DNA of 64,000 nt from Anaeromyxobacteraceae bacterium. GTDB taxonomy: Bacteria > Myxococcota > Myxococcia > Myxococcales > Anaeromyxobacteraceae. Under the pieces are notes generated by a model that saw nothing but the letters and a program-made list of their open reading frames with translations, was not told the DNA's origin and did no database searches. The DNA is taken from the NCBI GenBank assembly GCA_047602405.1, contig JASGHJ010000002.1:3584001-3648000 (forward strand), written 5' to 3'. Positions 1-64,000 of the stretch are shown piece by piece. Numbering within the stretch: the first letter of the stretch is position 1; the number at the start of each line of letters is the position of its first letter. The position numbers and the translations under genes are program-made.

Positions 1-381
1 GCACTTCTCGGAGGTGCCGCCGTCGACGAGCGGGCCCTCGAGGTTCACGAAGGCGACGTCGGCGGCGTGGAAGAGGGGCGCGACCTCGGCGAGGAGCGCG
101 GCGCCGTCGTCGGGCGGGAGCCCCCCGCCGGTCTCGTCCGGGAAGGTGGTGCCCATCATCACGTCGCCGCCGGCGGCGATGACGAGCGGGAGGTCGGGCG
201 CGGGCGGGAGCGGCGCGGCGGGCTCCGGCGAGGAGGCCTGCGCCGGCGCCGCGGCGGCGGCGGGGATTGGGGCGGCGGCGGGTGCCGCGACCGCGGACGG
301 AGCGGGGCCGGGCGCGGGCCGGCCGGCGTGCGCGCACGCGACGAGCGCGAGCGCGACGGGCGCGAGGAGACGAGCCTTCAT
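1..381 (-). CDS. CapA/PgsA-family metallophosphoesterase lipoprotein (5' part; runs off the window)
   Basis: Manual translation from ATG at 381: MKARLLAPVALALVAC... then AAGGDVMMG and ADVAFVNLEGPL, the CapA-family metal-binding motifs; not in the ORF track. Confidence 0.75.
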   Translation of the reverse strand, partial: MKARLLAPVALALVACAHAGRPAPGPAPSAVAAPAAAPIPAAAAAPAQASSPEPAAPLPPAPDLPLVIAAGGDVMMGTTFPDETGGGLPPDDGAALLAEVAPLFHAADVAFVNLEGPLVDGGTSEKC

Positions 382-398
382 GTCGGGGAGGATAACCG

Positions 399-1323
399 CT
401 ACTCGAGGATGAACTTCCGCGGGTTCTCGGGGATCCCGTTCACGCGCACCTCGTAGTGCAGGTGCGGGCCGGTCGAGCGCCCGGTGTTGCCGACCGCGGC
501 GACCTTCCCGCCGCGGGCCACGTGATCGCCCTGCTTCACGAAGATCTCGGACAGGTGCCCGTACCGGGTCTTCACGCCGTAGCCGTGGTCGATGACGAGG
601 ACCTTGCCGTAGCCGCCCTCGGTGCCGGCGAACACGACCGTGCCGTCGGAGGGCGAGAAGACCGGCTGCCCGTGCGGGGTGGCGATGTCGAGCCCCTCGT
701 GCATCTTCCGCTCGGCCGTGTACGGGTCCATGCGGGTGCCGAAGTCGGACGTGACCCAGCCGCGGGACGGCCAGATCGACGGCGTCGAGGCGAGCAGCGA
801 GCGCTGGTCGTCGAAGTACTCCTGCAGCTCGCGCAGGCTCTGCTCCTGCCGGGACGCCTCCGACTCGAGCGAGGAGACCTTGCCGGGGAGCGCCGCGAGG
901 CTGTTCTCGGCCGCGGGGGCCGGGCCGGGGATCGCCGCGGCCGGGTCGCCCGCGCCGTTCCCGACGGGGCCGATCGCGAGGTTGCGCTCGGGATCCTGGA
1001 GCTGGGTGACCGCGGTGCGGAGCTTCGCGTCGAACCGCTCGACCCGGTCGAGGGTCGCGGAGATGTGGGCGACCTTCTCCTGGACGAGGAGGATTCTGCG
1101 AGCGGAGCTGCGCGTTCTCCTCCTTGAGGACCGAGTTCTCGGACGAGGCGGAGAGCAGCGTGAAGTAGTGCCCCACGACGAGCAGGGCGACGAAGGCCAC
1201 CCCGGCCGCGATGTAGGCGATCTGCCGGAGCGACCGGCGAGGCACGCGGAACTTGCGGACCGCCTGCGAGTGATCGCTGACGACGATCACCGTGAAGACC
1301 TGGCTCTTGGGCGGTGCGGCCAT
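399..1323 (-). CDS. M23-family peptidase with N-terminal TM and coiled coil (frameshift near 1094)
   Basis: HEGLD and HLHYEV zinc motifs; N-terminal part MAAPPKSQVFTVIVV... joins the catalytic frame if one base at GATTC 1092-1096 is removed. Confidence 0.9.
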
Positions 1324-1557
1324 TCCGGGGGTCTGTCTCCAGGCCCCAGCGCACGGGGCCGCCTGAAAGCTAGCGCGCGGTGCCGGGGTCGTGAACGCTC
1401 GTCCCGGGATTCGGGGACGAGAACCGTTCAACCGGTAGCAGGGCTGCCAGGCGCCTGTCAACAATGGTCTTTCCACACAGGCACTTACGCGATACCGCGT
1501 CGCCTACAGGACCTTCGGTCCGCGCGGGCCCGCGAGCGCGAGTCCGGCCGCCCGGCC

Positions 1558-2382
1558 TCAGCCCGGGGGCGCCATCCCGGGGGAGGTCCCGCCCACCTTC
1601 GGCGGAGTCTCCCGCACCTTCACGATCACGACGGAGATGTTGTCGTCCCCGCCGCGCTCGTTCGCGAGGTCCACGAGGTGGCCCGGCGCGTCCTCGAGGC
1701 CGTCCTTCTCGACGATGTCGAGGATCTCGGGGTCCTCGACCAGGTTCGAGAGGCCGTCGCAGCAGATCACGAGGGCGTCGCCGTCGGCGAGGTCGAGGCC
1801 GAGGAGGTCGACCTGCACCTCCTCCTCGAAGCCGACCGAGCGGGTGATGATGTTCCGGAACCGGCTCTTCTTGGCCTCGTCGGCGCTGATGGCGCCCGCC
1901 TTCAGCTGCTCGTTGACGAGGGAGTGGTCCTCGGAGACCTGATAGATGCGCTTCTCGCGGATGAGGTAGCAGCGGCTGTCGCCCACGTGGGCGACGAAGG
2001 CGCAGCGGCCGTCGACGGCGGCCGCGGTGACGGTCGTGCCCATCCCCGCGAGCTCGGGGTCGCCCTTCGCCGCGGCGAAGATGACCCGGCAGGCCTCCTC
2101 GACCGCGCCGCGGAGGACCTCCGGCAGCGGGCTGTCCTCGATGGTGTGCTTGCCGTCGAAGAGCTCGGGCTTCTTCGCGCGGGCCTCGGCGAGCGCCTTC
2201 TGGATCGTCTCGACCGCCAGGCGGGAGGCCGTGCCGCCGCCCGCGTGGCCGCCCATGCCGTCGGCCACGACGTACAGGCGCAAGGCGTCGTCGACGAGGA
2301 GGGAGTCCTCGTTGTGGTCGCGCCGCTGGCCGACGTCCGTCTGGCCGCGTGCGCGGATCTCGAGCTCGGGCGAGTCCGCCAC
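1558..2382 (-). CDS. PP2C/Stp1-family Ser/Thr protein phosphatase
   Basis: NEDS, VADGMGGH, HVGDSRCY, CCDGL and GGDDNIS motifs. Confidence 0.95.
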   Translation of the reverse strand: MADSPELEIRARGQTDVGQRRDHNEDSLLVDDALRLYVVADGMGGHAGGGTASRLAVETIQKALAEARAKKPELFDGKHTIEDSPLPEVLRGAVEEACRVIFAAAKGDPELAGMGTTVTAAAVDGRCAFVAHVGDSRCYLIREKRIYQVSEDHSLVNEQLKAGAISADEAKKSRFRNIITRSVGFEEEVQVDLLGLDLADGDALVICCDGLSNLVEDPEILDIVEKDGLEDAPGHLVDLANERGGDDNISVVIVKVRETPPKVGGTSPGMAPPG

Positions 2383-2415
2383 GCGCGGGAGACTAGCATC
2401 GGAGGCTCCTGCCGC

Positions 2416-4398
2416 CTACCCCGCGTCCGCTCCCACATCCACCTCACGTGACCCGCGCTCCGTTTTTGACGGCAGGGGGGGCACGGAACGGGCCGCCGAC
2501 CGCGGTCCCACCCTCCGTCCGCGCGCCGGGCCGGATCGGGAGGTGCCGCCGGTCGACGCCGGCGGCTTGCGGGCCTCGGCGATGAGCGCCCCGGCGTGCT
2601 CGAGCGCCGAACCGGTGATGGTGGAGCCGGCGAGGAGCCGGGCCACCTCCCCCCGGCGCTCCTCCTCACCCTCGAGGAGCGAGACGACCGTGTGCGTCCG
2701 GCCGCCGGACACCTTCTTCTCCACCCGGTGGTGGCGGTCCGCGAAGGCGGCCACCTGCGGGAGGTGCGTGATGCAGACCACCTGCCCGTCGCGGGCGACC
2801 TCGGCGAGGACCCGGCCCATGGCCTCGGCCACGGCGCCGCCGATGCCGGTGTCCACCTCGTCGAAGACGTGGGTGGCCGCCGGGCCCCGGCGGGCGAGGG
2901 TCCGCTTCACGGCGAGGAGGAGCCGGGAGAGCTCGCCGCCGGACGCGATGCGCGCGAGCGGCCGCGGGGGCTCGCCCGGGTTCGGGGCGATGAGGAGCTC
3001 GGCGCGCTCCGCGCCGCGCGGGCCCAGCCGGCGCGCCTGGCTCGAGCCCGCGGCGGTCGTGCCGGGCAGCTCGAGGCCGTCCTCCGGCGGCAGGAGCGCC
3101 ACCTCGAGCCGACAGCGCTCCATCGCGAGCCCGGCGAGCTCCCGGCGGACGCCGTCCGCGAAGGCCTTCGCCGCCTTCTGCCGGCGGCCCGTGAGCTCGG
3201 CGGCGATCGCGAGGGCGGACTTCCACGCGGCCTCGATCTCACCCGCGAGCGCGCGCAGCCGCTCGCCACCGCCGGACACGCGGGCGAGCTCCTCGCGCAT
3301 CTGGGCGCGGCGCGCGATGGCGGCCTCCAGCGTGCCGCCGTGCTTGCGGACGAGCGCGCGCAGGACGTCGAGCCGCTCTTCCACCTCGCGCAGCCGCTCG
3401 GGGTCGCCGCCGAGCGCGTGCGCGTACCGGCCGAGCTCGCGGCCGGCCTCCTCGAGCTCCACCGCGGCCGAGCGGAGCAGCGCGAGCGGCGCCTCGAGCC
3501 GGCGGTCGAGCAGCGCGGCCTCGGCGAGCGCGCGCGCGGCCTGCCCGACCCGCACCGACGCCGAGCCGTCCTCGCCGTACACGAGCGCCTCCGCGGCGCG
3601 GGCGGCCTCGCGCAGCTTCTCGGCCGAGGCGAGCACGCGCCGCTGGTCCTCCTGCGCCTCGAGCTCGCCCGGCTTCGGATCGGCGGCGTCGAGTTCCTTC
3701 AGCTGGAAGGCGAGGTAGTCGGACCGCCGCGCCCGCTCACCCTCGTCCGCGGCGAGCGAGTCCCGCTCGCGGACGAGGGCGGCGAGCGCCGCGTGGGCGG
3801 CGCGCATCCGGAGGAGGAGCTCCGGGGGCGCGTCGCCCGGTCCAGCCTCCGCACCCTGGCTGACGGTGGCGGGCAGGGCGGGAGCGGAGGACGGACCGTC
3901 CGTGTGAAGGTCAAGCGTGTGAAGGTGAAGCCCTGCGAAGGCGTCGAGGAGCTCGAGGTGCGTCACGGGATCGAGGAGCGACACGTGCTCGTGCTGCCCG
4001 GAGATGTCGACGAGCCCGCGCAGCGCGGTCTCGAGCATGCCGACGGTGCAGAGCGCACCGTTCACGAAGGCGCGCCCGCGGCCGCCGCGGGCGGCGACGC
4101 GGCGGACGAGAAGCTCGACCGTCTCCTGGCGACCCGGCAGCTCGGGCAGCACCGCCCCGAGCTTCTCCAGCACCGGGTGGCCCGCGGGCAGCTCGAAGAG
4201 CGCCTCGACCACGGCCTCCTCCGCGCCCTCGCGCAGCACCTCCGCGCTCATGCGCCCACCCAGCACGAGGTGCAGCGCGTTCACCAGGATCGACTTCCCC
4301 GCCCCCGTCTCGCCGGTGAGGACGTTCAGCCCGGGCCCGAACCGGACCTCCACCGCGTCGACGATGGCGAACCCCGAGATTCGCAGTGTCGTCAGCAT
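2416..4398 (-). CDS. recN: DNA repair protein RecN
   Basis: TGETGAGKS Walker A, ASGGELSRLLLA signature, FDEVDTGIGG Walker B, ITHLPQVAA. Confidence 0.96.
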   Translation of the reverse strand: MLTTLRISGFAIVDAVEVRFGPGLNVLTGETGAGKSILVNALHLVLGGRMSAEVLREGAEEAVVEALFELPAGHPVLEKLGAVLPELPGRQETVELLVRRVAARGGRGRAFVNGALCTVGMLETALRGLVDISGQHEHVSLLDPVTHLELLDAFAGLHLHTLDLHTDGPSSAPALPATVSQGAEAGPGDAPPELLLRMRAAHAALAALVRERDSLAADEGERARRSDYLAFQLKELDAADPKPGELEAQEDQRRVLASAEKLREAARAAEALVYGEDGSASVRVGQAARALAEAALLDRRLEAPLALLRSAAVELEEAGRELGRYAHALGGDPERLREVEERLDVLRALVRKHGGTLEAAIARRAQMREELARVSGGGERLRALAGEIEAAWKSALAIAAELTGRRQKAAKAFADGVRRELAGLAMERCRLEVALLPPEDGLELPGTTAAGSSQARRLGPRGAERAELLIAPNPGEPPRPLARIASGGELSRLLLAVKRTLARRGPAATHVFDEVDTGIGGAVAEAMGRVLAEVARDGQVVCITHLPQVAAFADRHHRVEKKVSGGRTHTVVSLLEGEEERRGEVARLLAGSTITGSALEHAGALIAEARKPPASTGGTSRSGPARGRRVGPRSAARSVPPLPSKTERGSREVDVGADAG

Positions 4399-4424
4399 GA
4401 GGCCGATCTAGCCCCGACCTCTGA

Positions 4425-4444
4425 CACTGGGCAAATTTTCAGTG
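4425..4444 (-). promoter_or_regulatory. LexA (SOS) box upstream of recN
   Basis: Palindrome CACTG-N10-CAGTG; minus strand reads CTGAAAATTTGCCCAG, matching 14 of 16 positions of the Myxococcus LexA consensus CTRHAMRYBYGTTCAG; 27 bp upstream of recN. Confidence 0.7.
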
Positions 4445-4488
4445 GTGCATCCGTTCGGGGTGGCCTCCCTCGACGGGCGAGGCTGTAC

Positions 4489-5571
4489 CTACAGCCCCTC
4501 CCGCTCCCCGAAGCGCCAGAGCACGATCCGCCCGTCGGCGCTCGCGGTCGCGAGCCGGCGCCCGTCGGGAGAGAAGGCCACCCCGCGCACGTCGTCCCGG
4601 TTCGCGGAGAGGATCGCGCCGAGCTTCCCGTCGGAGGCCCGCCAGACCCGCACGTTCTTGCCCCGGCCCGGGGACCGCCGCGCGCCGAGGAGCGCGCGCG
4701 CGGCGCTGCCGAGCGCCGTGCGGTCCCGTCCGCCCGCGGCGAGCCAGCGGCCGTCGGGCGACGCCGCGAGCGCGTACACCGGCTCGGCCCCGCCGTGCGC
4801 CGCGCCCATGGGCGTGCCGTCCGCCACGGCGAAGCGCCGCACCGTCGCGTCGTCGCCGCCCGTCGCGAGCGAGCCGCCGTCCGGGAAGAACGCGAGCGCC
4901 GCCACGGCCTGGCCGGCTGCGGGGATGGTGCGCACGAGCGTCGCGTCCCTCAGGCGCCAGAGCTTCACGTCGCCGTCGAGGCTCCCGCTCGCCAGCAGCA
5001 GCCCGTCCGGCGAGAACGCGAGCGCGTCGACCCGCCGCCCGTGGCTGCGGAGCGTGGCCGCCGCGGCGCCGTCGGCGGTGCGCCAGATCCGGATGACGCC
5101 GTCCTCGCCCCCGGTCGCGAGCCACCGCCCGTCCGGCGAGGCCGCCACCGCGTCGACGCCGCCCTCGTGGCCGCGCAGCACCGCCGTGAGGGTCCGGTCC
5201 TCGAGCCGCCAGCGGCGCGCGCCGCCGTCGCGATCGCCGGTCACGAGCGTGCGCCCGTCCGGCGAGAACGCGAGCGCGAGCACCGGCCCCGGGTGCTCGA
5301 GCGCGCCGACGTCGAGGCCGGTGTCGGCGTCCCAGAGCCGCGCCACGCCGTCGGCGCCGGCGCTCGCGAGCGTGCGGCCGTCGGGCGAGAAGGCGATCGC
5401 GTTGACGCCGCCGGCGCCCGCCTCGACCGCGCGCTCGGCGAGCACCTCGAGCCGCGCGTCGTAGGCGATCTGGGGGTCCTCGCCGTGCATCGCGAGGAAG
5501 GTCAGGAACGCGAGGACCGAGAGCGCGGCCGCGGCGAGCACGCCGAGGAAGGTCCACTGGGCCCGGTTCAT
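4489..5571 (-). CDS. WD40-repeat protein with N-terminal membrane anchor
   Basis: About seven repeats of V.ALAFSPDG..LA(S/T)G..DG..RLW; start MNRAQWTFLGVL. Confidence 0.9.
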   Translation of the reverse strand: MNRAQWTFLGVLAAAALSVLAFLTFLAMHGEDPQIAYDARLEVLAERAVEAGAGGVNAIAFSPDGRTLASAGADGVARLWDADTGLDVGALEHPGPVLALAFSPDGRTLVTGDRDGGARRWRLEDRTLTAVLRGHEGGVDAVAASPDGRWLATGGEDGVIRIWRTADGAAAATLRSHGRRVDALAFSPDGLLLASGSLDGDVKLWRLRDATLVRTIPAAGQAVAALAFFPDGGSLATGGDDATVRRFAVADGTPMGAAHGGAEPVYALAASPDGRWLAAGGRDRTALGSAARALLGARRSPGRGKNVRVWRASDGKLGAILSANRDDVRGVAFSPDGRRLATASADGRIVLWRFGEREGL

Positions 5572-5647
5572 GAGCACGCCGGCATGGTGCACCGGGGGGC
5601 GGCGTGAAAGCCAGCGCGCCACCTCGCAGCCTTGGCCGCCTCGACGC

Positions 5648-6865
5648 TCAGCGCCGCAGGTGCGTGCGCAGCACCTCGGGCGGGACCGGGACCTCGAGCG
5701 CGTCGGGCCCGTCCGGCGGGCCGTCGGGGCCGGGCGCGGGGCGCAGCGCCGCCGCGACGCGGTCGAGCGCGGCGTCGGCCGCGGCGCTGCCGGTGGTGCC
5801 GGCGCGCGACACGGCGGGCGGCGCACCGGGCGCGAAGCCGATCCTCAGGTGCACCGCCTGGCGCGGGAGATCGGCCTCGGCGAGCCGCACCCCGACCCGG
5901 AACCGGAGCGTGACCTCGCGGGCCAGCGCCTGCGCGCGCTCCTCCCGCGGCGAGCCGGGCTCGCGGTCGACGAGCGCGGCCTCCCCGGCGAGCCCCTCGT
6001 CGAGCGCGACGCACTCGAAGGCCTCCCCGGCGAGCTCCTCGCGCCGGGCCCGGTGCCAGCGCTCCCGCCACGCCGCGCGCCCCGCGGCGTCGGCGGCGAG
6101 GCGCCGCTCCAGCCCGAGCCGCGCGAGCACGAGGGTGGCCTCGCTGAAGCCGCTCGTCACCGGCGTGGTCTGCGCCGACATGATGGAGGCGACCGCGCAC
6201 TCGTGGACGGCGCCGAGCGTGTGCCCGAGCTCGTGGAGGAAGGCGACGTCCTCGAGGTGCTCCCGGGCCGCGGCCCGCACCGCCTCGCGCTCGGCGGTGG
6301 TCAGCTGGTCGAGCGCGACGTTCACCGCCTGCACGTCCTCGGCGTCCTCCGGGGCGGTCACGAGCATGTGGCGGGAGAAGAGCGGCGCGAGGCCGGTCGG
6401 GTCGAGGAAGCCGCCGCTCCGCTGCCGGCCGACGTACCCGATCACCCAGTCCGCGCCGTCCCCGGGATCGTCGAGCACGAGCTCGTCGACCGCGGCCCGG
6501 AGCCCGGCCTTGAGCGCGACCCGCTCCCACGGCTCGATCGAGGCGAGCTCGAGCCGCACGCCGAGGTCGGGGCCGAGGAGCGCGTTCACCCGCTCGAGCT
6601 GCGCCGGGATCCGCTCGCGCCAGGCCTTCACCTGGGCGCGGTAGTCGGCGTCCACGTGCACGCGGACCCGGTACGCCCGCGCGGGCGCGCCGGGGGCGCT
6701 CCGGGCGCGCAGCCCGGCCGGGCGCGTCGCCTCCACGGCCTCGCGCTGGCGCGAGGTGCGGCTCCAGGAGCAGCCCGCGGCGAGCGCGAGGACCGTGCTC
6801 CCCGCGAGCGCGGAGGCGGTGCTCCCGGCGAGGAGGAGCGCGGCGGCGAGGCGCCTCGGGGCCAT
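5648..6865 (-). CDS. Metzincin-like zinc metalloprotease lipoprotein with possible TonB-C-like C-terminal domain
   Basis: LAAGC lipobox, HELGHTLGAVH (HExxHxxGxxH) followed by SIM Met-turn. Confidence 0.7.
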   Translation of the reverse strand: MAPRRLAAALLLAGSTASALAGSTVLALAAGCSWSRTSRQREAVEATRPAGLRARSAPGAPARAYRVRVHVDADYRAQVKAWRERIPAQLERVNALLGPDLGVRLELASIEPWERVALKAGLRAAVDELVLDDPGDGADWVIGYVGRQRSGGFLDPTGLAPLFSRHMLVTAPEDAEDVQAVNVALDQLTTAEREAVRAAAREHLEDVAFLHELGHTLGAVHECAVASIMSAQTTPVTSGFSEATLVLARLGLERRLAADAAGRAAWRERWHRARREELAGEAFECVALDEGLAGEAALVDREPGSPREERAQALAREVTLRFRVGVRLAEADLPRQAVHLRIGFAPGAPPAVSRAGTTGSAAADAALDRVAAALRPAPGPDGPPDGPDALEVPVPPEVLRTHLRR

Positions 6866-6939
6866 GAGCGTCCATGGACGCCCGGAGCGCACCCGGCGTC
6901 AAGCCCCTCCCGGCCGGGCCGGCCGTGCGCCCGGCCGGA

Positions 6940-8499
6940 TCACACCCCGTACTTCTCGCGGAGCCGCCGCGAGGCCGCGACGGCCTGGGCGAGCTTCGCG
7001 GTGGCGAGCCGCGCGGAGGCGATGGGGTTGTCGGCGAAGGTGGCGAACCCGCAGTCGGGGTTGAGGAGCACGCGCTCCGGGCCGAGCACCCGGATGGCGC
7101 GCTCGGCACGCTCCACGATCACCTCGGCGGGCTCGACCTCCTCCTTCTTCTGGTTCACGACGCCCACGCCGACCCGCACCTCGCGCGGCAGCCCGGCGAG
7201 GACCTCGACGTCGCCCGCGCGCGGCGTCGCGAGCTCGAGGAAGAGCGTGCCCACCGGCGCGCGCGACAGGAGTCCGAGGAGCGGCCGGTAGTCGCCCGAG
7301 AGCGCGACCGACTCGTCGGGCGTCCAGTTGCCGCGGCACATGTGGAGCGCGAGCCGCTCCCGCGGGAAGCCGGCCGCGACCTCCGCCAGGAGCCCCTCCG
7401 CGAACGCGAGCTCGACGTCCGCGTCGCCCTTCGCGTCGAGCACGCCGCACATGAAGGTGCGGTTGCCGGTGACGCTGCCGCCGAAGACCACCTCGGAGAG
7501 GATGGGCTCGTCGAGCTGCACGAGGGCCGCGCCGCCGGCGAGGAGGTCCTGGATCTCCTCGCGGAGCACGCGGACGAGGTCCTTCGCGAGCGCCGCGCGG
7601 TCCGCGTAGAAGCGGTCGGAGATGCACTCCATCCACATGGTGCGCGCGAGGAGGTAGGGGCCGGGGAGCGCGACCTTCACCGGGCGGTCGGTCTCGGTCC
7701 GGACGAAGGCGAGCTCGTGGGCGGCGAGCGGGCGGGCGCGGCGGAGCGGGCCCATCACCGCCGGGTGGCGGACCTTCGCGGCGGGGACGTCGAGGCTCCT
7801 GAGCTCCCGCTCGAACTCGACCGGATCGTCGACGTAGGCGAGGAGGTCGGTGAGCGGGACGAGCTGGCAGTTCTCGAGCCGGGCGCCGACGAAGGAGGCG
7901 TAGTTGTCGCGGCGCTGCTCGCCGTCGGTGACGACGTCGACGCCGGCGTCGAGCTGGCCCTTCAGCGCGAGCCGGACGGCGTCGTCGGCGGACTCCTCGA
8001 AGGCGGGTTCGGGGAGCCTGTTCTCGAGGCGGGCGTGGAGGGCGTCGAGGAGCCAGCGCGGGCGGGGCCAGGAGCCGACGCCGAGGACGGACAGGGGACG
8101 GACGGGGGGGACGGAGCCGGAGAAGGGGACGGAGACGGAGGCGGAGACGGAGGCGGAGGCCGATCCGGATCCGACTCCGACTCCGACTCCGGATCCGACT
8201 CCGACTCCGATTCCGCCTCGGAGCCCTCCCTTCGCCACCAGGAACCTGTACCTCCCCTCCCCCCTGCTCTCCGAGACGAGCTCGTTCCCGGTCATCCGGC
8301 ACCACGCCGGGAGGTCCTCGCAGACCGACGACTCCGACGAGCGGATCTCGAGGAGCTGGCCCGGGTCGAGCGGGTCGATGTGCTGCCGGATGAGCAGGAG
8401 CAGTCCGCTCCCGCAGTCGAGCGTCCCGCCGTCGAAGCTGGCGGCGGGGCGAGCGGGGGCCTCGCCCCCGGCCAGCGGGTGCTTCGTCCCGGAGGTCAT
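6940..8499 (-). CDS. TusA/SirA sulfur-carrier domain fused to a cobalamin-independent methionine-synthase (MetE catalytic half, type II-like) domain
   Basis: N-term DGGTLDCGSGLL...EDLPAWCRMTGNELV (TusA fold); C-term VGSWPRP, DVVTDGEQRR, VQLDEP, LHMCRGNW and LNPDCGF (Zn ligands). Confidence 0.85.
   Translation of the reverse strand: MTSGTKHPLAGGEAPARPAASFDGGTLDCGSGLLLLIRQHIDPLDPGQLLEIRSSESSVCEDLPAWCRMTGNELVSESRGEGRYRFLVAKGGLRGGIGVGVGSGVGVGVGSGSASASVSASVSVPFSGSVPPVRPLSVLGVGSWPRPRWLLDALHARLENRLPEPAFEESADDAVRLALKGQLDAGVDVVTDGEQRRDNYASFVGARLENCQLVPLTDLLAYVDDPVEFERELRSLDVPAAKVRHPAVMGPLRRARPLAAHELAFVRTETDRPVKVALPGPYLLARTMWMECISDRFYADRAALAKDLVRVLREEIQDLLAGGAALVQLDEPILSEVVFGGSVTGNRTFMCGVLDAKGDADVELAFAEGLLAEVAAGFPRERLALHMCRGNWTPDESVALSGDYRPLLGLLSRAPVGTLFLELATPRAGDVEVLAGLPREVRVGVGVVNQKKEEVEPAEVIVERAERAIRVLGPERVLLNPDCGFATFADNPIASARLATAKLAQAVAASRRLREKYGV
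8131..8216. repeat. Hexamer microsatellites (GGAGRC)x5 then (CCGACT)n forming the in-frame interdomain linker
   Basis: Read directly; encodes GVGVGSGVGVGVGSGSASASVSASVS on the minus strand. Confidence 0.85.
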
Positions 8500-8511
8500 G
8501 TCGCGCGCGCC

Positions 8512-8871
8512 CTAGTACGAGATGCTGGTCGCGCCGGACGCGAGGAACTCGACCACCTTCGCGCCGCCCACGATCGTCGCCCCTTCGACGAGCTTCGCCT
8601 CGTCGAGCTTGCGCTTCTTGTAGCAGGGCGAGCAGACGAGGATCTTGCCGCCCGCCTTCGCGAAGTTGGTCATGAGCTCCACGAGCGGCGCGAAGCCCTC
8701 CTCGTGGATCTGCTCGGCGTAGCCCTTCTCGGCGAGGCGGGCGGCCTCGGTGGAGAGGAACACGACCGTCTCCTGCGCCGAGGCGACGGAGGCGTTCGCG
8801 ACCACGAAGCCGACGGTGGCCTTGTCGGGGTCGTTCTTCGCGTGGGTGATGGAGACGAGGATCTTGGCCAT
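8512..8871 (-). CDS. DsrE/DsrF-family sulfur-relay protein
   Basis: MAKILVSITHAKNDPDKATVGF...VVFLSTEA...ILVCSPC; 119 aa. Confidence 0.85.
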   Translation of the reverse strand: MAKILVSITHAKNDPDKATVGFVVANASVASAQETVVFLSTEAARLAEKGYAEQIHEEGFAPLVELMTNFAKAGGKILVCSPCYKKRKLDEAKLVEGATIVGGAKVVEFLASGATSISY

Positions 8872-8891
8872 GGCGACGTCCTTCCCGATGC

Positions 8892-9122
8892 TCAGGATTT
8901 CCTGCGGATGAAGTAGTGGGGTGGCTCCGCGCGGACGAGCGCGTTGCCGGTGAGGCGGCACCAGGCGGGGATGTCGTGGGGGGCGCCCGCGTCGCGGGTG
9001 GTGAGCTGGAAGACCTGCCCCGGCGCGAGGGCGCGCAGCTTCATCATGAGCTCGAAGACGAGCTCACCGCAGCCCATGTCGCCCGCGTCCCAGCTGCCCG
9101 CGGGCGTCGATTCCTCGGCCAT
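8892..9122 (-). CDS. TusA/SirA-family sulfurtransferase
   Basis: WDAGDMGCGEL...DAGAPHDIPAWCRLTGN...YFIRRK; 76 aa. Confidence 0.88.
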   Translation of the reverse strand: MAEESTPAGSWDAGDMGCGELVFELMMKLRALAPGQVFQLTTRDAGAPHDIPAWCRLTGNALVRAEPPHYFIRRKS

Positions 9123-9307
9123 CTGCCGGCTCCACCATCCGTGCGCGGGCGTTCACCCGCGCGTCCGACGACCCATCCCCGCTGCTCGTTGGGAGGCGCA
9201 CGGCCCCCCGGCCTAGCGGCCGGCGGGCTCGAGGGGGGATCGGGACTGGATGGTCTTTTCGGGCAGCACGGCGAGCATCGGCAGACAGCCTACACGAGGT
9301 CGCCGGG

Positions 9308-9517
9308 CTATTCCTTGACCACGAGCACGTGGATCGCCTTCACCACGAGCTTCACCGAGTCGCCCGGCTTCAGCGCGAGGTCCTCGGCGGACTCGACCGT
9401 CATGACCGACGCCATCCTCGCGGGCGCCGAGACGTCGAGCTTCACCTCGCACATGATGCTGCCCTTCTTCACCTCGGTGACCTTCGCCGTGAGCTGGTTG
9501 CGCGCGCCGTACTTCAT
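9308..9517 (-). CDS. mop: TOBE-domain molybdate/tungstate-binding protein (molbindin)
   Basis: GARNQLTAKVTEVKKG...SVMTVESAEDLALKPG...VVKA; 69 aa. Confidence 0.9.
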   Translation of the reverse strand: MKYGARNQLTAKVTEVKKGSIMCEVKLDVSAPARMASVMTVESAEDLALKPGDSVKLVVKAIHVLVVKE

Positions 9518-9563
9518 GGATGGCCTCCATTCGACAGCGGGGTGGATCCGCGAAGCATAAGCG

Positions 9564-10445
9564 TCATCCGTCGAGGATGCGCTCCTTTCCGGCGTAGACG
9601 TTCATCCCGGTCCCCCGGACGAAGGCCGCGAGCGTGAGGCCCGACTGGGTGGCGAGCTCCACCGCGAGCGACGTCGGCGCCGACACCGTGGCGACCACCG
9701 GGATCCGGGCCTTCGCGGCCTTCTGGACGATCTCGACGCCGGCGCGGGAGGAGACGGTGAGCATTCCCGGCTGCGGCACCGGCTGGCCCGCCCGCCGCGC
9801 CTCGAGCTGGGCGACGAGCAGCGCGCCCACCACCTTGTCGACCGCGTTGTGGCGGCCCACGTCCTCGTGGGCCGCGAGGAGCGCGCCGTCCCTCCCCCAC
9901 AGCGCCGCGACGTGCGCGCCGCCGGTGCGCTCGAAGACCGGCTGGTTCTCGCGCAGCCGGTCGATCCGCGCGGTGAGCTCGGAGGCCGCGACGGTGAAGC
10001 CCGGCTCCGGGCGCGGGAGATCGCAGAGGAGATCGGACACCGCCTGGCGTCCACAGACGCCGCACGCGGAGGAGGCCGCGAAGGGGCGGCGCGCGCCGTC
10101 GAGCCGGGAGAGGTCGAGCTTCGGCGAGGAGGACGGCGCCACCTCGACGAGGTTGCCGTAGCCCTCGTCGTCGGGCCGGCCGCAGTGGTAGACGGCGGCG
10201 ACGTCGTCGGCCGAGGCGATGATCCCCTCGGCGAACAGGAACCCGAGCGCGAGCTTCTCGTCGTCGCCCGGGGTCCGCATCAGCACGCCGACGGTCTCGC
10301 CTCCGACGCGGATCTCGAGCGGCTCCTCGACGGCCACGAGGTCGCGCGCGGCGCCCGGCGCGCGCCCCGGCGCGGCGCGGCCGCGGCGGAGCACGTCGAC
10401 CTCGGCGAGCCTCGCGCGCGGCGACGGCAGCCGCTCATCCGACAC
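9564..10445 (-). CDS. fdhD: Formate dehydrogenase accessory sulfurtransferase FdhD
   Basis: VEEPLEI, MRTPG, SSACGVCG, TGGAH, EDVGRHNAVDK, SAPTSLAV. Confidence 0.95.
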   Translation of the reverse strand: MSDERLPSPRARLAEVDVLRRGRAAPGRAPGAARDLVAVEEPLEIRVGGETVGVLMRTPGDDEKLALGFLFAEGIIASADDVAAVYHCGRPDDEGYGNLVEVAPSSSPKLDLSRLDGARRPFAASSACGVCGRQAVSDLLCDLPRPEPGFTVAASELTARIDRLRENQPVFERTGGAHVAALWGRDGALLAAHEDVGRHNAVDKVVGALLVAQLEARRAGQPVPQPGMLTVSSRAGVEIVQKAAKARIPVVATVSAPTSLAVELATQSGLTLAAFVRGTGMNVYAGKERILDG

Positions 10446-12405
10446 GGCGCGGACCTCCCGGGCCGGGCACGACGGCCCCGGAGTCCGGCCCGCCCGCGTC
10501 CGGCGTGCGCTTCACGGCGACCTGGTCGGTCACGACCTCGAACGCGCCGATCACGTGGCCGGCGGGGTCGCGCAGCGGCACCGCGGTGTAGAGCACGTGC
10601 AGGTCCAGCCCCTCGGGGTGGGCGTCGGTCTCGCTGTTGACCTCGCGGTCCTGGCGCATGGCCCGCGCGGCGGCGCAGCCGGCGGAGCGGCAGTCGCCCA
10701 TCCGGAACCCGTCGTAGCAGCGGGTCCCCACGAGCTCCGCCTGGGAGCGGCCGAGCAGCGTGGCCCCGGTCTGGTTCATGTAGCGGATGGTGAAGTCGGG
10801 CCCGATGATCATCGCCGGCGCCGGCATGACGTCCAGGTGGTGCACGAGCGTCTCGAGCGTGGCGTTCACGCCCTCGAGGGCCGCGCGGTACGCCCCCTGG
10901 AACGCCTCGGGCTTCGCGCGCTCGGAGAGCCGGCCCTCGACCGCGGCGTGGGCCAGGCGGTCCATCTCGGCGACGAGCCGGGTGAGCTCGCCCTTCGCGT
11001 CCTGGAAGCTGTGGGTGAGCTCGTCGTGCTCGCCGCGGGGCGCGACGTCCACCGAGAGCTCGCCCTTCGCGATGGCGTCCGCGCCGCGGGCGACGTCGTG
11101 CAGGTACGCGATGGTGCCGCGGAAGGCCTCGGCGAGCCGGCCAATCTCGTCCTTCGAGCGGAAGGTGACCTCCTGGCGGAGGTCGCCCTGGGAGATGCGC
11201 TCGGCCGCGAGCGCCATGTCCTCGAGCGGCGCGGCGAGCTTCCTCGCGCCGCCCCGCGCCGCCCAGATCGTCCCGAGGAGGAGCGCGAAGCCGATGGCCG
11301 CGACGAGGAGGAACGCGCCCGCGAGCGACGCCTGCATGCGGCGCAGCGCGCCGAGCGACTCCTCGTGGTCGAGCTCCGCCACGATCACCCAGTCCCAGGG
11401 CTGGAAGTCGATCGCCGCCGCGATGCGCTCGTGGGGCGGCCCCTTCTCGGCGGGCCGCGTGAACCGCACCTCCACCGTGCGATCGCGGGCGGCGATCGCC
11501 TTCTCGACGAGGTCCTTCACGTACGGCGTGCCCGAGGCGTCCCGCGCACCCCAGCCGTCGGTGCCGGCGACGACCCCGGCCGGCGGGATGAGGAACTTGC
11601 CGCGCTGGTTGCCGGTGCCGCCGAGGACGAACATCTCGCCGCTCGCGCCGAACCGGGAGTTCACCACGCCGCTCCGGATGCCCTCGAGCGCGTCCTGGCG
11701 GAGGCCCACGAACAGCATGCCGACCACCCGGCCGGTCGCGTCGCGCACCGGCTCGTAGCCGGAGAGGTGCCAGTTGTCGACCACGCGGGCGCGGCCGCGG
11801 TACGTCTCGCCGCGGAGCACGGTCGACACCACCGGGTTGGGCTCGCCGTCGGGGTCGACCGCGGGGATGTAGGTGGCGACGGCGCGGCCGCCCTCCCGCG
11901 GGTCGGGGACCGTGGTCGCGACGCGGAGCATGTCGCCCCGGTCGTTCATGCGCTGGAAGAGGGTCGACTCGGCGCCGACGAGCTCCTTCACGCGGTCGAC
12001 GAGCGGGCTCGGGCGGGCGAAGTCCTTGTTGACGGGGAGCGGCGTGCCGCCGAGGAGCACCCGGGGGAGCGAGACCTCGACGACCGAGCGGTCGAGCTGG
12101 TTCGTGGCCCGCCAGGTCACCTGCTCGGTGCGGGAGAACCCGAAGCCGCCGAGCTGGTCCACCTGGTCGTGCATGACGCGCAGGCTGCGGGGCACCTGAT
12201 CCCAGAGGCCCTGGTGCGTCGCCTCGCAGAGGGTGCGCACGTCGCGGGCCGCGCGCGCGACGCCGTCGCGGGCGAGCGCGCCCATCCCCTCCTCGACCAT
12301 CGACTCCATCCGGCCGCGCTGCGTCGCGAAGACCGCGAGCACCGCCGCCACGAGCAGCGCCGTGGGGGCGAGCGCCACGACCAGGATCTTCTGGCGGAGC
12401 GGCAT
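10435..12405 (-). CDS. Membrane sensor TM-Cache(3/2 fusion)-TM-HAMP-HAMP-PAS lacking a methyl-accepting or kinase output domain
   Basis: TLFQRMNDRGDMLRVATTV...YRGRARVV (Cache_3-Cache_2-like), DEIGRLAEAF HAMP, C-terminal PAS; overlaps the fdhD start. Confidence 0.8.
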   Translation of the reverse strand: MPLRQKILVVALAPTALLVAAVLAVFATQRGRMESMVEEGMGALARDGVARAARDVRTLCEATHQGLWDQVPRSLRVMHDQVDQLGGFGFSRTEQVTWRATNQLDRSVVEVSLPRVLLGGTPLPVNKDFARPSPLVDRVKELVGAESTLFQRMNDRGDMLRVATTVPDPREGGRAVATYIPAVDPDGEPNPVVSTVLRGETYRGRARVVDNWHLSGYEPVRDATGRVVGMLFVGLRQDALEGIRSGVVNSRFGASGEMFVLGGTGNQRGKFLIPPAGVVAGTDGWGARDASGTPYVKDLVEKAIAARDRTVEVRFTRPAEKGPPHERIAAAIDFQPWDWVIVAELDHEESLGALRRMQASLAGAFLLVAAIGFALLLGTIWAARGGARKLAAPLEDMALAAERISQGDLRQEVTFRSKDEIGRLAEAFRGTIAYLHDVARGADAIAKGELSVDVAPRGEHDELTHSFQDAKGELTRLVAEMDRLAHAAVEGRLSERAKPEAFQGAYRAALEGVNATLETLVHHLDVMPAPAMIIGPDFTIRYMNQTGATLLGRSQAELVGTRCYDGFRMGDCRSAGCAAARAMRQDREVNSETDAHPEGLDLHVLYTAVPLRDPAGHVIGAFEVVTDQVAVKRTPDAGGPDSGAVVPGPGGPRRVG

Positions 12406-12511
12406 GTCCTTCGCGAACTGTCTCGGCACGGGGCGCACCTCCGGACACGCCCGGTATACCTCAGCGCTCGGGCCTTGAGCACCCCGGCCCTCCCCGGTGT
12501 AACCTCCGGCC

Positions 12512-14503
12512 GTGATCTCCGCTTCCCCCACCGCGACGCTCCGCCGGCGGCTGGACGTCGTGTGGGAGCGGTTCGTCGCGAGCGGGGAGATCGAGGGGGC
12601 GCGGCCGGAGATCGCCCGCTCCTGGCGCCGGGTGCGGGAGCTCGAGCTCGACGACGGCCTGCCCCGGGCGCCGTCGGTGGCGGCTCCGGAGCTCGCGCGC
12701 CGCACCGCGCTCGACGAGGTGCTGTGGGTCGCCCGCCCGGTCCTCGGCGAGGCCGCCGAGCGGCTCCGGCAGAAGGGCTCGCTCGTCGGCTGGGCGGATC
12801 CGGAGGGCTGCGTCCTGTGGCTCGACGGCGACCCCGACGCGCTCGACGCGGCGAGAGAGATCAACCTCGGGCCCGGCGGGACCTGGGGAGAGGCGATCGC
12901 GGGCACGAACGGGATCGGCACCGCCATCGCGGACCGCGCGCCGGTCGAGGTGGTCGCCTCCGAGCACCTCGTGCGCGCCTGGCAGCGCTGGCGCACCGCC
13001 GGGGCGCCGGTGCTCACGCCGTCGGTCGCCGGCCCGGTGGGCGTCGTGGTCGTCGCGGGCGGGTGGGACGCGCCGGAGCCGCAGGGCGCCCCGCTCGCCG
13101 CCGCGCTCGCCGCCGCGATCTCCGAGCGCCTCCGCACCCGGGCCGCCGTGCGCGACGCGCTGGTGCGGCACGCGCTCCGGGCCGCCCGCGACACCGGCGA
13201 CGCGCTCGTGGTGCTCGACGCGCGCGGGGCGGTGCTCCACCAGAACGAGGCCGCCCGCGAGGCCCTGCCGCTCGAGCGGGGCGAGACCCCGCGCGGCGTG
13301 CGCGAGCGGCTCGTCGCGGCGCTGTCGGGGCCGGGGCAGCCGGCCGACGAGCTCGTGCTCGACTGGCCCGCGGGGTCCGGCGAGGAGAAGCACCGCGTGC
13401 TCGCCTCGATCGAGGCGCTCGACGGCCGGCCGCTCGCCGCGTTCGTGCGCGTGCCCCGCCGCGCGAGCGGGGCCGCCGTCGCGCCGGCGCCCGCCGCCGG
13501 CGCCGCCCGCCAGCGCCCGGTCGCGCGCTACGCCTTCGGCAACCTCGCCGGCCGGTCCGACCGGCTGCGCGCCGCCATCACGCTCGCCGAGGGCGCGGCC
13601 CACAACGACCTCCCGGTCGTGCTGCAGGGCGAGTCCGGCACCGGCAAGGAGCTCTTCGCCCACGGCATCCACGCCGCGAGCGACCGCGCCGCGGCGCCGT
13701 TCGTGGCCGTGAACTGCGGGGCCATCCCCGCGCCGCTCGTCGAGGCGGAGCTCTTCGGCTACGAGCCCGGCACCTTCACCGGCGGCCAGAAGGAGGGCCG
13801 CGCCGGGAAGCTCGAGGAGGCGCACGGCGGCACGCTCTTCCTCGACGAGGTGACGGAGCTGCCCCTCCCCGCGCAGACCGCGCTCCTCCGCGTGCTGCAG
13901 GAGGGCGAGGTCACCCGCCTCGGCGGCAGCCGCCCGCGCCGGGTCGAGGTGCGCATCGTGGCCGCGACGAACCGCGACCTCGCCGGCGAGGTCGCCGCGG
14001 GCCGGTTCCGCCAGGACCTCTTCTTCCGGCTCTCGGTGCTCCACCTCGACGTGCCGCCGCTCCGCGAGCGCGCCGGCGACGTCTCGTTCCTCGCGACCGT
14101 CTTCCTCGACGAGGCGGCCCGCCGCGTCGGCCGCGGCCCGCTCAGCCTCTCGCCCGCCGCGCTCGAGAAGCTCGAGGCGCACGGCTGGCCCGGCAACGTC
14201 CGCGAGCTCAAGAACGCCGTCATGCGCGCCGCCGCCGTCGCGGCGAGCGAGGTGATCGGGCCGGACGACCTCCGGCTCGTGGACCTCAGGCCGTCGCGCC
14301 CGTCCGTGGCGGCCCCCGCGTCGCCGGCCTCCCCGCTGCCCGCCGACGGCCCCGCCGCGGACCCCGAGGGCGGCCCGGGCAAGGACGAGCTCGTCGCCGC
14401 GCTCGAGGCCTGCGGCTGGAACATCGCCCGCACCGCGACGACGCTCGGCGTGTCGCGGATGACGCTGTACCGGCGGCTCCGGCGGTTCGGGATCACGCGG
14501 TAG
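12512..14503 (+). CDS. Sigma54-dependent activator, GAF-AAA+-Fis HTH (AcoR-like)
   Basis: GTNGIGTA GAF, GESGTGKE, GTFTG (GAFTGA variant), LFLDEV, WPGNVREL, C-terminal HTH. Confidence 0.92.
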   Translation: MISASPTATLRRRLDVVWERFVASGEIEGARPEIARSWRRVRELELDDGLPRAPSVAAPELARRTALDEVLWVARPVLGEAAERLRQKGSLVGWADPEGCVLWLDGDPDALDAAREINLGPGGTWGEAIAGTNGIGTAIADRAPVEVVASEHLVRAWQRWRTAGAPVLTPSVAGPVGVVVVAGGWDAPEPQGAPLAAALAAAISERLRTRAAVRDALVRHALRAARDTGDALVVLDARGAVLHQNEAAREALPLERGETPRGVRERLVAALSGPGQPADELVLDWPAGSGEEKHRVLASIEALDGRPLAAFVRVPRRASGAAVAPAPAAGAARQRPVARYAFGNLAGRSDRLRAAITLAEGAAHNDLPVVLQGESGTGKELFAHGIHAASDRAAAPFVAVNCGAIPAPLVEAELFGYEPGTFTGGQKEGRAGKLEEAHGGTLFLDEVTELPLPAQTALLRVLQEGEVTRLGGSRPRRVEVRIVAATNRDLAGEVAAGRFRQDLFFRLSVLHLDVPPLRERAGDVSFLATVFLDEAARRVGRGPLSLSPAALEKLEAHGWPGNVRELKNAVMRAAAVAASEVIGPDDLRLVDLRPSRPSVAAPASPASPLPADGPAADPEGGPGKDELVAALEACGWNIARTATTLGVSRMTLYRRLRRFGITR

Positions 14504-14688
14504 GCGCGGGCCCCGGAGATCACCCGTTGACCTCCGCGCGGGGCCTGCCCCGCCGCGTACACCCACGGACCTCGGCGGGTCCGGCCCCGAAAAGGCTGGC
14601 CGGCGCCGAGATCACCCTGCGTGGAACGTGGTCGGATGTGGGGACTCCCTGCTCCCTCGCCCCGGGAAGCAGCGGGAGGGAGGCCGAC

Positions 14689-16674
14689 ATGGCCCGGTCC
14701 ACGCTCCTCGCCGCGAGCTTCGCCGCGGTGTTCGCCGTCGCGCTCTCCGCGTGCGACGCCCCCGCCACCTCGAGCGAGGCCGCCAGCGCCCAGCCGCCCG
14801 GGCCGTCCTTGCTCCTGCCGCCCGGCTGCCCCGCGCCGACGAACGACGTCACGCTCGACATGGAGCTCGGCGTGCCGCTCCTCTACCCGGAGCTGAAGCT
14901 CTTCAACGTGTTCTGGGGAGAGCACTGGGACGACAACCCGGCCAACTTCAAGCGCGCCGACGTGGACCAGGCGCTGCGCGACGTGGTCGCCTCGCCGTAC
15001 TTCGACCGGCTCTGCCAGTACGGCGTGCCGCAGCCGAGCTTCGAGGGCAGCTCCGACACCGACGGCCTCATCTACCCCTGCGCGCGCAGCCCGGGCGCCA
15101 CCACCTCGACGCCGGCGATCTTCGGCTACATGAGCTGCGCGGAGTACTCGACCATCGCGACCGGCGTGCCGCTCGCGATCGGCGCGCCCAACCCGGGCTG
15201 CATCGCCTGCAGCGGGCTCCCCGTCGACTGCGCGAACCCGGTGACCCTGCCCGCCGAGCCCTTCTGCCTCGCGACGCCGAACCCGACCGGCAACCGCGTC
15301 TACGTGGTGCTCCTGCCGAAGGGGACGATCATCGACGACTTCGGCTCGCGCTCCTGCACGAACTACGGCGCGTACCACTTCCAGATCCCCTCGCGCGCGG
15401 TGTTCCAGCCCTTCCCGCCGTTCGTGATCCCGGGCACCCAGGGGCGGCCGCTGAACCTCGCCGTCATCCCGACCGAGTGCTACCCGACGCTCGCCGACCT
15501 CGTCACCGCCATCACGCACGAGGTGGTCGAGGCGGCGACCGATCCGCTGCCGCTCGCGCACTGGCTCGACACCTCGAGCGCGAGCCCGGGCGGGGTGTTC
15601 GACATCACGCACATCGGCTCGCTCTTCACGGACGGCGAGGCCGCCGACATCTGCCAGAACCAGGGCTTCACCCAGACGCCGCTCACCGGCTCGACCGGGC
15701 TCGCGATCGGCGTCGCGCCCTACTGGTCGAACGCGGACAACGCGTGCGTCTCGATCGACGCGACGCCGCCCGTCACCGTCGCGAGCGCAGCCCCGCCGCC
15801 GACGCTCTCCGGCTGGAACGCGGGCGACGTGACGGTGACGCTCACCGCCACCGACCCGGGCACGCCGGCCTCCGGGGTGAAGGAGATCGTGCACGCGGCG
15901 ACCGGCGCGCAGCCGATCCCGGCGACGGTGGTGCCGGGCGCCGTGGACGCGGTGACCTTCACGGCCGAGGGGTCGAGCCACCTCACCTTCCACGCGGTGG
16001 ACCAGGCCGGGAACGTCGAGGCGGAGCACGGCCTCGACGTGCGGATCGACCGGACGCCGCCGGTGGTGGCCTGGACCGGCAACGCCGGCACCTACACGGC
16101 GGACGCGACCGTCGCGCTCGGCTGCAGCGCCACCGACGCGCTCTCGGGGGTCGCGAGCACGACCTGCGTGAACGTCTCCGCCCCCGCCTGGACGTTCGGC
16201 CCCGGGCCGCACACCGTGACCGCCTCGGCGAGCGACCGCGCCGGCAACACGGCGAGCGCGAGCGCCACCTTCACGGTCGCGGCGACCGCGACCTCGCTGT
16301 GCACGCTCGCGAAGGCGCTCTCGAGCGAACCGAGGACCGCCGACCGCCTCTGCTGCCTCCTCGCGCGCATCGACCGCGCGCGGTGCTGCCGCCAGCAGGC
16401 CCACGCGGTGGAGATGGTGCGCGAGGAGCTGTGCGAGGAGGCGGGCGACGCGTTCACCGAGGCGGAGGCCGCCGCCCTCGACGCGTTCGCGGCGACGCTC
16501 GCGCCCGCGAGCTGCTCGGAGAAGCCGCGGCCCAACGGCGACGACGAGCACGGCGACGACGCGCAGGCCGGCGGGGACAAGGACTCCTGCGGGCGGGCCC
16601 GCGGTCAGGGCTTCGCGCTCGCGTCCGGCCAGGGCGGCGAGCACCGCGACCGCTGCCAGCCCGGGCACCCGTAG
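14689..16674 (+). CDS. Cys-rich lipoprotein with HExxExxTDP (PHI-1/EXORDIUM-like) domain and Ig-like repeats
   Basis: Lipobox LSAC; THEVVEAATDP...GEAADIC...YWSNADNAC; repeats D.TPP...A.D..SGV...A.D.AGN. Confidence 0.65.
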   Translation: MARSTLLAASFAAVFAVALSACDAPATSSEAASAQPPGPSLLLPPGCPAPTNDVTLDMELGVPLLYPELKLFNVFWGEHWDDNPANFKRADVDQALRDVVASPYFDRLCQYGVPQPSFEGSSDTDGLIYPCARSPGATTSTPAIFGYMSCAEYSTIATGVPLAIGAPNPGCIACSGLPVDCANPVTLPAEPFCLATPNPTGNRVYVVLLPKGTIIDDFGSRSCTNYGAYHFQIPSRAVFQPFPPFVIPGTQGRPLNLAVIPTECYPTLADLVTAITHEVVEAATDPLPLAHWLDTSSASPGGVFDITHIGSLFTDGEAADICQNQGFTQTPLTGSTGLAIGVAPYWSNADNACVSIDATPPVTVASAAPPPTLSGWNAGDVTVTLTATDPGTPASGVKEIVHAATGAQPIPATVVPGAVDAVTFTAEGSSHLTFHAVDQAGNVEAEHGLDVRIDRTPPVVAWTGNAGTYTADATVALGCSATDALSGVASTTCVNVSAPAWTFGPGPHTVTASASDRAGNTASASATFTVAATATSLCTLAKALSSEPRTADRLCCLLARIDRARCCRQQAHAVEMVREELCEEAGDAFTEAEAAALDAFAATLAPASCSEKPRPNGDDEHGDDAQAGGDKDSCGRARGQGFALASGQGGEHRDRCQPGHP

Positions 16675-16734
16675 CGGCTGTCACACCCCGACGGCTGGGA
16701 CATGTCACAGGGCTCCTGTGACACGTGACAGCCG
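16675..16734. promoter_or_regulatory. Nested TGTCAC/GTGACA inverted repeats (candidate activator sites)
   Basis: CGGCTGTCAC...GTGACAGCCG outer repeat and TGTCACAG-GGCTC-CTGTGACA inner repeat, ~120-170 bp upstream of a sigma54 motif. Confidence 0.5.
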
Positions 16735-16847
16735 TCGGGCCGACGCGCACTGCGTCGTGCGCATCCGCTGCGCGACCTCGGACCAGCTTCCGACCCCCGC
16801 GCACGTTCCGCGGCTGCCCTCACAGGTCCACTTCTGGTGATCGGCCG

Positions 16848-16863
16848 GGGCAGGCTTCTTGCT
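16848..16863 (+). promoter_or_regulatory. Sigma54 (-24/-12) promoter of the fdh operon
   Basis: GGGCAGGCTTCTTGCT: GG-N10-GC with TTGCT. Confidence 0.65.
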
Positions 16864-16978
16864 CAAGGGCCCGGCGCTGCGATCCGCATCATCGCAAGGA
16901 TCCACAGGGTTGATCGAGGTCAACCGCCGGACGCGCAGGGCGCCGGCGGTCCATTCGCCGAAGCACAGGAGGAGTCGC

Positions 16979-19900
16979 ATGACGGTCGGAAGGCGAAGCT
17001 GGTTCAAGAATCACGGCGGCGGGAGGCGCCGGGCTCGCGTTGACCGAGCTCGGGCTCAAGCCGGCCGAGGTGCAGGCCGCGACGAAGCGCTCGAAGCTCG
17101 TGGGGGTCCAGGAGTTCACGACCGCCTGCAACTTCTGCTCGTGCGGTTGCGGCATGGTCGCCCACGTGAAGGACGGCAAGCTCGTCAACCTCGAGGGCGA
17201 CCCCGACCACATCATCAACGAGGGCTCGCTCTGCTCGAAGGGCGCCGCGATGAAGGCGACCCACGAGAACCCGATGCGGCTCCAGAAGCCGCGCTACCGC
17301 GCGCCGGGCGCCACCTCCTGGACCGAGATCACCTGGGACGAGGCGTTCGAGAAGATCGCGAAGAAGATGAAGCAGGTCCGCGACACGAACTGGATCGCGA
17401 CCGAGAAGGACAAGGACGCGGACGGCAACGAGGTCGAGTACCCGGTGAACCGCACCGAGGCGATGGGCTTCCTCGGCGGCGCGCAGAACACCAACGAGGA
17501 GTGCTACCTCATCGCCAAGATGGGCCGGCTGCTGGGCACGCCGCTCATCGAGCACCAGGCTCGACTTTGACACAGCCCCACCGTCCCCAGTCTGGGGGCA
17601 TCGTTCGGCCGTGGCGCGATGACGAACCACTGGCTCGATCTGCAGCACTCGAAGGTCTTCCTGATCGCCGGATCCAACGCCGCCGAGAACCACGTGATGG
17701 CGATGAAGTGGGTCCAGAAGGCGCGCGCCAAGGGCGCGAAGATCATCCACGTCGATCCCCGCTTCACCCGCACGAGCGCGATGGCCGACGTCTACGCGCG
17801 CATCCGTCCGGGCACGGACATCGCCTACCTCGGCGCGATGATCTCGTACCTCATCGAGAAGAAGCTCTATGACGAGGCGTACGTCTCCGAGAACACCAAC
17901 GCGCTCTTCCTGACGAAGGACGAGTACAAGTTCGAGGACGGCCTCTTCTCCGGCTTCAACGGCGAGACGCACAAGTACGACAACGCGTCCTGGGGCTACG
18001 ACCTCGATCCGAAGACGCACCTGCCGAAGAAGGCCGCGTCGCTCGACGATCCGAAGTGCGTCCTCCAGCGCGTCCGGCAGCACTTCTCCCGCTACACGTT
18101 CGACACGGCGAGCGAGAATCTTCCGGCATCCCGGCCGACCAGATCAAGCTCATCGCCGACACGATGGCGGCGAACAAGCCGGGCACGATCATGTACGCGC
18201 TCGGCATGACCCAGCACACCACCGGCGTGCAGGGCATCCGCTGCTACCCGATCATCCAGCTGCTCCTCGGCAACATCGGCGTCGTCGGCGGCGGCGTGAA
18301 CGCGCTCCGCGGCGAGCCGAACGTGCAGGGCGCCTGCGACATGTCCGTGCTGTACGACTACTTCACGGGCTACGTCGCGGCTCCGAACCACGACCTGCCG
18401 ACGCTCGAGGCCTTCACGAAGAAGTACGGCACGTTCCGCGCGAAGTTCGTCGTGAACGCGCTCAAGGCCTGGTTCGGCGACGCGGCGACGCCCGAGAACG
18501 ACTTCATGTACGGGTCGCTGCTCAAGAAGAGCGGGAAGAAGAACTACTCGGTCTTCCGCATGCTCGAGACGGCGTACGAGGGGAAGATGAAGCTCCTCTA
18601 CGTCATGGGCCAGAACCCGATGGTCACGAACCCGAACCTGAAGCTGGTCGGGCAGTCGCTGGCCAAGCTCGAGATGCTGGTGGTCCAGGATCTCTGGGAG
18701 ACGGAGACCGCCGCGTTCTGGCAGGCCCCGGGCCTCGACCCGAAGGCCATCCAGACCGAGGTGATCGCGCTCCCGGCCGCCTACTTCATGGAGAAGGAAG
18801 GCACCATCTCCGGCTCCGGCCGCCTGGTGCAGTGGCGGTACGAGGCGGTGAAGCCGCCGGGAGAGGCGAAGAACGACCTCGAGATCATCGACACGCTCTT
18901 CAAGAAGGTCCGGGCCCTCTACCAGGACTCGACCGACCCGAAGGACGCGGTGATCAAGCAGGCCGTGTGGGCCTACTCCGAGAAGTCCCGCGCCGAGGAC
19001 GTGCTCCGCGAGATCAGCGGGCGCGTCTGGAAGGAGGTCACCCTCCCCGACGGCAAGGTGCTCAAGGCCGGCGACATGATCGGCGGCATCGGCCAGCTCC
19101 AGGGCGACGGCTCGACCTCGTCGGGCTCCTGGATCTACGCCGGCATCTTCGGCGGCGGGAAGAACCTCTCGAAGCGCCGTGACAACAAGACCGACCCGTC
19201 GAAGCTGGGCATCTACCCCGGCTTCGCCTGGACCTGGCCGGGCAACATGCACGTCCTCTACAACCGCGCGTCCTGCGGCGTGGACGGCAAGCCGCGCCCC
19301 GGCGTCATCCCGGTCGTGTGGTGGGACGAGAAGGACAAGAAGTGGAAGGGCCATGACACGCCCGACGTGCCGGTGCCCACCGACGGCCCCGACACCGAGA
19401 ACGGCCAGCGCCCGTTCCGCATGACCGCGGAGGCGGTCGGCCGGCTCTTCGCCGCGCCGTACAAGCACCCGGACATGAAGCTCCTCAAGGAGAAGAAGAA
19501 GGAGCTGCCCCGCGACTCGTCGAGCGTCCTCGGCGACGGCCCGCTGCCGGAGTTCTACGAGCCGGTGGAGAGCCCCTGCGAGAACGTGCTGCACCCGAAG
19601 GTCGCGTCCAACCCGGTGCTGAAGTACCCGCGCATCCCGGCGCTGCAGCCCATCGGCAAGAAGAGCGACTTCCCCTACGTGCTCTCGACGGCCTCGATGA
19701 CCGAGCACTGGTGCGCGGGCTCCACGACGCGCAACGTGCCCTGGCTCAACGAGCTCGCGCCCGAGCCGTGGGTGGAGCTGCCCGAGAAGCTCGCCCAGGA
19801 GAAGCAGATCAAGACGGGCGACAAGGTGAAGGTGTGGTCGGCGCGCGGCGAGGTGACGGTGAAGGCCCGCGTGACGAAGCGCATGGAGGTGCTGCGGATC

Positions 19901-20074
19901 CACGGCAAGGAGCAGGTCGTCGTGTGGATGCCCTACAACTGGGGCTTCAAGGGCCTGTCGACGGGCCCGAGCACGAACCACCTGACCATCGACGTGGGTG
20001 ATCCCAACACCTGGTGCCAGGAGACGAAGGCGTGCCTGGTCAACCTCGCCAAGGCTGAAGACCGCATCGCCTAG
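16979..20074 (+). CDS. fdnG: Formate dehydrogenase alpha subunit, Tat-exported, selenocysteine-containing (two apparent frameshifts)
   Basis: MTVGRRSWFK Tat signal; CNFCSCGC Fe-S motif; EHQARL-TGA-HSPTVPSLG...GAMTNHW; ALRGEPNVQG; shifts near 17010 and 18118. Confidence 0.92.
17568..17600 (+). promoter_or_regulatory. Sec UGA codon and bacterial SECIS hairpin
   Basis: TGA at 17568-17570 in frame; CCCC-AGTCT-GGGG hairpin at 17585-17597 with an AGUCU apical sequence like the E. coli fdnG SECIS. Confidence 0.85.
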
Positions 20075-20085
20075 GGAGACCGACC

Positions 20086-22293
20086 ATGACCACGCACACC
20101 GAGAAGACCCCGCTGAACGAGCAGCACGGCTACCTGATCGACACCACCAAGTGCATCGGGTGCCGCTCCTGCCAGGTCTCCTGCAAGCAGTGGAACGAGC
20201 TGGAGGCCGAGAAGACGCAGATCGACGACAAGAAGGCCGGGCTGCAGATGCCCACCACGATGTCGGCGAAGACCTTCACGGTCATCACCTACAACGAGGT
20301 GGAGAATCCGCGGGCCCCCGGCGGCCTGTCGTACGTGATGGCGAAGCGGATGTGCATGCACTGCAACGAGCCTGCGTGCGCCTCCGCCTGCCCGGTCACC
20401 GCCCTCCACAAGACGGCGGAGGGGCCGGTCGTCTATGACGCCGACAAGTGCATCGGCTGCCGCTACTGCATGTGGGCCTGCCCCTGGGGCGTGCCCACGG
20501 CGGAGTGGGACTCGCTCGCGCCGAAGATCCAGAAGTGCACGATGTGCTACGACCGCAACGGCCAGTCCTGCCCGGACAGCCGCAACGGCACGGCGTACGG
20601 CGAGGCGGAGAAGGCCTCGGGTACGAAGGCCTACGGCCAGCCCATCTGCACGAAGGCCTGCCCGCCGGGCGCGCTGAAGTTCGGCAAGCGCGGCGAGCTG
20701 CTCGAGGAGGCCCGGGCCCGCATCAAGGCGGATCCGGCCCGGTACCACGACGGCATCTACGGTGAGCACGAGGCGGGCGGCACGAACGTCCTCTACCTCT
20801 CCCCGGTGCCGTTCGAGCAGATCGGCCTGCCCCGCATCCAGCACCAGAGCTACACGGCGACCGCCGCCGTGGCGCTCGGCGCGGTGCCCGCCGCCGTCCT
20901 CGGCGTCGGCGCCGCCCTCGGGGCGACGTACGCGGTGAAGAAGCGCGCCGACGAGGTGAAGGCGGCGGAGGCGAAGGACGTGAAGGCGGTCGAGCACCAC
21001 CACCCCACGTTCGAGCCGATCTCGAAGCCGCTGTGGACGGGCTTCAACAAGCTCATGGCGGCGCTGATGGCGTTCGGCGGCATCTCGATGCTCGCCCGCT
21101 TCGCCCTCGGCCTCGGCGGCTCCACCGGCCTCAACGACACGTACGCGTGGGGCCTCTGGATCGTCTTCGACCTCGTGTGGATCGCGGTCGCCGCGGGCGC
21201 GTTCGCCACGGCCGGCCTCATCTACGTGTTCCGGCGTGAGGACCTCTACAGCATCGGCAGATCCGCGGTGCTGATGGGCCTCCTCTCCTACTCGTTCGTC
21301 ACCGTGACGCTCCTCGCCGACCTCGGCCTGCCGTGGCACTTCTGGCAGCTCGGCCTCCAGGCCCCGGAGCACTCGGCGATGTTCGAGGTCTCCTGGTGCG
21401 TCGGCCTCTACGTCACCGTCCTCGCCGCCGAGTTCCTGCCCGTGCTGTTCGAGGGCATCGGCCTCAAGGCGGGCATGGAGACGTGGAAGAAGTGGGCGCC
21501 GATCTACGTCGTCTTCGCGATGACCCTGTTCGTGTACCTGATGTCCCGCAACCTCGTGTACGCGGCGGGCGCCGCGGCGGTGTTCGGCATCATGGCCTAC
21601 GCGTACAGGACCCGCCCCGGTGAGAAGCCGGTCCCTGTGATGCTCGCCATCGCCGCGGTCACCCTGTCGTCCATGCACCAGAGCTCGCTCGGCTCGCTGT
21701 TCCTCCTCATGCCCGACAAGCTCAACCACCTCTGGTGGTCGCCGGTCATGCCGGTCTACTTCTTCCTCTCCTCCATCGCGGCCGGCACGGCGCTCATGGT
21801 GGTGATCGAGATGTGGGTCGCGAAGGCGTACTCCCGCCCGCTCCGCACGAAGCAGCTCGCGGCGATGGGCAAGGTCGCCCTCGGTGCCATGGCGGTCTAC
21901 CTCGCGTTCCGCCTGGGCGACGTCGCCCTGCGCGGGCAGCTCGGCGCGGCCTTCTCCGGCCCGAAGGGCATGATGTTCCTCGCCGAGATCGTGGTGGGCG
22001 GGCTCGTCCCGGTCGTCATGCTCGCCTCGGCGGCGAACCGCGAGAACCCGCGGACGCTGTTCGCGGCGTCGCTGCTCGGCACGCTGGGCATCGTGTTCAA
22101 CCGCATCAACGTGGTCGTCGGCGCGATGACGCTCCCGGGCGCCGCCCCGGGCAACCTGCCGCTCTCGTACACGCCGTCGGTGTTCGAGTGGGGCATCTCC
22201 ATCGGCCTCATCGCCGCCACGATCTTCCTCTACGGCGTCGCGGTCAGGCGCCTGCCGGTGCTGCCGAAGGCCGACGAGGCGAGCTCGCACTAG
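20086..22293 (+). CDS. Fused FDH beta (4x[4Fe-4S]) and NrfD/HybB-type membrane anchor
   Basis: CIGCRSCQVSC, CMHCNEPACASACP, CIGCRYCMWACP, CTMC...CTKACP; then WGLWIVFD, ADLGLPW, SAMFEV, LSSMHQSSLGSLF. Confidence 0.9.
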   Translation: MTTHTEKTPLNEQHGYLIDTTKCIGCRSCQVSCKQWNELEAEKTQIDDKKAGLQMPTTMSAKTFTVITYNEVENPRAPGGLSYVMAKRMCMHCNEPACASACPVTALHKTAEGPVVYDADKCIGCRYCMWACPWGVPTAEWDSLAPKIQKCTMCYDRNGQSCPDSRNGTAYGEAEKASGTKAYGQPICTKACPPGALKFGKRGELLEEARARIKADPARYHDGIYGEHEAGGTNVLYLSPVPFEQIGLPRIQHQSYTATAAVALGAVPAAVLGVGAALGATYAVKKRADEVKAAEAKDVKAVEHHHPTFEPISKPLWTGFNKLMAALMAFGGISMLARFALGLGGSTGLNDTYAWGLWIVFDLVWIAVAAGAFATAGLIYVFRREDLYSIGRSAVLMGLLSYSFVTVTLLADLGLPWHFWQLGLQAPEHSAMFEVSWCVGLYVTVLAAEFLPVLFEGIGLKAGMETWKKWAPIYVVFAMTLFVYLMSRNLVYAAGAAAVFGIMAYAYRTRPGEKPVPVMLAIAAVTLSSMHQSSLGSLFLLMPDKLNHLWWSPVMPVYFFLSSIAAGTALMVVIEMWVAKAYSRPLRTKQLAAMGKVALGAMAVYLAFRLGDVALRGQLGAAFSGPKGMMFLAEIVVGGLVPVVMLASAANRENPRTLFAASLLGTLGIVFNRINVVVGAMTLPGAAPGNLPLSYTPSVFEWGISIGLIAATIFLYGVAVRRLPVLPKADEASSH

Positions 22294-22318
22294 AGCGTTG
22301 ATGTTGGGTTAGTCTTGG

Positions 22319-22358
22319 CGCCCCCGGTCCGGAGCAATGGACCGGGGGCGTCTCTCTG
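22319..22358 (+). terminator. GC-rich hairpin between the beta-NrfD gene and fdhE
   Basis: CGCCCCCGGTCC / GGACCGGGGGCG 12-bp stem with a weak TCTCTCT tail. Confidence 0.5.
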
Positions 22359-22392
22359 TCGTGACCCCCGTTTCTCCCTGGAGCGCCGCCGC

Positions 22393-23220
22393 ATGGACGA
22401 GACCTCCCGCCGCTGGATCGCGCAGCACCCCTTCCTGGAGGGCGTCGCCGCCTTCCACGACGCCGTCGAGGCGGCCGTCGCGAAGGCCGCCCTCCCCGCC
22501 GTGGCGCCGCCCTCCGGCGACGGCTGGAAGGAGGACCTCGCCCGCGGCCTGCCGCTCCTCCTCTCCGAGAAGGCCGGCCTCGCCACCTCGCCCGCGCTCG
22601 CCGAGGCCGTCGCGAAGCTCGCGTTCGAGCTCGCGCGCTCGCCGCTGCCCGAGGCGCTGAAGGAGAAGGCCGCCACCCTGAAGGATCACCTGGCGCAGCC
22701 CGCCACCCGCGCCGCGCTCGTCGCCGCGCTCATCGGCGACGGCGAGCCGCCCACCGACGTCGACCCCGGCTTCGCCCGCTTCGTCGCCTGGACCGCGATG
22801 GCCCACGCGCTCGCGCCGGCCCTGCGCGCCCTCGAGGGCGTGCGCGACGATGACGCCTGGAACGCCGGCTCCTGCCCCACCTGCGGCAGCGGCCCGGCCA
22901 TGAGCCAGCTCGTGCCGAACGAGGTCGGCCGGAAGCGGGTCCTCGGCTGCGGCCAGTGCCGCACCCGCTGGACCTACCGCCGCATCGCCTGCGCCCACTG
23001 CGGCAACCACGACGCGACGAAGCTCGCCGTGATGGAGCTCGAGGGCGAGCCCGCGCTCCGGCTCGACGTCTGCGAGGAGTGCAAGGGCTACGTGAAGACG
23101 TACACCGAGGTCGGCGAGGAGCCGCTGATGCTCGCGGACTGGTCGAGCCTGCACCTCGACGTGCTCGCGAAGGAGAAGGGCTACGTGAGGAAGGGCGCGA
23201 GCCTGTACGAGCTGGAGTAG
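22393..23220 (+). CDS. fdhE: Formate dehydrogenase maturation protein FdhE
   Basis: CPTCG, CGQCRTRW, CAHCG, CEECKGYVK, HLDVLA. Confidence 0.92.
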   Translation: MDETSRRWIAQHPFLEGVAAFHDAVEAAVAKAALPAVAPPSGDGWKEDLARGLPLLLSEKAGLATSPALAEAVAKLAFELARSPLPEALKEKAATLKDHLAQPATRAALVAALIGDGEPPTDVDPGFARFVAWTAMAHALAPALRALEGVRDDDAWNAGSCPTCGSGPAMSQLVPNEVGRKRVLGCGQCRTRWTYRRIACAHCGNHDATKLAVMELEGEPALRLDVCEECKGYVKTYTEVGEEPLMLADWSSLHLDVLAKEKGYVRKGASLYELE

Positions 23221-23223
23221 GCG

Positions 23224-23449
23224 TCAACGGGCCAGGTAGGCGTCGAGCGCGTCCCGATCGTCGACGTACGCCGAGAGGCCACCGAGATCGAACACGGGCA
23301 GCGGCGGAAGCTCCGGCTTCCTCGCCACGCCGGCGAGGAGTGCCCGGAGCGCCTCGTTCACGAGGTCGGGGACCGAACGGCCTTCCTCCGCGGCCCGGGC
23401 CTCGAGCGCGTGCAACACCCGGTCGTCGATTCTCGACTTCGAGCTTCAT
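23224..23449 (-). CDS. CopG/RHH-type (VapB-like) antitoxin, orphan (apparent frameshift near 23430)
   Basis: Removing one base at GATTC 23428-23432 gives MKLEVEIDDRVLHALEARAAEEGRSVPDLVNEALRALL...LPPLPVF. Confidence 0.65.
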
Positions 23450-23620
23450 GCGGCACCCATACGATTCGTGCGGGTCCACCGTCAAGCAGCGGCCGGAGGG
23501 TGCGAAGCAGCCAGGCCCGGAGGGTCACGGACCGAGAGCATGCCCTGTACCCATTCGAGTCATCCGCGCGGATGGCTCTGACGGGGCGTGGCCGCACGCT
23601 GGGTGCTGTACACTCCACGT

Positions 23621-24554
23621 ATGGGCCGCTCCCTTCCGTGGCTGCTCCTCGCCGTCAGCCTGGTCCTGAACGCGTACCTCTTCTTCCGCGGAGGCGTGCG
23701 GCCGGGGGGACCGGGGGCCGAGCCGGTCGCGACGGGCGGCTCGGATTCGGTGCCCGCCGTGGGCGCGCTCGGGGCAGCCCCGCCGACGAGCGGCCCCGGC
23801 GGCGTGTCGCGCGCCACCGGCCCACCGCCCGCGACGCCGGAGGCTGCCCGTGCGGCGCTGCTCGAGGCGAAGGTCGCGTGGCTGGAGCGCGAGCTCTTCG
23901 CGCACCTCCCGGCCCACGAGCGCTTCGAGCGAAGCGCCGGGAAGGCGCCCGGTCCGGCGGTGCCGAAGTTCCGCCCCGAGGTGGAGCGCGTGCTGAAGGG
24001 CTCAGATGCGGACTCGTGGGAGGTCGAGTGCCGCGCAGACATCTGCCGGATCCAGATTCCTCGCCGAGAAGGGGAAGACGGGCTGGGAGCAGAAGCTCCA
24101 GTTCGACGAGGCCGTGCGGAACTGGGTGAACGGCGCGACGTTCGAAGGGGGCCAGCCGAAGACGGATCCCGTCTCGGGCAAGACCTACTGGGAGCACGAC
24201 GTGTTCTACGACACGCGGAACGAGCCCGACACGATCTCCCCGGAGTTCTGGCGACTGGTGCACGTGTTCCGGACGTCCTCGGCGCTGTCCGACTGCACGC
24301 GCGGGTTCGCGGAGCGCGGGACCTACGCGGCTCGCGTGGGCCTGCATCCTCCGGAGATCGAGGTGCTGTCCGCCGGCACGCTCGCGCCGGAGGTCACCCG
24401 GTGCCTGGACGCGCGGCTCCGCCAGGCGGTGGCGCCCGCCCTGCAGGAGACGAGGACAGGCACGTTCCCCGGCGCGGTCGCCTACGTGGAGCTCGTGTCG
24501 CCCCCCGCCGACGCCCGCCCCCGGCCTACGCCGCCGCCTGCTCGGCCGGGGTGA
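23621..24554 (+). CDS. Hypothetical exported/membrane-anchored protein (apparent frameshift near 24057)
   Basis: N-terminal hydrophobic [17 protein letters not shown]; frames join at GATTC 24055-24059 ([15 protein letters not shown]). Confidence 0.55.
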
Positions 24555-27500
24555 CCGGGCCGGCCGGGAGGCTCTTCCCCTTCCAGAGCATGTAGACCGC
24601 CGGGTAGACGAGGAGCTCGAGGGCGAAGCTCGTCACGAGGCCGCCGATCATCGGCGCGGCGATGCGCTTCATCACGTCGGCGCCGGTGCCGGTGGACCAC
24701 ATGATGGGGAGGAGGCCCAGCATCGCGGCCGCCACCGTCATCGCCTTCGGGCGCACGCGCTTCACGGCGCCGTGCACGATGGCCTCGACGAGGTCGGAGC
24801 GGGTGCGGAGCAGGCCCTTCTTCTCGGCCTCGTCGTGCGAGAGGTCGAGGAAGAGGCAGCATGAACACGCCGGTCTCGGCGTCGAGCCCCATGAGCGCGA
24901 TCATCCCGACCCACACCGCGATCGAGACGTTGTAGCCGAGCGCCCACAGGAGCCACACCGCGCCGATGGCGCTGAACGGCACCGCCGCCATCACGAGGAG
25001 CGCCTTCGCCGACGACCTCGTGTTCATGTAGAGGAGGCCGAAGATGAGCACGATCGTGAGCGGGATGATGACCTGCAGCCGCTCACGCACGCGCAGCATG
25101 TTCTCGTACTGGCCGCTCCAGCTCATCTGGTAGCCGGTCGGGAGCGACACCTTCGAGGCCACCGCCGCCTTCGCGCGGTCGACGTAGCCGCCGATGTCGA
25201 CCTTGGAGGTGTCGAAGTCGACGTAGACGTAGCCGGCGAGCAGGCCGTTCTCGTTGCGGATCATCGACGGGCCCTGCGCGAGCACCACGTCGGCGATCTC
25301 GGCCATGGGGATCTGGCCCTTGCCCGACGGGAGCGGCAGGAGCACGCGGCGGAGCGCGTCGAGGTCCTCGCGGTAGTCGCGGGCGTAGCGCACGTTGATG
25401 CCGTACCGCTCCCGCCCCTCCACCGTGGTCGACTGCACGTCGCCGCCGACGGCGGTCATCACCATCATGTTCGCGTCGTCGACGGTGAGGCCGTAGCGGG
25501 CGAGCTGCTCGCGCTTCAGCACGAAGTCGAGGAAGAACCCGCCCGCCACGCGCTCGGCGTAGACGGAGCGCGTGCCGGGGACCTCCTGCACCGCCGCCTC
25601 GACCTCCTTCGCGGTCTTCTCGATGACCGAGAGGTCGGCGCCGGAGATCTTGATGCCGATGGGCGTGCGGATGCCGGTCGAGAGCATGTCGAGCCGGCCC
25701 TTGATCGGCATCGTCCAGGCGTTCGAGATGCCGGGCAGCTGCAGCCGCTCGTTCATCTCGTTCTCGAGGTCCTCCTGCGTGATGCGGTCGCGCCAGAACG
25801 GGCGCAGCATCGACTTCAGGAACCCCGGCGCCCACGACGAGTACCAGCGTGGCACCTCACGCCACTCCGCCTCGGGCTTGAGGAGGATGGTGGTCTCCAT
25901 CATCGTGAACGGCGCCGGATCGGTGGAGGTGTTGGCGCGGCCGGCCTTCCCGAACACGCGCTCCACCTCGGGGAAGGTGTGGAGCAGGCGGTCCTGCACC
26001 TGCAGCGCCTTCTCGGCCTCGGCGACCGACATGCCCGGCTCGACCGCCGAGGGCATGTAGAGGATGGTGCCCTCGCGCAGCGGCGGCATGAACTCCGAGC
26101 CGAGGTGCAGGTAGACCGGGAGGGTGGAGGCGACGAGGAGCACGCTCGCGGCGATGACGGCTCGCGGGTGCTTCAGCACGAACCGGCAGGGTGGCTCGTA
26201 GATGCGGTGGAGGAACGCCGAGATCGGGTGCTTCTCCTCGGAGTGGTAGGTGCCGACGAGCGCGCCGGTCGCGAGCTTCGCGAGCCAGCGCGGGCGGAAG
26301 GTGAACGGGTCGATCCGCGCGAAGAGCATGCGGAGCGCGGGGTCGAGCGTGATCGCGAGGATCGCCGCGATCGCCATGGCCAGGTTCTTCGAGTAGGCGA
26401 GCGGCCGGAAGAGGCGGCCCTCTTGGTCGACGAGCGTGAACACCGGCATGAAGGCGACCGCGATCACGAGGAGCGAGAAGAAGACGCCGGGCCCCACCTC
26501 GAGGAGCGCCTCGAGCCGGACCTTGTGGAAGTCGCCCTTCTTCCCGCCCGCGATCCAGTGGTGGATCTTGTTGTAGGCGTTCTCGACCTCGACGATCGCC
26601 CCGTCCACCAGCACGCCGATCGAGATCGCGATGCCGGCGAGCGACATCAGGTTCGCGTTGAGGCCCATGAGGTACATGGGGATGAACGCGAGCGCGACCG
26701 AGACCGGGATCGTGATGATGGGGATGATCGAGCTCGGGATGTGCCACAGGAACACGAGGATGATGATCGAGACGATGATGATCTCCTCGACCAGCTTCTC
26801 CCGGACCGTGTGGATCGCGCCCTCGATGAGCTCGGAGCGATCGTAGGTCGTGATGATCTCCGAGCCCTTCGGGAGCGAGGGCTTCAGCTCGGCGAGCTTC
26901 GCCTCGATGCGCTGGATGACCTGGAGCGCGTTCTCGCCCGAGCGCATCACCACGATGCCGCCCACCACGTCGCCCTCGCCATCGAGGTCGGCGACGCCCC
27001 GGCGGAGCTCCGGGCCGAGGGTGACGGTCGCGACGTCCTTCACGAGCACCGGCGTGCCGCCCGACGAGCGCAGCACGAGGTTCTCGAGGTCCCCGATGCC
27101 CTTCACGTAGCCGCGGCCCCGCACCATGTACTCGCGGCCGGAGAGCTCGACGAGCCGCCCGCCCACGTCGTTGTTGCCGGTGCGCACCGCCTTGATGACC
27201 GCCTCGAGCGGCAGCCCGTAGGCGGCGAGCGCGTTCGGGTTCACCTGCACCTGGTACTGGCGCACGTGGCCGCCGACCGTGGCGACCTCGGAGACCCCCG
27301 GCACCGCCTGGATGGCGTAGCGGAGGTTCCAGTCCTGGTAGCTGCGCAGCTCGTCGGACGAGTGCTGGCCGGTCCGGTCGACGAGCGCGTACTGGTACAC
27401 CCAGCCGACGCTGGAGGCGTCGGGCCCGAGCTCGACCGCCACCTGAGCCGGCAGCTGCGGGGTGATCTTCGAGAGGTACTCGAGCACGCGGGTGCGGGCC

Positions 27501-27811
27501 CAGTACGGATCGGTGCCGTCCTCGAAGATGACGTAGACGTAGCTGAAGCCGAAGTCGGAGAAGCCGCGGATCGCCTTCACCTTCGGCGCGCCGAGGAGCG
27601 CGGAGGTGATGGGGTACGTCACCTGGTCCTCGAGGATGTCCGGGCTGCGGTCCCAGCGCGAGTAGACGATGACCTGCGTGTCCGAGAGGTCGGGCAGCGC
27701 GTCGAGCGGGATGTTCCGCATCGTCCAGTACGCGCCCACGAGCGCGGCGGCGGTCGCCGCGAGGACGAGGAGCCGGTTCTCGGCCGAGAAGCGGATGATG
27801 GCCTTCAGCAC
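24526..27811 (-). CDS. cusA: CusA/CzcA heavy-metal RND efflux pump (apparent frameshift near 24857)
   Basis: [44 protein letters not shown]; last TMs (RVRPKAMT...[11 protein letters not shown]) in a shifted frame. Confidence 0.92.
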
Positions 27812-27814
27812 GGG

Positions 27815-29371
27815 CTACTCCTTCCCGCCGTGGCCGGCGTGGCCCGAGGGGGCCGCCGCGGGGGCCCCGGGCGCTCCGCCGGCCGGCGCGCTCGTCAGCG
27901 CCGCGAGCGAGGCGCGCAGGCGCGACTCGGAGTCCACGAGGAAGTTCGCGCGCACGATGACGCCGTCGCCCGCCTCGAGCCCCGAGACCACCTCCACCTT
28001 CTCCTGGTCGCGCTCGCCGACCTTCACCTCGCGCGGCACGAACTTGCCGCCGCCGAGCGCCACGAAGACGACGTCGAACGTGCCGGAGTGGACGATCGCG
28101 TCCGCCGGCACGCGCAGGGCCTCGCGCGGCGCGCCCTGGATGACGACCTCGCCGAACATCTCCGGCTTGAGCTCGCCGGTGGGGTTCGCGAACTCGACGC
28201 GGACCTTCGCGGTGCGGGTGGACGGATCGAGGAGCGGGTCGATGAAGGCGACGCGCCCGTGGAAGGTCTGGTTGGGGAGCGCGCGGAGCGACAGCGTCGC
28301 CGGCTGCCCGACCTTCACGCGGCGGAGGTCGGTCTCGTACGCATCGGCGAGCACCCAGACGCGGCTGAGGTCGACGATCTCGAACGGCATCTCGCCCGCA
28401 TTCACGCGCATGCCCGGCACGACGTCCTTCTTCGTGATGACGCCCGAGGCCGGGGAGCGGAAGCCCACGGTGCGGGCCGGTTCGCGGGTGCGCTCGAGGC
28501 GCTGCAGCTCCTCCGCCGGGACGTCCCAGAGCTCGAGCTTCCGCCGAGCGGCCCTCACGAGGTCCGCGCCGTCGCCGGCGAGGCCGCCCTTGCCGAGCTT
28601 CTCCTGCGTGCGGAGCGCGAGCAGGTACTCCTCCTGCGCCGCGAGGAGCTCGGGCGAGTAGATCGTGAAGAGGAGCTCGCCCTTCTTGATCGGCCGGCCC
28701 ACGAAGTCGCCGTGGACGTGCTCCATGAACCCGGAGAACTTCACGTTCACGTGGTGCACGCGGGTCTCGTCGATGGCGACGCGGCCGGTGGTGCGCCAGG
28801 TGCCGCCGACCGGGCCGTTCTCGGCGTGCGCGATCTCGAGGCCGATGAGCTGCTGGCGGGCCGGATCGATGGTCACCGCGGCGAGGCCCTCGGGGGTCTT
28901 CTCCTCGCCGACGGTCACGGCCGCGGGCGCCTTCGCCTCGACGAGCTTCATGCCGCAGATCGGGCACCGGTCCTTCGGGTTCTCCGAGACCACGTCCGGG
29001 TGCATCGGGCAGACGTACTTCTTCGGGCCCTGGGCGGCGGGCGCGGCCGCGGCTCCGGCCGCCGCCGCGGACGCGGGCGCCGAGGTGGCCGAGGACGGCG
29101 CCGCGACCTTCACGAGCTTCATGCCGCAGATGGGGCAGTTGTCCGGATGGTCGGAGGTGATGGTCGGGTGCATCGGGCACTGCCAGAGCTCCTTCGCAGG
29201 GGCCGCGGGCTTCGCCGCCGCCGTCGCGCCGCCCGCCGGGCCGCCCTCGCTCTCGTGGTCGTGCGCGTGCGGCCGCACCGCCCACCACGTGCCGCCCGCC
29301 GCGAGGCCCGCCGCCGCCACCGCGGCCGCCGCCAGCGTCCCCACCCCGAACCGCTTGCCGTTCTCGCTCAT
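27815..29371 (-). CDS. cusB: CusB-type periplasmic adaptor with two heavy-metal-binding domains
   Basis: Two CPMHP...CPICGMKLV motifs; YSPELLAAQEEY, LKPEMF, FLVDSESRL. Confidence 0.92.
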   Translation of the reverse strand: MSENGKRFGVGTLAAAAVAAAGLAAGGTWWAVRPHAHDHESEGGPAGGATAAAKPAAPAKELWQCPMHPTITSDHPDNCPICGMKLVKVAAPSSATSAPASAAAAGAAAAPAAQGPKKYVCPMHPDVVSENPKDRCPICGMKLVEAKAPAAVTVGEEKTPEGLAAVTIDPARQQLIGLEIAHAENGPVGGTWRTTGRVAIDETRVHHVNVKFSGFMEHVHGDFVGRPIKKGELLFTIYSPELLAAQEEYLLALRTQEKLGKGGLAGDGADLVRAARRKLELWDVPAEELQRLERTREPARTVGFRSPASGVITKKDVVPGMRVNAGEMPFEIVDLSRVWVLADAYETDLRRVKVGQPATLSLRALPNQTFHGRVAFIDPLLDPSTRTAKVRVEFANPTGELKPEMFGEVVIQGAPREALRVPADAIVHSGTFDVVFVALGGGKFVPREVKVGERDQEKVEVVSGLEAGDGVIVRANFLVDSESRLRASLAALTSAPAGGAPGAPAAAPSGHAGHGGKE

Positions 29372-29435
29372 CTCGTCACGCCTCGCCTTTTGACGCTCGA
29401 TCAGGCCCGAAGCCCGTTCGCTCGAATCCGTGGAG

Positions 29436-30923
29436 CTACATCCCGCCCGAGGACATCCCCGCGCCGCCGGCCGCGGCACCGCCGCCCGCCGCCGCCTTCG
29501 CCGCGCCCCCGCCGGAGGGCGCCGCCACCGCGCCCGCGCCCGGCACACCGCCCCCACCCATCGCACCGCCGCCGCTCGAGCCCACCGGGTCGAGCGACAC
29601 CTCGCCCGCCTGGATGGCGACGCGGAGGGCGTCCGCCACCGCGCCGAGGTGGCCCTCCTCGTCCGCGACGTACCCGGCGGACGCCTCCAGCACCGACGCG
29701 AACGTCACGCGCCCCACCGCGTACTGCGCGAGCGTCGAGTCGAGCGTCGCGCGCGAGAGCACGAGGAGCCCGTCGCGGTAGAGCCGCGCCGACTCGCCGA
29801 GCGACCGGAGCACGGCGTCGCGCTCCACCGCGCGGAGCCGCACGACCTCCTCGACCGCCTTCAGGCTCCCGTCCTCCGCCTGCGCGCGGGCCGCGCTCTC
29901 CTTCACGGCCGCGCCCTGCTTGCGGCCGCTCCAGACCGGCAGCGGCACCGAGAGCCCGGCCTGCCACATCGGTCCGAGCGCGCCGCGGCCCATGTAGCCC
30001 GCCTGCACCGAGACGTCCGGCCAGCGGTCGCGCTCGGCGAGCCGCACCGAGGCGTGGGCGCGCTCGGCGCCGGTGCGCGCGCGGGCGAGCTCCGGGCTGC
30101 GGCGAAGGGCGTCGTCGACCGCGGCCTGGAGCGCCGGGGCCGACGGGATGGGCGCGTCCGCGAGGGACGCCGTGGTCTCCACCGGCGCGTCGAGCGGCTT
30201 CCCGCGCAGGCGGTTGAGCCGCTCCCGGGCGGTGCGCTCGTCCGCCTCGAGCGCCCAGCGGCGCTGCTTGAGGCGGTGCTGCTCGAGCTGGGCGCGGAGC
30301 TGGTCGGACTGCGCGCCCTCGCCGGTCTGGTAGCGCGCGCGGGCGAGGTCGGCCGACTTCGCCCAGACCGCCTCGAGCCTGCCGAGGAGCGCGAGCCGGT
30401 CGCGCGCGACGAGGAGCTCGAGGTACGCCCGCCGCACGTCGGCCTCCGCCGCGAGCCGCGCGCGGGAGACCGAGGCGCCGGCCTCGTCGGCCGCGAGGCG
30501 GGCGACGTCGTTGCGGAGGTCGCGCTTCCCGAACCAGGGCAGGCCCTGCGAGAGCATCACCTGCCAGTAGCTCGTCTCCATCTTGCCGATCATGATCTCG
30601 TCGAACCCGTCGTTCTGGATCCCGAGCGAGAGCACCGGGTCGGGCAGCGCGCCCGCCTGCGGGACGCGCTCGCGCTCGGCGCGCGCGCCGGCCTCGGCCG
30701 CGGCGAGCTCCGGCCGCGCCGCGAGGCTCTCCTCGACGAGGCGGGCGAGCACCGGGTCCCCGGGCAGCACCGGGCTCGAGGGCGAGGCCGCGGGCGCCGC
30801 CGGCTCGGCCGCCGTCGCTGACGCGAAGAGCGCCGCCGCCGCGAGCGCGAAGGCCGCACGGAGCCGACCGAGCATCCGGTTCGGCGCCTCGCCTGGGGTT
30901 CGGATCGCGTGGTAGCGTCTCAT
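29436..30923 (-). CDS. TolC-family outer-membrane efflux protein (CusC-like)
   Basis: Signal peptide, ALPDPVLSLG, SQGLPWFGKR, LSVPLPVW; upstream of cusB; start uncertain. Confidence 0.88.
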   Translation of the reverse strand: MRRYHAIRTPGEAPNRMLGRLRAAFALAAAALFASATAAEPAAPAASPSSPVLPGDPVLARLVEESLAARPELAAAEAGARAERERVPQAGALPDPVLSLGIQNDGFDEIMIGKMETSYWQVMLSQGLPWFGKRDLRNDVARLAADEAGASVSRARLAAEADVRRAYLELLVARDRLALLGRLEAVWAKSADLARARYQTGEGAQSDQLRAQLEQHRLKQRRWALEADERTARERLNRLRGKPLDAPVETTASLADAPIPSAPALQAAVDDALRRSPELARARTGAERAHASVRLAERDRWPDVSVQAGYMGRGALGPMWQAGLSVPLPVWSGRKQGAAVKESAARAQAEDGSLKAVEEVVRLRAVERDAVLRSLGESARLYRDGLLVLSRATLDSTLAQYAVGRVTFASVLEASAGYVADEEGHLGAVADALRVAIQAGEVSLDPVGSSGGGAMGGGGVPGAGAVAAPSGGGAAKAAAGGGAAAGGAGMSSGGM

Positions 30924-30982
30924 GCGCGCGTGCACCTCTGGAGAACCGTCTCGGCGCCGTGCCGGAGCGGCACCCCCGAGTT

Positions 30983-30998
30983 AGCACCTCTCGTGCCA
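30983..30998 (-). promoter_or_regulatory. Sigma54 promoter of the cus operon
   Basis: Minus strand TGGCACGAGAGGTGCT (TGGCACG-N4-NTGCT); divergent NtrC-type regulator nearby. Confidence 0.75.
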
Positions 30999-31152
30999 TG
31001 GAGAACAAGCCTGCCAGGGGCGTTTTGGGCGTGAACCGGGGTCCGGCGGCCGCCGTGACCGGCCGGACCGCGACGGGATCGGCCACACCGTGACCCCCGC
31101 GGTTACCCCAGCTGCGTCGGCTGCCCAGGAGGCGGCGGCGGACGCGCAGGGA

Positions 31153-32598
31153 ATGCGCTCCCCCACGGGCACCGCCCGGAGGCTGTTCCTCGCCTTCGCG
31201 CTCCTCGTCTCCCTGTTCGCGCTCGCGTCCCTGCTGACGCTCGTCCAGCTCCGGGACATCCGGCACGGCCTCGCCGACATGAAGCAGCACGAGGAGGGCG
31301 TCCGCATCGCGCTCGAGCTCGCGAGCGCGGTCCGCGACCAGTACGCCCACCAGGCGCACACGATCATCCTCGGCAACGCGAGCCACCTGCACCTCTACGA
31401 GGAGGCCGAGGACCGGGTGAAGATCCTCACCGGTCAGGTGCGCGCGCACGCGACGCGCCCGGACGAGCGGGGCTGGGTCGAGGACATCGCCCGCTCGACC
31501 GACGAGCTCGACGGCATCTTCCGCAACCGGATCGTCCCCGCGGTGCTGCGCCGCGACCTCGAGGGCGTGCAGGCCGAGCACGACCAGGCCCAGCTCGTCG
31601 TGACCCGCATCCAGGACCGCGCCGACCGGCTCGCCCAGCGCTTCGAGGCCGCCATCGCCGCCTTCCGCGACGAGGTCGCCGCCGCGCAGGCCTCCGCGTT
31701 CCGGCAGGCGCTCTTCTTCCTCGTCGGCGCGCCGCTGCTGGCCGCGCTCGTGGGCGCCTACGTGCTCCGCTCCGTCGCGCGCCCGGTCGAGCGCCTGCGC
31801 GCCGGCGCGGAGCGGCTCGCGCGCGGCGACCTCGACACGCGCATCGACCTCGACACGCCCGACGAGTTCGGGGCGCTCGCCCGGCAGATGAACGCGATGA
31901 CGGCGTCGCTGAGGGAGCACCAGGACCGGCTCGTGCAGTCGGAGAAGCTCGCGGGCATCGGTCGGCTCGCCGCCGGCGTCGCGCACGAGATCAACAACCC
32001 GCTCGCGGTGATCCTCGGCTACGCGAAGCTCCTCGAGCGGAAGGCCGACCCGGCAGCCGCGAAGGACCTCAAGGTCATCGAGGACGAGACGCTCCGCGCG
32101 AAGCAGATCGTGGACGGCCTCCTCGAGCTCGCGCGGCCGCGCGAGGCGGAGCCCGAGCCGGTGGACCTCCGCGCGCTCTGCGACGAGGCCATCGGCCGGC
32201 TGCGCGAGACCGGGCTCCTCGACCGCGTGAAGGTCGAGGTCTCCGGCGCGGGCGCCGTGCGCGGCCAGCCGTACAAGCTGCGCCAGGTTGTCTTGAACCT
32301 CGTGCGGAACGCCGCCGAGGCCGCCGGCGCGGGAGGCCGGGTCGAGGTCGCGGTCGCGGACGGCGCCGCGGGCGCGGTGCTCACCGTGCGCGACTCCGGC
32401 GCGGGCCTGCCCGACGACGCCCGCGCGAGGCTCTTCGAGCCCTTCTTCACGACGAAGGCCAGCGGCACCGGCCTCGGCCTCGCCGTGTCGCAGGGCATCG
32501 TGCAGGCCCACGGCGGAGCGATCGAGGCCGCCTCGCCGCCGGGCGGCGGCACCACCTTCACCGTGCGCCTTCCGGCGAGCCCGCCGGGGAGGGTCTAG
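31153..32598 (+). CDS. HAMP sensor histidine kinase
   Basis: AHEINNPL H-box, NLVRNAAEA, DSGAG, FEPFFTTK, GTGLGL. Confidence 0.93.
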   Translation: MRSPTGTARRLFLAFALLVSLFALASLLTLVQLRDIRHGLADMKQHEEGVRIALELASAVRDQYAHQAHTIILGNASHLHLYEEAEDRVKILTGQVRAHATRPDERGWVEDIARSTDELDGIFRNRIVPAVLRRDLEGVQAEHDQAQLVVTRIQDRADRLAQRFEAAIAAFRDEVAAAQASAFRQALFFLVGAPLLAALVGAYVLRSVARPVERLRAGAERLARGDLDTRIDLDTPDEFGALARQMNAMTASLREHQDRLVQSEKLAGIGRLAAGVAHEINNPLAVILGYAKLLERKADPAAAKDLKVIEDETLRAKQIVDGLLELARPREAEPEPVDLRALCDEAIGRLRETGLLDRVKVEVSGAGAVRGQPYKLRQVVLNLVRNAAEAAGAGGRVEVAVADGAAGAVLTVRDSGAGLPDDARARLFEPFFTTKASGTGLGLAVSQGIVQAHGGAIEAASPPGGGTTFTVRLPASPPGRV

Positions 32599-32601
32599 CC
32601 C

Positions 32602-34011
32602 TTGGCCGTGCGCCCCCGCGTCCTCGTCGTCGACGACAAGGAGAACCTGAGGAACCTCCTCGTGCGCGTGCTCGGCGAGACCTGCGAGGTCACCGCCGCC
32701 GAGGACGGCGCCCGCGCGCTCGCGCTGCTGGCGAGCGCGGAGTTCGACGTGGTGCTCACCGACCTGCGCATGCCCGGCGCCGACGGCTTCGACGTGCTCC
32801 GCGCGGCGGCGGCGCGCCCGGCCGCGCCGGAGGTCGTGATGATGACCGCCTACGCCACCGTCGGCGACGCGGTCCGCGCGATGAAGCTCGGCGCGTACGA
32901 CTACCTCGAGAAGCCGTTCGACCCCGACGACGCGGCCCTCGTGGTCGCGCGCGCGGCCGAGCGGCGCAGGTCGCGGGAGCCGGCTGCCTCGACGGCGCCG
33001 TCGCCGGGCTCGGCGCCCGTGGGCCCCCCCGGGGGCCTCGTCGGCGACGGCCCGGAGCTGCGGGAGGTGCACCGCCTGCTCGCCCAGGCCGCCGCCGCGG
33101 ATCTCACGGTGCTCCTCACCGGCGAGACCGGCACCGGGAAGGAGCTCGCCGCCCGCGCGATCCACCAGGGCTCCGCGCGGCAGGCGAGGCGCTTCGTCCC
33201 CGTGAACTGCGGCGCGCTGCCGGCCGAGCTCGTCGAGAGCGAGCTCTTCGGCCACGCGCGTGGCGCGTTCACCGGCGCCGCGGGACCGCGACCGGGCCTC
33301 TTCGAGGAGGCCGACGGCGGCACCCTCTTCCTGGACGAGATCGGCGACCTCCCGCTGCCGGTGCAGGTGAAGCTCAACCGGGCGCTCCAGGAGAAGGAGA
33401 TCCGGCGCGTCGGCGACAACCGGGCGACCACGGTCGACGTCCGGGTGGTCGCCGCCACGCACCGCGACCTCCAGGCCGAGGTCGCCGCCGGGCGGTTCCG
33501 CGAGGACCTCTATTACCGGCTCGCCGTCTTCCCCGTCCGCCTGCCCCCGCTCCGCGAGCGCACCGGCGACGTGCCCGCGCTCGCCGCACACCTCCTCGCG
33601 AAGCACGCCCGCGCGCACCGCAAGGCGCTCGACGGCCTCGAGCCCGACGCGCTCCGCGCGCTCGAGGCGCAGCCGTGGCCCGGCAACGTCCGGCAGCTCG
33701 AGAACGCGATCGAGCGCGCCGTCGCCGTCGCGGGCGGGCGCACCGTGACGCTCGCCGACCTCGGCCCCGAGCTCCGCGCGCCGCCCACCACCACCCCCGC
33801 GACGCCCGCCCCCGCCGAGACCCGCCTCCCCTACAAGGAGGCCGTCGAGAACGCGCGCGAGCGCGCGTCGAAGGAGTACCTCGCCGCGATCCTGCGCGAG
33901 CACGACGGAAACGTGACCCGCGCCGCCGAGGCCGCCGGCATGGAGCGCGAGAGCCTGCACCGGCTCATGAAGCGGTACGGGCTCAGGGCGGAGGAGTTCA
34001 GGCGGAGGTAG
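32602..34011 (+). CDS. Sigma54-dependent NtrC-family response regulator
   Basis: Receiver (VVDD, TDLRMP), GETGTGKE, GAFTGA, WPGNVRQL, HTH. Confidence 0.95.
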   Translation: MAVRPRVLVVDDKENLRNLLVRVLGETCEVTAAEDGARALALLASAEFDVVLTDLRMPGADGFDVLRAAAARPAAPEVVMMTAYATVGDAVRAMKLGAYDYLEKPFDPDDAALVVARAAERRRSREPAASTAPSPGSAPVGPPGGLVGDGPELREVHRLLAQAAAADLTVLLTGETGTGKELAARAIHQGSARQARRFVPVNCGALPAELVESELFGHARGAFTGAAGPRPGLFEEADGGTLFLDEIGDLPLPVQVKLNRALQEKEIRRVGDNRATTVDVRVVAATHRDLQAEVAAGRFREDLYYRLAVFPVRLPPLRERTGDVPALAAHLLAKHARAHRKALDGLEPDALRALEAQPWPGNVRQLENAIERAVAVAGGRTVTLADLGPELRAPPTTTPATPAPAETRLPYKEAVENARERASKEYLAAILREHDGNVTRAAEAAGMERESLHRLMKRYGLRAEEFRRR

Positions 34012-34026
34012 GTCGGCCGCCCTGGC

Positions 34027-34340
34027 TCATCCATCCCGCCTCTTCTCGCCGCCTGGCGGATTCAACCACTCCGGCAGCTTCTTTAGCCACGCCTCGAAGG
34101 TGGGCGCGTACTCCTCTGCAACCCCTCGATCGTGGGCCCAATACAAGACGGGGGACTCCTCCGCGGCGCGCGCGTCGAGTGCGAAGTAGTCCCCGTTGCC
34201 GATTCCGTAGATCAAGGCGTGGGCGTCTCGCCATTCACCCGCGGAGAAGCGTACACCGCTCGAAGACGGCCGTCCCGATGCTGGCCCCCACATCGAGTCT
34301 GGTTCAAGCGCTTGAACCGCCGAATTATCCCGCGTAACCC
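34027..34340 (-). pseudogene. SMI1/KNR4 (SUKH)-like immunity protein fragment
   Basis: GNGDYFALD...PVLYWAHD...YAPTFEAWLKKL; lower GC; no clear start. Confidence 0.5.
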
Positions 34341-34434
34341 TCCGTGACTGCACGGATTGCCTGGTTGGCAAATCCCGCGCTGTTCGCCTCGCCGACGGTC
34401 CCGCCCCGGCACCACTCCAGCGCCCGAGCCCCCC

Positions 34435-34800
34435 ATGATGATCCTGATCGCCGGTCCCTACCGCTCCGGCACCCGCGACGACCCCGCCCTGATCGCCGCC
34501 AACGTGCAGGCGATGGTGGACATGTCGCTGCGCGTCTTCCGCGCCGGCCACCTGCCCGTGATGGGCGAGTGGTTCGCGCTGCCGCTGATCGAGGCCGCGG
34601 GCTCGAAGCGCATCGGCGACGCGATCTTCGACGAGATCTTCCACCCCATCTCGCGGGAGCTCGTGGCGCGCTGCGACGCCTGCCTCCGCATCGGCGGACC
34701 GTCGTCGGGCGCCGACGAGATGGTCGCGCTGGCGCGGCAGGCCGGGAAGCAGGTGTTCCTGCGCTTCGAGGACCTCCCCCGGGGCGCGAGGGGAACGTAG
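34435..34800 (+). CDS. DUF4406 / nucleoside 2-deoxyribosyltransferase-like protein
   Basis: MILIAGPYRSG...CDACLRIGGPSSGADEM. Confidence 0.75.
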   Translation: MMILIAGPYRSGTRDDPALIAANVQAMVDMSLRVFRAGHLPVMGEWFALPLIEAAGSKRIGDAIFDEIFHPISRELVARCDACLRIGGPSSGADEMVALARQAGKQVFLRFEDLPRGARGT

Positions 34801-34872
34801 CGGCGCCGGTCATGGAGTCGTGCGCGGACGTCTGCGCGACGACGCCCCTCGTCTCCGCCCGCCTGCGGCGGG

Positions 34873-35673
34873 CTACGCTCGGGGCGAACGGGCTCGCGGA
34901 ACGTCTCCCTTCACGGAGTGGGCGCCGGGCTCGAGGGAGGCGGCCGACGTGGCCGCGACCTGGTCCTTCTCCGCGTTCCCCCGCGCGACCTTCGCCTTCG
35001 CCTTCGCCCTCGCCTTCGCCTTCGCCTTCGGCTTCGCCGCCGCGGCCGCGGCCTTCCTCTTTGCCCCAACCCCGCGCACCGCCTTCGGCAGCCGGTCCGG
35101 ATGCGGCACCACCCCGCGCGCGAGCTCGTCGACGAACCGCTCGACCTTCCTCGCCCGCAGCTCCGGCTTCTTCGTGAGCATGAGCCGGTGGAGGATCGCG
35201 TAGCGGTTCGCCCCGTCGAGCTTTCCGAAGAGCGCCTTCGCGCGCGGGGCACGCGAGAGGGCCTTCGCGAGGTCGGGAGGCACCGTGGCGTTCTTCGGCG
35301 AGTCGTAGGCCGCGTCCCACCGGCCGTCCGCCTTCGCGCGCTCGACCTCGGCGAGCCCGGGCGGGCTCATGCGGCCGGCCGCGATCAGCGCGGCGACCTT
35401 CTCGCGGTTCACCTTCGACCAGGTGCTCTTCGGCCGCCGCGGCACGAAGCGCTGCTTCCAGGTGCGCGCGTCGAGGCCCTGGCTGCGCGCGTCGATCCAG
35501 CCCCAGCACAGCGCCACCTCGACGGCCTCGAGGTAGGTCACGCGCCGGAGCGGGACCCCCTTCTTCGCGAACTCGAGCCAGACCCCGTCCGGCGAGGTCG
35601 CGTGGTGCTTCGACAGCCACCGCTCCCACGCGGCGGGGGTCTCGCAGACGAGGAGCGGTCCAGGGTCGGCCAT
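34873..35673 (-). CDS. YdeI/OmpD-associated family protein with Lys/Ala-rich tail
   Basis: AWERWL, EAVEVALCWGWID, RRPKSTWSKVN, DGRWDAAY. Confidence 0.88.
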   Translation of the reverse strand: MADPGPLLVCETPAAWERWLSKHHATSPDGVWLEFAKKGVPLRRVTYLEAVEVALCWGWIDARSQGLDARTWKQRFVPRRPKSTWSKVNREKVAALIAAGRMSPPGLAEVERAKADGRWDAAYDSPKNATVPPDLAKALSRAPRAKALFGKLDGANRYAILHRLMLTKKPELRARKVERFVDELARGVVPHPDRLPKAVRGVGAKRKAAAAAAKPKAKAKARAKAKAKVARGNAEKDQVAATSAASLEPGAHSVKGDVPRARSPRA

Positions 35674-35931
35674 GACGAGGGGCGAAGGAGAACCGGTTCG
35701 CGGGGTTCTGACCCGGCCAAATCGACCATACAACGCTCGGTTCAACGCTTGACCTCCAGTTCTGTCGGAGGATCCCCCTACAGGGCCGTCGGACGGGACC
35801 CCGACGGCCTGCAAGCACCGGGGACGACACGTCTTTCACGATCGGCCCGACTCTGGGTCATCCGACGTCGAGCGTACGGTCGGTCTCGTGAACGGCCGGA
35901 CCGCCAGACCTCCCAGCCACCCGGTGCGTGC

Positions 35932-36402
35932 ATGAGCGCGGGCCCGCTGCTCTCGGTCCTCGAGCCGGACGCCCGCGCGGACGCGCTCCGGTTCGCCGAA
36001 GCGCTCGAGGCGCTCCCGGGCTCGGCCTGCCTGCTCGGACCCGGCGGCGAGATCCTGTACGTCAACGACGGCTGGGACCGCTTCGCGCGCGAGAACGGCG
36101 GCGCACCCGGCGCGCTCGGGGAGCACCTCCTCGGCAAGCGCTACGCGTCCTACGTCGGTGGCCGCGAGCCGCGCAGCTTCTTCGAGGGGCTCTGGCTCCG
36201 CGTCGTGGGCGGCCAGCCGGTCTCTTACCGCGACGGGTGCGACTCCGCGCTCGTGCACCGCAAGGTGTTCACCTCCTTCACGCCGGTGCGGCTCGGCGCG
36301 AGCTTCGGCGCGCTGGTCGTGCACGCGCTCGATGGCGCCGATGTCGCGCCACCGCTGCGCGAGCCGTCCGGTGCTCGCCCGGAGGCCTCGTGGACGCGGT
36401 GA
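35932..36402 (+). CDS. Stand-alone PAS-domain protein
   Basis: EILYVNDGWDRFARENG...LGKRY...CDS; TGA overlaps the next GTG. Confidence 0.65.
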   Translation: MSAGPLLSVLEPDARADALRFAEALEALPGSACLLGPGGEILYVNDGWDRFARENGGAPGALGEHLLGKRYASYVGGREPRSFFEGLWLRVVGGQPVSYRDGCDSALVHRKVFTSFTPVRLGASFGALVVHALDGADVAPPLREPSGARPEASWTR

Positions 36403-37019
36403 GGCAGCCCGCGCTGGACGGCGCCGGCGCGCGTCCGGGCGGCGCGCTCGTGCTCGGGCCGCTCGAGCAGCAGCTCTTCGACGGCGGACCGTCCGCGATG
36501 CTCATCCTGGACGCGCACGCCCGCGTGCTCGCGGCGAACCGCGCCGCCCACGCGCTGCTCGGGCCGGACCGCGACTGGCTCCTGCGCCCGAGCGGGGACG
36601 CGCTCCACTGCCTCAACGCCGAGCCCGCCGGCTGCGGCCGGGCGCCCGCCTGCACCGACTGCCTCATCCGCTCGACGGTCGCCCGCGTGCTCGCGAACGG
36701 CCACGTGGCCCGCGAGCGCACCGCGCTCGCGCTCCGGAACGGCCGGGGGCTGCGCGAGCTCTGGATGCTCGTCTCCGGGGCGCCGCTCGATCACGCCGGG
36801 GACCGCCTCGCGCTCGTGACGCTCGAGGACGTCACCGCCCTCGTGCGGGCCCGCGCGCTCCTGCCGATGTGCGCCCACTGCCGGCGCCCGCGGAGCGACG
36901 ATCATTTCTGGACGTCGGTGAAGGAGTACCTCGAGCAGCACCACGACGAGGACGTGAGCCAGGGGTTGTGCCTGGACTGCGCCCGCGACGTGCACGGCCT
37001 CACCTGGAGCGGGGAATGA
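36399..37019 (+). CDS. PAS protein with C-terminal CxxC...CxxC Zn-binding domain
   Basis: VLAANRAA, GDALHC...CG...C..C; LPMCAHCRRPR...W...SQGLCLDC. Confidence 0.7.
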   Translation: MRQPALDGAGARPGGALVLGPLEQQLFDGGPSAMLILDAHARVLAANRAAHALLGPDRDWLLRPSGDALHCLNAEPAGCGRAPACTDCLIRSTVARVLANGHVARERTALALRNGRGLRELWMLVSGAPLDHAGDRLALVTLEDVTALVRARALLPMCAHCRRPRSDDHFWTSVKEYLEQHHDEDVSQGLCLDCARDVHGLTWSGE

Positions 37020-37336
37020 CCCCCGGGCCGGCCGAGGCGAAGCAGGACGGAAGCGGTCTCCCCAGGGGAGACCAGGAGGTCGTCGTGGTCACGCTGGACA
37101 GGAAGCAGGTGTTGCGCTCGCTGGGCACGCAGGTCCGCAAGGTGCGCCTCGAGCGTGGGATGCGGCAGGAGGACCTCGCGATCGCGCTCGGGCTCTCGGT
37201 CGCCTACGTGAGCCTCATCGAGCGCGGACGCCGGAACCCGCCGATCACCACGGTGCTGGCGCTCGCGGAGGCGTTGAACGCCAACCCCACCGACCTCCTC
37301 GTGCGGGAGAGCCCGCTCGCCGAGGTCGCGGCGTAG
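37016..37336 (+). CDS. XRE-family HTH transcriptional regulator
   Basis: LGTQVRKVRLERGMRQEDLA...YVSLIERGRRNP; alternative start GTG 37085 after GGAGG. Confidence 0.88.
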   Translation: MTPGPAEAKQDGSGLPRGDQEVVVVTLDRKQVLRSLGTQVRKVRLERGMRQEDLAIALGLSVAYVSLIERGRRNPPITTVLALAEALNANPTDLLVRESPLAEVAA

Positions 37337-37345
37337 CACGCGCGG

Positions 37346-38582
37346 CTAGACGAGCCCCGCGGCGCGCTCGGCGAGCAGGATGCCGAGCGCCGCCGCGAGC
37401 GTGGCGAGCGTCACCACCGCGCCGATCCGCAGGAACCGCCAGAAGCCGATCCGCCCGCGCGAGCCGGCGAGCTCGAGCACGATCACGTTCGCGACCGAGC
37501 CGACGATGGTGAGGTTGCCGGCGAGCGTCGAGGCGAGCGCGGTGGCGAGCCAGAGCAGGCGCGGCTCCGACAGGCGCGGGATCCACTCGCCGGCCAGGAT
37601 CACGAACGGCACGTTCGAGACCACCTGCGAGGCGACGACGGAGAACCCGGAGAACGCGAGCACCTGGCGGGTGATCCCCTCGCCGAGGAGCGGCGCCACC
37701 CGGTCGTACATCGCGCCGGCGAGCCCCGCCCGCGCGGCGCCCGCCACCACCACGAAGAGCCCCGCGAAGAAGACGAGCAGCGGCCAGTCCACCTTCGCGA
37801 GCGCCTCCCGCGGCGCGCGGCCGGAGATGGCCATCGCGAGCCCCGCCGCGAGCAGCGCGGTCCAGGAGAGCGGGTAGCCGAGCAGGAACCCCAGGAGCGC
37901 GACGCCCGTGGCGAGGAGCGCCCGGGCGAGGAGCGGCCGATCGAGGGCGGGGGCGGCCCCCCGCGGCGCGAGCCGGACGCGCGGCAGCTCCTTGCGGAAG
38001 AGCAGGACCAGGATCGCGGCCACGATCGCGAGCGCGGCGAGCGCCGGCAGGAGGAGCGCGCCCGCGAAGGCGCGGTACGGGATCCCCGACAGCGTCCCGA
38101 CGATCATGTTCTGGGGGTTGCCGGTGAGCGTCGCGGCGCTGCCGGCGTTCGCGCCGAACGCGACGGCGAGGAGGTACGGGAGCGGCGGCAGCTCGGCGTC
38201 CTCGACCATCGCGAGCACGAGCGGCGTCATCATCAGGCAGACGGTGTCGTTGACGAGGAGCGCCGACAGCACGCCCGCGACGGCGACCACGCCGGCGAGA
38301 AGCGTGCGCGGCGTGCCGGCCGTCGAGAGGAATCCGGTGGCTCGCCCACCGGAAGAAGCCGGCCTCGGCGAGGTACGCGGAGAGCACCATCGTGCCGAGC
38401 AGGAGCCCGAGCGTGTCGCCGTTCACGGCGGCGGAGGCCTCGGCGGGCGCGAGCACGCCGGTCGCGACCATGGCGACCGCGCCGATGAGCGCCGCGGCGG
38501 GCCGGTCCACCGAGAGGAACGGGAAGCGCCCCGCCGCGATGGCGACGTAGGTGAGCGCGAAGACGAGGGCGGCGGTGAGCAC
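37346..38582 (-). CDS. SLC13/ArsB-NhaD (YbiR-like) anion permease (apparent frameshift near 38332)
   Basis: LVNDTVCL, TGNPQNM, VSNVPF, AGNLTIVGSVAN; halves join at GAATC 38330-38334. Confidence 0.85.
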
Positions 38583-38591
38583 CGTCGCCGG

Positions 38592-39431
38592 CTACCGCTC
38601 GCCCCAGCGCAGCTTCGCGCGGAGGATGCCGAAGAAGTCGATGCGCGGGTTCCGCACGAGGAGCACCGGGTTCGGCGCGGCCTGCACGCGGACCCGGTCG
38701 CCGCGCTCGAGCCGCAGGCCCGTCTGGCCGTCGAGCGTCAGGTAGACCTCGGAGTCGTTGACGAGCAGCACCTCGATGTTCTTGTCGTCGGGGGCGACGA
38801 TCGGGCGCTGGGTCAGGGTGTGCGGGCAGATCGGGCTCACGATGAGCCCCTTCATCGTGGGGAAGACGATGGGGCCGTTCGCGGCGAGGGAGTACGCGGT
38901 CGACCCGGTGGGCGTCGCCACGATGAGGCCGTCGCCCTTGTAGGTGGCGACCCACTGCCCGGAGCACCGCAGGTCGAGCTCGGCCATCTTCGCGAGCGCG
39001 CCCTTGCCGATCACCGCGTCGTTCAGGACCTCGGCGTTCACGACCGGCTCGGCGCTCGCCGCGCGGAACAGGTTCACCTGGAGCTTCATGCGCTCCGAGA
39101 CGATCGCGTGGCCGGCGAGCACCGACTCGAGGGCCGCGTACAGCTCGCTCTGCGGCACCTCGGTCAGGAAGCCCAGGCTCCCCATGTTGACGCCCAGGAT
39201 GGGCACCGGGCGGCCGCCGAGCAGGCGGGCGGCGTGGATGAGGGTGCCGTCGCCCCCGAGCACGACGAGGAGGTCGGCCGTGCGGCCGGCGTCCGGCTCG
39301 TCGGCCGCGACGGCCACGCCCTTCTGCGCGAGGAACGCCGCGACGAGCTTCGCCGTCTCCGTCGCACCCGGCGACCCGACCTTGTGTACGATCCCGACCC
39401 GCCTCGGGATCGGACACGGCTTGCCGTCCAT
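38592..39431 (-). CDS. nadK: NAD kinase
   Basis: LGGDGT, GSLGFL, LNDAV, DGLIVATPTGSTAYSL. Confidence 0.96.
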   Translation of the reverse strand: MDGKPCPIPRRVGIVHKVGSPGATETAKLVAAFLAQKGVAVAADEPDAGRTADLLVVLGGDGTLIHAARLLGGRPVPILGVNMGSLGFLTEVPQSELYAALESVLAGHAIVSERMKLQVNLFRAASAEPVVNAEVLNDAVIGKGALAKMAELDLRCSGQWVATYKGDGLIVATPTGSTAYSLAANGPIVFPTMKGLIVSPICPHTLTQRPIVAPDDKNIEVLLVNDSEVYLTLDGQTGLRLERGDRVRVQAAPNPVLLVRNPRIDFFGILRAKLRWGER

Positions 39432-39456
39432 GCCGGCATAATATCAGGGACTCCGC

Positions 39457-40785
39457 ATGGACCTCTTCGATCGTGCAGCCGAGCAGGACCCCGCCGCGCG
39501 CCCCCTGGCCGAGCGCATGCGCCCCAGGCGCATCCAGGACCTCGTGGGGCAGGAGCACGTGCTCGGGACGGGCACCGCGCTGCGGCGCGCCATCGAGGCC
39601 GACCGCCTGCCCTCGCTCGTCCTGTGGGGCCCGCCCGGGACGGGCAAGACCACGCTCGCCCGGGTCATCGCCGGGACCACCGGCGCCGAGTTCGTGGCCT
39701 TCAGCGCGCTCCTCGGCGGCGTGAAGGAGATCCGCGAGATCGTCGCGGCGGCGAAGGACCGCCGCAAGATGCACCGGAAGCGCACCGTGCTCTTCGTGGA
39801 CGAGATCCACCGCTTCACGAAGGCGCAGCAGGACGCGTTCCTCCCGCACGTCGAGGACGGGACGCTGGTGCTCATCGGCGCGACCACCGAGAACCCCTCC
39901 TTCCACGTCAACGCCGCCCTCCTCTCCCGGTGCCGCGTCATCTCGCTCCGGCCCCTCGGCGAGGAGGAGCTCGGGGCGCTGCTCGAGCGGGCCGTGAAGG
40001 CTCCGGAGGGGCTCGCCGGGACGGTGACCCTCGCCGACGACGCGCGCGAGGCCATCGCCCGCCACGCGTTCGGCGACGCCCGGCGCGCGCTCAACGCGCT
40101 CGAGGCCGCGGCGTCGAACGCGCTGCTGGCGGGGCGGAAGCTCGTCGAGCGCGCGGACGCCGAGGAGGCGCTCCAGGCGCGCACGCTGCTCTACGACAAG
40201 GCGGGCGAGGAGCACTACAACGTCGTCTCCGCGTTCATCAAGTCGATGCGCGGCTCGGACCCCGACGCCGCCGTCTACTACCTCGTGCGCATGCTCGAGG
40301 CCGGAGAGGAGCCGCGGTTCCTCCTGCGCCGGATGGTGATCTTCGCCTCCGAGGACGTCGGCAACGCCGACCCGCAGGCGCTTGGCGTCGCGGTGAACGC
40401 GCTCCACGCGTTCGAGCTCGTGGGGCTCCCGGAGGGCGTCCTGCCGATGACGCAGGCCGCGACCTACCTCGCGCTCGCGCCGAAGTCGAACACCGCGATC
40501 GCCGCCTACGCGGCCGCGCGCCGGCTCGTGAAGGAGCGCGGGCCGCTGCCGGTGCCGCTCGACCTCAGGAACGCCTCGACCGGGCTCATGGCCGCCATGG
40601 GGTACGGCGAGAACTACAAGTACCCGCACGACTTCGAGGGGAACTACGTCGCCGAGCGCTACCTTCCGGAGGCGATCCGCGCGGAGCGGATCGTGAAGCT
40701 CTCCGGGAACGGCAAGGAGAAGGAGCTCGGGGAGGCGCTCGACGCGCTGCGCGCGCGGAGCGGGAAGCAAGGAGAGAAGGAGTAG
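39457..40785 (+). CDS. rarA: Replication-associated recombination protein RarA/MgsA
   Basis: PLAERMRP, WGPPGTGKTT, DEIHRF, ATTENPSF, SAFIKSMRGSDPDA. Confidence 0.96.
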   Translation: MDLFDRAAEQDPAARPLAERMRPRRIQDLVGQEHVLGTGTALRRAIEADRLPSLVLWGPPGTGKTTLARVIAGTTGAEFVAFSALLGGVKEIREIVAAAKDRRKMHRKRTVLFVDEIHRFTKAQQDAFLPHVEDGTLVLIGATTENPSFHVNAALLSRCRVISLRPLGEEELGALLERAVKAPEGLAGTVTLADDAREAIARHAFGDARRALNALEAAASNALLAGRKLVERADAEEALQARTLLYDKAGEEHYNVVSAFIKSMRGSDPDAAVYYLVRMLEAGEEPRFLLRRMVIFASEDVGNADPQALGVAVNALHAFELVGLPEGVLPMTQAATYLALAPKSNTAIAAYAAARRLVKERGPLPVPLDLRNASTGLMAAMGYGENYKYPHDFEGNYVAERYLPEAIRAERIVKLSGNGKEKELGEALDALRARSGKQGEKE

Positions 40786-40847
40786 GCGCCGCGGGCCCAC
40801 GCCCGGGGCCGTGACAGACGGGCGGCACCCGTGGTCAAGTGCGCGCC

Positions 40848-43800
40848 ATGGAAGCATTCCTGGTGCTGCTCGGACTCGCGGTCATCGTGGGCCCGTGGAT
40901 CCTCGCCATCGCCGGCTTCGTCCGCGCGGGGCGGCTCGCGAAGCGGGTGGAGCTGCTCGAGCGGCGAATGGACCCGAGGGCCGCGGCGCGGGGGGCGGTC
41001 GCGACCGCGGAGGTCGGGCAGGCGGAGGTCGCGCAGGCGCCGGTCGAGCGGCCGCTCGAGACCACGATCGCGACCGAGGTCGGCGGCCCCCTCACCCCGG
41101 CCCTCTCCCCCGCTGGCGCCGGGGAGAGGGGGAGCGGTCAGGAAGGTGCGCCAGCCGGAGCGGAGAGGGAGGTGTCGACCCCGGCGGTGGCCCCCTCGGT
41201 CGCGCCGCCCGTGCCCGCGCACGCCGCGCCGCCGGGGACGCTCGAGGAGCGCATCGCGCTCGTGTGGCTCACCCGCGCGGGCGCGCTCGTCGTGCTGCTC
41301 GGCGCGGCCACCTTCTTCAAGTACGCGGTCGACAACGACTGGATCCCGCCGATCCTCCGGGTCGCGCTCGGCGTCCTCGCCGGCGCCGGGGCCATCGCGG
41401 GCGGCGAGCTCCTGCGGCCGCGCGCACGGGTCGTCTGGGTGAACGTGGTCCAGGGCGCCGGCGTGGCCCTCCTCTTCTTCTCCATCTTCGCGGCCGCCGC
41501 GCTGTACGCGCTCCTGCCCTTCGCGCTCGCCTTCGCCGCCATCGCGGTCATCACGGCGGCCGGCTGCGCCCTCGCGCTGCGCGGCAAGAGCGAGGTCGTG
41601 CTCGGCCTCTCGCTCCTCGGCGCCCTCGCGGCGCCGGTGCTGCTCTCGACGGGGCAGGACAACCCCGCCGGCCTCCTCGGCTGGCTGCTCCTCGCCTGCG
41701 GCGCGACGCTCGCCGTCTCCGCGAAGCTCGGGTTCCGGATCGTGCCGTGGTTCGCGCTCGCCGGCACGGCCTTCCTCTTCGGCGGCTGGTACGGGCGGTA
41801 CTTCGAGATCTTCCGCCCCGCCGGCGTCCCTCGATCCGGACCTGCCGGCCGAGGTGCAGCAGGGCGTGTACTGGCCGCTCGGGCGCCGGCTCGTGCCGCT
41901 CGCGCTCGCGCTCGCCCACGTCGGCGCCTGGGCCGGCTTCTGGCTCCGGGCGCGGCGCCCCGGGCCGTCGGCCTGGCCGCGCCTCCTCGGGGACGTCTGG
42001 CTCGGCCTCACGCTCCTCGCCGCGCACGTCGTGCCGTTCATGCTGCTCCACGACCGGCCGGTCGTCGCCGGCGCCTCGATCGCGATCGCGGGCCTCGTCT
42101 CGGCGGTGCTCGCCGGGCGCGCGGAGCGGCCCGCATTCCGCCCCGCCGCCGCGCTGCTCGGCGCGGGCCTCCTCGCCGCCGTCGCCGAGCGGGCCGGCTG
42201 GCCCGGGATCGGCGCCGCCGCGCTGTGGGGCGTCGCCCACCTCGCCGCGTCGGGCCGCACGCTGCTCGCCGTGCGCGACGACCAGGAGCCCGGCGCGGGC
42301 CTCTCGACGGGCGGCGCGACCATCGCCGCGTCGATCGCGGGCCTCGGCTTCGCGGGCCTCGCCGTGCTCGCCACCCGGCCGCAGCAGGAGCTGCTCCGCG
42401 CGGGCCTCGCCGGCGCGGCGGGCGCGGCCGAGCTCGCGCTCGGCGCCCTCACCCTGCCCCGCGGCCGGGCGCGCGCCACGGTGCTCCTCGGCTCGGCGCT
42501 CGGCCTCGTCGCGGCCGCCGCCGCGTTCCTCCTCTCCGGCGCGAGCATCACCGTCGCCTGGGCGGCGCTCGCCGCCGCGGTGGCCGTGGTCGCCGCCCGC
42601 GAGCGCGACCCGTGGTGGCTCGGCGGCGCCGCGGCCATGTTCCTCCTCGCGCTCGGCCGCGCCTTCGACGTCGACCTGCACTCGGTCGAGGCCGCACGCT
42701 CGAGCTTCCTCGCCTCCGACGGCAAGGTGGGCGCGCTCACCTCGCGCTTCCTGCTGAACGCCCGCGGCGCCGGCCTCGCCGGCACCGCCGTCGCGCTCTT
42801 CGTCGCGGCGCGCGCGGTCCTCCGGGCCCACCAGGCCGGCGCGCCGAAGGCCTGGCGCGCGGTGGCGGCCGGGCTCGTGGTCGCCGCGCACGGTGCGCTG
42901 CTGGCGCTCCTCGTCGCGGAGGCCCGCGACCTCATGCTCCACTTCCCGCCCCCGCCGCCCACCGGCGACAGCATCGCCTTCGAGGACTACCGCCAGGCGC
43001 TCTGGGAGGCGATGTCGGGCCAGACCGGCGTCGCCGACACGGCCGCCACCGTGGTCATGGCGCTCTACGCGGCGGTGCTGCTCGTCGTCGGCTTCGTCGC
43101 GCGCGAGGTGCTCCACCGCTGGCTCGGCCTCGGGCTCTTCGCCATCACGCTCGTGAAGGTGCTGCTCTCCGACGTCTGGCGGCTCGGCGCCGGGCTGCGC
43201 ATCCTCGTCTTCATGGCGAGCGGCGTGCTGATGCTCGCGGCCGGGTTCCTCTATGCCCGCTACGGCAGGCGGATCCTCGGGCTCCTCAAGGAGCCGCCGC
43301 CGGGCGCGGGCACCGCCGCGCTGCTCCTCGCCGCCCTCGCGACGGGGGCCGGCTTCGCGGCGGCGCCGGGCCTCGCCCGCGCCGCCGAGCCCGGCCGACC
43401 GCTCGACGTCACCCCCTACGCGACGGAGCGCGCCATCGACGGCATCGCGGCGCCGGGCCTCCACGCGGTCCGCGTCGACGCCCCCCTCTTGCAGGCGACC
43501 CGCGCCCCCGCCGGGCTCGCCGACGTGCGCGTCGCCGGGCCCGACGGCGCCGAGGTGCCCTGGGCGCTCCGCGCCGTGGCGGGCCCCGCGGCCGAGGAGG
43601 AGATCCCGACCGCCCTCGTGGACCCGGTCGCGCTGCCGGACGGCGCCGTCCGCGCCGTGCTCGACAAGGGGAAGCACGGGCTGCGGACCGACGAGCTCCG
43701 GCTCGAGCTCGACGGCGCGGACTTCCTGCGCCGCGCGCGCGTCGAGACGAGCGACGACGGCAGGCGCTGGGGCGTGCTGGTCGACGGCCCCCGCGTGTAC

Positions 43801-44592
43801 GCGGTGCCCGGCGGCGAGGGCCTCGAGGCGGTCCGGCACACCGCCCTCGCCCACCCGCCCAGCGAGACCCGCTGGCTGCGGGTGACGCTCCTCCCCGGCG
43901 CCGGGAAGCCGCGCCTCCTCGGCGCGAGCGCCGTGCGGCGCCCCTCCGCGCCGCCGCCGATCGACACGCTCGCGCTCCCGGTCCCCGCGCGCGCCGACGA
44001 TCCGGCCCGCAAGACCAGCCGCTGGGACGTCGACCTCGGCGCGGGCGGCGTGCCCTTCGAGGCCGTGTCGCTGGCGGTCTCGACGCAGGCGTTCGAGCGT
44101 CGCGTGCGCCTCCTCGGCAGCGACGACGGGAAGACCTGGGTCGGGCTCGGCGGCGGGCTCGTGTTCCGCGTGCCCGGCGACGAGGCGCTGCGGGTGGGCG
44201 CCGTCCGGGCCGCGGGGCGCCGCTGGCTGCGCCTCGAGGTGCGCGACGGCGACGCCGCGCCGCTCGAGCTCACGAAGGTCACGGTGGAGTGGCCCGCTCG
44301 CGAGCTCGTCATCGCCGCGCGGCAGGGGGGCCCGCATCGCCTCCTCACCGGCAGCCCGACCGCCACGCCCCCGGCCTATGACCTCCCCGGCATCCTCGCC
44401 CGCTCGCCCGACGCGCCGGTGACCGCGGCCGCGCTCAGCCCCGCGCGCGCGAACCCGGCCTACGAGCTGGCGGACGCGGAGGTGCCCTTCACCGAGAGGT
44501 ACCGCACGCTGTTCGGGGCGGGGCTCCTCGTCGTGCTCGCGGGCCTCGGGGCGTTCTCGATGCGGCTCATGAAGTCCGGGCAGGGCTCGTAG
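40848..44592 (+). CDS. DUF2339 multi-pass membrane protein fused to a DUF3999-like domain (apparent frameshift near 41829)
   Basis: LEERIALVWLTRAG..FFKYAVDNDWI..RV; KVLLSD...RILVF..GVLM; C-term LADVRV..DGAEVPW...P.YDL. Confidence 0.75.
41087..41134. repeat. Palindromic REP-like element inside the CDS
   Basis: CCCCCTCACCCCGG-CCCTCTCCCC-N10-GGGGAGAGGG (10-bp stem). Confidence 0.65.
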
Positions 44593-45258
44593 GTGCACCT
44601 CTACCTGCACGGCTTCGCCTCGGGCCCCTCGTCGTTCAAGGCCCGCAACCTGAAGGAGCGCTTCGCCCGCGCCGGAGTCGCGCTCGAGACCCCCGACCTC
44701 ACGCCGGGGGCGGACGGCTTCGAGCGCTCGACGCCGCTCACGATGCTCGGCGTCGCGGAGGCGCTGCTCCGCGGCCTGCCCGGCCCGCACGTGCTCATCG
44801 GCAGCTCGCTCGGCGGCTACCTCTCCGCCGTCGCGGCGTCGCGGAACCCCTCGGTCGAGCGCCTCGTGCTGCTCGCGCCCGCGTTCCGGCTGTTCGCGCG
44901 CTGGAGCGCGCGGCTCACGCCGGCCGAGCTCGAGGGCTGGCGCGCGCGCGGGCTCGAGACGCACCACCACGTCACGAACACGCAGCGGCGGATCCCCTGG
45001 GCGTTCCACGAGGACGCGCGGACGCTGCCCGAGTACCCCGAGGTGCGCGTCCCGACGCTCGTGCTCGCGGGCACGAGGGACGAGGTCGTGCCGATCGAGG
45101 ACGTGCGCGCGTGGGTGGCGCGCACGCCCTCCGCACGCCTCGTGGAGCTCGACGACGGCCACGAGCTCGTCGCGAGCATCGACCGGATCTGGGACGAGGC
45201 GCGGGCGTTCCTGGGCGAGCCCGGCCCGGGACGCCAGGGCCCTGCGGCACGCGCCTGA
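44593..45258 (+). CDS. YqiA/YcfP-family alpha/beta hydrolase
   Basis: YLHGFASGP, GSSLGG, GTRDEVV, DDGHEL. Confidence 0.9.
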   Translation: MHLYLHGFASGPSSFKARNLKERFARAGVALETPDLTPGADGFERSTPLTMLGVAEALLRGLPGPHVLIGSSLGGYLSAVAASRNPSVERLVLLAPAFRLFARWSARLTPAELEGWRARGLETHHHVTNTQRRIPWAFHEDARTLPEYPEVRVPTLVLAGTRDEVVPIEDVRAWVARTPSARLVELDDGHELVASIDRIWDEARAFLGEPGPGRQGPAARA

Positions 45259-45267
45259 GCGCCCGGC

Positions 45268-45465
45268 CTACAGCCCCGCGCGCCGCAGGGTCGCGAGCTT
45301 CGCGTCGAGCGCGCGCGACCGGGCCGCGAGCTGCTCGAGCGTCGAGGCCTTCGCGTGGGCGATGCCGCAGGCGCAGCGGTCGGTGGAGCAGATGCCGCCG
45401 TGGGCCGGGTGGTGGCAGGTCTCGCAGAGGTCGGCGGCGTCGGAGCGGTCGTCGATCGGGTTCAC
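45268..45465 (-). CDS. Small Cys/His-rich putative metal-binding protein
   Basis: GTG start after GAGAGGA; CETCHHPAHGGICSTDRCAC then a helical tail; 65 aa. Confidence 0.55.
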   Translation of the reverse strand: MNPIDDRSDAADLCETCHHPAHGGICSTDRCACGIAHAKASTLEQLAARSRALDAKLATLRRAGL

Positions 45466-45621
45466 GGTGCTTCCTCTCGTCCTTCGGTTGGACGAGCGGT
45501 AGCACGCGACGCGCAGGCCGCGCTTTCGTGTCCTTGCAGCGGGCCGCCCGCTGCCCGGGGTGCCGTCAAGTCGACCCGCGGTCAGCGGTGGGCGCCACGC
45601 CCACCGCACCTCGGGTGCGCG

Positions 45622-46740
45622 CTACCGCGACCCCGACTGGCTCGCCGCCCAGATCGCGAGCGCCGCGAGCGCCGCCCCGATCACCGCGAAGGTGATCTTC
45701 ACCGCGCTCCACGGCCGCTCGCCGTGGACCTCGCCGGTCGTCGCGTTGATGGCGACCCGGTACGAGCGCGCCTGCCAGCGGTAGGCGAGCAGCCAGACCG
45801 GGAGGAGGAGGTGCTTGTAGGTGAGCCCGGCGTACTGCGTCTGCACGTCCTCGATGCGCTGCTCGTCGCCGCCGATCCGCCCGCGCACCTCTTCCTCGAG
45901 CGCGTCCTCGATCCGCTCCCGCGCCGCCTTGAAGCCCTGCGGCAGGTCGAGGTCGTAGGTGTGCGCGAGCTTCCCCGCGAGCGCGGACTCGGTGAAGGGC
46001 ACCGCGCCCTGGAGCGGCCAGGGCTCGAGCTTCACGAGGAGCTCGCCCGGCAGCGAGCGGAACGCGGGCACGAGCACGTCGTCGAAGAAGCGCTGGAACG
46101 CGCCCCACGCCGGCGACCAGCGGACGCGGGTCTCGTTGCGCGTCTGGTTGCCCACCCGCACGGTGACGACGTACCGGTCCCCGCGCTGGCCCCGGTACTG
46201 CGTCGCGGTCATGGCGTCGAAGGTGAAGAACGGGAGGTAGACGCCCTCGAGCTTCCCCTCCACGCCCATCTTCGTGAACGCCGTCGGCGCGAACCAGAGC
46301 CCCTTCACCCACGCGCGCAGCTTCTGGCGGGCGGCCTCGGCGGGCACCGCGAAGGTGAGGAGCCCGTCGACCGGGATGCGCTCCGGCGCGGCGTGCGCCT
46401 TCTCGCGCTGCACGGGCTCGCCGCAGTAGGCGCAGGCGGTGCTCGTGAGCGTGCCCTGGAAGACGACGGTCGCCCCGCATGCCTCGCAGCGCAGCTCCTG
46501 GCGGTCCGGCGGCGCGGGGCTCGCCTCGGCCCGGCGGCGCGCGATGCCCTGCAGCGCCACCTCGAGGTCGTGCTCCTCGATCTCGAGCCCGGGATCGAAC
46601 TCGAGCGGCTTCTCGAAGCCGCAGTGGTCGCAGCGGAGCTTCTGCGCGCCGATGTTGAAGACGAGGTCCGCGCCGCAGCGCTCGCAGGGGAACGTGCGGC
46701 CGCGGGCCTCGACGGGCGGCGGGCTCGACGGGTCGGGCAT
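45622..46740 (-). CDS. Zn-ribbon membrane-anchored protein (YdjG-like)
   Basis: CERCG, CDHCG, CEACG, CAYCG; YLPFFTFD; INATTGEVHGERP; C-terminal TM. Confidence 0.8.
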   Translation of the reverse strand: MPDPSSPPPVEARGRTFPCERCGADLVFNIGAQKLRCDHCGFEKPLEFDPGLEIEEHDLEVALQGIARRRAEASPAPPDRQELRCEACGATVVFQGTLTSTACAYCGEPVQREKAHAAPERIPVDGLLTFAVPAEAARQKLRAWVKGLWFAPTAFTKMGVEGKLEGVYLPFFTFDAMTATQYRGQRGDRYVVTVRVGNQTRNETRVRWSPAWGAFQRFFDDVLVPAFRSLPGELLVKLEPWPLQGAVPFTESALAGKLAHTYDLDLPQGFKAARERIEDALEEEVRGRIGGDEQRIEDVQTQYAGLTYKHLLLPVWLLAYRWQARSYRVAINATTGEVHGERPWSAVKITFAVIGAALAALAIWAASQSGSR

Positions 46741-46752
46741 GGCGCGCTCGCG

Positions 46753-47841
46753 CTACTTGCCGGGCGGGGGCGGCGGAGGCGGCGGCGCCGCGAAGTACGG
46801 CGAGAGCGCCGGCACCTGGGACGCGGGGGTCCAGGCGGTGAGGCCGCCGCCGTACACGAGGGTCGCGCCCTGCACCTGCCCGGCCTGGATCGCCTGCGCG
46901 ACCTGCGCGAGCGGGAACGGCCCGGTGGTCTGCCCGTTCACCGCCACGTAGAACGGCGGCGCGGGCGGGGGCGGCGGCGGTGCGGCCGCGACGGCCTGGC
47001 CCATCTGCTGGGCCATCGCCATGCCGATGCCGATCCCGGCGCCGGCCGAGCCGAGGCCGCCCGGGTTCTGGGCGCCGGCGAGCATCGCCTGACCGAGCTG
47101 GTACTGCTGGAACCTCTGGAGATCGCCCATGACGCCGATCGAGGAGCGCGTGTCGAGCGCCTTCTCGACCTCGGGCGGCAGGGAGACGTTCACGATGAGG
47201 AGCTGCGGCAGCTCGAGGCCGTACTCGTCGTCGATCTGCGTGGCGACGCGCTTGCGCAGTCCGTCGGAGAGGCTGGTGTAGTTGGCCGCGAGATCGAGCG
47301 CGGCGATCTTCGACTCGCCCACGAGCTGCGCGAACGAGGTCGCGATCATGCCGCGGAGGAGCTCTCCCACCTCGTCCGCCTCGAACACGCCGTCGGTCCC
47401 GACGAGGCCGGTGATGAGCGCCTTCGGATCGGAGGCCTTGAGCGCGTAGGTGCCGAACGCGCGGAGCCGGATTGGCCCGAAGTCGGCGTCGCGCAGCATG
47501 ATCGGCTGCGGGGTGCCCCACTTCAGCCCGGTGATCTGCCGGGTCGAGACGAAGTAGACCTCGCACTTGAACGGGCTGTTGAAGCCGTACTTCCACCCGT
47601 TGAGCGTCGACAGCACCGGCAGGTTCGCGGTGGTGAGCTCGTACATGCCGGGCTGGAAGACGTCGGCGATCTTGCCGCGGTCCACGAAGACCGCCATCTG
47701 CCCCGGGCGCACGATGAGCTGCGCGCCGTTCTTGATCTCGTTCTGGTAGCGCGGGAAGCGCCACACCAGCGTCTGGTTGGTGTCGTCGACCCACTCGACG
47801 ATGTCGACGAGTTCGCCGCGAAGCTTGTCCAGAAGACCCAT
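46753..47841 (-). CDS. SPFH/band-7 domain protein with C-terminal GYF_2 domain (YdjI-like)
   Basis: EIKNGAQLIVR, SPFKCEVYF, KWGTPQP, NVSLPPEVEK; FYVAVNGQTTGPF. Confidence 0.88.
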   Translation of the reverse strand: MGLLDKLRGELVDIVEWVDDTNQTLVWRFPRYQNEIKNGAQLIVRPGQMAVFVDRGKIADVFQPGMYELTTANLPVLSTLNGWKYGFNSPFKCEVYFVSTRQITGLKWGTPQPIMLRDADFGPIRLRAFGTYALKASDPKALITGLVGTDGVFEADEVGELLRGMIATSFAQLVGESKIAALDLAANYTSLSDGLRKRVATQIDDEYGLELPQLLIVNVSLPPEVEKALDTRSSIGVMGDLQRFQQYQLGQAMLAGAQNPGGLGSAGAGIGIGMAMAQQMGQAVAAAPPPPPPAPPFYVAVNGQTTGPFPLAQVAQAIQAGQVQGATLVYGGGLTAWTPASQVPALSPYFAAPPPPPPPPGK

Positions 47842-47959
47842 GTCCGTTCGCTCCTCCCCGGGAGTGGAGCGATCGTGCCACGGACGCGCCCGGCGTGAAA
47901 GGGTCCCGCGTCACACCCGCGCTCCTCGGCCGCGGCGGGCGGGCGGGACCCCGAGGCCG

Positions 47960-49315
47960 TCACCGCGCCTTCGCGAACCGGGCGAAGACCATGTCCGGCC
48001 CGGCGACGCACGGCGGCTTCGTCGGGTCCGGGTTCTGGGTCCCGCCGGAGAGGTCGGTGGCCACGTAGGCGACCCGCGGCGCGCCGTCGGCGCCCATCGC
48101 CAGCGTGGGCCGGTCGAGCACCCATGCCGCGACCGTGCAGTTGGGATACGGGATGATCTCGTCCGGCTTCATGTCGCCCGAGCGCTCGACGGCCCTGGGC
48201 GTCCAGCGGTTCCCGTCGGTGCACCCGCCGTCGTCACAGGCCGCGACCATCACGTCGGCGTTGCCGGTGTAGGCGAGCCGCGGCCGCCCGGCCGCGTCGA
48301 GGGCGAGGTCGAGGCCGGCGTCGAGGGCGTCGGACTGGACGAGGACGCCGCCCGAGAACCGCGAGCCGGAGGTGCAGCCGTCGTCGCAGGAGAACCAGGA
48401 GAGGTTGCGCTTCCCGGCCGCGTCCTTCGAGAGCAGCGCGACGCGCGGGTGGCCGTCGGCCGTGAGGGCGAGCGAGACCGCGGGGTCGATGCCCTCGATC
48501 CAGCGGCTCGAGAACGCGCGGAGGAGGCCGGTGCCCTGCCAGCTCGCGGGCGAGCCGCAGTCACCGTCGGAGCACTCGAGGTAGGCGCCGTAGTCGTCGA
48601 GCCCCATGTCGAGGTCGACCTGCGACACGACCGTCGCGAGGTGCGCCACCCCCGCGGCGTCGATCCGCAGCGCGTTCGCCTGCCAGAGCTGGTCGGCGAT
48701 CTTCGCCGCGCCCCAGGAGGCGGGCTCGAGGCAGCCGGCGTCACAGCCCATCGCGAAGGTCTCGGGCGCCCCCTGGCCGATGCCGGCGTAGGTCCGGTAG
48801 GTGTGGAAGAGGAAGCGCGGCGCGCCGTCCGGGGTGAGCGCGAGCGCCTCGCCGCTCACCTCGTACTTGCCGCCGTGCTCGAGCACGGTGGCGGCGTCCC
48901 AGGCGGCGGGCTGCGTGCAGTCGCCGTCGCACGCGAGGTAGTGGACCCGCTGCATCGTCGAGAGGAGCACGCGGGGCTTCCCGGCCTTCGTGAGCGCGAG
49001 GGCCATGTGCGACACCGAGGCCTCGGCCTGGAAGACCACGACCTTCACGTCCGCCGGCGACGCGCACCCCGCGGCGCAGGAGCCGTAGTACGCGAGGCCG
49101 CCGCCGTACGCGCGGTAGATCATGTGCAGGTTGCCCTGCCCGTCCACCTCGACGTGCGGGTCGGTCGTGTTCTCGGGCTCGCCGGTGGGCAGGAAGAACG
49201 CGGAGGAGGCTCCCACGCCGGGCTTGCCGCCGTTGCCGCTGGCGTCGCCGCCGCCGCCGCACGCGCCGAGCGCGGCCGCGACGAGGAGGACGAGGGCGTT
49301 CCTGGAGGAGCGCAT
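47960..49315 (-). CDS. Cys-rich repeat lipoprotein (putative beta-propeller)
   Basis: LGAC lipobox; repeated Y..C...C....W and LAL..DG.PR units. Confidence 0.65.
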   Translation of the reverse strand: MRSSRNALVLLVAAALGACGGGGDASGNGGKPGVGASSAFFLPTGEPENTTDPHVEVDGQGNLHMIYRAYGGGLAYYGSCAAGCASPADVKVVVFQAEASVSHMALALTKAGKPRVLLSTMQRVHYLACDGDCTQPAAWDAATVLEHGGKYEVSGEALALTPDGAPRFLFHTYRTYAGIGQGAPETFAMGCDAGCLEPASWGAAKIADQLWQANALRIDAAGVAHLATVVSQVDLDMGLDDYGAYLECSDGDCGSPASWQGTGLLRAFSSRWIEGIDPAVSLALTADGHPRVALLSKDAAGKRNLSWFSCDDGCTSGSRFSGGVLVQSDALDAGLDLALDAAGRPRLAYTGNADVMVAACDDGGCTDGNRWTPRAVERSGDMKPDEIIPYPNCTVAAWVLDRPTLAMGADGAPRVAYVATDLSGGTQNPDPTKPPCVAGPDMVFARFAKAR

Positions 49316-49325
49316 GGCGGGCTCC

Positions 49326-49895
49326 TCACCGCGCCGCGACCGCGGGGGGCGCGGACGCGGCGGACAGGTCGAGGTGGGCGGTCCAGCGCGCGGGCTCGGT
49401 GCAGTCGCCCGCGCAGGACGCGACGAACGCGCGCCCGGCCGGGACGTCCTCCTCCGCGCGCGGCACGATCCGGAAGGACGCGGCGCCGTCGGCGGCGACC
49501 GCGAGGCCCGCGCCGTCGAGGCCGAAGCGGCCCGAGTGCTCGACCGCGATCAGGCGGACCCAGCCGTCCGGCCGCGTGCAGTCGCCGGTGCAGGCCGCGT
49601 AGTGGACCCGGTTGCGGGTCTCGATGAGGAGCTGCGGCCTCCCGTCCGCGCCGAGCGCGACCGAGAAGCCGCGCGCGGGCGCCTCGAGCTCGAAGGCGAC
49701 CTTCAGCTCGCCGGTGCGCGCGCAGCCGCCGGCGCAGTAGGCGTACTCGGCCGTGAGGCCGACGCCGGTGGCGCGGATCATGTGCACGCCGCCCTTCGCG
49801 TCGATGGCCGCGGCGGCGGGGACGCCGGCGGAGGCGGTGGTGGAGGCAGAGAGCAGGAGGGCGGTGACGAGGGCGCGCTTCGAGATGAGGATCAT
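49326..49895 (-). CDS. Shorter secreted paralogue of the adjacent Cys-rich protein
   Basis: Signal peptide; RVHYAACTGDCTRPDGW aligns with RVHYLACDGDCTQPAAW of 47960-49315. Confidence 0.65.
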   Translation of the reverse strand: MILISKRALVTALLLSASTTASAGVPAAAAIDAKGGVHMIRATGVGLTAEYAYCAGGCARTGELKVAFELEAPARGFSVALGADGRPQLLIETRNRVHYAACTGDCTRPDGWVRLIAVEHSGRFGLDGAGLAVAADGAASFRIVPRAEEDVPAGRAFVASCAGDCTEPARWTAHLDLSAASAPPAVAAR

Positions 49896-50108
49896 CGGTT
49901 CTTCTCCGTGCGGCCGGCCAGGGGGAGATCGCCGGTGCCGCGGTTTCACGCTGCGGAAGATGCCCGCGGACGTACGGAGGACCAACCTCAGGATTTCCTA
50001 AGGCGCCTTGAGAATTCGCTAAGGGATCCTATGGGGATCCTAAGGTGAGGCGGACGGGGGAGACGGGATGGGGAGGGGAGACGGATTGGGAGACGGGGAC
50101 GTCTCCGA

Positions 50109-51176
50109 CTACCCCCTGACCCTCTCGCTCCCCGCCGCGATCGCGTTCTCGACGTGCTCGCCGGGCTTCACCTCGGTGCCCGGCCACACGATCGCCCTCC
50201 GCACGCACGCGCCCGCGCCGATCCGGGCTCCGGCCCCGATCACCGTGGCGGGCCCGATCTCCGCCCCGCAGTCGATCTCGGCGCCCTCCCCCACGATGAC
50301 CGGCCCGTGCAGCCGCGCGGCCGGATCGATCTGGGTCCCCCGGGCCGCGCAGATCCGCTGCGACGGCTCGGCCCCCGGCGCGAGCTCGCAGCCGGGCCAG
50401 GGGTCCGCGCCGCGGAAACGCGCGAGCGGGACCTTCGCGGACAGGACGTCCGCGGTCGCCTCGAGGTACCGCGCCGGCGTGCCGAGGTCGTTCCAGTAGC
50501 CGGAGACCACGAGCCCCCGGACGGCCCCGGCCTCGAACAGCGGCGGGTACACGTGCCGGTTCACGTCGCACTCGAACGGCTCCGCGGGGATCCGCTCGAG
50601 GAGGCCCGGCGACACCACGTGCACGCCCGAGAAGTGCCAGGGCGCGAGCTTCACCTCGGGGCCCGCGCCCCGGCCCGCGATCCGGCGCACGGCGCCCTCC
50701 CCGTCCACGTCCACCGTCGCGAACCTCGCGCCCGGCGGCATCGGGAGGAGCAGCATCGTCGCGAGCGCGCCCGCCTTCGCGGCCTCGCGGTGGGCCGCGA
50801 GCGCGGCGGCCAGGTTCACGTCGAAGAGCACGTCCCCGTTCACCACCACGACCTCGCTCGCGCCCCCGAGCAGGCTCCGCGCCTCGCGCAGCGCGCCGCC
50901 GGTGCCGGCGATGACGGGCTCGCGCGAGACCGCGACCTCCACGCCCACGGCGCGGCCGGCGGCGACGGCGGCCTCGGCCATCCGGTCCGGGAGGTGGTGC
51001 ACGTTCACGGCGGCGCGGCGCACGCCGGCCCCGGCGAGCAGCGCGAGCGACCAGCGGACGAGCGGCAGGCCGGCGACCGGGATCGCCGGCTTCGGCAGGA
51101 CGTCGGTGAGGGGACGCAGGCGCGTGCCGAGGCCCGCGCAGAGGATCATGCCGACCGGCTCGCCGCCTCGATCCAT
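50109..51176 (-). CDS. NDP-sugar pyrophosphorylase (nucleotidyltransferase plus hexapeptide repeats)
   Basis: MILCAGLGTRLRPLT..PKP, VNGDV, YWNDLGTP, C-terminal IGAG repeats. Confidence 0.9.
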   Translation of the reverse strand: MDRGGEPVGMILCAGLGTRLRPLTDVLPKPAIPVAGLPLVRWSLALLAGAGVRRAAVNVHHLPDRMAEAAVAAGRAVGVEVAVSREPVIAGTGGALREARSLLGGASEVVVVNGDVLFDVNLAAALAAHREAAKAGALATMLLLPMPPGARFATVDVDGEGAVRRIAGRGAGPEVKLAPWHFSGVHVVSPGLLERIPAEPFECDVNRHVYPPLFEAGAVRGLVVSGYWNDLGTPARYLEATADVLSAKVPLARFRGADPWPGCELAPGAEPSQRICAARGTQIDPAARLHGPVIVGEGAEIDCGAEIGPATVIGAGARIGAGACVRRAIVWPGTEVKPGEHVENAIAAGSERVRG

Positions 51177-51197
51177 GGTACGGGGTGGTAGCACTTC

Positions 51198-52376
51198 ATG
51201 GTCCCCGCCGCACGCCTTCGCGCCACCTACTTCGTCCTGTACGTCGGGGTCGGGTCCTCCATCCCGTACCTCTCGGCGTACATGCGGGGGCTGGGATTCA
51301 CGGGCGAGCAGATCGGGCTCGCGCAGATGATCCCGCCGGTGCTCGCGCCGGCGGTGGCGCTCGCGTGGGCGGCCTGGTCGGACCGCCACGGCTCGCCGAC
51401 GAACGGCCTGAAGCGCGCGGCGGTCATCGCCGCGGCGGCGGGGCTCGCGCTGCCCTTCGCGCGCACCCCGGTCGCGCTCGGGCTCGCGCTCGCGGCGGTG
51501 GCGCTCGGCGACCGTGCCATCATCCCGCTCCTCGACGCGGTCTCGCTCGAGGCGAGCCGCCGGGGCGGCCCGCCCTACGCCTCGATCCGGCTGTGGGGCT
51601 CGGTCGGCTTCTGCGTCTCCGCGCTCGCGGTCGGCCGGGCGCTGGCGGCGCGCGGCGAGCAGCCCGGCGATCCGCTCGTGCCGGCGGTGATGTCGGCGGC
51701 GTTCGTCGGGTACGCGGCGCTCCTCTGGTCGCTCCCCCGCACCGCCCCGCCGGAGCACGCCGCGCGCCCCGGACGGCGGGATCTCCTGGCGCTCGCGCGC
51801 GACCGGACCCTGCTCCTCTTCTTCCTGGCGTGCCTCGCGCACTGGACCGCCATCGGCCCGTACCACCTCTTCTTCGGCGTGCTCGTCCGGGAGCGGGGCC
51901 TCCCGTCCGACGTCACCGGCCTCGCGATGACCGCCGGCGTCGTCGCGGAGATCCTGGTGATGCTCGCCGCGCCGCGCCTGGAGCGCCGGTGCTCGCCCCG
52001 GGCGCTCCTCGCCACGGCCTTCGCGGTGAGCGCGGCGCGCTGGCTCCTCACCGCGCGCGCGACGGGCGGCACCGCGCTCGTCCTCCTGCAGCTCGGTCAC
52101 GGGCTCACCTTCGGGCTCTTCTGGGCGACCGCGATGGCGAGCCTGGGCGTCCTCGTGCCGGCCCCGCTCCGGGCGACCGGCCAGGCCATCCTGACCGCGG
52201 TGCTCGCGGCCGCGAACGCGATCGCGTTCCTCGCCGCCGGGAAGCTCTACGACCTCGCCGGCTCGGCCGCGCCACTCTTCGGGTGGGCCGCCGCGCTCGA
52301 GGTGGGCGCGGCGCTGGTGGCGCTCGGCGCCCTGGGCACGCTCGCGGGACGCCGCGCGGCCGCGCTCGCCGCGTGA
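51198..52376 (+). CDS. MFS transporter (MFS_1-like/nucleoside symporter type)
   Basis: About 12 TM helices; YASIRLWGSVGF, QLGHGLTFG. Confidence 0.85.
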   Translation: MVPAARLRATYFVLYVGVGSSIPYLSAYMRGLGFTGEQIGLAQMIPPVLAPAVALAWAAWSDRHGSPTNGLKRAAVIAAAAGLALPFARTPVALGLALAAVALGDRAIIPLLDAVSLEASRRGGPPYASIRLWGSVGFCVSALAVGRALAARGEQPGDPLVPAVMSAAFVGYAALLWSLPRTAPPEHAARPGRRDLLALARDRTLLLFFLACLAHWTAIGPYHLFFGVLVRERGLPSDVTGLAMTAGVVAEILVMLAAPRLERRCSPRALLATAFAVSAARWLLTARATGGTALVLLQLGHGLTFGLFWATAMASLGVLVPAPLRATGQAILTAVLAAANAIAFLAAGKLYDLAGSAAPLFGWAAALEVGAALVALGALGTLAGRRAAALAA

Positions 52377-52392
52377 GGTCGCGCCGCCGCGC

Positions 52393-53007
52393 TCAGCGCG
52401 CGAGGTCGCGCAGCCGCCGGGCGCCGAGCTTCGCGCGCAGCACGAGGAACAGCTCCGCGGAGGCGAGCGCGTCGGAGAGCGGGTCGTGCGCGGGGTAGTC
52501 GGGCAGCCCGTGCGCCGCGCGGGCCGCCCCGAGCTGCACCACCACGTTCTCGGCGAGCTCGGGCGCGCCGGCCGCCTCGCGGCGCGCGACCCGCTGCACG
52601 AGATCCGCCGTGTCCACGACCGGCACGCCCGGCCAGCGCAGGCCGGTGCGCCGGTACGCCTCGCGCAGGAACGCGACGTCGATGCGGGTGACGTGCACGA
52701 GGAGCGCGCCCTCCCGCATGCGCCGGTCGATTCGTGGCAGCACCGCGTCGAGCTCCGGGGCCGCGGCGAGGTCCGCCGCGACGAGCTGGTGGGCGCGGAT
52801 CGACTCCGGCCGCACGGCGCCCTGCGGGCGCACGAGGCTCTGCCAGGCCTCGCCGAGGCGGATGCGCCCGCCGCGGATGGGCAGCATGCCCACCGAGAGG
52901 ATCGGGTCGCGCAGCGGATCGAGCCCGCCGAGCTCGAGATCGAGCGCCCAGATCGGCACGGCGTCCCAGGCCGGCGAGGAGAAGAGGCCCTGCAGGGCGG
53001 CGAGCAT
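52393..53007 (-). CDS. DEDDh 3'-5' exonuclease-like protein
   Basis: ALDLELGG, DVAFL, VVDT, HDPLSDA. Confidence 0.88.
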   Translation of the reverse strand: MLAALQGLFSSPAWDAVPIWALDLELGGLDPLRDPILSVGMLPIRGGRIRLGEAWQSLVRPQGAVRPESIRAHQLVAADLAAAPELDAVLPRIDRRMREGALLVHVTRIDVAFLREAYRRTGLRWPGVPVVDTADLVQRVARREAAGAPELAENVVVQLGAARAAHGLPDYPAHDPLSDALASAELFLVLRAKLGARRLRDLAR

Positions 53008-54812
53008 CAGCCCATCCCCCCGAGCCGGAAGTGGAACTGCGCCGCCTCCTGCAGCGACCGCACGGCCCTCAGGCCGTCCTTGAGCCGCGCGCGCTCGATG
53101 GGCGTGAGGTCCGCGAGCGGGACCTGCGCCGACCCCGGCGTGCCCCGGGCCGCCGCGTCGAGCTGCCGGCGGAGGCGCAGGCCCAGGAGGAACCGGAACG
53201 CCTCCGACGCCGCCTCCGCCACGTCGCGATCGAGGAGCCCGGCCCGCGTGGCGGCCTCCAGCCGCTCGAGCGTGGCGCGCGCGGGCGAGGCCGCCTCGAG
53301 CGCGTAGCACCGCGCGAGGAACACCACCGGCGCGATGGCCTCGCGCTTCAGGTCCACCACCGACGCCTCGCCCCGCAGGCGCAGCACGAGCGCCGACGGC
53401 GGCCGGAAGTCGAGGGCGGAGCGGGCCAGGAAGCGCAGGAACGGCAGGTTGCGGCCGCCCTCCCCGAGCACCGCCTCGAGCGGCGCGAGGTCGAGCGAGC
53501 CCGCCGCGCGGCGGAAGTCCATGAAGACGCCCGACTCGAGGAGCGCCGCCGGGGTCGGCGCGTCGATCCAGGCGCGGAAGCGCTCGAGCCAGGCCGCCCG
53601 CGGCGCGCAGTGGTTCGTCGCCATGTAGCCTCCCGGGCACGGCGGGAACCCGGCGGCGGCGAGGTCCTCGACCACGCGCTCCGCGAGCGCGTGGAACCAG
53701 GCCGGCGCGCGCGCGGCGTCGTCGTAGACGAGGGCGTTGTCCTGGTCGGTGAGGAGCGTCTGCTCGGCGCGGCCCTCGGAGCCGAAGACGATCCAGGCGA
53801 ACGGCGCGGGCGGCGGGCCGAGGTCCGCCTCCGCCCAGCGCAGGATCCGGTGGAGCAAGGCGTCGTTCACCCGCGCGACGAACCCCGCGATGGTGGCCGC
53901 GTCGAGCCCGCCCGCCTGCAGCCCCGAGGCCATGTCGGCGACCGCCGCGCCGTGGCCGCCGAGCCGCTCGCGCGACGGCAGCGCCGCGACGCGCCGCAGG
54001 AGCTCCACCGGCCCTCGCGCGGAGGCGCGGAGCAGGTCGTTCGCGGTGACGACGCCCTCGATCTCGCCCGCGCGCTCGACCGGCAGGTGGTGCACGCCCG
54101 CCTCGAGCAGGATCCGGAACGCCTCGTGGACCGGCGTCTCCGCGGGCACGCTGCGGAGGGGCCGGGTCGTCACCTCCTCGACGGGCGTCTCGGGCGCGCG
54201 GCCCTCGGCGAGCACCCGGCTGCGCAGGTCGCGGTCGGTGACGATGCCCGGGGGCTCCCCGCGCACGAGCACCGACGAGATGCCCCGGTCGCGCATGAGC
54301 GCCGCCGCCTGCCAGACCGGCGTGCCCGCGTCGACCCAGGCGGGCGCGACGCGCACGAGCCGCTCGACCGGCAGCGCGAGGTCGGCGCGCGCCGGCGGGG
54401 CGGTGACCGCGAGGCTCGCCTTGAGCCGGCCCGCGGTGCCGGCCGCGAAGTGGCGCGCGAAGCGCGCGTCGGCGAGGAGCTGGCGGAAGGTCGTCGACGG
54501 GATGCGGTACGCGACGAGGTCCTCCTCGACGACGACGTCGAGGGTGGCCTTGCCGGTGAGGAGCGAGAGGAAGCCGAAGCTCTCGCCCTCCTCGAGGACG
54601 TTGAGCGGCTCGCCGCGGCGCTCGATGCGGATGGCGCCCTTCACGATGACGTAGAGGTGCTCGAAGGGCGGCCCGCCGGCGGTGACGAGCCGTGCGCCCG
54701 CCGCGTGGTAGACGGTCTCGGCGGAGCGCACCGCGGCCTCGAAGAGCGCAGGGGGCAGCTCGGAGAACGGCGCGGTCCCGCGCAGGAACTCGTTCTCGGC
54801 GCGCGCGCCCAC
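53007..54812 (-). CDS. cNMP-CBS-DUF294 putative nucleotidyltransferase (intact motif)
   Basis: GIVTDRDLR, GVHHLPV, GSEGRAEQTLLTDQDN, GFPPCPGGYMA, DLKR. Confidence 0.88.
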   Translation of the reverse strand: MGARAENEFLRGTAPFSELPPALFEAAVRSAETVYHAAGARLVTAGGPPFEHLYVIVKGAIRIERRGEPLNVLEEGESFGFLSLLTGKATLDVVVEEDLVAYRIPSTTFRQLLADARFARHFAAGTAGRLKASLAVTAPPARADLALPVERLVRVAPAWVDAGTPVWQAAALMRDRGISSVLVRGEPPGIVTDRDLRSRVLAEGRAPETPVEEVTTRPLRSVPAETPVHEAFRILLEAGVHHLPVERAGEIEGVVTANDLLRASARGPVELLRRVAALPSRERLGGHGAAVADMASGLQAGGLDAATIAGFVARVNDALLHRILRWAEADLGPPPAPFAWIVFGSEGRAEQTLLTDQDNALVYDDAARAPAWFHALAERVVEDLAAAGFPPCPGGYMATNHCAPRAAWLERFRAWIDAPTPAALLESGVFMDFRRAAGSLDLAPLEAVLGEGGRNLPFLRFLARSALDFRPPSALVLRLRGEASVVDLKREAIAPVVFLARCYALEAASPARATLERLEAATRAGLLDRDVAEAASEAFRFLLGLRLRRQLDAAARGTPGSAQVPLADLTPIERARLKDGLRAVRSLQEAAQFHFRLGGMG

Positions 54813-56569
54813 TAGCCCCGCTCCTTGCGCGCCGCGACGCGCTCCTGCCAGGCGCGGATGGCCCGGAAGGCGTCCTTCAGGTGGGCGCGGTCGCCGGCGT
54901 CGAGCGACGCGGGCTCGACCGCGCTCGAGGGCGGGCGGCCCTCGGCGAGCCGGCGCAGCACGAGCCGGAGGCGGAGCGAGCTCACGAACCGGAACGCGTC
55001 GACGACCGCGCCGCGCCGCTGGGGCGAGAGCCGCCCGGCCGACACGGCGACGTCGAGCCGCTCGAGCGTGCCGCGCGCGCGCGCGCCGGCCGCGAGCGCC
55101 TCGGCGCGGGCGAGGCGGACCACCGGCTCCAGGCCGGCCGCGTCGAGATTGACCGTGAGGTCGCCGAGCTTCGCCGGGGGCGCGTACGAGAGCGCGTCGG
55201 CGAGGAGCCCCCGCCGGAAGGTCGCGCTGCCGGCGAGCATGGCGAGCGCGTCGAGGAGCGGCGCCACGTCGAGCCCGCCCGCGGCGACGCGCAGGTCGAG
55301 CAGCGGCGCCTCGGCGCCGGGACGGCCGGCCGCCCGCGCCACCGTGTCCTTCCAGCCGTCCAGCGTCGCGACGGCCGCCGCCGCGCGGCCGCGCACCGCC
55401 GGGAAGCCCGCCGCCCAGAGATCGCGGTCGAGCGCGGCGGCGAAGCCCTGGTACCACGCGAGGTCGGCGCCCGCGGGCGCGACGACGCCGTGGTCGCGCT
55501 CGGTCACGAGCGGCTGCTCCATCCGGCCCTCGGCCCCGAGCACCACGTAGGCCCAGGGCCCCGGCGGCGGTCCGAGATCCTCCTCGGCCCAGGTCGCGAG
55601 CCGCGCGACGAGGGCGTCCCCGAGCCGCGCCACGAAGCCGCCCACCGCGACGGCGTCGAGGCCGCCCGCGAGCATCGCGTCGGCCATCTCCGCCACCCGC
55701 TCGGCGTGCCCCGGCAGCTCGGCCCGGGAGGTGAGCCGCTCGATGCCGCGCAGGAGCCCGACGGGGCCGGCGACGGTCGCGCGGAGGAGGTCGGTCGAGG
55801 TCACGAGCCCGACGATGGCGCCGTCGCGCACGAGCGGCAGGTGGTGCACGCCGGCGTCGAGGAGCGCCGCCCACGCCGCGTGGATGGGCGCCGCGACGTC
55901 GACGGTGCGGAGCGGCCGGGTGGCGATGGCGCTCACCGGGAGCGCCGCCCCGCGCCGCTCGGCGAGCACCCGGTTGCGGAAGTCGCGGTCGGTCACGATC
56001 GCGGGCGGGTCGGACGAGACGAGCACCGAGGAGATCTTCGCGTCGCGCATCGCGCGGGCGGCCTCGCCCACGCTCGCGTCCTCGCGCACCCAGACCGGCG
56101 CCCGGCGCACGAGCGCCCCCACCTCCCGCGAGAGGTCGAGCTGGAACGCGGGGGGCGCGTTGCGATTGAGGGTGCGGGAGAGGCGCTGCGAGAGGCCGGA
56201 GGCGAAGTGGGCGGCGAAGGCGCCGTCCTGCAGCAGGGCCCGGAACGCCCGCTCGGGCACGAGGTAGGCGAGGAGGTCCTCGTCCACGAGCACGTCGAAG
56301 CTCGCCTCGCCGGTGAGGAGCGAGGTGTACCCGAAGGCCTCGCCGCGCTCGAGCACCTCGACCGTGCGCCGGCCCCTGAGGATGCGGACGGCGCCCTGCC
56401 GGATCACGTGCAGCGCGGTGAGCGGCGCGTTCCCCGCCTTCACGAGCTCGGTGCCCGCCGGCCAGTACGCGACCTCGAGCGCGCTCGCCGCCTCGAGGAA
56501 GCGCTCCGGGGGGAGGGCGTCGAAGGGCGGCGTCGAGCGGAGGAACGCGACGGGGGGGAGCTCGCCCAC
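54812..56569 (-). CDS. Second cNMP-CBS-DUF294 paralogue (degenerate catalytic motif)
   Basis: Same architecture; motif reads GAEGRMEQPLVTERDH. Confidence 0.85.
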   Translation of the reverse strand: MGELPPVAFLRSTPPFDALPPERFLEAASALEVAYWPAGTELVKAGNAPLTALHVIRQGAVRILRGRRTVEVLERGEAFGYTSLLTGEASFDVLVDEDLLAYLVPERAFRALLQDGAFAAHFASGLSQRLSRTLNRNAPPAFQLDLSREVGALVRRAPVWVREDASVGEAARAMRDAKISSVLVSSDPPAIVTDRDFRNRVLAERRGAALPVSAIATRPLRTVDVAAPIHAAWAALLDAGVHHLPLVRDGAIVGLVTSTDLLRATVAGPVGLLRGIERLTSRAELPGHAERVAEMADAMLAGGLDAVAVGGFVARLGDALVARLATWAEEDLGPPPGPWAYVVLGAEGRMEQPLVTERDHGVVAPAGADLAWYQGFAAALDRDLWAAGFPAVRGRAAAAVATLDGWKDTVARAAGRPGAEAPLLDLRVAAGGLDVAPLLDALAMLAGSATFRRGLLADALSYAPPAKLGDLTVNLDAAGLEPVVRLARAEALAAGARARGTLERLDVAVSAGRLSPQRRGAVVDAFRFVSSLRLRLVLRRLAEGRPPSSAVEPASLDAGDRAHLKDAFRAIRAWQERVAARKERG

Positions 56570-56583
56570 GGAGAGCCCGCGCC

Positions 56584-58290
56584 CTAGCGGCGCGCCTCCC
56601 GCGGGTAGCGCAGCCCCGCGACGAGCGCCTGGACCGCCTCGGGGGGCGGCGGCGTCGCGAGCGAGACCGCGACGTTCACGGCGAGCGCCACGAGCATGCC
56701 GAGCGCGCCGATGCCCTCCGGCGAGATCCCGAACCACCAGGCCGCGGCGTCCGCCCGGGCGGGGTCGAGGAGGCCGAAGCGCGCGACGTAGCCGAGCGTG
56801 AGGAGCGTGCCGGAGAGCATGCCGGCGACGGCGCCCTGCCGCGTGGCCCGGCGCCAGAAGATGCCCAGCACGATGGCGGGGAAGAAGGAGGACGCCGCGA
56901 GCCCGAACGCCCAGGCGACGAGCTGCGCCACGTTGCCCGGCCCCCGCGCGGCGAGCCAGGCGCCCGCGGCCACGGTGGCGGCCGAGGCGACGCGCGCCCA
57001 CCAGAGCTCCGCCCGCTCGCTCATCCGCGGCGCGAACGTCGAGCGCACGAGGTCGTGCGCCAGGCCGGCCGCGATGACGAGCACGAGCCCGGCCGCGGTC
57101 CCCAGGGCCGCGGCGAGCGCGCCCGCCGCCACGAGGCCGATGACCCACGGCGGGAACCCCGCCATCTCCGGGTGCGCGAGGACGAGCACGTCGGGGTCGA
57201 CGTTCACCTCGTTGCGCACGGGATCGCCGGAGAGGCGCATCCGCCCGTCCCCGTCGAGGTCGGTGAACGCGACGAGGCCGGTCTTCTCCCACGCGCCCAC
57301 CCAGGCCGGCGCCTCCGCGCGCGGCCGGCCCTCCAGCGAGCCGAGGAGGTGCGCGCGCGCGAAGACCGCGACCGCGGGGGCGGTGAGGTAGAGCACCGCG
57401 ATGAAGACGAGCGCCCAGGCGGCGGTCGCGCGCGCGTCGCGGATCTTCGGCACCGTGAAGAAGCGGATCACGATGTGCGGCAGGCCGGCCGTGCCGAACA
57501 TGAGCGAGGCGGCGAGCGCCGCGACCTCGAGCAGCGGGCGCCACCCGGCGGTGTAGGGCGGGAAGCCGAGCTCGACGCCGAGGCGGTCCACCGCCGCGAC
57601 GAGGCCGTCGCCGGGGGCGGCGCGCAGGAGCGACGCGCCGGCGGCCGTGAGGGTGCCCGAGAGCCCGACCTGGGGCACCGCGCTCCCGGTGAGGAGCGAC
57701 GAGGAGAGCACCGCCGGCACGAGGAACGCGGCGATGAGGACGACGTACTGCGCGACCGCGGAGGCGGTGATGCCCTTCATGCCGCCCACGAGGACGAAGC
57801 AGAGCGTCACCACCGCGCCCCACGCGATGGCCCCGCCGATCGGCAGCTCGAGGAGGCGCGCGAGCACCACGCCGACGCCGCGGAGCTGTCCGACCACGTA
57901 GAAGAAGGAGACGAGCACCGCGCAGGCGAGCGCCACGAGCCGCGCGGAGCGGGAGTAGTACCGCTCGCCGACGAACTGCGTGACCGTGTACTTCCCGTAC
58001 TTGCGCAGGTACGGGGCGAGCAGCACGGCGAGCAGCACGTAGCCGCCGGTCCAGCCCATGATCCACGCCGCGCCGTCGCGCCCGGAGAGCGCGACCACGC
58101 CGGCCATGGAGAGGAACGAGGCGGCCGAGATCCAGTCCGTCCCGGTGGCCATGCCCTCGAGCGCCGGGCTGGTTCGCCGGCCGGCGACGTAGTAGCTCGC
58201 GCCGCTCCTCACCTTCCAGAGCACGGCGACCGCGAGGTAGAGCGCGAAGGTCGCGAGGACGAGGAGCCAGGTCCAGCCGGTGGAACCCAT
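56584..58290 (-). CDS. Sodium:solute symporter, ActP-like family
   Basis: DWISAASFLSMAG, GTAGLPHIVIRFFTV, FGLAASSFFPA. Confidence 0.9.
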   Translation of the reverse strand: MGSTGWTWLLVLATFALYLAVAVLWKVRSGASYYVAGRRTSPALEGMATGTDWISAASFLSMAGVVALSGRDGAAWIMGWTGGYVLLAVLLAPYLRKYGKYTVTQFVGERYYSRSARLVALACAVLVSFFYVVGQLRGVGVVLARLLELPIGGAIAWGAVVTLCFVLVGGMKGITASAVAQYVVLIAAFLVPAVLSSSLLTGSAVPQVGLSGTLTAAGASLLRAAPGDGLVAAVDRLGVELGFPPYTAGWRPLLEVAALAASLMFGTAGLPHIVIRFFTVPKIRDARATAAWALVFIAVLYLTAPAVAVFARAHLLGSLEGRPRAEAPAWVGAWEKTGLVAFTDLDGDGRMRLSGDPVRNEVNVDPDVLVLAHPEMAGFPPWVIGLVAAGALAAALGTAAGLVLVIAAGLAHDLVRSTFAPRMSERAELWWARVASAATVAAGAWLAARGPGNVAQLVAWAFGLAASSFFPAIVLGIFWRRATRQGAVAGMLSGTLLTLGYVARFGLLDPARADAAAWWFGISPEGIGALGMLVALAVNVAVSLATPPPPEAVQALVAGLRYPREARR

Positions 58291-58294
58291 CGCG

Positions 58295-58552
58295 TCAGTC
58301 CTCGTACACGCCGAAGGCCCGGTCGAGGGCGTTCATGAGGACCACGTAGACGGCGACGAGGAGGACGAAGAGGAGGACGGCGCCCTGGTGGCCGAACCAG
58401 AAGCCGAGCGGCATGCCGAGGAAGGAACGCCCCGAGAGGCCGTCGGCGAGGAAGAGGCCTGCCCCGAAGGAGACGGCGAGCCACGCCGCCAGGAGCACGG
58501 CGATGAAGAGCAGGTTGAGCCGCCAGTAGGCCCGCTGCCGTTCCGGGGTCAT
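58295..58552 (-). CDS. DUF4212 small membrane subunit of the SSS transporter
   Basis: AYWRLNL...WLAVSFG...PLGFWFGHQG...MNALDR. Confidence 0.88.
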   Translation of the reverse strand: MTPERQRAYWRLNLLFIAVLLAAWLAVSFGAGLFLADGLSGRSFLGMPLGFWFGHQGAVLLFVLLVAVYVVLMNALDRAFGVYED

Positions 58553-58837
58553 CGACGCCCTCCGCACCCCGTGGAACCGGGGTCGCTCGGCAAATCCTTC
58601 GCCGCATCGCGGCGAAAGCGCAGACTTTCCATTTTTCAGGAGCCTACACGAAATCCCTGTGGGGTCGAGGCACTTTGACGCTCAGAGAATGACACGGCGC
58701 GTGATCGGCGCACGCTCTGCGCACCCAGGCCCGCAACGTGTGCGCCGATCGTTGCGGTGGTTTTTTGTGTGTGCTACCGGTGATCGCTCATCACCGAGCC
58801 CGAACCCGACACCTCACCTGAGCGGAGGAGCCCCCCC

Positions 58838-60512
58838 ATGGCTTTGGCTTCAAGCCCGGCGAACCCTGGAACCGAGAGCAGCGGCATCACTCGTGACGAG
58901 GTCCGCGTCATCTTCGCGTCCTCCCTCGGCACCGTCTTCGAGTGGTACGACTTCTACCTGTACGGCTCGCTGGCCGCGATCATCGCGAAGCAGTTCTTCT
59001 CCTCCCTCTCCGAGGCGAACGCGTTCATCTTCGCGCTCCTCTCGTTCTCGGCTGGCTTCGCGGTCCGCCCGTTCGGCGCCATCGTGTTCGGGCGCATCGG
59101 CGACCTGATCGGTCGCAAGTACACCTTCCTCGTCACCATCATGATCATGGGCCTCTCGACCACGGTCGTGGGCCTGTTGCCGGGCTACGCGACCATCGGG
59201 ATCGCGGCGCCGATCATCCTCATCGCCCTGCGCCTCCTCCAGGGCCTCGCGCTCGGCGGCGAGTACGGCGGCGCGGCGACCTACGTCGCCGAGCACGCGC
59301 CGCACGGCAAGCGCGGCCTCTTCACCGCGTGGATCCAGACGACCGCGACGGTGGGCCTCTTCATCTCCCTCCTCGTCATCTACGTCTGCCGCGCGACGAT
59401 GGGCCCCAAGTTCGACGAGTGGGGCTGGCGCATCCCGTTCCTCATCTCCCTCCTCCTCCTCATGATCTCCGTCTACATCCGGCTCCAGCTGCAGGAGTCG
59501 CCGGTGTTCAAGCGGATGAAGGCGGAGGGCAAGGGCTCGAAGGCTCCGCTGACCGAGTCGTTCCTCCGGTGGGGCAACCTCAAGATCGTGCTCCTCGTCG
59601 CTCTTCGGCGGCGTCGCCGGCCAGGCGGTGGTCTGGTACACGGGCATGTTCTACGAGCTCTTCTTCCTCACGCAGACCCTCAAGGTCGACGCGCAGACCG
59701 CGAACGTGTGGGTCGTCATCGCGCTCGTCCTCGCGACGCCGTTCTTCATCCTCTTCGGCTGGCTCTCCGACAAGATCGGCCGCAAGTGGATCATCATGGC
59801 GGGCTGCCTCATCGCCGCGCTGTCCTACCACTGGATCTTCCGTGAGCTGACCCACGCGGCGAACCCGGCCATCGAGGAGGCCGCGGCGAAGAACCCGATC
59901 GTCGTGACCGCGGATCCCGCGGAGTGCAGCTTCCAGTTCGACCCGGTCGGCGGCGCGCTGAAGTTCCGCAGCTCGTGCGACGTGGCGAAGACCTGGCTCG
60001 GCAACAAGCGCATCCCCTACGTGAACGCCGCGGCCGCGGCGGGCACGACCGCCTCCGTGAAGATCGGCGAGACGGTCATCTCGTCCTTCGACGGGCGCCC
60101 GATGGCGGGCCCGGACTTCAAGGCGAAGAGCGGCGAGTTCGACAAGGCGATGGCCGGCGCGGTCGCGGCGGCGGGTTACCCCGCGAAGGCGGATCCCACG
60201 CGCTTCAACGCGCCGATGGTGATCTTCCTCCTGTGGGTCCTCGCCGTGTACGTGACCATCGTGTACGGCCCGATCGCCGCCTGGCTCGTCGAGCTCTTCC
60301 CGACGCGCATCCGCTACACGTCGATGTCGCTGCCGTACCACATCGGCAACGGCTGGTTCGGCGGCTTCCTGCCCCCGATCGCGTTCGCCATGGTGGCCGC
60401 GTCCGGCGACATCTACTACGGCCTCTGGTACCCGATCGGCGTCGCGCTCATGACCTTCGTGATCGGCTCGCTGTTCATGCCGGAAACGAAGGACCGCGAC
60501 ATCCACGCGTAG
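58838..60512 (+). CDS. MHS-family MFS metabolite:H+ symporter (apparent frameshift near 59598)
   Basis: GTVFEWYDFYLY, RPFGAIVFG, GGEYGGA, VELFPTRIRYT. Confidence 0.9.
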
Positions 60513-60547
60513 GTTCGAGCAGGACAGCGGGGCCCTGGACCCGCAAG

Positions 60548-60589
60548 CCGCCCCCGCCCGGAGAGTCCGGGCGGGGGCGGTACTCTTTT
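60548..60589 (+). terminator. Intrinsic terminator after the MFS gene
   Basis: CCGCCCCCGCCCGGA-GAG-TCCGGGCGGGGGCGG followed by TACTCTTTT. Confidence 0.75.
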
Positions 60590-60593
60590 GGGA

Positions 60594-60821
60594 GGGATCG
60601 GGATCGAGATCGAGATCGGGATCGAGATCGGGATCGGGATCGGGATCGGGATCTGGGATCGGGATCGGGATCGGGATCTGGGATCGGGATCGAGATGGGG
60701 ATCGGGATCGGGAGTCGCGATCTGTCCCACATCCCGACTCCCACATCCCGACTCCCACATCCCGACTCCCACATCCCGACTCCCACATCCCGATCCCAGG
60801 TCCCGATCCCGATCGCGATCC
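60594..60821. repeat. (GRGATC)n array, 14-mer (TCCCACATCCCGAC)x4-5 and inverted TCCCGA units
   Basis: About 19 GATC sites in 60596-60722; 14-mer copies start at 60725, 60739, 60753, 60767 and 60781. Confidence 0.9.
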
Positions 60822-60850
60822 GCCTCACGTGGATGAGGGGCTGTCTCCGG

Positions 60851-60983
60851 CCTTTCGATTGGGGGCTGCGTCTGGTGGGACGGCGCACGTTTCGCGCCGG
60901 GCCACCGCTCGTCGCGCTCGACCCTGGGCCCGTCACGAAACCTGCGCCGGGAGGTGGGGCAGACGCAGCCCCCAACCGAAAGG
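60851..60983 (+). ncRNA. Conserved structured 5' leader, copy 1 (candidate cis-regulatory RNA)
   Basis: Nested stems 60851-74/60960-83, 60882-94/60936-48 and 60898-903/60927-32; sequesters GAAAGG. Confidence 0.6.
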
Positions 60984-60992
60984 AACCTCCCG

Positions 60993-61343
60993 ATGTCTTC
61001 CTCCTCCATCTCCTGCACCCCCACCTTCCACGCCTACGCCGTCGCCATCCAGCTCGCGAGAGCCGTGCGTTCCGTCATCCCGCTCGTCGCCCGCCACGAT
61101 CCCTCGCTCGCAGACCAGCTCCGCCGTGCGGTCACCTCCGTTCCGCTGAACGTCGCCGAGGGCAACCGCCGCGCGGGTAAGGACCGCCCTCACCACTTCC
61201 GCGTCGCGCTCGGGTCGGCCTCCGAGGTCCAGGCGTGCCTCGACGTGGCCGAGGCACTCGGGTATCTCGCCTGCGAGGCCGTGCAGCCGGCCCTCGCGCC
61301 CGCGGATCGCGTGCAGCGGCTGCTCCGCGGGCTCACCCGGTGA
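60993..61343 (+). CDS. Four-helix-bundle protein (23S rRNA IVS / Avd-like family)
   Basis: LADQLRRAVTSVPLNVAEG...F.VALGSASEV...L.VA...GY. Confidence 0.88.
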   Translation: MSSSSISCTPTFHAYAVAIQLARAVRSVIPLVARHDPSLADQLRRAVTSVPLNVAEGNRRAGKDRPHHFRVALGSASEVQACLDVAEALGYLACEAVQPALAPADRVQRLLRGLTR

Positions 61344-61350
61344 GGCCGGT

Positions 61351-61379
61351 CCGGGCGGGGCCACCCCGGCCCCGCCCGG
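61351..61379. terminator. Hairpin between the convergent four-helix genes
   Basis: CCGGGCGGGGCC / GGCCCCGCCCGG 12-bp stem. Confidence 0.55.
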
Positions 61380-61386
61380 CAGGCGA

Positions 61387-61728
61387 CTACGCCGCCCGCG
61401 GCGCCGTGAGGCGCCAGAGCATGCCGAGGAGGCGATCGCAGGCGCGGAGGGCAGGCTCCGCGTCGGCGGAGGAAACGTAGCCCCACGCCAGGGCGACGTG
61501 GAGCGCCGCCCGGACCTCGTCCGCGCTGCCGGCGGCGATGCGGAAGGAGTGGAGGCGATCCTTGCCCACGCGCCGGTTGCCCTCCGCGAGGTTGAGCGGG
61601 ATGGACGACGCCGCGCGGGAGAGCTGATCGGCGAGCGAGGCGTCGCGCCGCGCGAGCGCGCCGCGAAGGTCGCGGAGAGAGGCGATGACGGCGAGGGCGA
61701 CGTCGTACGCGATGAAGGTGGAGGACAT
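61387..61728 (-). CDS. Four-helix-bundle protein, second paralogue
   Basis: LADQLSRAASSIPLNLAEG...FRIAAGSADEV...WGY. Confidence 0.88.
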   Translation of the reverse strand: MSSTFIAYDVALAVIASLRDLRGALARRDASLADQLSRAASSIPLNLAEGNRRVGKDRLHSFRIAAGSADEVRAALHVALAWGYVSSADAEPALRACDRLLGMLWRLTAPRAA

Positions 61729-61735
61729 GGAGAGG

Positions 61736-61873
61736 CTCCTTTCGGCTGTGGGCTGCGTCTGCCCCCTTCCCGGCGCAGGTTTCATGACGGGCCCCGGGAC
61801 CGAGCGAACGCGAGCGGTGGCCCGGCAGGAAACGTGCGCCGTCCAAGCAGACGCAGCCCACAGCCGCAAGGAG
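61736..61873 (-). ncRNA. Conserved structured 5' leader, copy 2
   Basis: Same nested stems as copy 1 with compensatory changes in the outer stem; sequesters AAGGAG. Confidence 0.6.
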
Positions 61874-61963
61874 GCCGGCGACCGCCCAATCACAAGAGTG
61901 ACGGCCCCCTCACCCGCCAGCGGGAACATTCACTCCGAGTCGGGCAGTCCGGGTCTGCCCCCC

Positions 61964-62051
61964 CTCCGCCTCCGTCTCCGTCTCCGTCTCCGCCTCCGCC
62001 TCCGCCTCCGCCTCCGCCTCCGCCTCCGCCTCCGCCTCCGCCTCCGTCTCC
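61964..62051. repeat. (CTCCGY)x14 hexamer microsatellite
   Basis: Read directly. Confidence 0.92.
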
Positions 62052-62064
62052 CCAAGAATGAGAA

Positions 62065-62092
62065 GCCCGCCCGCTCTCTCGAGCGGACGGGC
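62065..62092 (-). terminator. Hairpin downstream of amtB
   Basis: GCCCGCCCGCTC-TCTC-GAGCGGACGGGC, followed by TTCTCATTCTT on the minus strand. Confidence 0.5.
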
Positions 62093-62118
62093 CCCCGACA
62101 CCCGGACTCCGACCTACC

Positions 62119-63522
62119 CTACTGCGCCACCGCAGCCGGCACGCTGGACGCGGCGGCCGAAGGCGCCGCCGCGCCGGTCGAGTCGGAATCCCCCGAGATG
62201 TACGCCCGCTCGCCCGCGTCGACCTGGTCCATGCCCGCCCACTGGTCCTGCTGGTCCGCCGCGAGCGGCGTGATCGCCCCGACGACCTTGTAGAGCCCGA
62301 ACGACAGCACCCCGGAGAAGGCCATCGTCACGACGACCCCCAGGGCCTGCTTCCCGAGGAGCACGAGGGATCCATCCGCCCCGGCCGAGTTGACCGCGGT
62401 GGACGCGAACACCCCGGTGAGGAGCGCGCCGAGCGTGGCCGCGACGCCGTGGACGGCGAAGACGTCGAGCGAGTCGTCGAGCCCGAGCTTCGGGCGGATG
62501 CGGATGGCCGTGAAGGACGCGAGCGCGGCGAGGCCGCCGATGACGAGGCCGGAGGCCGGCTTCACGAAGCCCGCGGCGGGGGTGATGGCGACCATGCCGG
62601 CGACCGCGCCGGAGGCGAGGCCGACGCCGGAGATCTTGCCGTGGAGGAAGAGCTCGGCGAGGCCCCAGGCCGCGGCGGCGGCCGCGGGGGCGAAGAAGGT
62701 GTTCACGAAGGCGGTCGAGGCGAGGCCGTTCGCCGCGAGCGCGGAGCCGCCGTTGAAGCCGAGCCAGCCGAACCAGAGCAGGCCCATGCCGAGGATCGCG
62801 AAGGGCACGTTGTGCGGGAGCACGGTCGGGCTCCGCAGGTTCGCGCGCTTGCCGATCACGATCGCGCCGACGAGGGCGGCGGCGGCGGCGTTGATGTGGA
62901 CGACGGTGCCGCCGGCGAAGTCGAGGACGCCGAGGCCGCGGAGCCAGCCGCCCGGGGCCCAGACCCAGTGCGCGACCGGCGAGTAGACGATGAGGCTCCA
63001 GAGCGCGGTGAAGAGCACGAACGCCTTCGTCCGCACCCGCTCGACGAGGGCGCCGGAGATCAGCGCCGGGGTGATGACCGCGAACATGCCCTGGAAGAGC
63101 ATGAAGGCGGAGTGCGGGATGGTGGCCGAGAGCGAGGCCTCCGGCGCGTCGCCGACGCCGGTGAGGAACGACCAGGAGAGGCCGCCGATGAAGGCGTCGA
63201 GCTTGCCGCCCGGAGAGAACGAGAGGCTGTAGCCGACCACCGCCCACAGCACGCCGATGAAGGCCATGCAGACGATCGAGAGGTTCATCGTCTGGACGGC
63301 GTTCTTCGCGCGCACGAGGCCGCCGTAGAAGAAGGCGAGGCCCGGCGTCATGAGCATCACGAGGCCGGCCGAGACGAGCACGAGGGCCGTGTCGCCCGTG
63401 TCGATCTTCGCGGGCGGCGCGTCCTCGGCGAGGGCGATCAGCGGCGCGGCGAGCGCGAGCCCGCCGAGGGCGAGGCGGGTGGCCCAGGCACGGGCGGTCG
63501 AGGGAGCGGCGGGACGGGTCAT
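62119..63522 (-). CDS. amtB: Ammonium transporter
   Basis: MTPGLAFFYGG, FQGMFAVITPALISG, DFAGGTVVH, WFGWLGFNGGS, DDSLDVFAVHG. Confidence 0.96.
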   Translation of the reverse strand: MTRPAAPSTARAWATRLALGGLALAAPLIALAEDAPPAKIDTGDTALVLVSAGLVMLMTPGLAFFYGGLVRAKNAVQTMNLSIVCMAFIGVLWAVVGYSLSFSPGGKLDAFIGGLSWSFLTGVGDAPEASLSATIPHSAFMLFQGMFAVITPALISGALVERVRTKAFVLFTALWSLIVYSPVAHWVWAPGGWLRGLGVLDFAGGTVVHINAAAAALVGAIVIGKRANLRSPTVLPHNVPFAILGMGLLWFGWLGFNGGSALAANGLASTAFVNTFFAPAAAAAAWGLAELFLHGKISGVGLASGAVAGMVAITPAAGFVKPASGLVIGGLAALASFTAIRIRPKLGLDDSLDVFAVHGVAATLGALLTGVFASTAVNSAGADGSLVLLGKQALGVVVTMAFSGVLSFGLYKVVGAITPLAADQQDQWAGMDQVDAGERAYISGDSDSTGAAAPSAAASSVPAAVAQ

Positions 63523-63606
63523 GGACTCCTCGGGGGTGGCGAGCGTGTCTGAAGTTCGGGCGTACTGACCGTCCGCCGTGCAGCGGCCGGCCCGGGAGGG
63601 ACATTC

Positions 63607-63622
63607 TGCACGTGGCATGCCC
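63607..63622 (-). promoter_or_regulatory. Sigma54 promoter candidate for amtB
   Basis: Minus strand GGGCATGCCACGTGCA (GG-N10-GC); TGCAC half-sites just upstream. Confidence 0.55.
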
Positions 63623-63796
63623 GGCCGTTCTCCGTGCAAGGTGCACGAAAGGCCCGCGTTCGACGTCAGGGAGCCGCCACGTTGCCCGGGATCGAGGCGA
63701 CCGGCTGCCTCGACTTCTGGCACCTGGGGCCGAGCACCTGGGCCGGGGAGACCGGTCGCCTGCCGTGCCGGGCACCGCCCCGCCGGGGGCCCGCGC

Positions 63797-64000
63797 TCAG
63801 GCCGGCCCGCGTGGCCGGACGATCGTGACCGTGCAGGGCGCCTCGGCGGCGACCTTCGTCGACACCGTGCCGAGCGCGCCGAAGAACTTCAGCGCCTCGG
63901 GCATGGCGTCGGGCGACACGTCGGAGGAGACCGAGCCGAGCATGCCCCGCATCTGCGCCCCGCGGGGCGGCGCGCCGATGACCACGTGGTCGACCGCGTT
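63797..64000 (-). CDS. Universal stress protein domain (3' end; start lies outside the window)
   Basis: DHVVIGA...LGTVSTKVAAEAPCTVTIVR. Confidence 0.8.
   Translation of the reverse strand, partial: NAVDHVVIGAPPRGAQMRGMLGSVSSDVSPDAMPEALKFFGALGTVSTKVAAEAPCTVTIVRPRGPA

Follow-up and report, generated by a model that had tools for sequence, protein, structure and literature searches.

A palindromic two-gene cassette, present in scattered copies in the genome of a soil bacterium, was identified in the window (the whole 64,000-nucleotide stretch of Anaeromyxobacteraceae DNA analysed here). Each of its two genes is preceded by a copy of one leader hairpin. The leader family is real and undescribed, and the palindromic cassette on which it sits looks mobile. 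The leader is most likely, though by no means certainly, a sigma-54 promoter palindrome combined with a lock on the ribosome-binding site (RBS), carried by a palindromic, non-autonomous mobile cassette of PF05635 genes.

The convergent PF05635 pair forms one imperfect palindrome of approximately 1.1 kb, with tandem arrays of 6- to 14-nt units on both flanks. The gene pair was predicted to fold as a single rod of approximately 1.1 kb, centred on a common hairpin. The features of the locus, in window coordinates, are as follows.

60548-60589, + strand: terminator-like hairpin and T run of the host, 3' of the MFS transporter gene, at the left edge of the insert (read from sequence; the same hairpin lies ahead of the array in the close relative G010)
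60594-60821, no strand: left tandem arrays comprising GGGATC hexamers, a 14-mer array and then GATCCC; the arrays themselves form a hairpin
60831-60845, + strand: GGRTGAGGGG motif, a leftover of a separate REP-like hairpin, outside the leader core
60846-60988, + strand: leader A, entire hairpin
60851-60874, + strand: outer 5' arm of leader A, an inverted copy of the 5' UTR and RBS (anti-Shine-Dalgarno)
60885-60899, - strand: sigma-54-type motif with the canonical GG at -24, pointing away from gene A
60931-60945, + strand: sigma-54-type motif with T at -24, pointing to gene A; predicted start at about 60957
60960-60983, + strand: outer 3' arm of leader A, containing the RBS
60993-61343, + strand: gene A, PF05635/TIGR02436 four-helix-bundle protein of 116 aa
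61351-61379, no strand: GC-rich central hairpin between the stop codons, the axis of the palindrome, found in 4/4 copies
61387-61728, - strand: gene B, PF05635/TIGR02436 protein of 113 aa, a relative of the solved XCC0516 (2gsc, E 3.8e-6)
61733-61876, - strand: leader B, entire hairpin
61775-61789, - strand: sigma-54-type motif with T at -24, pointing to gene B; predicted start at about 61763
61823-61837, + strand: partner sigma-54-type motif with GG at -24, pointing away from gene B, with two departures from the TGGCACG consensus
61900-61915, - strand: GGGTGAGGGG motif inside a REP-like hairpin remnant
61963-62051, no strand: right tandem array of CCTCCG hexamers

Two observations concern the host DNA on either side. 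The MFS transporter gene (58838-60512, + strand) is split between two reading frames that overlap at about 59600-59630, through either a genuine frameshift or a mistake in the assembly. A sigma-54-type site with canonical spacing was read from the sequence at 63607-63622 (- strand), upstream of an ammonium transporter gene.

Both proteins pass the curated cut-offs of PF05635 (68.6 and 61.6 bits against 33.8) and TIGR02436 (68.4 and 63.2 against 24). Purifying selection acts on the ORFs (median dN/dS of 0.42 over 923 non-independent pairs), so the protein is made at some time. The PF05635 family is described as homologous to Avd in the available text of PMC10053308; an Avd-like helper role for the protein in copying the cassette would be a guess by analogy.

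The leaders are approximately 143 nt long and near-identical, and the motifs quoted for them in the initial annotation were all found in place. As had been judged by eye, the leaders (87% identity) are more alike than the last 315 nt of the ORFs (71%) or the two proteins (52%). Their outer arms are 96% complementary and their folding z-scores are -3.7 and -6.0. The same three-stem fold had been proposed for both; in minimum-energy and centroid structures of the sense RNA it was adopted by copy 2 but not by copy 1. Covariation of the stems was confirmed in an alignment of 26 leaders, in which 96.4% of cells were paired and 9 of 35 pairs had changed on both sides; the covariation score was matched by 0 of 500 shuffles, the leaders being kin and not independent. 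Comparison with Rfam gave no match at the gathering score in the window, and at the E-value threshold only sub-threshold hairpin matches were obtained in 60500-62120. No description of the leader or cassette was found in a literature search that covered mainly openly accessible papers.

A further shared motif, GGRTGAGGGG(G)CYGTC, had been reported upstream of both genes. The exact-type pattern occurs four times in the genome, each time at the end of a cassette, whereas 34 occurrences were counted for its core GGGTGAGGGG. As a component of the leader the motif was discarded: it belongs to a separate REP-like hairpin that is also found away from cassettes, and it is absent from the leaders of most relatives. 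In some relatives (L041, L042, L043, L052 and L053), a further family of REP-like hairpins occupies the interval that separates the arrays from the leader.

Read as DNA, the inner stem is an imperfect inverted repeat of two back-to-back sigma-54-type motifs, G[G/T]-N10-GC. The outward-pointing (partner) arm reads YGGCR(C/G)G-N4-GTGC in 55/55 leaders, with Y at -26, GG at -24 and R at -22. The gene-facing arm reads YGTCAYG-N4-CT(G)C; the spacing from GG/GT to GC is 10 nt in 54/55, and GT stands at -24 in all 54 of these. The 'conserved mismatches' of the stem sit on promoter positions, the C-C at -15 and the C.A and C.U oppositions at -22 and -24. The partner arm comes near the sigma-54 consensus, given as TGGCACG-4N-TTGC(T/A) in the available part of PMC7910581, which also reports one-base changes in GG or GC among characterised M. 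xanthus promoters. GG and GT are swapped at -24 between homologous leaders of a second clade of convergent pairs (L174/L169 and L170/L176), and GG is found at -24 in L185, a metagenomic member of the window's leader family. Sigma-54 is encoded in this genome. The genome's ninth PF05635 gene and the gene at L045 are without the hairpin or a clear Shine-Dalgarno sequence (SD) and carry a canonical site with the ATG at +4 and +3, respectively; given 59 canonical sites in 12.3 Mb, a chance match within 40 nt is expected at about 2 in 10,000. The same motif pair, with unrelated spacers, precedes four-helix genes in other families (G190, G052 and G417), although in G190 the bases ahead of the ATG could be an ordinary SD.

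Several observations count against the sigma-54 reading. The canonical base at -24 is not T, and the T form matches at 11 places in the genome, of which 8 are the cassettes themselves. The 14 best-consensus sites of the genome all end in TGCT, whereas the cassette motifs end in TGCG, with G at -11. A genome-wide test of half-site spacing was not clean. Spacer bases covary between the arms and the GCGCC beyond -12 is invariant, both of which are superfluous for two plain promoters; because the spacer covaries, pairing matters too.

Under the favoured reading the leader would serve as an expression module at either end of the cassette. The gene-facing motif would be the cassette's own sigma-54 promoter, from which RNA would start just inside the outer 3' arm and so leave the RBS free. 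Read-through RNA from an upstream host gene would contain the 5' arm, the long stem would fold and this RNA would stay untranslated, such that protein would be made only from the cassette's own promoter. A promoter and RBS lock of their own may explain how expression of these long-enigmatic genes is confined to the right moment. That the motif is a promoter, and that the promoter regulates the genes in this way, is what we infer from the sequence.

The 5' arm of the outer stem mirrors the 5' UTR and RBS and lies upstream of the predicted start, which is placed 12 nt after -12 and coincides with the beginning of the outer 3' arm. That the outer stem buries the RBS, as originally proposed, was supported for read-through RNA by the computed cost of opening the ribosome site. 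The median cost was 22.5 kcal/mol for read-through against 7.8 kcal/mol for own-start RNA and was lower for own-start RNA in 52/52 leaders, although a shorter RNA is easier to open anyway. The two window copies gave 12.0 versus 5.0 and 16.8 versus 6.9 kcal/mol. SD unpairing, a cruder measure, agreed overall (median 0.002 versus 0.35), but copy 1 disagreed. Read-through is plausible because genes A and B are each downstream of a co-oriented host gene. In the second clade, the same motif lies 100-125 nt before the ATG and the RBS hairpin is downstream of the motif, inside the predicted own transcript (14/14 leaders computed). Own-start RNA is there as blocked as read-through RNA (29-39 kcal/mol, 14/14), which argues against the own-promoter reading. 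The RBS hairpin without the inner module in other lineages (L177, L179, L336 and the G118 copies) also argues against the favoured reading.

A covariance model was built from 26 leaders and run against 92 family genomes, where it found homologues of the leader in 19 genomes and 5 of 11 genera, two of the genomes weakly; PF05635 itself is in 49 of the 92. The model was also run on 56 of the fetched loci. The leader motif is present in named Anaeromyxobacter and Anaeromyxobacteraceae records. Among 56 distinct sense-oriented leaders, 52 precede four-helix genes (51 ORFs and one internally deleted copy), in line with the proposed association, and the remaining four lie at contig ends. A tandem array is located within 250 nt upstream of 40 of these 52 leaders, compared with 12 of 2000 random windows. 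At L047 (G025), two identical leader-gene units, each beside a transposase-like gene, form a large inverted duplication around a low-GC stretch of approximately 2 kb. The four-helix genes at L318-L320 (G190) and L127 (G085) are divergent, not convergent, each with its own motif.

When 401 genomes of the phylum were searched for the bare two-motif pattern, 25 of them yielded 69 matches in total; the reversed control yielded 3. Nineteen of the 69 lie outside the family. Eight of these precede four-helix genes (three in G190, four in G052 and one in G417), and a further G052 match has the RBS hairpin without a recognised ORF. Four are at the 3' ends of a multi-copy element in G120, pointing inward (L339, L363, L368 and L369); one copy of the element was confirmed as a DUF222-HNH gene, and DUF222 was not found in the genome under study. 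One match is in an island-like locus, where the palindrome separates two divergent small ORFs (L362:1501-1562; L375) among VWA, AAA-type and WYL-type genes, of which Pfam confirms VWA only. Matches in G038, G189, G382, G405 and G410 were set aside as chance-like, there being no four-helix gene behind them. A plasmid search gave no match. Viral contigs gave no protein relative and contained the motif at two loci, of which the one inspected was inside a portal-like gene and chance-like.

The window pair is one of four whole-pair copies in the genome (C2:3644.8k, which is the window copy, C2:8k, C1:317k and C1:2167k), a point missed in the first reading. The ninth PF05635 gene stands alone, and a gene-B remnant is located at C2:349.2k. 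Short tandem arrays were found on both sides at 5/5 loci (the four pairs and the lone gene). Four gene-less inverted tandem-array hairpins were also seen, at C2:199.5k, 235.9k, 287.4k and 1411.5k; the 287.4k site is filled in G010. Two A-gene leaders share 90-94% identity with B leaders and 86-87% with the window's A leader, while their ORFs group with A; judged from sequence, the two leaders of a pair appear to be kept alike through sequence exchange.

One of the options in the initial annotation, a small non-autonomous mobile cassette, was strengthened by the four copies, the filled and empty sites and the patchy distribution. Relatives show filled, cleanly empty and footprint-only sites. 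The C1:2167k site is cleanly empty in G010; the same two flanking genes, with gaps below 400 nt, define an empty site at 21 of 24 other fetched loci, and the other three have different neighbours. The L043 site is filled in G010 and holds only a short repeat hairpin in the genome under study (G000). The reverse applies at the C2:8k site, which is filled in G000 and carries only a footprint in G010. Behind the window's MFS gene, an array or leader was found only in G000 and G010 among 30 loci fetched, two of which end at contig edges and some of which may be paralogues.

The single clean junction (G000 versus G010) showed no target-site duplication, and the copies inspected showed neither a transposase nor a reverse transcriptase next to them. 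A search for a cognate transposase gave only weak Y1_Tnp matches elsewhere in the genome. The eight RVT_1 matches in the genome are each more than 90 kb from any copy. Seven reverse-transcriptase matches (C1:439.6k and six more) have identical scores and frame lengths and are probably one multi-copy group II intron. When C1:2166.8k and C1:2168.5k were compared with L262, the host bases beside the insertion were found to have become rich in purines on one flank and in pyrimidines on the opposite flank; the shift reaches synonymous codons before the stop, as if lengthening the cassette hairpin. At L270, L272, L274, L277 and L283, differing short arrays directly follow the same acylphosphatase-like stop codon in different lineages, which suggests a recurrent target.

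The headline option of the initial annotation was a cis-acting structured RNA, either a translational switch or an autoregulatory site, whose conserved internal loops would be bound by the four-helix protein. The covariation is real, the C.C and C.U oppositions are invariant, the leader is tightly linked to the gene, and the protein family is homologous to Avd (PMC10053308, available part); moreover, RBS hairpins have been kept in clades whose own-start RNA remains blocked, and some factor must therefore open them. Against this, the sense stems hold 22 A.C cells and only 4 G.U alongside 1778 Watson-Crick cells, and the opposite strand folds better than the sense strand (38/56 leaders as RNA, 56/56 as DNA). 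The 'loops' fall on -24, -22 and -15 of a fixed-spacing promoter pattern, copy 1 does not adopt the three-stem fold, and the module is missing at many PF05635 genes. A transcription start downstream of the 5' arm had been named as the observation that would speak against a transcribed hairpin, and the start predicted from the motif lies there. A protein-bound RNA switch is not favoured and we consider it improbable. An invertible promoter is likewise not favoured: all 56 gene-adjacent leaders are in one orientation, although that motif was the basis of their selection, and a gene-less module in the flipped orientation is present at L052. It is very improbable that the hairpins are a mechanical by-product with no regulatory role, that is, inverted duplications made and homogenised by template switching in a palindromic element. 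Inverted copies are indeed found at all scales, among them promoter, RBS, gene pair and arrays, the 5' arm of L186 mirrors even the first codons, and sequence is exchanged among leaders. The arm asymmetries at -24, -22 and -15 nevertheless persist over at least five genera whose loop sequences cannot be aligned, and since homogenisation alone would erase these three asymmetries, this origin is disfavoured.

The remaining alternative extends the favoured promoter-and-lock reading without excluding it. The template strand, folded as single-stranded DNA, would form a promoter or priming signal in which the partner arm takes the part of a canonical sigma-54 non-template strand and the fold already contains a bubble and a downstream duplex, and the chromosomal gene-facing copy would be off because of its T at -24. 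We regard this as unlikely, and as slightly more doubtful its full form, in which a sigma-54-dependent single-stranded-DNA promoter leaves the cassette silent in the chromosome and Avd-like proteins are made only from a single-stranded, rod-folded copy. The template-strand DNA hairpin is the more stable one in 56/56 leaders and in 13 of the 16 other-type modules, but a bias toward A/T-to-G/C substitutions in the 5' arm could yield part of this asymmetry. In 51 leaders of the window's family, positions -30 to -9 are predicted to be paired except -24 and -15, those at -7 to -3 to be open (pairing about 0.1), and those downstream to be paired again. The module also occurs at the 3' ends of the multi-copy DUF222-HNH element, pointing inward, and in the island-like locus. 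Sigma-54 normally depends on an activator even on pre-melted DNA, which counts against this reading, as do the unattested single-stranded form of the cassette, the 9-nt spacing of the partner arm in 6 of 16 other-type modules and the gene-facing GG in 4 of 67 modules. In its favour, the second-clade loops are GC-GAA-GC on the template strand, described as a very stable DNA mini-hairpin in the accessible text of PMC13037366, and Frpo uses the same principle with sigma-70 boxes (PMC9849209, available part). If true, this would give Frpo a first sigma-54 equivalent and offer direct access to the way in which repeat-armed PF05635 cassettes spread without a transposase.

PF05635 four-helix genes are widespread and their role is unexplained in the literature available to us, where the one studied in vivo appears untranslated. 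In the myxobacterial copies a control module can be read, so that the timing of the protein, the sigma-54 drive and the existence of a single-stranded cassette become testable. A covarying 'RNA motif' can also prove to be a DNA promoter palindrome.

Known systems, as described in the parts of the cited sources that were available, resemble the cassette in different respects. Insulated sigma-54 promoters (Levy et al., bioRxiv 10.1101/086108) are alike in that an anti-SD upstream of the start silences read-through and spares the promoter's own RNA. They use scattered CT-rich motifs of 3-5 nt at ordinary promoters, whereas the cassette has a near-perfect stem of 24-30 bp, a palindromic promoter and multiple copies. 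The left end of IS200 (PMC4513863) is that of a small mobile element whose one gene is shielded from incoming transcription and has its SD buried in an inverted repeat; the products of IS200 are an HUH transposase and an antisense RNA, whereas the cassette gene is PF05635 and no transposase was seen. The 23S rRNA intervening sequences with S23p (PMC4990558) share the protein family, a gene within an inverted repeat and short tandem repeats beside it, and the Coxiella intervening-sequence ORF lies beside heptamer repeats and appears untranslated in vivo (PMC4990558). Unlike these, the cassette is intergenic with paired genes, a strong SD and an apparent promoter of its own. Identification as a 23S rRNA intervening sequence was rejected, since 4/4 copies lie between protein-coding genes and there is no rRNA in the window. 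The DGR protein Avd has a homologous four-helix fold (PMC10053308); a DGR was rejected, no reverse transcriptase or template/variable repeat having been seen beside the copies inspected. Frpo (PMC9849209) is alike in its imperfect palindrome, through which a single DNA strand could reconstitute a promoter. Its boxes are of the -10/-35 type and it is found in plasmid leading regions, whereas the cassette has -12/-24 boxes predicted from its sequence and is chromosomal.
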